Notes: a model not told the origin generated them from the letters alone. Positions 1-32,000 are shown, counted from the first letter of the stretch. The stretch is DNA of 32,000 nucleotides from Crocosphaera subtropica ATCC 51142 (GCF_000017845.1 NC_010546.1:1620001-1652000), one strand, 5' to 3'. Program-made: numbers and translations.

Positions 1-549
1 TTGCCAAGTGAGCATGATACTGAGGGTAATGGGTTTATCGGTAGGGTTCTTTACCGTCCATTCAAATACTCCAATGGGATAACTGGTTTCTTGATAGTTA
101 TCAGGGATAATAGGAGAAAACTGTTCACAATAAATTTCGGCTTGAAAGACCCCTTCATACTGATACCAACTACAGGGATAAAGTGCCGAATAGGTTCCCT
201 TTTCTGTGGGATACCAAGCCCAACGAGACAGGGTATTATCTTCTGGGGGTTCCGTGGCTAAGGCATAAGCTTGTGCTGTGCCATTTTCAGGTTGCTCAAA
301 AATACTAAACTGACAAGATGGGATACTTTTAAAAATATGTTCCCCCCCATCTAAGTGCCAGAGGTTAAAATCACCACGAGGCGATCGCCCAATACAACCG
401 GAACCGAAGCCACCGATGGGCATTCCGTGCCAAGGACCGTCATCTAAATTACTCGCATAGCGTACTGTATAGGGGTTATCCCATCCTTGACCGATAGGAC
501 GTTTCCAAGCGCAAGAAGGGATGTTTGGGAGGGAAAATAAAGTCTTCAT
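1..549 (-). CDS. GBA2-type (GH116) beta-glucosidase / glucosylceramidase-like protein, N-terminal part only; the gene continues past the left edge
   Basis: Absent from the supplied ORF track because it is open at the window edge. The reverse-strand ATG is at 549-547. I checked every triplet in this frame and there is no reverse-strand stop down to base 1 (183 codons). Translation: MKTLFSLPNIPSCAWKRPIGQGWDNPYTVRYASNLDDGPWHGMPIGGFGSGCIGRSPRGDFNLWHLDGGEH...YSALYPCSWYQYEGVFQAEIYCEQFSPIIPDNYQETSYPIGVFEWTVKN. From memory, this matches the GBA2 N-terminal domain pattern (G.P.GG.G.G.I.R..RG.F..W ... ALYP..W..Y ... C.Q.SP.IP..YQ.SS.P.GVF.W.V.N). Confidence 0.85.
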   Translation of the reverse strand, partial: MKTLFSLPNIPSCAWKRPIGQGWDNPYTVRYASNLDDGPWHGMPIGGFGSGCIGRSPRGDFNLWHLDGGEHIFKSIPSCQFSIFEQPENGTAQAYALATEPPEDNTLSRWAWYPTEKGTYSALYPCSWYQYEGVFQAEIYCEQFSPIIPDNYQETSYPIGVFEWTVKNPTDKPITLSIMLTWQ

Positions 550-605
550 GGGATCATATTTTAGAACATGAAGGTCATTCGGAACAGTCATTAAAAAAAC
601 CTTTT

Positions 606-1415
606 CTAAGAAGGGGTGGGTAAGCTTTCTAAATAACGAAGAAATTCTAATAATTCCTCATCAGATAATACTTGACGCGATCGCTTTCCATAGGTTTTGA
701 TTAAATATTCTCGACCTTGTTCGGTTGTCCATTTTAATCGTTTTAATTCAGCATTAGAACGGGCAATAATTTCAGAAAAGTCAAGTTCTTCTTCTTCTAC
801 CATTGGCGGATTTTCGTCGATTTTTGGTTCTTGAATAGGCTCAGGGGTAGGAATATTCTTGTCTTCGATTTCTGGTTCTTCTATTTTTGTTTCTGTGGGA
901 GTGACAGGAATGGGTAAAGGTTTCTCTTCTATTTCTGGTTCAACTGGTGATGTTTTTTTACTGTTTTCTGTAGATTTCGCTTGTTTTTTAGTTGATTTGG
1001 TTACGGTTTCAGTAGTTGATTTAGTGACGGGTTGTGTTTCTTTTTCTATCTCTTTAGGTTCTTCTTTTTTAGCAGCCTTAGCAACGGGTTCAATGGGTTT
1101 TTCTGGGGGAGGTGATGCCACTTCAACTTTAGGTTTAGGTTGAGTGGTTTCTTGAGGCAATGGGGAAGATTGAGTGACTATTTTTTCTACTTTTTCCCTA
1201 GGTTTATTATCGAGTTCAAGACTTTTTAATGCTCTTTCTCTAGCTCGATCTTCTGCTGTTTCAATGTTACTATCTGCTGCTAATCCTGTCCCTAATGTTA
1301 CACCATTATTCTGTAATAATACCCTGACAATATATTGACCATGATCGATGGTTACTAACTCGCTCACTAAACTTCCTTCAGGATAATGTTTTCGGAATTG
1401 GCTTAACATAATCAA
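606..1415 (-). CDS. Hypothetical protein: small globular N-terminal domain, long P/E/K/T-rich low-complexity linker, conserved-looking helical C-terminal domain
   Basis: 269-codon ORF. The N-terminus (MIMLSQFRKHYPEGSLVSELVTIDHGQYIVRVLLQNNGVTLGTGLAADSNIETAEDRARERALKSLEL) looks alpha-beta-beta-beta-alpha. About 130 residues are PEK-rich with internal repeats (EPEIEEKP / EEPEIEDKN; VTKSTTETVTKSTKK). The C-terminus is LDFSEIIARSNAELKRLKWTTEQGREYLIKTYGKRSRQVLSDEELLEFLRYLESLP. I recognise no family. Confidence 0.6.
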   Translation of the reverse strand: MIMLSQFRKHYPEGSLVSELVTIDHGQYIVRVLLQNNGVTLGTGLAADSNIETAEDRARERALKSLELDNKPREKVEKIVTQSSPLPQETTQPKPKVEVASPPPEKPIEPVAKAAKKEEPKEIEKETQPVTKSTTETVTKSTKKQAKSTENSKKTSPVEPEIEEKPLPIPVTPTETKIEEPEIEDKNIPTPEPIQEPKIDENPPMVEEEELDFSEIIARSNAELKRLKWTTEQGREYLIKTYGKRSRQVLSDEELLEFLRYLESLPTPS

Positions 1416-1546
1416 TGCCTCTTTGTTCCCAATTTTTTTTAAGTTAACTTGTACTATTATAACAAAAGTTCTACTAAATTTTTAGTTTCCGAGGCCGTAG
1501 CCTCGAAAAAAATAACAGAAGTTTTAAATTAGCTACAATTCACCTT

Positions 1547-2536
1547 TTAACCGTTAAGTAATTCTTGCAAGGTTTCTGTTGCTAAACGGGCGCCATAACA
1601 GGTGACAATTTTAGAAGAAGCACGAGAAGCTAAATCACCAGCTTGAGCATAGCTCATGCCGTGGGTAAGACCATATAAAAAAGCTCCAGCATACATATCT
1701 CCTGCACCCACAGTATCAATAGCTTGGACTGGGTAAGCTGTTATTTCTATCAATTCTTGACCATCAAAAACCACTGATCCCTGAGATCCTCTAGTAATAG
1801 CAAATCCTTTAGATAACTTTTTAAAATAGGCGATCGCTTCAGAAAAATCTTCCGTGCCTGCCATTTTTAGGGCTTCTGATTCATTAGCAAAAATAAAATC
1901 TGTATTTGAGCCGATTATTTCTAGTAATCCCTCTTTAAAAAAGTCGACCATGTTGGGATCAGATAGGGAAAATGTCGTTTTAACCCCAGACTTTTCAGCA
2001 ACGTCTCTCGCTTTAATCGCAGCAGCTTTAGCCGTGGGTGATGTGACTAAATAGCCTTCCATGTAGAGATATTCAGAATCAGCGATCGCCGCCGGAACTA
2101 ATTCCGCTTCTGATAAACTACCACTAATTCCTAAAAAAGTGTTCATGGTGCGATCGGCATCAGGAGTGACCATAACTAAACATTTTCCTGTGGTTCCGTC
2201 TACTTCTTTTTCATCATGAACATTGGTATCTAAACCACAGTTTTGTAAGTCTTCTAAATAGAAAAAGCCAGCTTCATCTTTCGCCACTTTACAAGAGTAG
2301 AAACCCTTAGCCCCGAATTGACTTAAAGCGACCATCGTATTAGCAGCAGACCCTCCACCACTTTGCTTACAAAGATTACCATTAAATTTAGCAATGATGT
2401 CTCCTTGACGGACTTCATCAACCAAGGTCATCACCCCTTTATCAATGTTTAATTCTTGTAATAATTCAGGAGTCACCTGAAACTCCATGTCAACTAAAGC
2501 ATTACCGATACCGTAAACGTGATACTTTCTACCCAT
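1547..2536 (-). CDS. PfkB-family kinase, adenosine-kinase-like
   Basis: 329 aa. The N-terminal [12 protein letters not shown] and the C-terminal [17 protein letters not shown] (the PfkB signature around the catalytic Asp) are typical of ribokinase/adenosine kinase superfamily members. The overall length also fits. Confidence 0.8.
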
Positions 2537-2739
2537 GAAAATTCTCTAGCTGTGCTTGTGATCTTCACGATAATATAACAATTGTTTAGGTTTAGACAAT
2601 TTACCAATTAACTATGAGCTAACCTAGACTTATAGTGTATGTGGGGTTTATCATTAAAAGAAATGGTTGAACCATAAGGAAAAGTCAATCCATTGATATT
2701 CCTTAACCTCTTATTCAGTGCCGTCCGCAAGCCCCTTTA

Positions 2740-3423
2740 ATGGAAACTCAAGCAATTGTCGAGCTATTCCCGCTGTTTAGTGCAGCGAACCCGGAAACGT
2801 TAGAATGGATACTATCTGTGGTCGATGAAGAAAGTTATGGTCAGCATGAAGAAATCATAAAAGAAAATGATTGGGGCAAGGCGGTTTACTTTATTGTATC
2901 GGGTTGGGTTAAAGTCCGTTCTCGCTATAATCATCAGGAAACGGTGTTAGAAATTTTGGGTAAAGGGGATTTTTTTGGAGAAATGGAGGTTTTAGACGAA
3001 TCTCTTAAATACATAGACGTGATTGCCCTTTCTGATGTTCAATTACTCAGTATTTCAGCCCAACGTTTTTTACAAATGCTGTTTAAAGACCCCCAAATTC
3101 ATCATAAAATGCTGCAACTCAGTGTCAGGCGGGTTCGTCACCTATATCGTCGTTTTCAATTACATCAACAAACCCCTAAAATTAAGCTAATTAAAACTTT
3201 AATGAAGTTAGCAGAAGCCTATGGTAAATTAATGGAGGAAGGGGCAGAAATTTTACAAATTCCTGACCAAGATTTAGCAGATATTGCCGATATTTCTCTT
3301 GATGAATGTCAACAAATTATTACTCAATTGCAACAGCAAGGTTGCTTAGAAAGTGATTCTTCTCGTCAAGTTTTGTTTTTAACAAATCTTAAGCAGTTAA
3401 ACCATTTTGCAAAACAAATTTAA
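2740..3423 (+). CDS. Crp/Fnr-family transcriptional regulator (cNMP-binding-like domain plus C-terminal HTH)
   Basis: 227 aa. The beta-roll region VYFIVSGWVKVRS...GKGDFFGEMEVL is followed by the HTH-like DLADIADISLDECQQIITQLQQQGCLE. The Arg-Ser/Thr pair that contacts the cAMP phosphate in CRP is not evident; KYID sits at the equivalent place. Confidence 0.8.
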   Translation: METQAIVELFPLFSAANPETLEWILSVVDEESYGQHEEIIKENDWGKAVYFIVSGWVKVRSRYNHQETVLEILGKGDFFGEMEVLDESLKYIDVIALSDVQLLSISAQRFLQMLFKDPQIHHKMLQLSVRRVRHLYRRFQLHQQTPKIKLIKTLMKLAEAYGKLMEEGAEILQIPDQDLADIADISLDECQQIITQLQQQGCLESDSSRQVLFLTNLKQLNHFAKQI

Positions 3424-3425
3424 TA

Positions 3426-5204
3426 ATGACTAAATTAACTATTACCGAGGCGAAAAAACCGAATCAACCCTCACCCAGTTTAACTTATTTTGTGAAAATG
3501 CCCCATCCTAATTCTCATCTATTTGAGGTGGGTTTACAAATTGAACAATGGTCAAATCCTGTGCTGAATTTAAAAATGCCAGTCTGGACACCAGGTTCTT
3601 ATTTAGTCAGAGAATATGCTCGACATATTCAAGATTTTAAAGCAGTATCCAAAGATAAACAAAAAAAACTCCTCAGTCAAAAAGTTAGTAAAAATCATTG
3701 GCAAATAGAAACCAAAGAAGTTGAAAATGTTCTCATTACTTATCGAGTGTATGCTAATGAATTAACGGTAAGAACTAATCACTTAGATAACACCCATGGT
3801 TACTTTAATGGGGCTGCTTTATTCTATTTGATTCCAGGGTTAGAAACCACTCCCATTACCGTAGAAATTATCCCCCCTAATTCGACTTGGAAAGTTAGCA
3901 CAGCTTTGCCTGATATTCCTGGCAAAGTTAATCAATTTTATGCTCAAGATTTTGACACATTAGTAGATAGTCCTTTTGAAATTGGCAATCATGCTGTTTA
4001 TTCTTTTGAAGTCTTAGGAAAACCTCATCAATATGCTATTTGGGGAACCGGTAATATCCAACCCAATAAACTCATCGAAGATACCAAAAAGATCATCGAA
4101 ACAGAAGCTAAATTATTCGGTGGATTACCCTACGATGATTATTTATTTATTCTCCACCTTACCCATAATAGTTTTGGTGGTTTAGAACATAAAAATTCTT
4201 GCTCTTTGATCTATTCTCGTTTTTATTTCAAGGATACAGATAAATATAATCGTTTTTTGCAATTAGTTGCCCATGAATTCTTCCATTTATGGAATGTAAA
4301 ACGCATTCGGCCAAAAGCACTAGAAACTTTTGATTACGAACAGGAAAATTATACCCCTTCGTTATGGTTTTCTGAAGGAACAACCAGTTATTATGATATG
4401 GTTATTCCCTTAAGAGCAGGAATTTATAATGCTAAAAAATTCTTGGAAATTTTAGGTAAAGAAATTACTCGTTTTTTAACAACCCCAGGCCGTAAAGTTC
4501 AACCCCTGAGTGAATCAAGCTTTGACGCTTGGATCAAATTATATCGACGAGACAACAATAGTGATAATTGCCAAATTTCCTATTATTTGAAAGGTGAATT
4601 GGTTTCTCTTCTGTTAGACTTACTGATTCGTGCTAAACATCAAAATAAACGGTCTTTAGATAACGTGATGCTTCAGATGTGGGAACAATTTGGAAAATCT
4701 GAAATTGGGTTTACTCCCCACCAACTTCAACAAGTTATCGAATCTGTAGCAGATATGGATTTACAAAGCTTTTTTAATTTGTATGTTGATAGCATAGAAG
4801 AATTACCGTTTAATAAGTATTTAAACCCCTTTGGTTTACAACTTAAACCTGTAATGGAAGACGAGGGTGTTCCCTATTTAGGTATCAGAGTTCAATCAGA
4901 AAATAATAAAGAAATTATTAAGTTTGTTGAGAAAGGATCACCAGCTTCCTTAGAGGGAATTGACCCAGAGGACGAATTATTAGCTATTAATGGAATTCGA
5001 GTGACGGCTGAGGAATTAAATGAACGTCTTAAAGACCATCAAGCCGATGAAATCGTTTCAGTGACTGTCTTTCACCAAGATGAATTAAGAACCTTCTCGA
5101 TTACTTTAGGAAAGCCTCAACCCAGTCGATATGAAGTGGTTCAAATCGAAAATCCATCACCCCTTCAACAAGACAATTTAACGGGTTGGTTGGGAAAAAT
5201 TTAA
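3426..5204 (+). CDS. M61-family (glycyl aminopeptidase-like) zinc metallopeptidase with C-terminal PDZ domain
   Basis: 592 aa. It has the HExxH zinc motif in LVAHEFFHLWNVKRIRP, and the downstream FSEGTTSYY is typical of M61. The C-terminal GIRVQSEN..IIKFVEKGSPASLEGIDPEDELLAINGIRV is PDZ-like. The start codon lies 2 bp after the regulator's stop. Confidence 0.85.
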   Translation: MTKLTITEAKKPNQPSPSLTYFVKMPHPNSHLFEVGLQIEQWSNPVLNLKMPVWTPGSYLVREYARHIQDFKAVSKDKQKKLLSQKVSKNHWQIETKEVENVLITYRVYANELTVRTNHLDNTHGYFNGAALFYLIPGLETTPITVEIIPPNSTWKVSTALPDIPGKVNQFYAQDFDTLVDSPFEIGNHAVYSFEVLGKPHQYAIWGTGNIQPNKLIEDTKKIIETEAKLFGGLPYDDYLFILHLTHNSFGGLEHKNSCSLIYSRFYFKDTDKYNRFLQLVAHEFFHLWNVKRIRPKALETFDYEQENYTPSLWFSEGTTSYYDMVIPLRAGIYNAKKFLEILGKEITRFLTTPGRKVQPLSESSFDAWIKLYRRDNNSDNCQISYYLKGELVSLLLDLLIRAKHQNKRSLDNVMLQMWEQFGKSEIGFTPHQLQQVIESVADMDLQSFFNLYVDSIEELPFNKYLNPFGLQLKPVMEDEGVPYLGIRVQSENNKEIIKFVEKGSPASLEGIDPEDELLAINGIRVTAEELNERLKDHQADEIVSVTVFHQDELRTFSITLGKPQPSRYEVVQIENPSPLQQDNLTGWLGKI

Positions 5205-5289
5205 AGGAAATAGTGAGCAAATTTAGGGTTATAATGAAAATCTTGGATAGAAGACTATCTGATGCAATGCAAGGATAACGGAATATAAG

Positions 5290-6204
5290 ATGCACACTTT
5301 TCTGCCAATTGCTTATTTTGAGAACCAATTTGTCCCCTTTGAAAATGCTAAACTCTCTATAGCAACCCATGCCCTACATTATGGGACGGCAGCTTTTGGT
5401 GGAATGCGTGGAATTCCTGATCCTGAAAATCCTAAACAAATCTTATTATTTCGTTTAGATCGTCACTGTCAGCGTTTATCTCAAAGTGCTAAGTTTCTCA
5501 ATTATGAATTATCTTCAGAGAAACTACAACAAATCATTATTGATTTTGTTAAGAAAAATAAGCCGAGTCAGTCTTTTTATATTCGTCCTTTAGTTTACAG
5601 TTCAGGACTAGGCATTGCCCCAAGACTTCATAACATCGAAAAAAACTTTTTTGTTTATGGTCTAGAAATGGGAGACTATCTTTCTCCTGATGGGATTAGT
5701 TGTCGTATTAGTTCTTGGACTCGTCAAGAAGATCGCAGTTTTCCCCTAAGAGGAAAAATTAGTGCTGCTTACATCACCTCTGCTTTAGCGAAAACTGAAG
5801 CAGTAGAATCAGGGTTTGATGAAGCCATTTTAATGAACTCCCAAGGGAAGGTTTGTGAAGCAACTGGGATGAATATTTTTATTATTAGAAATGGCACGTT
5901 AATTACCCCTGGGTTTGAACAAGATATCTTAGAAGGAATCACAAGGGATAGTGTTTTAACCTTAGCTAAAAATTTCGGAATTCCTACTATTGAACGACCG
6001 ATTGATAAATCCGAATTATTTATTGCTGATGAAGTCTTTTTATGTGGAACTGCAGCCAAAATTGCCCCAGTTAAACAAATCGAAACCTTTAAGCTTTCTG
6101 CTCATCGCCCTATTACTGAGAAGTTAAAAGATAAGTTATTTGCTATTACTGAAAACAAAGATCCAGACTATAGAGATTGGGTTTATACCGTGGCTGTTGA
6201 ATAA
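5290..6204 (+). CDS. ilvE: Branched-chain amino acid aminotransferase (class IV PLP enzyme)
   Basis: 304 aa. The sequence FVPFENAKLSIATHALHYGTAAFGGMRG ... YIRPLVY ... GITRDSV ... DEVFLCGTAAKIAPV follows the IlvE/class IV aminotransferase pattern. Confidence 0.9.
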   Translation: MHTFLPIAYFENQFVPFENAKLSIATHALHYGTAAFGGMRGIPDPENPKQILLFRLDRHCQRLSQSAKFLNYELSSEKLQQIIIDFVKKNKPSQSFYIRPLVYSSGLGIAPRLHNIEKNFFVYGLEMGDYLSPDGISCRISSWTRQEDRSFPLRGKISAAYITSALAKTEAVESGFDEAILMNSQGKVCEATGMNIFIIRNGTLITPGFEQDILEGITRDSVLTLAKNFGIPTIERPIDKSELFIADEVFLCGTAAKIAPVKQIETFKLSAHRPITEKLKDKLFAITENKDPDYRDWVYTVAVE

Positions 6205-6321
6205 ATATTATTGTTCCTAAACTTTTCATAAATCCCAATTTTGCTCTTGATAGTCAAACTCCCCAAACAGTTTAAGGGGTAAGCTGAGATGAAAGCTTTT
6301 TGAATACGATACTTTATAGTA

Positions 6322-6351
6322 GGGTAAGCAGGGGGAGCAGAGGAAGCAGAG
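6322..6351. repeat. Isolated purine-rich core resembling the interior of MITE family 1 (relic or related element, no TIRs found)
   Basis: gggtaagcagggggagcagaggaagcagag resembles gaggtaagcagagggagcaggggaagcagag in the copy at 19866-19997. I could not find the taccaattctc / gagaattggta ends nearby. Confidence 0.4.
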
Positions 6352-6473
6352 TTGTAAGAATATAGCTGACGGCTGATAGCTGAACACTTACCAACTAACA
6401 AATTTTATCGAAGGTGCAAGATATGAGTCGAAGTGAGATTATGACGGTAGATTCTGCAAATTTGATATGAAAC

Positions 6474-7187
6474 ATGACGAATTTGGGTATGTTGTATGAG
6501 AAAGTGCTTTTTTCTTACCCTATCTTTATTATGTTTCATCCTGACTCGTACCCCCAAGACTTATCCCCTCGATATCCACCCTATACACCTTTACCAAAAA
6601 GTGAAGGGAATAAGGTCTTACAACGTTCCTTTATTATCTTGTCTCAGGGCAACAATAATCAAGGATTTACCTTAATTGAACTATTGGTTGTTATTATTAT
6701 TCTTGGTATTTTAAGTGCGATCGCTTTACCTCAAACATTACAGATAATTGGCCGTGGTCGAGAATCAGAAGCCAGAAGTTTGATGGGGGCAATGAATCGC
6801 GCCCAACAAGCCTATTTTTACGAAAACGGGACTTTTGCTCAGAATGCTGTCGACTTAGATGTTCCTGTCGGTAATGAAAAATATTACCTTGGGTTTGTTG
6901 ATTCTGGTAATGATTTCACTCAGGGAGGTTTACAAGGGGCAAAAGGCCAGAATAATCATACCAATGTTACTAGAGATTATGCAGCAGCAGTCGGTTATGA
7001 TTCCATCAATAGAACATTCTCTACTGTTATCTGTCGCTCCATTGATCAAGCTAACAACTATGAAATTGCTGGTTTAACTTCTATTGATCCTACGATTGGG
7101 ACAGGAACAGTTACAGCGGTAACAGGAGGAACAAGAGCGCAATGTGTTCAAAGTGCTGGAGTCGAAACAGTCGAAGAGTTAAGATAA
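6474..7187 (+). CDS. Type IV pilin-like protein (prepilin N-terminal cleavage/methylation domain); start codon uncertain
   Basis: The class III signal QG|FTLIELLVVIIILGILSAIALP is followed by the GRGRESEARSLMGAMNRAQQAYFYENGTFA region typical of cyanobacterial pilin-like proteins. The track start gives a roughly 64-aa leader. The ATG at 6531 or the in-frame TTG at 6639 (giving MSQGNNNQG|FTLIEL) would give more usual leaders. Confidence 0.8.
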   Translation: MTNLGMLYEKVLFSYPIFIMFHPDSYPQDLSPRYPPYTPLPKSEGNKVLQRSFIILSQGNNNQGFTLIELLVVIIILGILSAIALPQTLQIIGRGRESEARSLMGAMNRAQQAYFYENGTFAQNAVDLDVPVGNEKYYLGFVDSGNDFTQGGLQGAKGQNNHTNVTRDYAAAVGYDSINRTFSTVICRSIDQANNYEIAGLTSIDPTIGTGTVTAVTGGTRAQCVQSAGVETVEELR

Positions 7188-7293
7188 CCTGAGTTCGGAG
7201 TGCAACTACCTCGTGCTACGCAACGGAGTTAGAGCATATGCGGAGCAAGTTTTTACATTTCATTTATAAACTACTAGATAATTGGACACTTCC

Positions 7294-8640
7294 TTAGAAA
7301 TAAATGTTATTACCAGTCCAATAAGGAGAGCTAATCACTAAAAATAAACTGACGTACATTCCCCATAATAAAACTGAAATAAATTGAGGATTACGTCGAA
7401 TAATTAAAGTAGAGGTGACTGCCCAAGTAAAAGCAATAGCCATTAAGGTGAGGATTAATAATAAACGATGGGACAGTAGGGTGAAATGGAAAGGAAAATT
7501 CAAAAAAATGCAAAGACTAATGAGACTAATGACCCCTGATAAGCTCAATAAAATTAATGGCCAAGATTGAGGATAAGGAATATCCTTAGGCCAATCATTG
7601 ACTTCACTCAACATCAGTCCACTGGCCAAGGCTACAGCAGGGTAAAAAGGTAACATATAACCCATAGTATCCAGAGGAAGAACACAAATGATTCCTCCAT
7701 AAAAACCACCCCAAACCAGAATTAATTTTGCCCATCCCCAGTTGAGGGATTTCCAGGCTAATCTTGTACCATAAATAGCAAATATCAACCAAGGCCAAGA
7801 ATATTTAATGGTCGCTAAGGGATAATAGGTCAAAGAGATAAAAAAGTTGTGCCAACCCCACTGCAATGAATGGAAAAAAACCTCATTTAAAAAAGGTTGT
7901 CCATAAACCAACCATTCCATCCAATACCAAGTTAAAGCCGGTAAAAAACCCAGACAAACACCTACCCAAAAGTAAATAGAACTTAACAGTCTTGGGGTAT
8001 CCCAAGCCAAGAAAATAATTAATAAAATGGTGACTAAACAGCCAATTAAGCCTTGAGTCAAGAATAACCCACTTAAACTTAAACCGACAGCCAACGACCA
8101 ACGAAAATCACGACGGGATCGTAATACACATAAGATGGTCAAAATCGACCAAAACAGGACAATACCATCTAACATGGCTAAACGGCTCCAACGAACCACC
8201 GGAAAGAGCATCAGGTAAATTAAGGCACTCAACACAGCCGGTCGCCAGAGGACAAAAATTTCCCGTGCTACTGCATACAATAACGGCACAGAAACCGAAG
8301 CAAATATAGCTCCTATAAAACGAATACGTCCGGGGGTTAACTCTTCTTTAACACCACCGATGGTTAATAGCAATAACCCCAAAACGGGATGTTGGTGATA
8401 GGGTTGACCGTCTAGATGAGGAAACAGCCAGTCTCCTGATAAAAAGGAGGTTTGTGCCATTTGTTGAGCCAATTGGCCAATAATCCGCTCTGAGTCCAAT
8501 AGAGGAGAACTATCTAGGTTAGATCCCAACAAAATTAGTGCGATCGCAAATAAACCGACCCAAGAACCCAGACTGCGCCAAGTGTTACTCCGTGGATATA
8601 AAGATTTTAAAGGATGCCAAGTAAATGTTTTCGAGTTCAT
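7294..8640 (-). CDS. GT-C fold glycosyltransferase (family 39/83, ArnT/PMT-like) integral membrane protein
   Basis: 448 aa and hydrophobic throughout. The first periplasmic-loop region LDSERIIGQLAQQM..SGDWLFPHLDGQPYHQHPVLG resembles the D/E-containing loop plus the P.....PPL pattern of ArnT/PMT_2 enzymes. Confidence 0.65.
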   Translation of the reverse strand: MNSKTFTWHPLKSLYPRSNTWRSLGSWVGLFAIALILLGSNLDSSPLLDSERIIGQLAQQMAQTSFLSGDWLFPHLDGQPYHQHPVLGLLLLTIGGVKEELTPGRIRFIGAIFASVSVPLLYAVAREIFVLWRPAVLSALIYLMLFPVVRWSRLAMLDGIVLFWSILTILCVLRSRRDFRWSLAVGLSLSGLFLTQGLIGCLVTILLIIFLAWDTPRLLSSIYFWVGVCLGFLPALTWYWMEWLVYGQPFLNEVFFHSLQWGWHNFFISLTYYPLATIKYSWPWLIFAIYGTRLAWKSLNWGWAKLILVWGGFYGGIICVLPLDTMGYMLPFYPAVALASGLMLSEVNDWPKDIPYPQSWPLILLSLSGVISLISLCIFLNFPFHFTLLSHRLLLILTLMAIAFTWAVTSTLIIRRNPQFISVLLWGMYVSLFLVISSPYWTGNNIYF

Positions 8641-8865
8641 AGGGATGGGAAGAGGTTAGCAATATAATTTAAAGATACGTTGTTCTTAATACCTGTTATA
8701 GATGAAGTACGAGAGGATGAAACCCTAATCCTACTCCATAAAAATCTTAATCTACTCCTTCAAAAACTGCACTGTCAATTTTGAAAAATCTTAATCCCTA
8801 GACGAGAAAATGGAATGCTATATTAAAGTACCTATAGATTAAGGCGATGGCCTCTGTCAAAAAAG

Positions 8866-10593
8866 ATGTTTGGTTTTATTGCTTCTTTTAAGTGTGTTTT
8901 TAATAAAAAGGTTAAATATTTAACCTTAGCAACCCTTGCAGCGAGTTTAGTGGTTTTTCCTGTCTATGCACAATCAAGACTAACAAGACTTGTTTTCATT
9001 TATCCTCCTCTTAATTTATCCTTGGGGATTGATTCATTAGAACTGTTTGCTAATGAAGGGGTGGTTAATAATGAATTAGCCTTTTATATGAATTTAGCAG
9101 GGGTCAATGAAGAGCAAAAAGAAGCCTTCCGACAAGCATTATTGAAAAAAGCCGATCTCGACCCGGTAGAAGTGTCCCGTTTCTTCAACACGCCTATGGG
9201 AGAAGAACTGTTAACCCGTGTGGGTAAGTTATTTTCTATTCAAGGGGGGCGCAATGGAAAATATGCCATGAGAGGGGCGATGGTTCAAGCTGCTTTTGAC
9301 GAAAAAGAAGGATTAACCTTGCTTAATTTTCTCCGTCATCTAGCGGTGAATATGCAGTTTAATCTCTTAGAAGTCTTTGAAGCTGCTAGTCTTCTTGAAC
9401 GTCTGGGAGAGGGAACGAACGCCATTGTTGCCGAAATGAAAACCTTATCTTCTCAACAAGCACAACTTGAGACGGTTCCTGATTTTTCTACATTAGGAGA
9501 TATTCGTCAACCGGGGGGCTATGGTGTTGCACCTTCCCGTCAGATTCGATTATTCGATGAAAGTCGTCAAAGGGAGTTTAATTTGTTGCTGGTGCAACCG
9601 CAACGATGGCGAGAGGGCAAAACCCCTGTTGTTATCTTGTCTCATGGGTTGGCTTCTCGTCCAGAAGATTTTGAACAACGGGCTAAACAGTTGGCTTCCT
9701 ATGGTTTTGTGGTGGCGTTACCTCAACATCCTGGTAGTGATTTTAATCAGTTACAGGCTATGTTACAAGGGTTTTCTAGGGAGGTTTTTAAGGTTAATGA
9801 ATTTATTGATCGTCCCCTGGATGTGAGTTATGTGATTGATGAATTAGAAAGAAGAAATAGCAGAGAATTTGGGGGACGGTTAGACTTAAATAATGTAGGA
9901 GTGATGGGTCATTCTTTTGGAGGATATAATGCTTTAGCGGTTGCCGGTGCTTCTCTAAATTTTGCTACTTTAGAAGCGACTTGTAATCAAGATATTTGGG
10001 GACCTAATCTTTCTTTATTATTACAATGTCGGGCGTTAGAATTACCTCGAAAAGACTATAATTTTCGAGATGAACGAGTCACTTCTGCTTTAGTGATTAA
10101 TCCTGTCACTAGCGCAGTTTTTGGGGCTGAAGGACTCTCTAGCGTAACCATTCCTGTTATGTTAGGCGCAGGTAGTAGTGATCCGGCAACGCCTGCGGCC
10201 ATTGAACAATTAAAAGCGTTTGTTTGGATTAATACAGATGATAAATATTTTGTCTTAGTGGAAGGACAGGCTCATGTTAACTTTTCTCAATTGGATGGTC
10301 AAATGCAAGCGGTATTAGATTCTTTACCAGAATTGAAGCTTCCTAAACAGCAAATTCTTGACACTTATGGCAATGCTTTATTAGTTGCTTTTTCTCAAGT
10401 TCATACCGCTAAGAATGAACAGTATCGTCCTTTTTTAAGTGCTAGTTATGGTAATTATATTAGTCGACAACCTAATCCGATGTATCTTGTAAGAAGTGAG
10501 GCTGAAGTTCCTTTAAGTGAGTTATTTAATAGTAGAAGAACTTCAAGACTTCCAGCCATTTATCCCCGTAATTTTATTCCTAATAATGACTGA
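8866..10593 (+). CDS. Secreted alpha/beta hydrolase with N-terminal DUF1400-like domain
   Basis: 575 aa with a signal-like LTLATLAASLVVFPVYAQS. The N-terminal region (LELFANEGVVNNELAFYMNLAG...) looks like the cyanobacterial DUF1400 module. The core is a serine hydrolase with the nucleophile elbow VMGHSFGG and an upstream VILSHGLASRPEDF. Confidence 0.75.
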   Translation: MFGFIASFKCVFNKKVKYLTLATLAASLVVFPVYAQSRLTRLVFIYPPLNLSLGIDSLELFANEGVVNNELAFYMNLAGVNEEQKEAFRQALLKKADLDPVEVSRFFNTPMGEELLTRVGKLFSIQGGRNGKYAMRGAMVQAAFDEKEGLTLLNFLRHLAVNMQFNLLEVFEAASLLERLGEGTNAIVAEMKTLSSQQAQLETVPDFSTLGDIRQPGGYGVAPSRQIRLFDESRQREFNLLLVQPQRWREGKTPVVILSHGLASRPEDFEQRAKQLASYGFVVALPQHPGSDFNQLQAMLQGFSREVFKVNEFIDRPLDVSYVIDELERRNSREFGGRLDLNNVGVMGHSFGGYNALAVAGASLNFATLEATCNQDIWGPNLSLLLQCRALELPRKDYNFRDERVTSALVINPVTSAVFGAEGLSSVTIPVMLGAGSSDPATPAAIEQLKAFVWINTDDKYFVLVEGQAHVNFSQLDGQMQAVLDSLPELKLPKQQILDTYGNALLVAFSQVHTAKNEQYRPFLSASYGNYISRQPNPMYLVRSEAEVPLSELFNSRRTSRLPAIYPRNFIPNND

Positions 10594-11371
10594 TTTAAAC
10601 CCTTCTGTTTATTTTATTGGTGCTGGACCCGGTGATCCAGATTTATTAACCTTAAAAGCATACAAAATTATTAGTCAAGCTGATGTTATTTTATACGCTG
10701 ATTCTTTGGTTCCTAAGCAAATTTTAAAAGATGTTCGTCAAGATTGTGAGTTAATTCCCACAGGCAATAAAACCCTAGAAGATATTATGAAAATCATGAT
10801 TAATCGGGTTAAAAATCATCAATCTGTGGTACGTCTTCACTCAGGGGATTTAACCCTTTATAGTGCCATTAATGAACAAATTTCGATTCTTATAAAAGAA
10901 AAAATTGACTTTGAATTAATACCAGGGATTAGTGCATTCCAAGCAGCAGCAGCAAAAATAGGGGCGGAATTAACGATTCCTGATTTAGTTCAGACGATTA
11001 TTTTAACCCGTGTTAGTGGCAGTGCCTCTCAAGTTCCTGATGCTGAAAAATTAGAAAGTTTAGCAGCCCATCAAGCGAGTTTATGTTTATATTTAGCTGC
11101 CCGTCATGTGAAAAAGTCTCAAGAAAAATTACTACAGTATTATCCTTCTAACACGCCTGTTGCTATTTGTTTTCGCATTGGTTGGCCGGATGAAACAATA
11201 CACATTGTTCCTTTAGAAAAAATGGCAGAAGTGACAGAAGAGGAAAATTTAATTAGGACAACTTTATATCTTATTAGCCCTGCTTTAAATACTCAGCAAA
11301 ATTATCGTTCTCAACTCTATCATCCTCAACATAGTCATCTATTTAGACCTAATACCAATTCTTTTTATTAA
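10586..11371 (+). CDS. cobM: Precorrin-4 / cobalt-precorrin-4 C11-methyltransferase
   Basis: MTDLNPSVYFIGAGPGDPDLLTLKA... is the canonical tetrapyrrole methylase N-terminus. I place the start at ATG 10586, not at the track's 10517, which lies inside the upstream gene. This ATG overlaps the upstream stop (ATGACTGA). The last 6 codons and the stop lie inside MITE copy A. Confidence 0.9.
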   Translation: MTDLNPSVYFIGAGPGDPDLLTLKAYKIISQADVILYADSLVPKQILKDVRQDCELIPTGNKTLEDIMKIMINRVKNHQSVVRLHSGDLTLYSAINEQISILIKEKIDFELIPGISAFQAAAAKIGAELTIPDLVQTIILTRVSGSASQVPDAEKLESLAAHQASLCLYLAARHVKKSQEKLLQYYPSNTPVAICFRIGWPDETIHIVPLEKMAEVTEEENLIRTTLYLISPALNTQQNYRSQLYHPQHSHLFRPNTNSFY

Positions 11372-11466
11372 CAATAAAAATTATTAGTTGAGGCGAGCAG
11401 AGGAAGCAGGGGAGGTAAAGGAAAAAGAATATTAATTAAGTCTCGAATAACTTTTGAGAATTGGTA
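11353..11466. mobile_element. MITE family 1, copy A (114 bp) with 3-bp TAA target-site duplication
   Basis: The ends are taccaattctt... and ...gagaattggta, an 11-bp TIR with 1 mismatch. TAA flanks it at 11350-11352 and 11467-11469. The purine-rich core is gaggcgagcagaggaagcaggggaggtaaagg. It is alignable end to end with 19866-19997. Confidence 0.8.
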
Positions 11467-11583
11467 TAAAATTAACTATTTTTAGATAGAAGATAAAGGG
11501 GAAGTGGGCAATTAAACAACCTAGAAACCTAACATAGAAACTATTTTAAACATTGCCCACCCTACAGATAGTTTAATTATTAA

Positions 11584-12441
11584 TTATTGATTATCAATTT
11601 TAGCTAAAAGTTCGGTGGCTTTTTCACATAATTCTTCATGACAATGACCATTACTAGCGATCAAACAACCCCATTGACGGACATCTCCTCGATTATAAAT
11701 AATGGGATCGCCATTTTCGTGGGTAAATTTTCCGCCTGCTTCGGTTAAGATCAATTCGGGTGCAGCAAAGTCCCAATCTTTGGCCGCAGATTTACCAGAA
11801 AGAGAGATATAAATATCGGAAGTTTTTTCTAATAAAGTGGCAATTTTCCCCCCAACACTGCCCATATAAATTTTATCTTTTAGGGGTAAAGCTTCAATTA
11901 AAGCCTGAAAGCGATCGTCTCTATGAGTACGACTCACCACTAAGTATAAGTCTTCTAATTTATTGCGTTCTGATACTTTAATGGGGGTAATTTTACCGTC
12001 TTTGGTTTCAACAAAAGTTCCGTGTCCTTTACTCGCATAATAAATTTTTTGGGCTTCAGGAATAGCAACCACAGCCACCATCGGCCGACCTTGATAAGCG
12101 AGGGCAATATGTAAGGCATATTCGCCAGTTTTATCAATAAAATCTCTGGTACCATCAAGAGGATCAATAATCCAAACCCAGTCTTTAGCAATGGGTTCGG
12201 TTCCTTTATGGGTTTCTTCACTCAAATAACCAAAGGTATCTTCCTGAAAAACCGCCTTTAATTTTTCTAAAATGTAACGATTCGCAGCAAGATCAGCAGC
12301 AGTTACAGGCCCATCTTTTTTATCTTCATTAACCTTTAAATCCCCTTCTCCTTGATAATAGGAACTGAGGATATTAGCAGCCCCCCAACCCACAGAACGG
12401 GCAATAACTTCGATTTCTTCTAATTTTTGGGTTTGTGTCAT
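11584..12441 (-). CDS. Inositol monophosphatase-family phosphatase, CysQ/HalA-like 3'(2'),5'-bisphosphate nucleotidase
   Basis: 285 aa. It carries the family motifs YLSEET, WVWIIDPLDGTRDF and KDWDFAAPELILTEAGG. Confidence 0.8.
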   Translation of the reverse strand: MTQTQKLEEIEVIARSVGWGAANILSSYYQGEGDLKVNEDKKDGPVTAADLAANRYILEKLKAVFQEDTFGYLSEETHKGTEPIAKDWVWIIDPLDGTRDFIDKTGEYALHIALAYQGRPMVAVVAIPEAQKIYYASKGHGTFVETKDGKITPIKVSERNKLEDLYLVVSRTHRDDRFQALIEALPLKDKIYMGSVGGKIATLLEKTSDIYISLSGKSAAKDWDFAAPELILTEAGGKFTHENGDPIIYNRGDVRQWGCLIASNGHCHEELCEKATELLAKIDNQ

Positions 12442-12505
12442 CGTTGAATTAATCCCTTGCTGGTTACACTGTTGTTAATTTTAGGTCAGTTGTGGCCGTT
12501 ATTAA

Positions 12506-12539
12506 CAATAAAAATAGGGATAGGTTTTTTCTATCCCTA
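12506..12539 (-). terminator. Rho-independent terminator of sodB
   Basis: A perfect 9-bp stem pairs tagggatag (12515-12523) with ctatcccta (12531-12539) across a 7-nt loop. On the minus strand a run of five U (plus-strand A run 12510-14) follows directly. The stem begins 27 nt downstream of the sodB stop. Confidence 0.7.
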
Positions 12540-12566
12540 AACTGATAAATGAGTTAATAAGTAAAC

Positions 12567-13169
12567 TTAGGAAGCTTTAGCCAGGTTATCGGCAACAAAG
12601 TCCCAATTAATTAAGCTACTAACAAAAGTATCAATATAACCAGGACGGCTATTTTGATAGTCTAAATAATAAGCGTGTTCCCAGACATCCATGGTTAATA
12701 AGGGGGTTTGTCCAGAAGTCATAGGGTTTTCTGCGTTTAGGGTTTTGACAACTTTTAAAGTTCCGTTATCAAGAACTAACCAAGCCCAACCGCTACCAAA
12801 TTGGGTTGCACCTGCGTTTTTAAATTCTTCAACAAATTTGTCAAAGCTACCAAAATCAGCGTTAATTTTATCAGCTAATGGACCAGTTGGTTGGCCACCG
12901 CCACCGGGTTTCATACAATTCCAGTAAAAAGAGTGATTCCACGCTTGGGCAGCGTTATTAAATAAACCCTGTTTAGAAGCATCACCAGCGATCGCTTTAA
13001 TGACTTCTTCGATGGGTTTAGAATCATGGTCTGTGCCTTCTACTGCTGCATTATACTTGCTCACATAGGAAGCATGATGCTTGTCGTGGTGAAATTCTAG
13101 GGTACTCTTACTAATGTGAGGCTCTAATGCAGTATAGTCGTAAGGTAAATTAGGTAGTTCGTATGCCAT
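12567..13169 (-). CDS. sodB: Iron superoxide dismutase
   Basis: 200 aa. It shows MAYELPNLPYDYTALEPHISKSTLEFHHDKHH, AAQAWNHSFYWNCM (the Fe-type Gln position) and DVWEHAYYLDYQNSRPGY. Confidence 0.95.
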   Translation of the reverse strand: MAYELPNLPYDYTALEPHISKSTLEFHHDKHHASYVSKYNAAVEGTDHDSKPIEEVIKAIAGDASKQGLFNNAAQAWNHSFYWNCMKPGGGGQPTGPLADKINADFGSFDKFVEEFKNAGATQFGSGWAWLVLDNGTLKVVKTLNAENPMTSGQTPLLTMDVWEHAYYLDYQNSRPGYIDTFVSSLINWDFVADNLAKAS

Positions 13170-13640
13170 AAGTATTCTATCCTCTATCGATTGCTGCGAT
13201 GGATCTTTTGGATCTTTTATTAAGTTTTCAATACTATGACCTAGACTTACCAGATTAGGAGCAGCCTCAAGTCATTGCAATAAAACTTAACACTTAAATC
13301 TTAACTTAAAAGGTACCCGAATCCAAATTTTAGTTAATCTGCTGATTGGGTTGCTGTAGTTTGAGACAGGTTGGGTTAAATTCACCTTAAGAAGATTAGA
13401 CTGTCTTATTCTTGGTCAGTAAAGACATAATCTCAAATCACCTTCGCCCTCAGATTCTATCATCAATCGAAAACATATTTATCTACATTTTGGAATATTC
13501 TAGAGTTTAGAGTAAAGTTATCTTTTACTATATGTTTGGTCAGGCATAATTCCTAAATTAATAGAAAAAACAGTTTTTTTCCAGAGAACCAAATCGGAAA
13601 ACGTTACCATGAGATCAGTCAGATAATCTCGGTGAAATCT

Positions 13641-14069
13641 ATGAGTATGGCTTCAACTGAACAAGTTAAACAATATCTTGCCCATTGGTTCCAGTTGGGT
13701 AAAAGTGTCATTTGTCCCAAACGACAAGAAAAGATTTGTCCTCAAGTCATTTTTCGAGGACATGATTATTCAGCCGAATTTGAACAATGTTGGCATAAAA
13801 TTCTCAATACTGACGCTGATTGCTATTTAGAAGGCACAGAACAAACCATACAACAATTATTAAGTCCTGCCTGGGAAATTATTGATTGTCCTCGCTGTGA
13901 CTTACCGATACCGATGACAGTTGCGGGGGTAGCGTCTCCGGTGTGTACTTGTTTTGATTTATCCGATTGGCCGAACAATGAATTACCAGCCCCTAGGGTT
14001 CCTGCTAACAGTAGCATACATCTAAATCGTCTTAAACAGCGATTACAAGATAAAGAAGACAATAACTAA
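13641..14069 (+). CDS. Hypothetical Cys-rich protein (8 Cys, including CPRC and CTC pairs)
   Basis: The ORF is open from GTG 13632; I prefer ATG 13641 as the start. MSMASTEQVKQYLAHWFQLGKSVICPKRQEKICPQ...IIDCPRCDLPIP...SPVCTCFDLSDWP. I recognise no family. The coding call rests on ORF length and non-repetitive composition only. Confidence 0.5.
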   Translation: MSMASTEQVKQYLAHWFQLGKSVICPKRQEKICPQVIFRGHDYSAEFEQCWHKILNTDADCYLEGTEQTIQQLLSPAWEIIDCPRCDLPIPMTVAGVASPVCTCFDLSDWPNNELPAPRVPANSSIHLNRLKQRLQDKEDNN

Positions 14070-14461
14070 GCCAACAATTGTTCAGCTGCTTGGGCTAACT
14101 CTGTGGCAACACGGGCAGAATAAGGCTTAATTAACCACCAAATCAAAGGAGACAACCATCCTTTGAGAGTCACAGAATAGGAAATATAAGTGCCACAGAG
14201 GGTTGATTCTACCTGATAAGTAATTTTTTGTTCCATCCCTGGAATGGTTAATACTCTTAAACTCAACAACTCCCCAGGACGAACATTTTCTACAAATAAA
14301 CGAACGGGAATGGGAGTTAAACGGGTAACGGCCTTATAAATTAAACCTGGTTTAGCAATCAGTCCTAGGGGGACATTGGTTTTGGAGAACAGAGGATGCC
14401 AAGAAACATCAGCCACATTAATTAATTTGTACCATAGCACATCCAGTGGGGCTGTACTCAT
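14066..14461 (-). CDS. SRPBCC-superfamily (polyketide cyclase/dehydrase-like, START-fold) protein
   Basis: MSTAPLDVLWYKLINVADVSWHPLF...YQVESTLCGTYISYSVTLKGWLSPLIWWLIKPYSARVATELAQAAEQL fits a roughly 130-aa SRPBCC domain with a C-terminal long helix. I chose internal Met39 of the track ORF (14461) as the start because the upstream 38 codons look non-coding. Confidence 0.6.
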   Translation of the reverse strand: MSTAPLDVLWYKLINVADVSWHPLFSKTNVPLGLIAKPGLIYKAVTRLTPIPVRLFVENVRPGELLSLRVLTIPGMEQKITYQVESTLCGTYISYSVTLKGWLSPLIWWLIKPYSARVATELAQAAEQLLA

Positions 14462-14712
14462 AGCACGATATCGCTTGTAGAGGGAAAAGCGACAAAACAG
14501 TCTCCCTTGAGCAAACATTAATTTTAAAGAGAAATTAAGAATCACATCTGCCCCCCCGTAAAAATGGTCTGGCAAGTTTATTATTGTAGATGATTCATGT
14601 TAGGCTGTGGGCTTTAAAATATTAAGATATATTCTATTCTCAAGGTAACCTATTGAAGCCAACTTTAAATCACACCCTTTTAATAGAGGCAGAGATAAAA
14701 GACAAAATCGGG

Positions 14713-15342
14713 TTAATTGTGCTTAATATGGTCTGTAAATCGTCTTAAGACTCCGTTAATAAAACGATAACCATCATCGTCAGAATAGCGTTTTGCTAGT
14801 TCTACAGCTTCATTGATGGAAACTTTTTCAGGCACATCAAGAAACAAAATTTCTGCTACGGCCAGACGTAAAATATCTTGATCAATTTTAGCCAAACGTT
14901 TTAATTGCCAATCCTTCAATACAGCTTCTAATTGTTCGTCAATCTCTTTTCTGCGTCGGTTAATCGTTCCAATTAATTCAATGGCATATTCTCTGACTTC
15001 ATATTGACTAGCTAATTGAATAATCTCAGGAAATTCGATCGCATTGGCTAAACGATTAATGGCCTCTTGCGTTAGGGTTAAGGCATCTTTAATCATGGTT
15101 TTAGCACTTTCTAGGGTCGTTGCCTTAGTTTCATACTGAAACAGTTGATTATGACCCCTTTTTACCTCCGCTGAAGCCGTTTCTAGGGTATCTTGTACCT
15201 CACTGGTTAAGGCTCTAATAGCGGCTAAAGTGAGATCATTAAGTTCAACTTTGTCCAGTTTTTCTGCTTTTCCTTTAATTTGGCTCAGACTTAATAAAGC
15301 TAATTCACGGGCAATACGACGGGGTTGCTGACGAGGGGCCAT
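14713..15342 (-). CDS. nusB: Transcription antitermination factor NusB
   Basis: 209 aa. The N-terminal [14 protein letters not shown] and the C-terminal [44 protein letters not shown] form the NusB signature. Confidence 0.9.
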
Positions 15343-15456
15343 AAGCGATTGAATAGGTAAAATAACTAGATTTGAAACGATAATCTGTTCTCTATTGTTT
15401 ACAATATCCTACAACCATTACCTAACACTGCCCCAAAGTGTAACTTTGTTTTCACC

Positions 15457-16221
15457 CTATGAGCTAGAGGTATCTTCTTCGACGACAATCGGATGCTTGT
15501 CAGATTGTTTAACCGTCGGCTCAAGATTAATTTGAGGCTTATTCTTAGATTGAGATAATTTAGGAACGGGGTTGGGAACATTAGGGCTGACAATACCGCC
15601 AGAAATTAATACTTTGAAGGCATCTTCAATAGAAATAGGCAAATTAATCACATCATCAGCAGCAATGATAGCGTACCATCCGGATGTAGGGTTCGGAGTG
15701 GTGGGAATAAAGACACTTAACATGGGTTTATCGAGATGAGTTTGTAAAGAAGGGCTTAACGTGCCTGTCACAAACCCAAGACTCCAGACACCACGACGCG
15801 GATATTCAACCATAACCACCCGTCGAAACTTACTTTTAGAATCTTTGAAGAGGGTTTCTAGTATTTGTTGTAAGGTTTTATAAACAGCCCCGGCTAAGGG
15901 AATCGATTGTAAAATACGTTCCCCCACATCTAATAGCCATCTACCGGCAATATTACGAGCCATTAAACCAATAATTAAAATAAATAGCAGAGGGACGGCT
16001 AAGCCAACAGTCAGATTGAGACAGTAGCTTAAAATTGGGTCAAGGCCATCAAAGGGGTTAAGTTGTTTGGGAATTTGAGTTAAAAGATTAATGACCCAAC
16101 TAGCAATGGTAATGGTTAGCCAGATAGTTGTTGCCAAGGGGATGACCACTAAGAGGCCAGCGATTAAATCATTTTTTAAATCTTGTTTAAAACGTTGCAG
16201 CACAGAGTACCAACTCTCCAC
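15457..16221 (-). CDS. DUF502-family membrane protein
   Basis: 254 aa with an apparent GTG start at 16221. LKNDLIAGLLVVIPLATTIWLT ... IPLAGAVYKTLQQI ... VFIPTTPNPTSGWY matches the DUF502 pattern as I remember it. Confidence 0.75.
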   Translation of the reverse strand: MESWYSVLQRFKQDLKNDLIAGLLVVIPLATTIWLTITIASWVINLLTQIPKQLNPFDGLDPILSYCLNLTVGLAVPLLFILIIGLMARNIAGRWLLDVGERILQSIPLAGAVYKTLQQILETLFKDSKSKFRRVVMVEYPRRGVWSLGFVTGTLSPSLQTHLDKPMLSVFIPTTPNPTSGWYAIIAADDVINLPISIEDAFKVLISGGIVSPNVPNPVPKLSQSKNKPQINLEPTVKQSDKHPIVVEEDTSSS

Positions 16222-16563
16222 TTAATAAAACTAATGATCACAATGATGATGGTTTGCCTATATATGTGATCTGGTAATAATTCTAACAGAAACCTAGTCT
16301 ATTCATAACATAAGGTGAGTTCGGAATTTGGAGTTCAAAGTGAGGGGTCGAGGCTTCTAATACTAAATCCGCTTTTCAAACTAGACTCAAATAAGATATC
16401 TGTTGCCTCTTGCCTATCTTCTTGAGTAGCCGATGATAATCGGAGTTAATATAAGCACTGCTTTAATTATTCGTATAAAATATGTTATTTGGTTCCTAAT
16501 TAGGTCTAAAAAATAATTTTTGTGTTATAATACCTTTTTGCTTTTGTTGAATTCGTAATCCTA

Positions 16564-18306
16564 ATGAAAAAACGATCAAATTGGTGGCGATTATTCCCTT
16601 TTTTGCTAACAGAATGGCCGTCATTAATTAAAGGATTTCTATGTATTTTGGGCTTTGTTTTAGTTACATTAGCGTTACCCTATTTAGCCGGACGAGTTTC
16701 TTTGTACATTGGGCAAGGTAATCTTCAACAAGTAGCTTATTGGTTAGGATTAGGGACTTTAGCATTTTTAGTTCGAGGCATTTTTCAATACGGACAAAAT
16801 ATATTTATGATTGATGCTTCGTTGGAGATGGTGTTAAATGTTCGCAAAAAAGTTTATGCCCATTTACATCAGTTAGGGTTAGATTATTTTGAAACAGCCA
16901 AAACAGGAGATTTAACCTATCGCTTAACGGAAGATATCGATAAAGTTGGAGAAATCGTTGATAAATTGTCCCATCAATTTGTTTCCAATGTCCTACAGTT
17001 AATTGTGATTCCTGCTTATATGTTTTATTTAAACTGGCAGTTAACTATCGCTAGTTTAATTCTCGCCCCTTTGATGGCAACGTTAGTCAGTATGTTTGGA
17101 GAAAGATTATTAATACTTTCTCGTCGTAGTCAAAATCAAATCTCTAACCTGTCCTCCTTGTTAACTGAGATTTTTAGTGGTATTCGTGTGGTTCAAGGAT
17201 TTGCTGCACAGGATTATGAAGTTAAACGATTTGCCCAAGAAGCTAAACATAATCGTCAAGCAAGATATAGAGCAGAAAAATTAAAAGCGACTCAATATCC
17301 GGTGGTAGGATTTTTAGAAGCTGTTAGTATTATGTCTCTATTTTTTATTGGAGGCTGGCAAATTTCTCAAGGTAATTTACAATCACAAGAATTCGTTAGT
17401 TATCTAGCTGCCGTTGCTTTATTGCTTCATCCTATTGATTTAATGACCAGCAATTATAATGAATTTAAACAAGCAGAAGCATCCGTAGATCGCATTTTTG
17501 AATTAATGGATGAAACTCCCACCGTCATCGAAAAAGCAAACAGTTTTATCTTGCCAGAAGTAACAGGAAAAGTAGAATATTGTGACGTTAGTTTTGCTTA
17601 CAAATCAGGTAAACCTGTCCTTAGAAATTTGAGTTTACTTGCACAACCAGGACAAATTATTGCCTTAGTAGGATCATCTGGTGCAGGAAAAACTACTTTA
17701 GTTAATTTACTCCCTCGTTTCTATGATCCTCAAGATGGACAAATTTTAATCGATGGTATTGATATTAGAGATGTTACTTTGAAAAGTTTACGTCGTCAAA
17801 TTGGAATCGTTCCGCAAGAAACAACGTTATTCTCAGGAACCATTGCCCAAAATATTGCCTATGGCCAAGAAGAATTAGATTATCAAGCAATCGAAAAAGC
17901 AGCAAAAATAGCCAATGCACACTCATTTATTACTCAATTTTCTCAAGGGTATCAAACTTGGGTAGGAGAGAGGGGCGTTAACCTATCAGGAGGCCAAAAA
18001 CAAAGAATTGCGATCGCCAGAGCCGTCTTATTAAATCCCCGTATTATGATATTAGATGAAGCGACATCAGCCCTTGATTCTGAGTCAGAAACCTTGGTAC
18101 AAGAAGCATTAGAAAGGGTAATGGAAAATAGAACCGTTTTCGTTATTGCTCACCGTTTAAGTACCGTACGCAGTGCTGACTGTATTTTAGTGTTAGAAAA
18201 AGGTCAAGTGGTGGAGTCAGGAACTCATGATGAGCTATTAGCAAAACAAGGTCGTTATGCTAAATTTTATAAGCAACAATATGCTAAAGGTTCAGAAGCC
18301 TTTTAG
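16564..18306 (+). CDS. ABC exporter, fused transmembrane and ATP-binding domains (MsbA/lipid-A-export-like)
   Basis: 580 aa. Six N-terminal hydrophobic segments are followed by Walker A GSSGAGKTT, the signature LSGGQKQR, Walker B IMILDEATSALD and the H-loop AHRLST. Confidence 0.9.
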   Translation: MKKRSNWWRLFPFLLTEWPSLIKGFLCILGFVLVTLALPYLAGRVSLYIGQGNLQQVAYWLGLGTLAFLVRGIFQYGQNIFMIDASLEMVLNVRKKVYAHLHQLGLDYFETAKTGDLTYRLTEDIDKVGEIVDKLSHQFVSNVLQLIVIPAYMFYLNWQLTIASLILAPLMATLVSMFGERLLILSRRSQNQISNLSSLLTEIFSGIRVVQGFAAQDYEVKRFAQEAKHNRQARYRAEKLKATQYPVVGFLEAVSIMSLFFIGGWQISQGNLQSQEFVSYLAAVALLLHPIDLMTSNYNEFKQAEASVDRIFELMDETPTVIEKANSFILPEVTGKVEYCDVSFAYKSGKPVLRNLSLLAQPGQIIALVGSSGAGKTTLVNLLPRFYDPQDGQILIDGIDIRDVTLKSLRRQIGIVPQETTLFSGTIAQNIAYGQEELDYQAIEKAAKIANAHSFITQFSQGYQTWVGERGVNLSGGQKQRIAIARAVLLNPRIMILDEATSALDSESETLVQEALERVMENRTVFVIAHRLSTVRSADCILVLEKGQVVESGTHDELLAKQGRYAKFYKQQYAKGSEAF

Positions 18307-18403
18307 GTTAAATCGAAAAGACATAAATATTGATATTCCTTGTTATTTTGCTTAGTTTTTTTGTATTGGTTCACGATATCATACCAATGCTCAAAAGTTA
18401 TTA

Positions 18404-18529
18404 GAACCTGAGTTCGACGGAAGAGAATCTATGGAAAACTGACAACCAACCAGAAGTCTCAAACCCTGCTTTCCCCGTTAAAAAAATTCTAACTCCGACC
18501 TCCGAACTCCTAACCCCGAACTCAAGTTC
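18404..18529. mobile_element. MITE-like family 2, copy 1 (126 bp)
   Basis: A 13-bp TIR with 1 mismatch: gaacctgagttcg at 18404-18416 and cgaactcaagttc at 18517-18529. The interior (gacggaagagaatctatggaaaactgacaaccaac...aaaaaaattctaactccgacctccgaa) recurs at 20001-20098. I saw no clear target duplication. Confidence 0.6.
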
Positions 18530-18651
18530 TATGAGGATCATGATTTCTATGTCCGTTAACTGTTAAACAAGGTTTGCAAAATCCGGGTTACTCATGGATG
18601 AGCCTTAAAATAAAGGTGTTGATTGTTGACCATTCACTCAAAATAAAGCTC

Positions 18652-19833
18652 ATGACACAACCTTCGATCTATCATGCTTTGGGGCTACATATGCACCAAC
18701 CCCCTGGAAACCTTAAGCTTTTGATCGATCAGCACGAGTCAGAAGCAGAGCTTATTATTCGTTGTTACGAGAGAGTGGCTCGATATGCTCACTCCTTTCA
18801 AGATGTTGCTAATATTCACGTCGGTTTTTCAGGCATTCTCCTGGAACAGTTTCTTGATCCTGAAATAATTGACCGTTATGGTAAATTTATCGATATTCCG
18901 GCCATGTTGGATAGTTATCGCACTGCCAACAATATTGAATTAATTGGGATGGGATATTATCATCCTGTTTTTCCTTTGATTCCTCAAGAAGATTGGAAAG
19001 AGCATCTAATTCGTGGTCGTCAAATCATTGAACAGGTATTTGGTCGTTCTCCCAAAGGGTTTTGGCCGCCCGAAATGGCCTTTTGCATGGAAATGATTCC
19101 TGCGATCGCTGCTGCGGGCTATGAATATGTTGTTGTTGACGGCGTTCATGTGCAACCTGACAACGGACCAGGAGACATTTATCAGCCTTATCAAGCGACT
19201 TACGAGGGAACAACGATCACCATTATTCCTAGGGAACGAGATATTTCTAATGCCCAAGAAAGTGGCATGGATGCTATCTGGTTTTCTCAAGAAGTACAGC
19301 ATAAAGTCAAAAATTCTCTTAACCCAGAACAACCACGCTTAGTTACCACTTGGTCTGATGGAGAAAATGGGGGATGGTTTCGTCAAATGTCCGAAGAATC
19401 TGCTTTTTTTGGCCATTTTTTCAGCCCATTCATGAACCAGATCAAAAGTGGAGCCATCCCTATTCAATCTGTTTCTCTTTCTGCGTATATTAAACAACAT
19501 CCCCCCACCGAGTCGGCTTTTGTTCGCACTGGGGCCTGGAATGTTGGAACCACATCCGGTTTTGATTTTAGTCAATGGGCCGGGTCTGAGCAACAAAAAG
19601 AAGGAGCTAAAACTATTCATCAAGTCAGTGAACGTTATTGGCAGTTATGGGAGTCTAAGGAACAGTTACCCGAAGGCGGTCAAAAAACTCTCGAAGAGGC
19701 TAGAGAACTGATTTTAGAAGGGGAAACCAGTTGTTTTCTTTTTTGGGGAGATGAGTGGGTTCCCAAACTGTATGAAAGAACGGAACCAGCCTTGACACTT
19801 TTGAATCAATTAGAAGGGCCACTCAATTCGTGA
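18652..19833 (+). CDS. Glycoside hydrolase family 57 protein, short form
   Basis: The start is placed at ATG 18652 (MTQPSIYHALGLHMHQPPGN); the track's TTG at 18574 adds an unlikely 26 aa. GH57 conserved regions are recognisable: HQP (18694-18702), IELIGMGYYH, FWPPEMAF (candidate nucleophile Glu codon 19072-19074), TWSDGENGGW (candidate acid/base Asp codon 19357-19359) and a late ETSCFLFWG. Confidence 0.8.
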   Translation: MTQPSIYHALGLHMHQPPGNLKLLIDQHESEAELIIRCYERVARYAHSFQDVANIHVGFSGILLEQFLDPEIIDRYGKFIDIPAMLDSYRTANNIELIGMGYYHPVFPLIPQEDWKEHLIRGRQIIEQVFGRSPKGFWPPEMAFCMEMIPAIAAAGYEYVVVDGVHVQPDNGPGDIYQPYQATYEGTTITIIPRERDISNAQESGMDAIWFSQEVQHKVKNSLNPEQPRLVTTWSDGENGGWFRQMSEESAFFGHFFSPFMNQIKSGAIPIQSVSLSAYIKQHPPTESAFVRTGAWNVGTTSGFDFSQWAGSEQQKEGAKTIHQVSERYWQLWESKEQLPEGGQKTLEEARELILEGETSCFLFWGDEWVPKLYERTEPALTLLNQLEGPLNS

Positions 19834-19865
19834 TACGACAGCAGTTGGCGACTTGATCAACCTGA

Positions 19866-19997
19866 TACCAATTCTCTTTATTAACAATAGAGATTATTAG
19901 TTGAGGTAAGCAGAGGGAGCAGGGGAAGCAGAGGGAGTAAGGGAGATAAAGCAAAAAGAATATTAATTAAGTCCCTAGTAACTTTTGAGAATTGGTA
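19866..19997. mobile_element. MITE family 1, copy B (132 bp) with TGA target-site duplication, nested in MITE family 2 copy 2
   Basis: Perfect 11-bp TIRs, taccaattctc and gagaattggta. TGA flanks it at 19863-19865 and 19998-20000. Relative to copy A it has an extra purine-rich block of roughly 18 bp. Confidence 0.8.
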
Positions 19998-20098
19998 TGA
20001 GTTCGACGGAAGAAAATCTATGGAAAACTGACAACCAACAAGAAGCCTCAAACCCTGATTCCCTCCTTAAAAAAATTCTAACTCCGACCTCCGAATTC
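19998..20098. mobile_element. MITE-like family 2, copy 2 (main part); its left tip is split off at 19858-19865 by the MITE-1 insertion, and its right end is truncated or diverged
   Basis: tgagttcgacggaagaaaatctatggaaaactgacaaccaacaagaagcctcaaaccctga...aaaaaaattctaactccgacctccgaattc aligns base for base, with scattered mismatches, to 18409-18509. Confidence 0.6.
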
Positions 20099-20102
20099 AC
20101 CT

Positions 20103-20151
20103 AAAAAAAGGGTTAGGCAAAGAAAAAACACCTAACCCTGATTGTTTTTTT
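20103..20151. terminator. Bidirectional rho-independent terminator between convergent GH57 and glgP
   Basis: A 9-bp perfect stem pairs agggttagg (20109-20117) with cctaaccct (20131-20139) across a 13-nt loop. An A run (20103-20108) gives a U tract on the minus strand directly after the stem. On the plus strand a T7 run (20145-20151) follows after a 5-nt spacer. Confidence 0.6.
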
Positions 20152-20202
20152 GAAGATCAAAATCATGGGCTGAAATCTAAAGTCCCAACCCTATCCTAAA
20201 AG

Positions 20203-22743
20203 CTAGTTATTAGCCCCATTAGGATTATATTCTTCAATTTTGATCTCTACAGGCTCAACATTCCAGATTTGTTCGCAATATTCAGCAATGGTACGATCAG
20301 AAGAGAATTTACCCATTCTTGCAGCATTTAATATGGCCATTCTCGTCCAGTTGTCTTGATCGAGATAAGCCTGACTAACCGCATCTTGACAGTCAACATA
20401 AGCTTGATAGTCAGCCATCAACATATAAGGATCATCATTCATTAACTGATCGACGATAGGCTGGAATAACTCACAGTTACCGTGACTAAAGTAACCGCTA
20501 GAAATGCGATCAATAACACCTTTCAAGTTACCGTTGTTGTGGTAGTAGTCACTGGGAGAATAACCCTGTGCCTTGCGATCGTAAACTTCTTGGGCAGTTA
20601 AACCAAACAAGAAGAAGTTCTCTGCGCCGGCTTCTTCGCGAATCTCGATATTTGCCCCATCTAACGTACCGATGGTTAACGCTCCATTCATGGCAAACTT
20701 CATATTACCGGTTCCAGAGGCTTCTTTACCCGCAGTGGAAATCTGTTCAGAGAGATCAGCCGCCGGATAAACCCGTTGACCCAAAGACACATTAAAGTTG
20801 GGCATAAAGACCACTTTTAAGCGTCCGCGAACATCGGGATCATTGTTAACCACATCAGCGACGGCGTTGACTAACTTAATAATTAATTTAGCCATGAAGT
20901 ATCCAGGGGCTGCTTTACCGCCGAATAGGAAGGTACGAGGGACATAATCACCGTTGGGATCATGTTTCATGCGGTTGTAGAGGTTAATGATTTCGAGAAC
21001 CATTAAATGCTGACGTTTGTATTCGTGAATGCGCTTGACCTGTATATCAAACATGGTGTTCGGGTCAATTTCGATGTTGCGATATTTCAACAGGTAAGCA
21101 GCTAAATCCCGTTTATTGGCCTGCTTAATTTCGTGCCATTGTTTGCGAAACTCAGCATCATCGACAAATTCCTCGAGTTTACGCATTTCGTCTAGGTTTT
21201 TTAACCAACCGTCGCCAATTTTTTCGGTGATTAATGAGGAGAGTCTGGGATTACTGAGTAAGATCCAGCGACGGGGAGTGACACCATTGGTTTTATTGTA
21301 GAATTTCTCTGGCCAGAGTCTAGCAAAGTATTTGAGGGTGTCTTGTTTGAGTAACTCGGTGTGTAAGGCCGCTACTCCATTAATCGCATGGGACCCTAGA
21401 CAAGCTAAGTTAGCCATACGGATTAATTTTTCGGATCGTTCTTCGATTAAGGAGATATTGCTGACTAACTCATCATCGTTGGGGAACCAGGTCCGAACAT
21501 TCTCTAAGAAGCGATAATTGAGTTCGTAGATGATTTCGAGGTGTCTGGGTAGTAATTCACCAAAAATAGTCACGGGCCAGCGTTCTAGGGCTTCTGGCAT
21601 TAAAGTATGGTTGGTATAAGCTAGGGTTTTGGTGGTGATTTCCCAGGCTTTATCCCAGGTATAGTCGTGTTTATCCACTAAGAGACGCATTAACTCCGCT
21701 ACGGCGACAGCCGGGTGGGTGTCGTTGAGTTGTACGGCAACTTTTTCAGGGAATTGATCTAAGTTGTCGTGGTTACGCAAGTGAATACGAATGAGGTCTT
21801 GCAGAGAAGCAGAAACAAAGAAATATTGTTGTTCTAGGCGTAATTTCCGTCCGGCTGGGGTGTTATCGTTGGGATACAGCACTTTGGAAATGGTTTCTGC
21901 CCCCATCTTTTCTTCTACGGCGCGATCGTAATGACCGGCGTTGAAGGCTTCAAAGTTAAAGGACTCACTGGCCTCTGCTTTCCACAGTCTTAAGGGGTTA
22001 ACGACGTTGGTTTTATAGCCCGGAACCGGGGTATCGTAGGGAATGGCTAAGATGGTGCGATCAGCTACCCAGAAGCTTTTGAGGTTACCATTGTCATCGT
22101 GGGTTTTCTCGGTGTGTCCCCCTAATTTGATTTCGACGGCTTCGTTGGGACGAGAGATTTCCCAGGGGTTCTCAAACCGTAACCAGTTGTCAGGAATTTC
22201 CACTTGCCAACCGTCTTGGATGGTTTGATGGAAAATACCAAACTCGTAGCGGATACCATAACCAATGGCCGGCATAGATAAGGAAGCTAAGGAGTCGAGA
22301 AAACAAGCAGCTAAACGACCTAATCCTCCGTTTCCGAGTCCTGGATCGGGTTCTTGTTCGATAATATCATCCATGTCTAGATCCATCTCTTCGATGATCT
22401 CTTTCATGGTGTTATATAATCCCAGGTTGACCATATTATTCCCCAACTGACGACCCATAAGGAATTCAGCCGAGAAATAAGAGACGATTTTAACTTCTTC
22501 TTTTTTGTATGTCTCGATGGTTTTTAAGAAGCGATGTAACAGGCGATCGCGGACTGTGTAAGATAGAGCAACATAATAATCTCGTAGGGATGCTTTAGAC
22601 CGATCAACCCCTTGAATGTAAAAAAGATGATCGAGAAATGCCCGTTTTAGGGTTTCTTTACTCATTCCTGTGCGATCATCTTCAATCTGAATGTTGGGGT
22701 TGTTGACGTTAGTGTTTTTGACTTTGGGACTTAATGTACTCAT
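20203..22743 (-). CDS. glgP: Glycogen/maltodextrin phosphorylase
   Basis: 846 aa. It has the PLP-lysine signature EASGTGNMKFAMNGALTIGTLDGANIEI, plus the GLGNGGLGRLAACFLDS and YTNHT.MPEALE motifs. Confidence 0.95.
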   Translation of the reverse strand: MSTLSPKVKNTNVNNPNIQIEDDRTGMSKETLKRAFLDHLFYIQGVDRSKASLRDYYVALSYTVRDRLLHRFLKTIETYKKEEVKIVSYFSAEFLMGRQLGNNMVNLGLYNTMKEIIEEMDLDMDDIIEQEPDPGLGNGGLGRLAACFLDSLASLSMPAIGYGIRYEFGIFHQTIQDGWQVEIPDNWLRFENPWEISRPNEAVEIKLGGHTEKTHDDNGNLKSFWVADRTILAIPYDTPVPGYKTNVVNPLRLWKAEASESFNFEAFNAGHYDRAVEEKMGAETISKVLYPNDNTPAGRKLRLEQQYFFVSASLQDLIRIHLRNHDNLDQFPEKVAVQLNDTHPAVAVAELMRLLVDKHDYTWDKAWEITTKTLAYTNHTLMPEALERWPVTIFGELLPRHLEIIYELNYRFLENVRTWFPNDDELVSNISLIEERSEKLIRMANLACLGSHAINGVAALHTELLKQDTLKYFARLWPEKFYNKTNGVTPRRWILLSNPRLSSLITEKIGDGWLKNLDEMRKLEEFVDDAEFRKQWHEIKQANKRDLAAYLLKYRNIEIDPNTMFDIQVKRIHEYKRQHLMVLEIINLYNRMKHDPNGDYVPRTFLFGGKAAPGYFMAKLIIKLVNAVADVVNNDPDVRGRLKVVFMPNFNVSLGQRVYPAADLSEQISTAGKEASGTGNMKFAMNGALTIGTLDGANIEIREEAGAENFFLFGLTAQEVYDRKAQGYSPSDYYHNNGNLKGVIDRISSGYFSHGNCELFQPIVDQLMNDDPYMLMADYQAYVDCQDAVSQAYLDQDNWTRMAILNAARMGKFSSDRTIAEYCEQIWNVEPVEIKIEEYNPNGANN

Positions 22744-23433
22744 AAATTAATCCTGAGTGGGCTATGCAAACTTTTCTATAGATTTCAACAGCAACTATGC
22801 CACCGTCAGCAAAACGAAAAGTCCAAGGAAAAAACTAAAAGTTCACTTCATCTTAGGCTTTAACTTTTATGAATTTCCTTACCTTTAATGTGTCGTGCTA
22901 TATAGGCCAGCATATACTATTTTGCAGCGTAATTAGAGTCCTTTAGTTACGCTTTCTTGACAATTGGTTTACCTTTTTTCTTGATATAGCTTCAGTCCTA
23001 TTTTAAACTATTAACTCTCTTTAACGGTATTTTCTTTAGGTTTATTTAAGGTAATCTGCTACTCAAGTCAAGTTATTTCTTTATTAACTCTAAAAATTTA
23101 TTATATTCAAACTAGATTAAGATTGTTATGAGGACAATTAACCATATCTTTAGCTTGATTAATAATTTCAGCCGCTTCTTTTTAATGAAATGATAATGTA
23201 CAGGAAATCAAGAAGTATAGACTACTTTTCTCTCAATTTTAATAACAGCCATGACATACTTTATGAGGGTCAGGATTCTCTGGTTTGCTACAATCAGAAT
23301 TAAGACAATAAAACTATAGTTGTTAATTTTTAAAATGCCAAAATAGTTTACTTTTTCAACATTATAGATAACAATTTCCACTAACTGAATCAATTAACTC
23401 AATTCTAAATTCTACATTGTAAATTCCAAATTA

Positions 23434-24111
23434 ATGAAAATACTTCTTGTTGACGACGAAGCAGAATTAACCGAACCCCTTTATCATATCTTGTCCCATG
23501 AAGGATATGAAGTAGATGTAGCTGATGATGGACAAAAAGGCTATGAATTAGCTTTACAAAATACCTACGATCTATTAATTTTGGATTGGATGTTGCCTCG
23601 TAAACCAGGGCTGTCGATTTGCCAAGAACTGCGATCGCAAGGTAAAAATGCTCCAGTCTTGTTTCTCACCGCTAAAGACACCCTCGATGATCGGGTCATA
23701 GGGTTAGATGCAGGGGCTGATGACTACTTAGTTAAGCCTTTTGAGTTAAGGGAATTAATGGCAAGGGTTCGAGCTTTATTGCGTCGTTCTGCTGCGAGTG
23801 TAGAGACTAATGGCATCAATCGCTTAAAAGTAGCCGATTTAGAGCTAGATTCAGACAACCAGGTGGCTTACCGTCAAGGAAGAATGGTCAATCTATCAGA
23901 TAAAGAGGTAAAATTGTTGGCTTATTTTATGGAACATCCCCATCAATTATTAACCCATGACCAAATTTACCAGTCTTTGTGGGAAGAACCTGAAAAACCC
24001 AGTAGTAACGTCTTAGCTGCCTTAATTCGCCTACTAAGGCGCAAAATAGAAGAAGAAGGACCCTTAATTCATACCGTCTATGGTAAGGGATATCGGTTTG
24101 GGGACTTATGA
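23434..24111 (+). CDS. OmpR-family two-component response regulator; no histidine kinase gene in this window
   Basis: 225 aa. The receiver has the DD pair (LLVDDE), a phospho-acceptor Asp in LLILDWMLP, Thr in LFLTAKD and Lys in LVKPF. The winged-helix output ends in VYGKGYRF. Confidence 0.9.
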   Translation: MKILLVDDEAELTEPLYHILSHEGYEVDVADDGQKGYELALQNTYDLLILDWMLPRKPGLSICQELRSQGKNAPVLFLTAKDTLDDRVIGLDAGADDYLVKPFELRELMARVRALLRRSAASVETNGINRLKVADLELDSDNQVAYRQGRMVNLSDKEVKLLAYFMEHPHQLLTHDQIYQSLWEEPEKPSSNVLAALIRLLRRKIEEEGPLIHTVYGKGYRFGDL

Positions 24112-24124
24112 GTAAGTAACCTGA

Positions 24125-24213
24125 TACCAATTCTCTTTATTGACAATATAGATTATGAGTTGAGGTAAGCAGAGGGAGCAGGGGAGATAAAGGAAAAAGA
24201 ATATTAATTAAGT
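24125..24213. mobile_element. MITE family 1, copy C, 3'-truncated (right TIR missing)
   Basis: taccaattctctttattgacaatatagattatgagttgaggtaagcagagggagcaggggagataaaggaaaaagaatattaattaagt aligns with copies A and B up to 24213. It is preceded by aacctga, the same left flank as copy B. Confidence 0.7.
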
Positions 24214-24248
24214 AAGACCAAAAAAATCCTACTTTTGCCTTTTGCCTA

Positions 24249-25682
24249 TCACTGTTGAGTGCTTAAAGATGTGGTTTCTTTAACCTGGACTGAAGCGTCA
24301 GGAAAATAATTTTGCCAATCTTGACCTAAAACAATAGTAATATCAGAAGCTAAATTCCCTGTGCTTTCAACTAACACCTCCCCCACTCCTAAATCAGCCC
24401 GTAAGGTGGCTGCTCCGAGATCATCTCCACTTTGCGCTAAAATGCGAGTTGTTTCTAGGGTTTGAGGCCAATCATCGTCGACAAAAATGCGACGATAACC
24501 AGCTTGGCGTAAATAATTGACCATCCGCTGCACTGCTTCAGGATCTCCTGTACTATCTTGAATGGCAATTCGTAGGTTAGTGGAGTTGGTTGGTTCCATG
24601 TCAAAACTGGGTTGACCATGATCAAAATACTCGGCTACCATATTTTGGATTTGATAACGGTTAGGTAGCCAATAACTCACTTCGTGTTTACCATCCCCAC
24701 TAAAACGGCCAGGTAGCATTAACAGTTGAACATTGGAGCGTTTTGTTTGAGAGGCAAACCCTGATAAGGCTAGTAATTCTTCAACGGTTAAATTGGTATC
24801 GATATAAGAACTGATAATAGATAAAATTTCAGGTATTCTCAATAACGTTTGAGGCTTGAGGGCCTGTTCTACTAAAGCCCGCATAAACATTTGTTGCCGT
24901 TGTACTCGTCCAATATCCCCATAACGATCGTAACGAAATCGCAAAAAGGAAACCGCTTGTTCTCCATCTAAATGTTGTTCTCCTTCTTTGAGATCGATAT
25001 AAAGATGTTGACTATGATCGGTATATTTCATATCTTTGGGAACATAAACATTGACTCCACCCAAAGCATCGATAACTTTTTCAACCCCTTGAATATTGAC
25101 CCGTACATAACGGTCAACAGGGACTCCCCCTAATAATTCGCTCACGGTTTCGGCCGCTAAAGACGGACCGCCATAGTAGTTAGCTTCGTTAATTTTCTTG
25201 AGTTCATAATTAATGGTGGTTTGGGTATCTCTCGGAATCGATAAAAGACTAAGTTTGTTACTGAGGGGATCAAACCTGACCAACACCATAGTATCGGACA
25301 AACCCTTAAACGAATTAACTAAAGCGTGATATCCCAATTCTTCGGTGGGTTTTTCATCTATTTCAGAGGTTAAAACCTTAGTTCCTAACACCAGGACATT
25401 GACAGGACGACTTAACTCAGGAAGCCGTAAGTTTTTGTAAGAAATGGCCTCATCCTTACTAAAGACTTCTTCTTGTTCAGGGGTCAAAGAACTTTGCTGT
25501 AAAGGAGTCGTGGACAAAGAAACAGCGATAAAAGCCCCTGCTGCAGCCGATGTTAGGGACACAGCCGTCAGTCCTAAACTAATCAGCAACCAACTTAGGC
25601 CCTTGGGCTTTTTTTTCACAGAAGCGTTCTGTTGAGAACGATTTTTGGGATAGGTTTTTTTAACTGACACAGTTTTCCTCAC
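24249..25682 (-). CDS. LytR-CpsA-Psr (LCP) family cell-envelope protein with C-terminal LytR_C-like domain
   Basis: 477 aa with an N-terminal membrane anchor (LSWLLISLGLTAVSLTSAAAGAFIAV). The LCP core is VLVLGT...SDTMVLVRFDP..NKLSLLSIPRDT. The C-terminal part is LRIAIQDSTGDPEAVQRMVNYLRQAGYRRI. Confidence 0.85.
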   Translation of the reverse strand: MRKTVSVKKTYPKNRSQQNASVKKKPKGLSWLLISLGLTAVSLTSAAAGAFIAVSLSTTPLQQSSLTPEQEEVFSKDEAISYKNLRLPELSRPVNVLVLGTKVLTSEIDEKPTEELGYHALVNSFKGLSDTMVLVRFDPLSNKLSLLSIPRDTQTTINYELKKINEANYYGGPSLAAETVSELLGGVPVDRYVRVNIQGVEKVIDALGGVNVYVPKDMKYTDHSQHLYIDLKEGEQHLDGEQAVSFLRFRYDRYGDIGRVQRQQMFMRALVEQALKPQTLLRIPEILSIISSYIDTNLTVEELLALSGFASQTKRSNVQLLMLPGRFSGDGKHEVSYWLPNRYQIQNMVAEYFDHGQPSFDMEPTNSTNLRIAIQDSTGDPEAVQRMVNYLRQAGYRRIFVDDDWPQTLETTRILAQSGDDLGAATLRADLGVGEVLVESTGNLASDITIVLGQDWQNYFPDASVQVKETTSLSTQQ

Positions 25683-26108
25683 ACCTTAGATGTCGTCCAA
25701 ACTGGGTTAAATTGTACCAATAGGCAACTTTTAACCCTTACTACGACTATAACTTTTTTGTTTAGGACTATGACTCTACTGAGCCAATTATCTTATCATA
25801 GAGTTAGCGTGAACTACTCATTACACCAACGCATACGAGCTTCCTAGCCAATCAGCAGCTTTCTATCCCAAAGAATAGGAAGACTTACACCAAGGCGATA
25901 GGCTTAGCCCCACGGCAGGTAATCAAACGTTTTTTGATGTATATAGCTTGGTTATCGCTATTTACTGTCCGTGTAAAACTACAGTTGAATATAACACAGT
26001 GTTGCCTATACTTTCATTAGATACCTTAAAAGGAGTATTTCAAGCTTTAGTCTAAAATTTTTCCCTTTAACTTCAATTGACTTCTTACCATTGATAACTG
26101 ATTACGAT

Positions 26109-29009
26109 ATGACATCTATTATTGGTTCTTTGATTATTTTTTGTTTTTGTCCCTTATTAGGGGGACTGCCGTTAATTGATTGGTTAACTTATGGCTTGAA
26201 AGGACAGAAACTATCCCAATTAGGAACGGGTAATGTTTCTGTTTCTGCTGCTTTTTATCATGGGGGGACTTTAGTTGGTGTTTTGGCTGTCTTATCAGAG
26301 GCAGGAAAAGGTATTGTCGCTGTTTTACTGGCCCGCTATTTTTTCCCCTTTGAACCTTTTTGGGAAGTGATGGCATTAATCGCTTTAATTATAGGAAGAT
26401 ATTGGAGGGGAAAAGGGGCAGGAACTACTAATTTATTTTGGGGAATGATGGTTCATGATTGGGCTGCCACTTTCTTAACTGCCTTAATTGGTTTCACTAG
26501 CTTTACCATTTTTCGGGATAGGGTAACAGGACGTTTAGTGGCTTTATTCTTGTTAGCATTTATTTTAACGGTGAGACATCCCTATGATTTAGTCTATATT
26601 TTGTTAGCTTGGAGTTTATCAGGATTAATGGCCTGGATTTTTTATAAAATTCCTGATGATTTGTCTTTACCAGAAACCGGTGTAAAATCTTCTTCTAGAA
26701 CTATGTTTGCTTTCTTTCGTGGCGAAAAATCTCTTCTCTGTTTAAACGATAAATTAGAGGCCGATAAAGTTGGTCAAAAAGCTGCTAATCTGGCTTATCT
26801 AAGAAGTTTAGGTTATGGGGTTCCTAATGGTTGGATTTTGTTGCCTGGAGATGATCCTCAAACCCTATTAGATTATATTGATCCCAGTTTAGAACATCCT
26901 TTTGTTGTTCGTTCTTCTGCTATGGGAGAAGATACAGAAACTGCTTCAGCAGCAGGACAATATTTAACTCGGTTAAATATTACTAACCAAGAAGCATTAA
27001 AAGCAGCCATTTTTGATTGTTTGGCTGCGTATAACCATCCTCATGCTGTTAAATATCGTCGAGATAGAGGACAAAGCGATGAAGAGATTGCTTTATTAAT
27101 TCAAAAACAAATTGAAGGAACAGTTTCAGGGGTCGCCTTTAGTCGAGATCCGGTTAATCCTCTGAATAATTGTGTCATCATTGAAGCATTACCAGGGGCA
27201 GCTAATCAAATTGTTTCAGGTAAAATAACGCCCGAACAATATCAAGTAGAGGTCTATGACAAACTAGAAAATGATGTAATTAATATTAAAAAGATTCAGC
27301 AAATACCATCGAGAAATATTCCTGATTTTATTATAGAAAAAGTCGCTATTTTAGCTAGGAATATTGAAAACTTATATCATGGTATTCCTCAAGATATCGA
27401 ATGGACTTATGATGGAGAAGCTTTATGGATATTACAAACAAGAAGTATTACTAATTTACAACCGATTTGGACAAGAAAAATTGCTTCAGAAGTGATTCCA
27501 GGGGTCATTCGTCCTTTAACCTGGTCAATTAATCAACCTTTAACTTGTGGGGTATGGGGTGATATTTTTACCCTAGTTTTAAAAGAAAAAGCATCAGATT
27601 TAGATTTTGATCAAACTGCGACTTTACACTATCAACAAGCCTATTTTAATGCTACCTTACTAGGACAAATTTTCCGACGCATGGGACTTCCTCCAGAAAG
27701 TTTAGAATTTCTAACAAGAGGAGAAAAAATAACTAAACCTTCCTTAGCTTCTACCATCAGTAATTTACCTGGATTATGGCGTTTATTTACAAAAGAATGG
27801 ACATTAACCAAGGACTTTTGGCAAGATTATCGACAACGCTTTAAACCTCAATTAGAAAAACTACAGCATCAAGAAATTCAGCAATTATCGCCTCAAGAAT
27901 TATTGAAAAATATAGAAAAGATTTTATCTATATTAAAACCGACAACGTATTATAGTATTTTAGCTCCTTTGAGTTTATCTTTAAGACAAGCTTTACTCAA
28001 GGTATCTCCAGAACAATTAAATAATCATTCAACACCAGAGATTGCTGCATTACAAGCCTTAGAAAAGTTAGCTAATGAAATTACATCACTGATAGATGTA
28101 AAAAATATAAACACTGCTGAGGATTTATTCTCAGCTTTGGCACAAAATCAAAAAGGACAAAACCTAATCCAAAAATTTGATTTAATTGTAGAGAATTATG
28201 GCTATTTAAGCGATGTCGCTACTGATATTTCTATTCCTTGTTGGCGAGATCATCCAAATATCGTCAAAACCTTATTAACTCAGTTAACCCAGAATCATAG
28301 CCAGCGCAAGAATAATGTGAAAAAAAATAATAACAATTGGAGAATAAAAAATGTACAAAAACGATTGGATTTGAAAGGAAAAGTAACAGAAATTTATTCT
28401 CAGTTTTTAGCTCAATTACGGTGGCATTTTTTAGAATTAGCCGACTATTTAATAACAAAAGGAATCATTCAAGAATCTCAAGATATTTTTGAATTAACCT
28501 ATGCTGAAATTTTGGAACTAATGGAAGATGAGGACAAGAAAAATGATGCAGAATTAAACAAGAAAATAAAGCAAAGAAAACAGCAATTTGAAATTAATAA
28601 AAGCCTAAAACGCATTCCCTATATTGTCTATGGAAATATTGCCCCAATACCAGAAAATGAACCAGAGTTATCAAAAAGTTCCTATAGAAAATTCAAAGGA
28701 ATTGGTGCAAGTTTTGGACAAGTAGAAGGATACATCCGAATTTGTCGTAACTTTCAACAAATAGGAGAAATCAACAGTCAGACAATTCTAGTGATTCCTT
28801 ATGCTGACTCAGGGTGGGGTCCTTTACTCGCCAATGCAGGTGGTATCATAGCAGAGGTAGGAGGTGCCTTGTCTCACGGAGCAATTATTGCACGAGAATA
28901 CGGTATCCCTGCCGTTATGAATATTGACCATGCTACTGAAATCTTTCAAGAAGGTCAACGGGTAAAAATAGATGGACAACAAGGTATTATTGAACTATTA
29001 GAAAATTAA
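26109..29009 (+). CDS. Three-module fusion protein: PlsY-like polytopic membrane domain, PPDK_N-type ATP-grasp domain, helical middle region, and C-terminal PEP-utilizer swivel (phospho-His) domain
   Basis: I prefer ATG 26109 (MTSIIGSLIIF...) to the track's TTG at 26091. The PlsY-like motifs are GGLP, GTGNVSVSAAF (26223-26255) and IGRYWRGKGAGTTN (26391-26432). The ATP-grasp part runs from KVGQKAANLAYLRSLGYGVPNGW through VRSSAMGED, IQKQIEGTVSGVAFSRDP and DIEWTYDGEALWILQTRSIT. The swivel domain is GIGASFGQVEGYIRI...ILVIPYADSGWGPLLANAGGIIAEVGGALSHGAIIAREYGIPAV, with the His codon at 28875-28877. There is no PEP/pyruvate TIM-barrel domain. Confidence 0.85.
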   Translation: MTSIIGSLIIFCFCPLLGGLPLIDWLTYGLKGQKLSQLGTGNVSVSAAFYHGGTLVGVLAVLSEAGKGIVAVLLARYFFPFEPFWEVMALIALIIGRYWRGKGAGTTNLFWGMMVHDWAATFLTALIGFTSFTIFRDRVTGRLVALFLLAFILTVRHPYDLVYILLAWSLSGLMAWIFYKIPDDLSLPETGVKSSSRTMFAFFRGEKSLLCLNDKLEADKVGQKAANLAYLRSLGYGVPNGWILLPGDDPQTLLDYIDPSLEHPFVVRSSAMGEDTETASAAGQYLTRLNITNQEALKAAIFDCLAAYNHPHAVKYRRDRGQSDEEIALLIQKQIEGTVSGVAFSRDPVNPLNNCVIIEALPGAANQIVSGKITPEQYQVEVYDKLENDVINIKKIQQIPSRNIPDFIIEKVAILARNIENLYHGIPQDIEWTYDGEALWILQTRSITNLQPIWTRKIASEVIPGVIRPLTWSINQPLTCGVWGDIFTLVLKEKASDLDFDQTATLHYQQAYFNATLLGQIFRRMGLPPESLEFLTRGEKITKPSLASTISNLPGLWRLFTKEWTLTKDFWQDYRQRFKPQLEKLQHQEIQQLSPQELLKNIEKILSILKPTTYYSILAPLSLSLRQALLKVSPEQLNNHSTPEIAALQALEKLANEITSLIDVKNINTAEDLFSALAQNQKGQNLIQKFDLIVENYGYLSDVATDISIPCWRDHPNIVKTLLTQLTQNHSQRKNNVKKNNNNWRIKNVQKRLDLKGKVTEIYSQFLAQLRWHFLELADYLITKGIIQESQDIFELTYAEILELMEDEDKKNDAELNKKIKQRKQQFEINKSLKRIPYIVYGNIAPIPENEPELSKSSYRKFKGIGASFGQVEGYIRICRNFQQIGEINSQTILVIPYADSGWGPLLANAGGIIAEVGGALSHGAIIAREYGIPAVMNIDHATEIFQEGQRVKIDGQQGIIELLEN

Positions 29010-29020
29010 TTTGAAAAATT

Positions 29021-30520
29021 ATGGTTAAACTCTTCAAACAAACGATAAACATTAAAAATATATTTAAAAAACCTAACCAATTTGATTGGATAGTTATGGG
29101 TTGTATCTTATTGTTAACCCTAGGTATTTCAACTTTATTAGTTATGGGAGATCAAGTTCCTTTTAAAGTTAGATATTTTAGTTGGGAAGATAAAAAAGTA
29201 GGACTGAAAGATAAAACCTTTACCCTCAGTTTTAATCGTTCCGTTGATACGAATAGCGTAGAAAAAAATTTGATAATTGAACCTCCCCTTCCTGGAAAGA
29301 TTGCTTGGCAGGGAAGGACACTAATTTATACGTTAAATGATCCCCCTATTTATGGCACTAATTATCGAATAAAATTAGATAATGTTCAGCCAAGTTATAA
29401 AGATGAAACCCTTCAATCTTTTGTCAGTTTATTTAGTACCCGTGATCGAGTATTTGCCTATATTGGCATTGAAGGAGAAGAAAAAGGCCGCTTAATTTTA
29501 TATAATATTACTAATCTTGATAAACCTCAAAAAATTATTCTTACACCTGGAGATTTAGTTGTTACTAACTTCGAGATTTATCCTAATAGTGAAAAAATAC
29601 TTTTTAGTGCTTTTGAACCTGATATTCGGGGTCAAGGATTAGTGAGACAAGAACTGTATACAGTGACCACAGGGTTTAATGTTGATCCGTCAATAACTCC
29701 CTCTCAACGAGCAGGAAAACTCAAACGAATTCTAGATTCTCAAGAGTATAGAAATGTCAGTTTTGATCTCTCGAAAAATGGTAAAGTGATTGTCATTGAA
29801 CGAGAAAGTCACAGAAATAGTAATGATAGTAGTTTGTGGATAATTACTGAAGATAATAAACCCATATCTTTGGGAATTCCAGGATCTGAATTTGTGATTG
29901 CTCCCGATGGAAAACGCTTAGCCGTTGCTCAACAAGGAGGAGTCCGTATGGTTCCCTTGGGATCTAATGGAGGAACTTCTCGCATTTTTCAAAACTATGA
30001 AAAACCCCTTGGTTTTTCTGAAAATGGACAGAAACTTTTATTGGTTAAAGATAATATTGATTATACTCGTTCTCTAGTTTTGATCAATCAAGACGGAAAA
30101 AATAAAGAACTATTGCGGACTCCTTATCCCATTCTAGATTGTAAATTTGAACCCAGGAATGAACAAGACCTATACTGTTTAAAAACCGATATAATTCAAG
30201 GAGAAAATGGACAATATCGAGAAGAACCTTTTTTGTCAGTGGTGAACTTGAAAAAAGAAACAGATTTACCTTTATTAGCTTTACCTAATTATCGAGATGT
30301 GGTTTTGAGTATGTCTCCTGACGGGGTCGCTTTATTATTTGATCAGGTGGTTACCACTGTTCCTCAGTCTCCTTCTGATTTATTAACAACAGAACAAGAA
30401 GCGATCGCTGATGGACAAGTTTGGTTACTACCGTTACCAGATTTGAAAGAACAAAATAAATCTGTGAATATTAAACCACAAGAACTCATTTTTGGTTTTA
30501 AACCTCAATGGTTACCATAG
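29021..30520 (+). CDS. Membrane-anchored protein with Ig-like (SbsA/Big_5-type) domain and TolB-like beta-propeller region
   Basis: 499 aa, starting 11 bp after the upstream stop. The N-terminal anchor is FDWIVMGCILLLTLGISTLLVM. TFTLSFNRSVDTNSVEKNLIIEPPLPGKIAWQGRTLIYTLNDPPIYGTNYRIKL fits bacterial Ig-like domains. Later stretches (EKILFSAFEP, SFDLSKNGKVIVIE, IAPDGKRLAVAQ, FSENGQKLLLV, MSPDGVALLFD) look like PD40/WD40-like propeller blades. Confidence 0.65.
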   Translation: MVKLFKQTINIKNIFKKPNQFDWIVMGCILLLTLGISTLLVMGDQVPFKVRYFSWEDKKVGLKDKTFTLSFNRSVDTNSVEKNLIIEPPLPGKIAWQGRTLIYTLNDPPIYGTNYRIKLDNVQPSYKDETLQSFVSLFSTRDRVFAYIGIEGEEKGRLILYNITNLDKPQKIILTPGDLVVTNFEIYPNSEKILFSAFEPDIRGQGLVRQELYTVTTGFNVDPSITPSQRAGKLKRILDSQEYRNVSFDLSKNGKVIVIERESHRNSNDSSLWIITEDNKPISLGIPGSEFVIAPDGKRLAVAQQGGVRMVPLGSNGGTSRIFQNYEKPLGFSENGQKLLLVKDNIDYTRSLVLINQDGKNKELLRTPYPILDCKFEPRNEQDLYCLKTDIIQGENGQYREEPFLSVVNLKKETDLPLLALPNYRDVVLSMSPDGVALLFDQVVTTVPQSPSDLLTTEQEAIADGQVWLLPLPDLKEQNKSVNIKPQELIFGFKPQWLP

Positions 30521-30615
30521 GATCGACTTCATGGGGTTGTGGAGATGGGGTCAAAGGGAAAAAGATAGATTAAAATTAAATATAGATATGCAGAACGAAC
30601 ATCAAGAGGGTTAAC

Positions 30616-30816
30616 ATGACTAAACTAATTGCTGTCATTGTCTTAGGAGTTTATTTGCTAGGAATCTGGAAATTTATGTCAGGATATAATCGGACTAATT
30701 TTAGTCGTCAGTTACCCACAAAGTTAATGTTAGCGTTACTCTGGCCGGTATTGTTAACAGTGAATACATCCTATCGTCAAAATTTTACCAAAGCTTTAAA
30801 AGGAAAAGATTACTAA
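30616..30816 (+). CDS. Small (66 aa) two-helix membrane protein, hypothetical
   Basis: A Shine-Dalgarno-like GAGGG sits 6 nt upstream of the ATG. There are two hydrophobic segments (LIAVIVLGVYLLGIW and LMLALLWPVLLTV). Its stop lies 7 bp before the cobK start. Confidence 0.5.
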   Translation: MTKLIAVIVLGVYLLGIWKFMSGYNRTNFSRQLPTKLMLALLWPVLLTVNTSYRQNFTKALKGKDY

Positions 30817-30823
30817 CCACTCG

Positions 30824-31597
30824 ATGAGCGTAGTTGGCAAACTTTGGCTAATTGGAGGGACAGGGGACAGTGTAAGACTTGTCCAGAGTATTGCGAAGCA
30901 TTCTTTACCTTGTCTTGTTACTGTAACGACTTCTACAGCAATTAATCTTTACCCCACTCACTCAAACATTACCATTGAAATTGGTAAATTAGATAAAGAA
31001 GGAATTAAACAGTTATGTAAGCGAGAAACTGTTAGAGGAATTATTGATGCGTCCCACCCCTTCGCTATTAATATTTCTCAACAAGTTATGGAGTTTGCTA
31101 ATACTGAGGGAATTCCTTATTTACGTTATGAAAGACCTAGTTTAAAACAGAATGCTCAAGCTATTTATTTAGATAATTTTGAGGATTTAGTTAAAGGTAA
31201 CTATCTAAAAGATAAGCGGGTTTTACTGACAGTAGGATGTCAAGCATTATCTAAATTTAAGTCGTGGCATAAAAACACCGTATTATATGCTCGTATTCTC
31301 CCGAAATTAGCGTCTCTTAAGATGGCTTTAAATGCCGGATTTGCAGAAAACCAAATAATTGCTTTACGTCCTCCCATTACTTTAGAATTAGAAAGAGCAT
31401 TGTGGCAACAATGGAAAATTAATTTAGTCGTAACTAAAGCTTCTGGTAAACAAGGAGGAGAAGATATCAAAGCAACAGTCGCTCAAGAATTAGATATTCC
31501 TCTAATTGTTATTCAAAGACCTTCCTTAACATATCCCCAACAAACTGAGCAAATGTCTGATATTATTGAATTTTGTTATCAATGTTTTCAAGGATAA
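30824..31597 (+). CDS. cobK: Precorrin-6A / cobalt-precorrin-6A reductase
   Basis: 257 aa. LWLIGGTGDS at the N-terminus, IIDASHPFA, and VTKASGKQGGEDIKATVAQELDIPLIVIQRP match the CobK/CbiJ pattern. Confidence 0.85.
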   Translation: MSVVGKLWLIGGTGDSVRLVQSIAKHSLPCLVTVTTSTAINLYPTHSNITIEIGKLDKEGIKQLCKRETVRGIIDASHPFAINISQQVMEFANTEGIPYLRYERPSLKQNAQAIYLDNFEDLVKGNYLKDKRVLLTVGCQALSKFKSWHKNTVLYARILPKLASLKMALNAGFAENQIIALRPPITLELERALWQQWKINLVVTKASGKQGGEDIKATVAQELDIPLIVIQRPSLTYPQQTEQMSDIIEFCYQCFQG

Positions 31598-31600
31598 ATT

Positions 31601-31885
31601 ATGTCTGATCCCATCACCCCTGCTATCAGCGATCGCATTTGTAAACACATGAATGAAGATCATAGTAATGCTATTGTTTTATACGCTAAAGTATTTGCAA
31701 ATGTATCAGAAGCAGAAACTGCTACAATGGAATCCATTGATCCTGAAGGGATGAATTTATCAATTACTGTCAAAGGAGAAACGATTCCCGTTCGGGTAAA
31801 GTTTGATCATGTTTTAAAAGATTCAGAAGATGCTCATCACACCTTAATTGATATGGTAAAAAAAGCCAGAACTTCTAACAGTTAA
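31601..31885 (+). CDS. DUF2470-domain protein (HugZ C-terminal / GluTR-binding-protein-type small domain)
   Basis: 94 aa. ICKHMNEDHSNAIVLYAKVFA......ATMESIDPEGMNL...........VRVKFDHVLKDSEDAHHTLIDMVKKA follows the DUF2470 pattern (HMN.DH...l..ya ... m..iD..G..l ... F...l.d....r..lv.m) as I remember it. The start lies 3 bp after the cobK stop. Confidence 0.7.
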   Translation: MSDPITPAISDRICKHMNEDHSNAIVLYAKVFANVSEAETATMESIDPEGMNLSITVKGETIPVRVKFDHVLKDSEDAHHTLIDMVKKARTSNS

Positions 31886-31937
31886 TAGTTGTTCATTACA
31901 TGAATGATGAATAATGAATCATTACTTATCCTTAAAG

Positions 31938-31972
31938 CAGTGATCAGTTATGGGTCACTGTTCACTATTTTT
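31938..31972 (+). terminator. Possible terminator hairpin after the cobK-DUF2470 unit
   Basis: A 6-bp stem pairs cagtga (31938-31943) with tcactg (31955-31960) across an 11-nt loop. A T5 run follows only after a 7-nt spacer, so this is weak. Confidence 0.3.
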
Positions 31973-31989
31973 AAAAAGTTATTTATTTA

Positions 31990-32000
31990 TACCAATTCTC
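31990..32000. mobile_element. Left terminus of a further MITE family 1 copy, cut by the window edge
   Basis: taccaattctc is identical to the left TIR of copies B and C. It is preceded by TTA (31987-31989), which fits the TNA flank seen at the other copies. Only 11 bp are visible. Confidence 0.45.

What the first reader, a model, noticed from the sequence alone, without database searches (positions are those of the whole stretch)
26109..29009. Degenerate PlsY-like membrane domain fused to a rifampin-phosphotransferase-type ATP-grasp plus swivel-His enzyme
One uninterrupted ORF joins three modules. (i) The first ~200 residues are polytopic and carry the three PlsY-type motifs in recognisable but degenerate form. 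These are GGLP for GSIP, GTGNVSVSAAF for GSGNxGATN, and IGRYWRGKGAGTTN for GHxxPxxxxFxGGKGxAT, so the motif-3 His is replaced by Arg (canonical motifs quoted from memory). (ii) A PPDK_N ATP-grasp domain follows. (iii) After a helical middle region of about 400 residues comes a PEP-utilizer swivel domain with the phospho-carrier His (GGALSHG, codon 28875-28877). The PEP/pyruvate-binding TIM barrel of PpsA/PPDK is absent. The soluble part therefore has the domain order of rifampin-phosphotransferase-like enzymes, which pass the ATP beta-phosphate via His to a small-molecule hydroxyl. PlsY binds acyl-phosphate and glycerol-3-phosphate inside the membrane. Covalent coupling of the two suggests ATP-driven phosphorylation of a lipid or membrane-embedded substrate, or on-site generation of a phosphorylated acyl or lipid donor. 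I know of no biochemically characterised protein with this architecture.
Basis: partly seen in the sequence, partly recalled or inferred. Interest (0 to 1): 0.75.

Follow-up and report, generated by a model that had tools for sequence, protein, structure and literature searches.

The report
Membrane PlsY-fold domain fused to RPH-type dikinase
This is a real, intact cyanobacterial gene that joins a remodelled copy of the membrane lipid enzyme PlsY to an ATP-driven phosphate-shuttling enzyme, and the same pairing recurs as fused or neighbouring genes in two bacterial phyla, pointing to an uncharacterised enzyme that probably phosphorylates a membrane lipid.

Summary
Window 26109-29009 (+) is one uninterrupted 966-codon gene of Crocosphaera subtropica ATCC 51142. 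It has three significant Pfam domains: G3P_acyltransf/PlsY (62 bits), PPDK_N ATP-grasp, and PEP-utilizers swivel domain with His923. No PEP/pyruvate TIM barrel is present. AlphaFold models match only PlsY for residues 1-190 (TM about 0.7) and rifampin phosphotransferase (RPH) for the rest.

The PlsY-like domain is divergent but not decayed. It is at least as conserved as the soluble part. It keeps the acyl-phosphate side of the PlsY site (Asn37, Thr41 as Ser, Gly-rich phosphate-hole loop). His92 is an invariant Arg. Four of the six glycerol-3-phosphate-binding residues are replaced and Ser35 is a conservative Thr. Lys104 is ambiguous in the alignments.

A canonical plsY sits on the same contig as a fusion gene in another cyanobacterium. 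New evidence is that the two halves also occur as adjacent separate genes. They overlap in Gloeobacterales and another cyanobacterium, and lie in either order in Chloroflexota (4 of 4 checked).

My best reading is a membrane-anchored RPH-type water dikinase that passes the ATP beta-phosphate via His923 to a lipid held by the PlsY-like module. A fatty acid or acyl-phosphate is the leading candidate. The substrate is unproven. No literature on this family was found.

The parts
26109..29009 (+). Whole gene: 966 codons plus stop. An alternative upstream TTG at 26091 gives the 972-aa form annotated at NCBI.
26109..26678 (+). PlsY-fold membrane domain (residues 1-190). About seven hydrophobic or helical segments.
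   Evidence: PF02660 at 62 bits. hhalign against canonical PlsY gives probability 98.6%, E 6.5e-16. Foldseek returns only PlsY, TM 0.64-0.74. Hydropathy.
26223..26258 (+). Equivalent of PlsY residues 34-45: GTGNVSVSAAFY. Thr40 = Ser35, Asn42 = Asn37 (kept), Ser46 = Thr41, Ala47 = Asn42, Tyr50 = Arg45 (G3P clamp residue lost).
   Evidence: Residue roles from PMC5700162.
26394..26432 (+). GRYWRGKGAGTTN. The invariant Arg97 replaces His92. The Gly-rich 'phosphate hole' loop is shortened by 5-7 residues. Lys102 is common but not invariant.
26652..26663 (+). PDDL (residues 182-185) at the cytoplasmic end of the last TM helix, occupying the place of the PlsY H177-x-x-N180 motif. Asp183, Asp184 and Leu185 are invariant.
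26679..26753 (+). Linker with a conserved short helix (MFxFFRG; Phe200, Phe202 and Gly205 invariant). It is present at the C-terminus of the split Gloeobacterales PlsY-like protein and absent in the L082 split form.
26754..27464 (+). ATP-grasp (PPDK_N) nucleotide-binding domain, residues about 216-452. Lys224 is the invariant Lys of the conserved N-terminal GxKAA motif and is taken, by motif position rather than by an alignment, to correspond to RPH/PPDK Lys22. The RSSA motif containing invariant Arg268 aligns with RPH residues 116-119, so Arg268 is probably the equivalent of RPH Arg117.
27465..28688 (+). Central, mostly helical domain (residues 453-860). It corresponds to the RPH substrate-binding region and to Pfam Rph_4th. 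It is very strongly conserved within the family but has only profile- or fold-level similarity to RPH.
28689..29006 (+). PEP-utilizers swivel phosphohistidine domain (residues 861-966).
28875..28877 (+). Codon of His923, the predicted phospho-carrier. It aligns with RPH His825 and is invariant in 34 of 34 family members.
29021..30520 (+). Downstream 499-aa ORF, 12 nt after the stop and probably co-transcribed. It has no family hit and is syntenic only within Crocosphaera/Cyanothece. It is probably not part of the conserved module.

Best explanation
The gene encodes a membrane-integrated small-molecule 'water dikinase' of the rifampin-phosphotransferase type, built from two conserved partners.

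Inferred mechanism, by homology with RPH:
1. The cytoplasmic ATP-grasp domain binds ATP.
2. His923 on the C-terminal swivel domain attacks the beta-phosphate. AMP and Pi are released.
3. The phospho-His domain swings to a second site and hands the phosphate to an acceptor.

Proposed acceptor: an amphiphilic membrane molecule held at the cytoplasmic membrane face by the N-terminal PlsY-fold domain, working together with the central Rph-like helical domain. The PlsY-like domain is not a glycerol-3-phosphate acyltransferase. It keeps the half of the PlsY site that holds the phosphate and carbonyl of acyl-phosphate, and the G3P clamp is largely replaced (four of six residues changed, Ser35 a conservative Thr, Lys104 ambiguous). 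The clamp region instead carries other invariant residues: Tyr50, His51, His116/Asp117 and Asp183/Asp184. The Asp pair could be a Mg2+ site or a docking site.

The leading specific candidate is fatty acid to acyl-phosphate, made or held in that pocket. A lipid hydroxyl giving a lipid phosphate is the alternative.

Shown: domain identities, folds, conservation of catalytic residues, and linkage of the two partners across phyla. Inferred: the direction of phosphate flow, the lipid nature of the acceptor, and the role of the PlsY-like pocket.
For: 1. Three significant domains and the RPH domain order.
2. The catalytic apparatus is intact and invariant: His923 within GGxLSHGAIxAREYGIPA, Lys224, Arg268-Ser-Ser, Glu274/Asp275. 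RPH residue roles come from PMC4844700.
3. The N-domain has the PlsY fold and profile-level homology to PlsY.
4. The N-domain is under purifying selection at least as strong as the soluble part. Its invariant residues sit at PlsY active-site positions: Asn42 = Asn37, Ser46 = Thr41, Arg97 = His92, and the Gly loop.
5. Of the six G3P-site residues, Arg45, Ser142, His177 and Asn180 are replaced and Ser35 is conservatively Thr. Lys104 is ambiguous: a Lys lies one to two positions away (30 of 34 sequences).
6. Partner linkage of the Rosetta-stone type. Fused genes occur in at least 80 cyanobacterial loci, and a second, distant clade of fusions about 1000 aa long also exists. Overlapping separate genes in the order PlsY-like then dikinase occur in a Gloeobacterales MAG and in a 7.6-Mb cyanobacterial genome; their soluble partners are 41-44% identical to residues 209-966. 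In Chloroflexota the unfused dikinases had a PF02660 gene in the same operon in 4 of 4 cases, in either order.
7. The odd number of TM helices in PlsY (seven; PMC5700162) places the two termini on opposite faces of the membrane, and the cytoplasmic location of its C-terminal motif (His177, Asn180) fits a cytoplasmic position for the fused ATP-using domains.
8. Precedent for fusing an acyl-phosphate-handling partner to PlsY: PlsY-DegV/FakB-like fusions in Anaerolineae, noted in PMC5700162.
Against: No substrate has been identified. There is no conserved neighbourhood beyond the pair itself to point to a pathway.

The central domain is itself extremely conserved and could hold the whole acceptor site, as it does in RPH. 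That would leave the PlsY-like part a lesser role.

The partner types differ at key positions. The His92 position is Arg in cyanobacteria, His in Chloroflexota partners, and Thr or Ala in the second fusion clade. Chloroflexota partners lack motif 1 altogether. So a single shared chemistry in the PlsY-like pocket is not established.

Some fusions (P0139, P0164) lack the GTGN stretch.

All known His-swivel dikinases phosphorylate hydroxyl or enol oxygens. To my knowledge none has been shown to phosphorylate a carboxylate.

Cyanobacteria are reported to activate free fatty acids through Aas (PMC10114076), which leaves no obvious need for a fatty-acid kinase.

The inter-domain geometry of the model is uncertain (pTM 0.50), and I had no access to the coordinates.
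Confidence: 0.5

Rival explanations
1. Coupled activation and transfer. The dikinase part makes acyl-phosphate from a free fatty acid. The PlsY-like domain is still an acyltransferase, but it passes the acyl group to an acceptor other than glycerol-3-phosphate, such as another lipid head group or a lyso-lipid. This is a more specific version of the main hypothesis.
For: Residues used by PlsY for the acyl carbonyl and the oxyanion are invariant in the cyanobacterial family (Thr41 as Ser46, Asn37 as Asn42), not only the phosphate-binding loop. The G3P clamp is replaced by a different invariant set. PlsY-FakB-like fusions show that acyl-phosphate channelling to PlsY-type proteins is selected for. 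An alpha/beta hydrolase sits between the two partner genes in L092.
Against: Chloroflexota partners lack motif 1 entirely. No candidate acceptor is known. To my knowledge no His-swivel dikinase has been shown to phosphorylate a carboxylate. Aas is regarded as the route for fatty-acid activation in cyanobacteria.
Confidence: 0.18
2. Anchor only. The RPH-like enzyme phosphorylates a hydrophobic small molecule (xenobiotic, antibiotic, pigment or secondary metabolite) entirely within its central domain, as RPH does. The PlsY-like domain only tethers it to the membrane.
For: The closest characterised relatives (RPH, PigC/HapC, HpeHI) bind their acceptors in the helical domain. The central domain is very highly conserved. 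The pair lies next to MacB-type ABC transporter genes in two Chloroflexota loci.
Against: A simple anchor would not need a specific seven-TM fold retained across two phyla as a separate, co-operonic gene. It would also not be expected to show 70-73% column identity with invariant polar residues at PlsY active-site positions. The gene is widespread, is the only copy seen in each locus fetched, and lies outside biosynthetic or resistance clusters in cyanobacteria.
Confidence: 0.15
3. The database annotation taken at face value: a genuine glycerol-3-phosphate acyltransferase (PlsY) fused to a PEP synthase or pyruvate phosphate dikinase.
For: Sources name it 'glycerol-3-phosphate acyltransferase', 'pyruvate, water dikinase' or 'PEP/pyruvate-binding protein'. 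Pfam PF02660 and PPDK_N hits.
Against: Four of the six G3P-binding residues are replaced and the HxxN motif is gone. The best NCBIfam hit to a PlsY-type model scores 26.9 bits against a cut-off of 222. A canonical plsY with all motifs lies on the same contig as a fusion gene in L038. Canonical PlsY proteins at least 73% identical to the L038 protein were returned by the search, those that carry an organism name being cyanobacterial, and Synechocystis Sll1973 is reported to be essential. There is no PEP/pyruvate TIM barrel. The PEP synthase models score 162-170 bits against cut-offs of 598-740.
Confidence: 0.03
4. A PigC-like ATP-dependent ligase. Phosphorylation activates a carbonyl of a membrane-bound substrate for condensation with a second molecule, rather than producing a stable phosphate ester.
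For: NCBIfam PigC and RedH models score about the same as the RPH model (220 and 207 bits against 211). The PigC/HapC mechanism goes through a phosphorylated intermediate.
Against: Scores are far below the equivalog cut-offs of 1300-1350. No pyrrole or prodiginine-type genes are nearby.
Confidence: 0.05
5. A signalling or regulatory protein. The PlsY-like domain senses a membrane lipid or acyl-phosphate and controls phosphotransfer from the swivel His to a protein target.
For: The swivel-His domain is shared with PTS enzyme I, which phosphorylates a protein (weak hits).
Against: No partner phospho-acceptor protein is conserved nearby. The overall architecture is that of small-molecule dikinases.
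Confidence: 0.04

Closest known systems
Rifampin phosphotransferase (RPH; Listeria RPH-Lm, PDB 5HV1/5FBS) and the wider RPH-like small-molecule dikinases (PRK06241 'PEP synthase' subfamilies)
   Same: Same domain order: ATP-grasp, helical substrate domain, C-terminal swivel His. It is the best sequence and fold match (E 9e-48 by sequence, 1.5e-76 by profile, 2.8e-28 by Foldseek). The catalytic His and the ATP-grasp Lys/Arg are conserved. The Rph_4th domain is present.
   Different: It scores 211 bits against the equivalog cut-off of 999. The central domain alone gives no sequence hit to RPH. The RPH Arg666-Glu667 pair is not clearly kept; the candidate equivalent is Thr760-Glu761, from an uncertain alignment. 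It is membrane-integrated through an extra PlsY-fold module, or paired with one. It is widespread in cyanobacteria rather than sporadic like a resistance gene.
PlsY (acyl-phosphate:glycerol-3-phosphate acyltransferase; Aquifex aeolicus PDB 5XJ5-5XJ8)
   Same: Seven-TM fold (TM 0.64-0.74). PF02660 hit. Shared residues: Asn37, Thr41 (as Ser), the (D/E)xxKG motif, the Gly-rich loop and the Arg136 equivalent.
   Different: About 16-17% identity. His92 is Arg. The loop is shortened by 5-7 residues. The G3P-binding residues Arg45, Ser142, His177 and Asn180 are replaced, Ser35 is Thr, and Lys104 is ambiguous. The C-terminal HxxN motif is replaced by PDDL. Canonical PlsY coexists in cyanobacteria.
PEP synthase / pyruvate phosphate dikinase
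   Same: ATP-grasp nucleotide domain and phospho-His swivel domain. By homology, dikinase chemistry (AMP + Pi).
   Different: No PEP/pyruvate TIM barrel. The His domain is C-terminal rather than central. Scores are far below the family cut-offs.
Two-component phenolic dikinases (HpeHI, CreHI, phenylphosphate synthase PpsAB)
   Same: They show that dikinase modules can be split across polypeptides and still work through a swivel His. The HpeI ATP-grasp component is a fold and sequence hit (9goj).
   Different: Those enzymes split the ATP-grasp from the His/substrate part, and all components are soluble. Here the extra or split component is an integral membrane PlsY-fold protein.
FakA/FakB fatty acid kinase, and the PlsY-DegV (FakB-like) fusions of Anaerolineae
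   Same: A functional analogy only: an acyl-phosphate-producing or -carrying partner physically coupled to a PlsY-type membrane protein (PMC5700162).
   Different: No homology between the dikinase part and FakA or FakB. In those fusions PlsY is canonical.

Membership tests
PlsY (acyl-phosphate:G3P acyltransferase) | PF02660 domain above the gathering score | tested here: met
   62 bits against 24.1, residues 14-175
PlsY (acyl-phosphate:G3P acyltransferase) | Seven-TM PlsY fold | tested here: met
   Foldseek returns only PlsY chains as significant, TM 0.64-0.74. TMt is 0.67-0.70 from the full-length model.
PlsY (acyl-phosphate:G3P acyltransferase) | G3P-binding residues Ser35, Arg45, Lys104, Asn180, Ser142, His177 (PMC5700162) | tested here: not met
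   Thr40, Tyr50, Ala104 or Gly103 (with Lys102 adjacent and not invariant), Pro182, Arg142, and Tyr/Gln179
PlsY (acyl-phosphate:G3P acyltransferase) | Acyl-phosphate site: His92, Thr41, Asn37 and the Loop3 'phosphate hole' | tested here: inconclusive
   Asn42 and Ser46 are invariant and the Gly-rich loop is kept. However, His92 is Arg97 and the loop is 5-7 residues shorter.
PlsY (acyl-phosphate:G3P acyltransferase) | Score above an NCBIfam PlsY-type cut-off | tested here: not met
   Among the 25 of 35 NCBIfam families shown, the only PlsY-type hit is PRK14416 at 26.9 bits against a cut-off of 222.
PlsY (acyl-phosphate:G3P acyltransferase) | Acyl-phosphate-dependent acylation of G3P | not testable with these tools
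   Requires an enzyme assay or plsY complementation.
Rifampin phosphotransferase (RPH) | Domain order ATP-grasp, helical substrate domain, C-terminal swivel His | tested here: met
Rifampin phosphotransferase (RPH) | Catalytic His (His825) and ATP-grasp Lys22 / Arg117 equivalents | tested here: met
   His923 aligns with RPH His825 and is invariant. Arg268 lies in the RSSA motif that aligns with RPH residues 116-119. Lys224 is assigned from the GxKAA motif position, not from an alignment.
Rifampin phosphotransferase (RPH) | Second-site Arg666-Glu667 (and Lys670) of the RIF-binding domain | tested here: inconclusive
   The region aligns poorly. The candidate equivalent is Thr760-Glu761 (28 of 34 and 27 of 34). 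Arg752, Lys756 and Arg771 are invariant nearby.
Rifampin phosphotransferase (RPH) | NCBIfam equivalog score (NF041857, cut-off 999) | tested here: not met
   210.8 bits
Rifampin phosphotransferase (RPH) | Rifamycin phosphorylation or resistance | not testable with these tools
   Requires an assay. It is unlikely given that the central domain alone gave no sequence hit to RPH.
PEP synthase / PPDK | C-terminal PEP/pyruvate-binding TIM barrel (PF02896) | tested here: not met
   No hit at E <= 1
PEP synthase / PPDK | Equivalog score (TIGR01418 cut-off 739.75; PRK06464 cut-off 598) | tested here: not met
   161.8 and 169.9 bits
PigC/RedH prodiginine ligases | Equivalog score (cut-offs 1300 and 1350) | tested here: not met
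   220.1 and 206.8 bits. No prodiginine genes nearby.

The most novel reading that the evidence does not exclude
The PlsY-like protein plus RPH-like dikinase pair is a previously unrecognised class of lipid-directed water dikinase. The pair is fused in most cyanobacteria and split in Gloeobacterales and Chloroflexota. The ATP beta-phosphate would travel on a swivelling His into a membrane-embedded, PlsY-derived 'phosphate hole' to make a lipid phosphate. The most interesting case would be acyl-phosphate made directly from free fatty acid. That would be a route to the PlsY substrate independent of PlsX, FakAB and Aas, or the first step of a new acyl-transfer reaction.
Probability: 0.3. Interest if true: 0.85.

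Novelty: new variant of a known kind. Interest (0 to 1): 0.66.

Why it matters
Cyanobacterial membrane-lipid metabolism still has unassigned steps. This gene is found across many cyanobacterial orders, including Gloeobacterales (as a split pair), yet it has no assigned function and is misnamed in the databases as 'glycerol-3-phosphate acyltransferase' or 'PEP synthase'.

All characterised His-swivel dikinases I am aware of are soluble and act on soluble or freely diffusing substrates. A version hard-wired to an integral-membrane substrate module would extend that enzyme class to lipids.

It would also show the PlsY fold being reused for a reaction other than G3P acylation. The fused and split gene pair gives a clean, testable system: two proteins, one predicted phospho-His, and a short list of invariant pocket residues.

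Tried and rejected
1. **Synteny.** The window's own neighbours (LCP protein, 499-aa ORF, CobK, DUF2470, response regulator, GlgP) are conserved next to the gene only within Crocosphaera/Cyanothece. All-against-all clustering of flanking ORFs in 80 loci found only lineage-specific neighbours: an SGNH-like gene in Nostocales and a DUF21/CorC gene in Pleurocapsales. I found no pathway clue.

2. **Sequence-only PDB searches.** phmmer with the N-domain alone and with the central domain alone found nothing. Homology to PlsY needed Pfam, hhalign and fold comparison.

3. **Literature.** Searches for the fusion, for PlsY-like domains, for the Pfam pair and for the annotation phrases found no paper on this family.

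4. **Separate plsY in ATCC 51142.** I tried to show directly that this strain has one. The search with a cyanobacterial PlsY returned only its 120 closest relatives, mostly Pleurocapsales, so this genome was not seen. Coexistence is shown only for L038 and is supported by the literature.

5. **Structure jobs.** I rebuilt it from sequences of listed hits.

7. **Distant fusions.** Their contexts gave no consistent neighbours. I did not pursue the recurring ferrochelatase adjacency.

8. **Chloroflexota 'DD-type' PlsY-like protein.** This stand-alone protein (P0223) sits in a glycosyltransferase/Wzy cluster with no dikinase. It is probably a different subfamily.

Full report
**Identity and integrity of the gene.** The window is from Crocosphaera subtropica (Cyanothece) ATCC 51142: the translated ORF is 100% identical to a protein of that strain on a 4.93-Mb contig. 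The ORF runs without a stop from 26109 to 29009 on the + strand. An in-frame TTG at 26091 gives the 972-aa form annotated at NCBI, but the 966-aa Crocosphaera homologues listed match the length expected from the ATG at 26109. Eighty loci from Chroococcales, Pleurocapsales, Oscillatoriales, Nostocales, Leptolyngbya-like and other cyanobacteria carry the same continuous gene at 49-84% identity. The fusion is therefore not an assembly or frameshift artefact.

**Domains.** Pfam finds three significant domains:
- G3P_acyltransf/PlsY, residues 14-175, 62 bits against a cut-off of 24.1.
- PPDK_N, residues 262-451, E 4e-39.
- PEP-utilizers, residues 889-959, E 7e-21.

There is no PEP/pyruvate TIM barrel. 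NCBIfam places the soluble part among RPH-like 'PRK06241 PEP synthase' subfamilies, PigC/RedH and RPH. All score 200-260 bits, far below the family cut-offs of 850-1350, so it belongs to none of them. The best solved relatives by sequence are the Listeria rifampin phosphotransferase entries (E 9e-48; 1.5e-76 with a family profile). Precomputed Pfam annotation on homologues adds PF27448, named Rph_4th.

**Structure.** A full-length AlphaFold model (pLDDT 74, pTM 0.50) matches RPH over about 900 columns (E 2.8e-28). Separately, it matches PlsY structures with TM 0.67-0.70 normalised to PlsY. A model of residues 1-214 alone is more confident (pLDDT 83.7, pTM 0.82). Its only significant PDB matches are the five PlsY chains (TM 0.64-0.74, E 9e-5 to 7e-4), and the next hit has E > 2. 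Profile-profile comparison of the N-domain family with canonical PlsY gives 98.6% probability and E 6.5e-16 at 16% identity. In an exhaustive search of 1.84 billion representatives, the N-domain found only 117 proteins at E <= 1e-3. Canonical PlsY proteins of about 200 aa appeared only at E 1e-8 to 1e-4. The domain is a distant, distinct branch of the PlsY superfamily.

**What is kept and what is lost in the PlsY-like domain.** Residue roles come from the Aquifex PlsY structures (PMC5700162).
- The acyl-phosphate phosphate sits in a 'phosphate hole' made by the backbone amides of Lys104-Ala107, by His92 and by two helix dipoles.
- Its carbonyl is held by the amides of Ala40 and Thr41 and by the Thr41 hydroxyl.
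- Asn37 stabilises the oxyanion.
- G3P is held by Ser35, Arg45, Lys104 and Asn180, with Ser142 and His177 contacting its 2-OH.

In the family (alignments):

| PlsY residue | Role | Equivalent here |
|---|---|---|
| Asn37 | oxyanion | Asn42, invariant |
| Thr41 | acyl carbonyl | Ser46, invariant (T41S keeps 45% activity in PlsY) |
| Loop3 | phosphate hole | Gly-rich loop retained (GxGAGTTN) but 5-7 residues shorter |
| His92 | acyl-phosphate phosphate | Arg97, invariant |
| Ser35 | G3P clamp | Thr40 |
| Arg45 | G3P clamp | Tyr50 |
| Ser142 | G3P 2-OH | Arg142 |
| His177 | G3P 2-OH | variable (Gln/Tyr) |
| Asn180 | G3P clamp | Pro182 |
| Lys104 | G3P clamp and phosphate hole | not fixed: Lys102 in 30 of 34, offset by one or two positions depending on the alignment |

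The C-terminal HxxN motif is replaced by an invariant PDDL. New invariant polar residues appear: His51, Glu86, His116/Asp117, Asp183/Asp184. Arg136 is also invariant, but it corresponds to a conserved Arg of canonical PlsY. The domain is not decaying. Its mean column identity (70-73%) exceeds that of the whole protein (64%).

The pattern is a retained acyl-phosphate half-site with a largely replaced G3P half-site, which argues against G3P acyltransferase activity. Consistent with that, a canonical 212-aa PlsY with every motif intact lies 6.5 kb from the fusion gene on the same contig in L038. The search with that protein returned canonical PlsY proteins at least 73% identical to it, those that carry an organism name being cyanobacterial. 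Synechocystis PlsY (Sll1973) is reported to be essential. I could not directly display the plsY of ATCC 51142 itself.

**The soluble part looks catalytically competent.** His923 aligns with RPH His825 and lies in an invariant GGxLSHGAIxAREYGIPA block. Lys224 (the Lys of the conserved N-terminal GxKAA motif, taken by motif position to be the equivalent of Lys22), Arg268-Ser-Ser (the RSSA motif that aligns with RPH residues 116-119, so probably the Arg117 equivalent) and Glu274/Asp275 are invariant. RPH converts ATP and rifampin to AMP, Pi and phospho-rifampin. His825 attacks the beta-phosphate and the swivel domain transits more than 40 Å between the two sites (PMC4844700). The central domain (453-860) is the most strongly conserved stretch within the family. 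It resembles RPH only at profile and fold level. The RPH second-site Arg666-Glu667 pair cannot be confidently mapped.

**New evidence: the two halves are a conserved pair.**
- In a Gloeobacterales MAG, the PlsY-like protein (223 aa) and a 767-aa PPDK_N/Rph_4th/PEP-utilizers protein are separate genes overlapping by 4 nt. An independent assembly has the same short PlsY-like protein.
- In a 7.6-Mb cyanobacterial genome, and in a second independent assembly, the genes (197 aa and 750 aa) overlap by 14 nt and the linker is missing. This cannot be a frameshift artefact.
- These soluble partners are 41% and 44% identical to residues 209-966 of the window protein.
- A search seeded with a distant fusion (P0205) found a second clade of fusions about 1000 aa long. 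Two related members (P0205 and P0384) come from GreA-encoding organisms, which are therefore probably not cyanobacteria. The search also found a large clade of unfused dikinases of about 780 aa, the few named members of which are mostly Chloroflexota.
- All four unfused examples I examined have a PF02660 gene in the same operon. It lies immediately downstream in L087 and L088, immediately upstream in L091, and upstream with an alpha/beta-hydrolase gene in between in L092.

So the PlsY-fold protein and the RPH-like dikinase occur fused, split in one order and split in the other order, across at least two phyla. That is strong comparative evidence that they work together. It also argues against the N-domain being a mere anchor.

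The partner types are not identical. Chloroflexota partners keep His92 and the FxGGRG loop but lack motif 1. The second fusion clade has Thr or Ala at the His92 position. What is common to all is the PlsY fold with its Gly-rich loop, and the absence of the Arg45 and HxxN (His177/Asn180) G3P-binding motifs.

**Mechanistic reading.** I propose a membrane-integrated water dikinase. ATP binds the cytoplasmic ATP-grasp. His923 carries the beta-phosphate. The acceptor is an amphiphile presented by the PlsY-like module at the cytoplasmic membrane face. The odd number of TM helices in PlsY (seven) puts its two termini on opposite faces, and the cytoplasmic location of its C-terminal motif fits a cytoplasmic position for the fused domains.

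The carbonyl- and oxyanion-binding residues are retained in the cyanobacterial family, so an acyl substrate is the leading specific candidate: fatty acid to acyl-phosphate, possibly followed by acyl transfer to a non-G3P acceptor. PlsY-DegV/FakB-like fusions in Anaerolineae are a published precedent for coupling an acyl-phosphate partner to PlsY.

Arguments against this candidate:
- Known swivel-His dikinases phosphorylate hydroxyl or enol oxygens.
- Cyanobacteria are thought to activate free fatty acids via Aas.
- The Chloroflexota partners lack motif 1.
- No neighbourhood points to a pathway.

A lipid hydroxyl acceptor, or an acceptor bound mainly by the central domain, remains possible.

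**Novelty.** Domain databases already display the architecture, and sequence databases name the protein, wrongly on the present evidence, as a G3P acyltransferase or PEP synthase. I found no paper that describes or characterises the fusion or the gene pair. The PlsY structure paper looked for PlsY fusions and reported only PlsY-DegV. I rate it a new variant of a known kind: an RPH-type dikinase with an integral-membrane, PlsY-derived partner. Its substrate is unknown and it is testable.

Noticed in passing
window 29021-30520 (+): A 499-aa ORF starting 12 nt after the fusion gene's stop. It has an N-terminal hydrophobic helix and no Pfam or NCBIfam hit. It is adjacent to the fusion only in Crocosphaera/Cyanothece loci L001-L007, and there is one distant homologue 5 kb away in L021.
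   Followed up: partly
window 24249-25682 (-): A LytR-CpsA-Psr (LCP) family protein with a LytR_C domain, transcribed divergently from the fusion gene across a 426-bp spacer. The adjacency is kept only in two Crocosphaera loci.
   Followed up: partly
window 18574-19833 (+) and 20203-22743 (-): A GH57 glycoside hydrolase and a glycogen phosphorylase (GlgP). These are glycogen-metabolism genes upstream of the region and unrelated to the finding.
   Followed up: no
window 26091 vs 26109: The NCBI protein (972 aa) starts at a TTG 18 nt upstream. The 966-aa Crocosphaera homologues match the length expected from the ATG at 26109.
   Followed up: partly
L038 786-1424 and 8001-10925: A canonical plsY with all motifs intact and the fusion gene lie 6.5 kb apart on one cyanobacterial contig.
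   Followed up: yes
L087 3305-11341; L092 5504-12697: In two Chloroflexota genomes the dikinase/PlsY-like pair is embedded in or followed by MacB-type ABC transporter genes (HlyD-like adaptor, ABC_tran, MacB_PCD/FtsX). In L092 an alpha/beta-hydrolase gene sits between the two partners. This may link the pair to export or remodelling of a lipidic compound.
   Followed up: partly
L084 6001-6639: A stand-alone Chloroflexota PlsY-like protein with a C-terminal DD motif and no His92. It lies in a Wzy_C / LPG_synthase_TM / GT4 glycosyltransferase cluster with no dikinase, and is probably another repurposed PlsY subfamily.
   Followed up: partly
P0139 and P0164 (958-aa fusions; alignment): Two family members lack the GTGNxSVSAAF stretch of the PlsY-like domain while keeping the rest. 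In some lineages the pocket may be further degenerate.
   Followed up: no
L013-L065 (Pleurocapsales loci); L049-L080 (Nostocales loci): Lineage-specific neighbours. A DUF21/CBS/CorC-type gene lies 19-107 nt downstream of the fusion in 11 loci. An SGNH-hydrolase-like gene lies divergently upstream in 14 Nostocales loci.
   Followed up: partly
L086 11375-12598; L090 10002-11231; L094 4423-5991: A ferrochelatase gene lies next to three distant (probably non-cyanobacterial) fusion genes. This may be coincidence, since two of the loci are closely related.
   Followed up: no
L041 1924-4938: A contig labelled Candidatus Sericytochromatia carries a fusion 52% identical to the query, as close as those of true cyanobacteria. 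This could be mis-binning or a real occurrence in a non-photosynthetic relative.
   Followed up: no
L081 9761-11993 (-): In the Gloeobacterales locus, phytoene-synthase-like (SQS_PSY) and amine-oxidase/desaturase-like genes lie just downstream of the split pair on the opposite strand. The significance is unknown.
   Followed up: no
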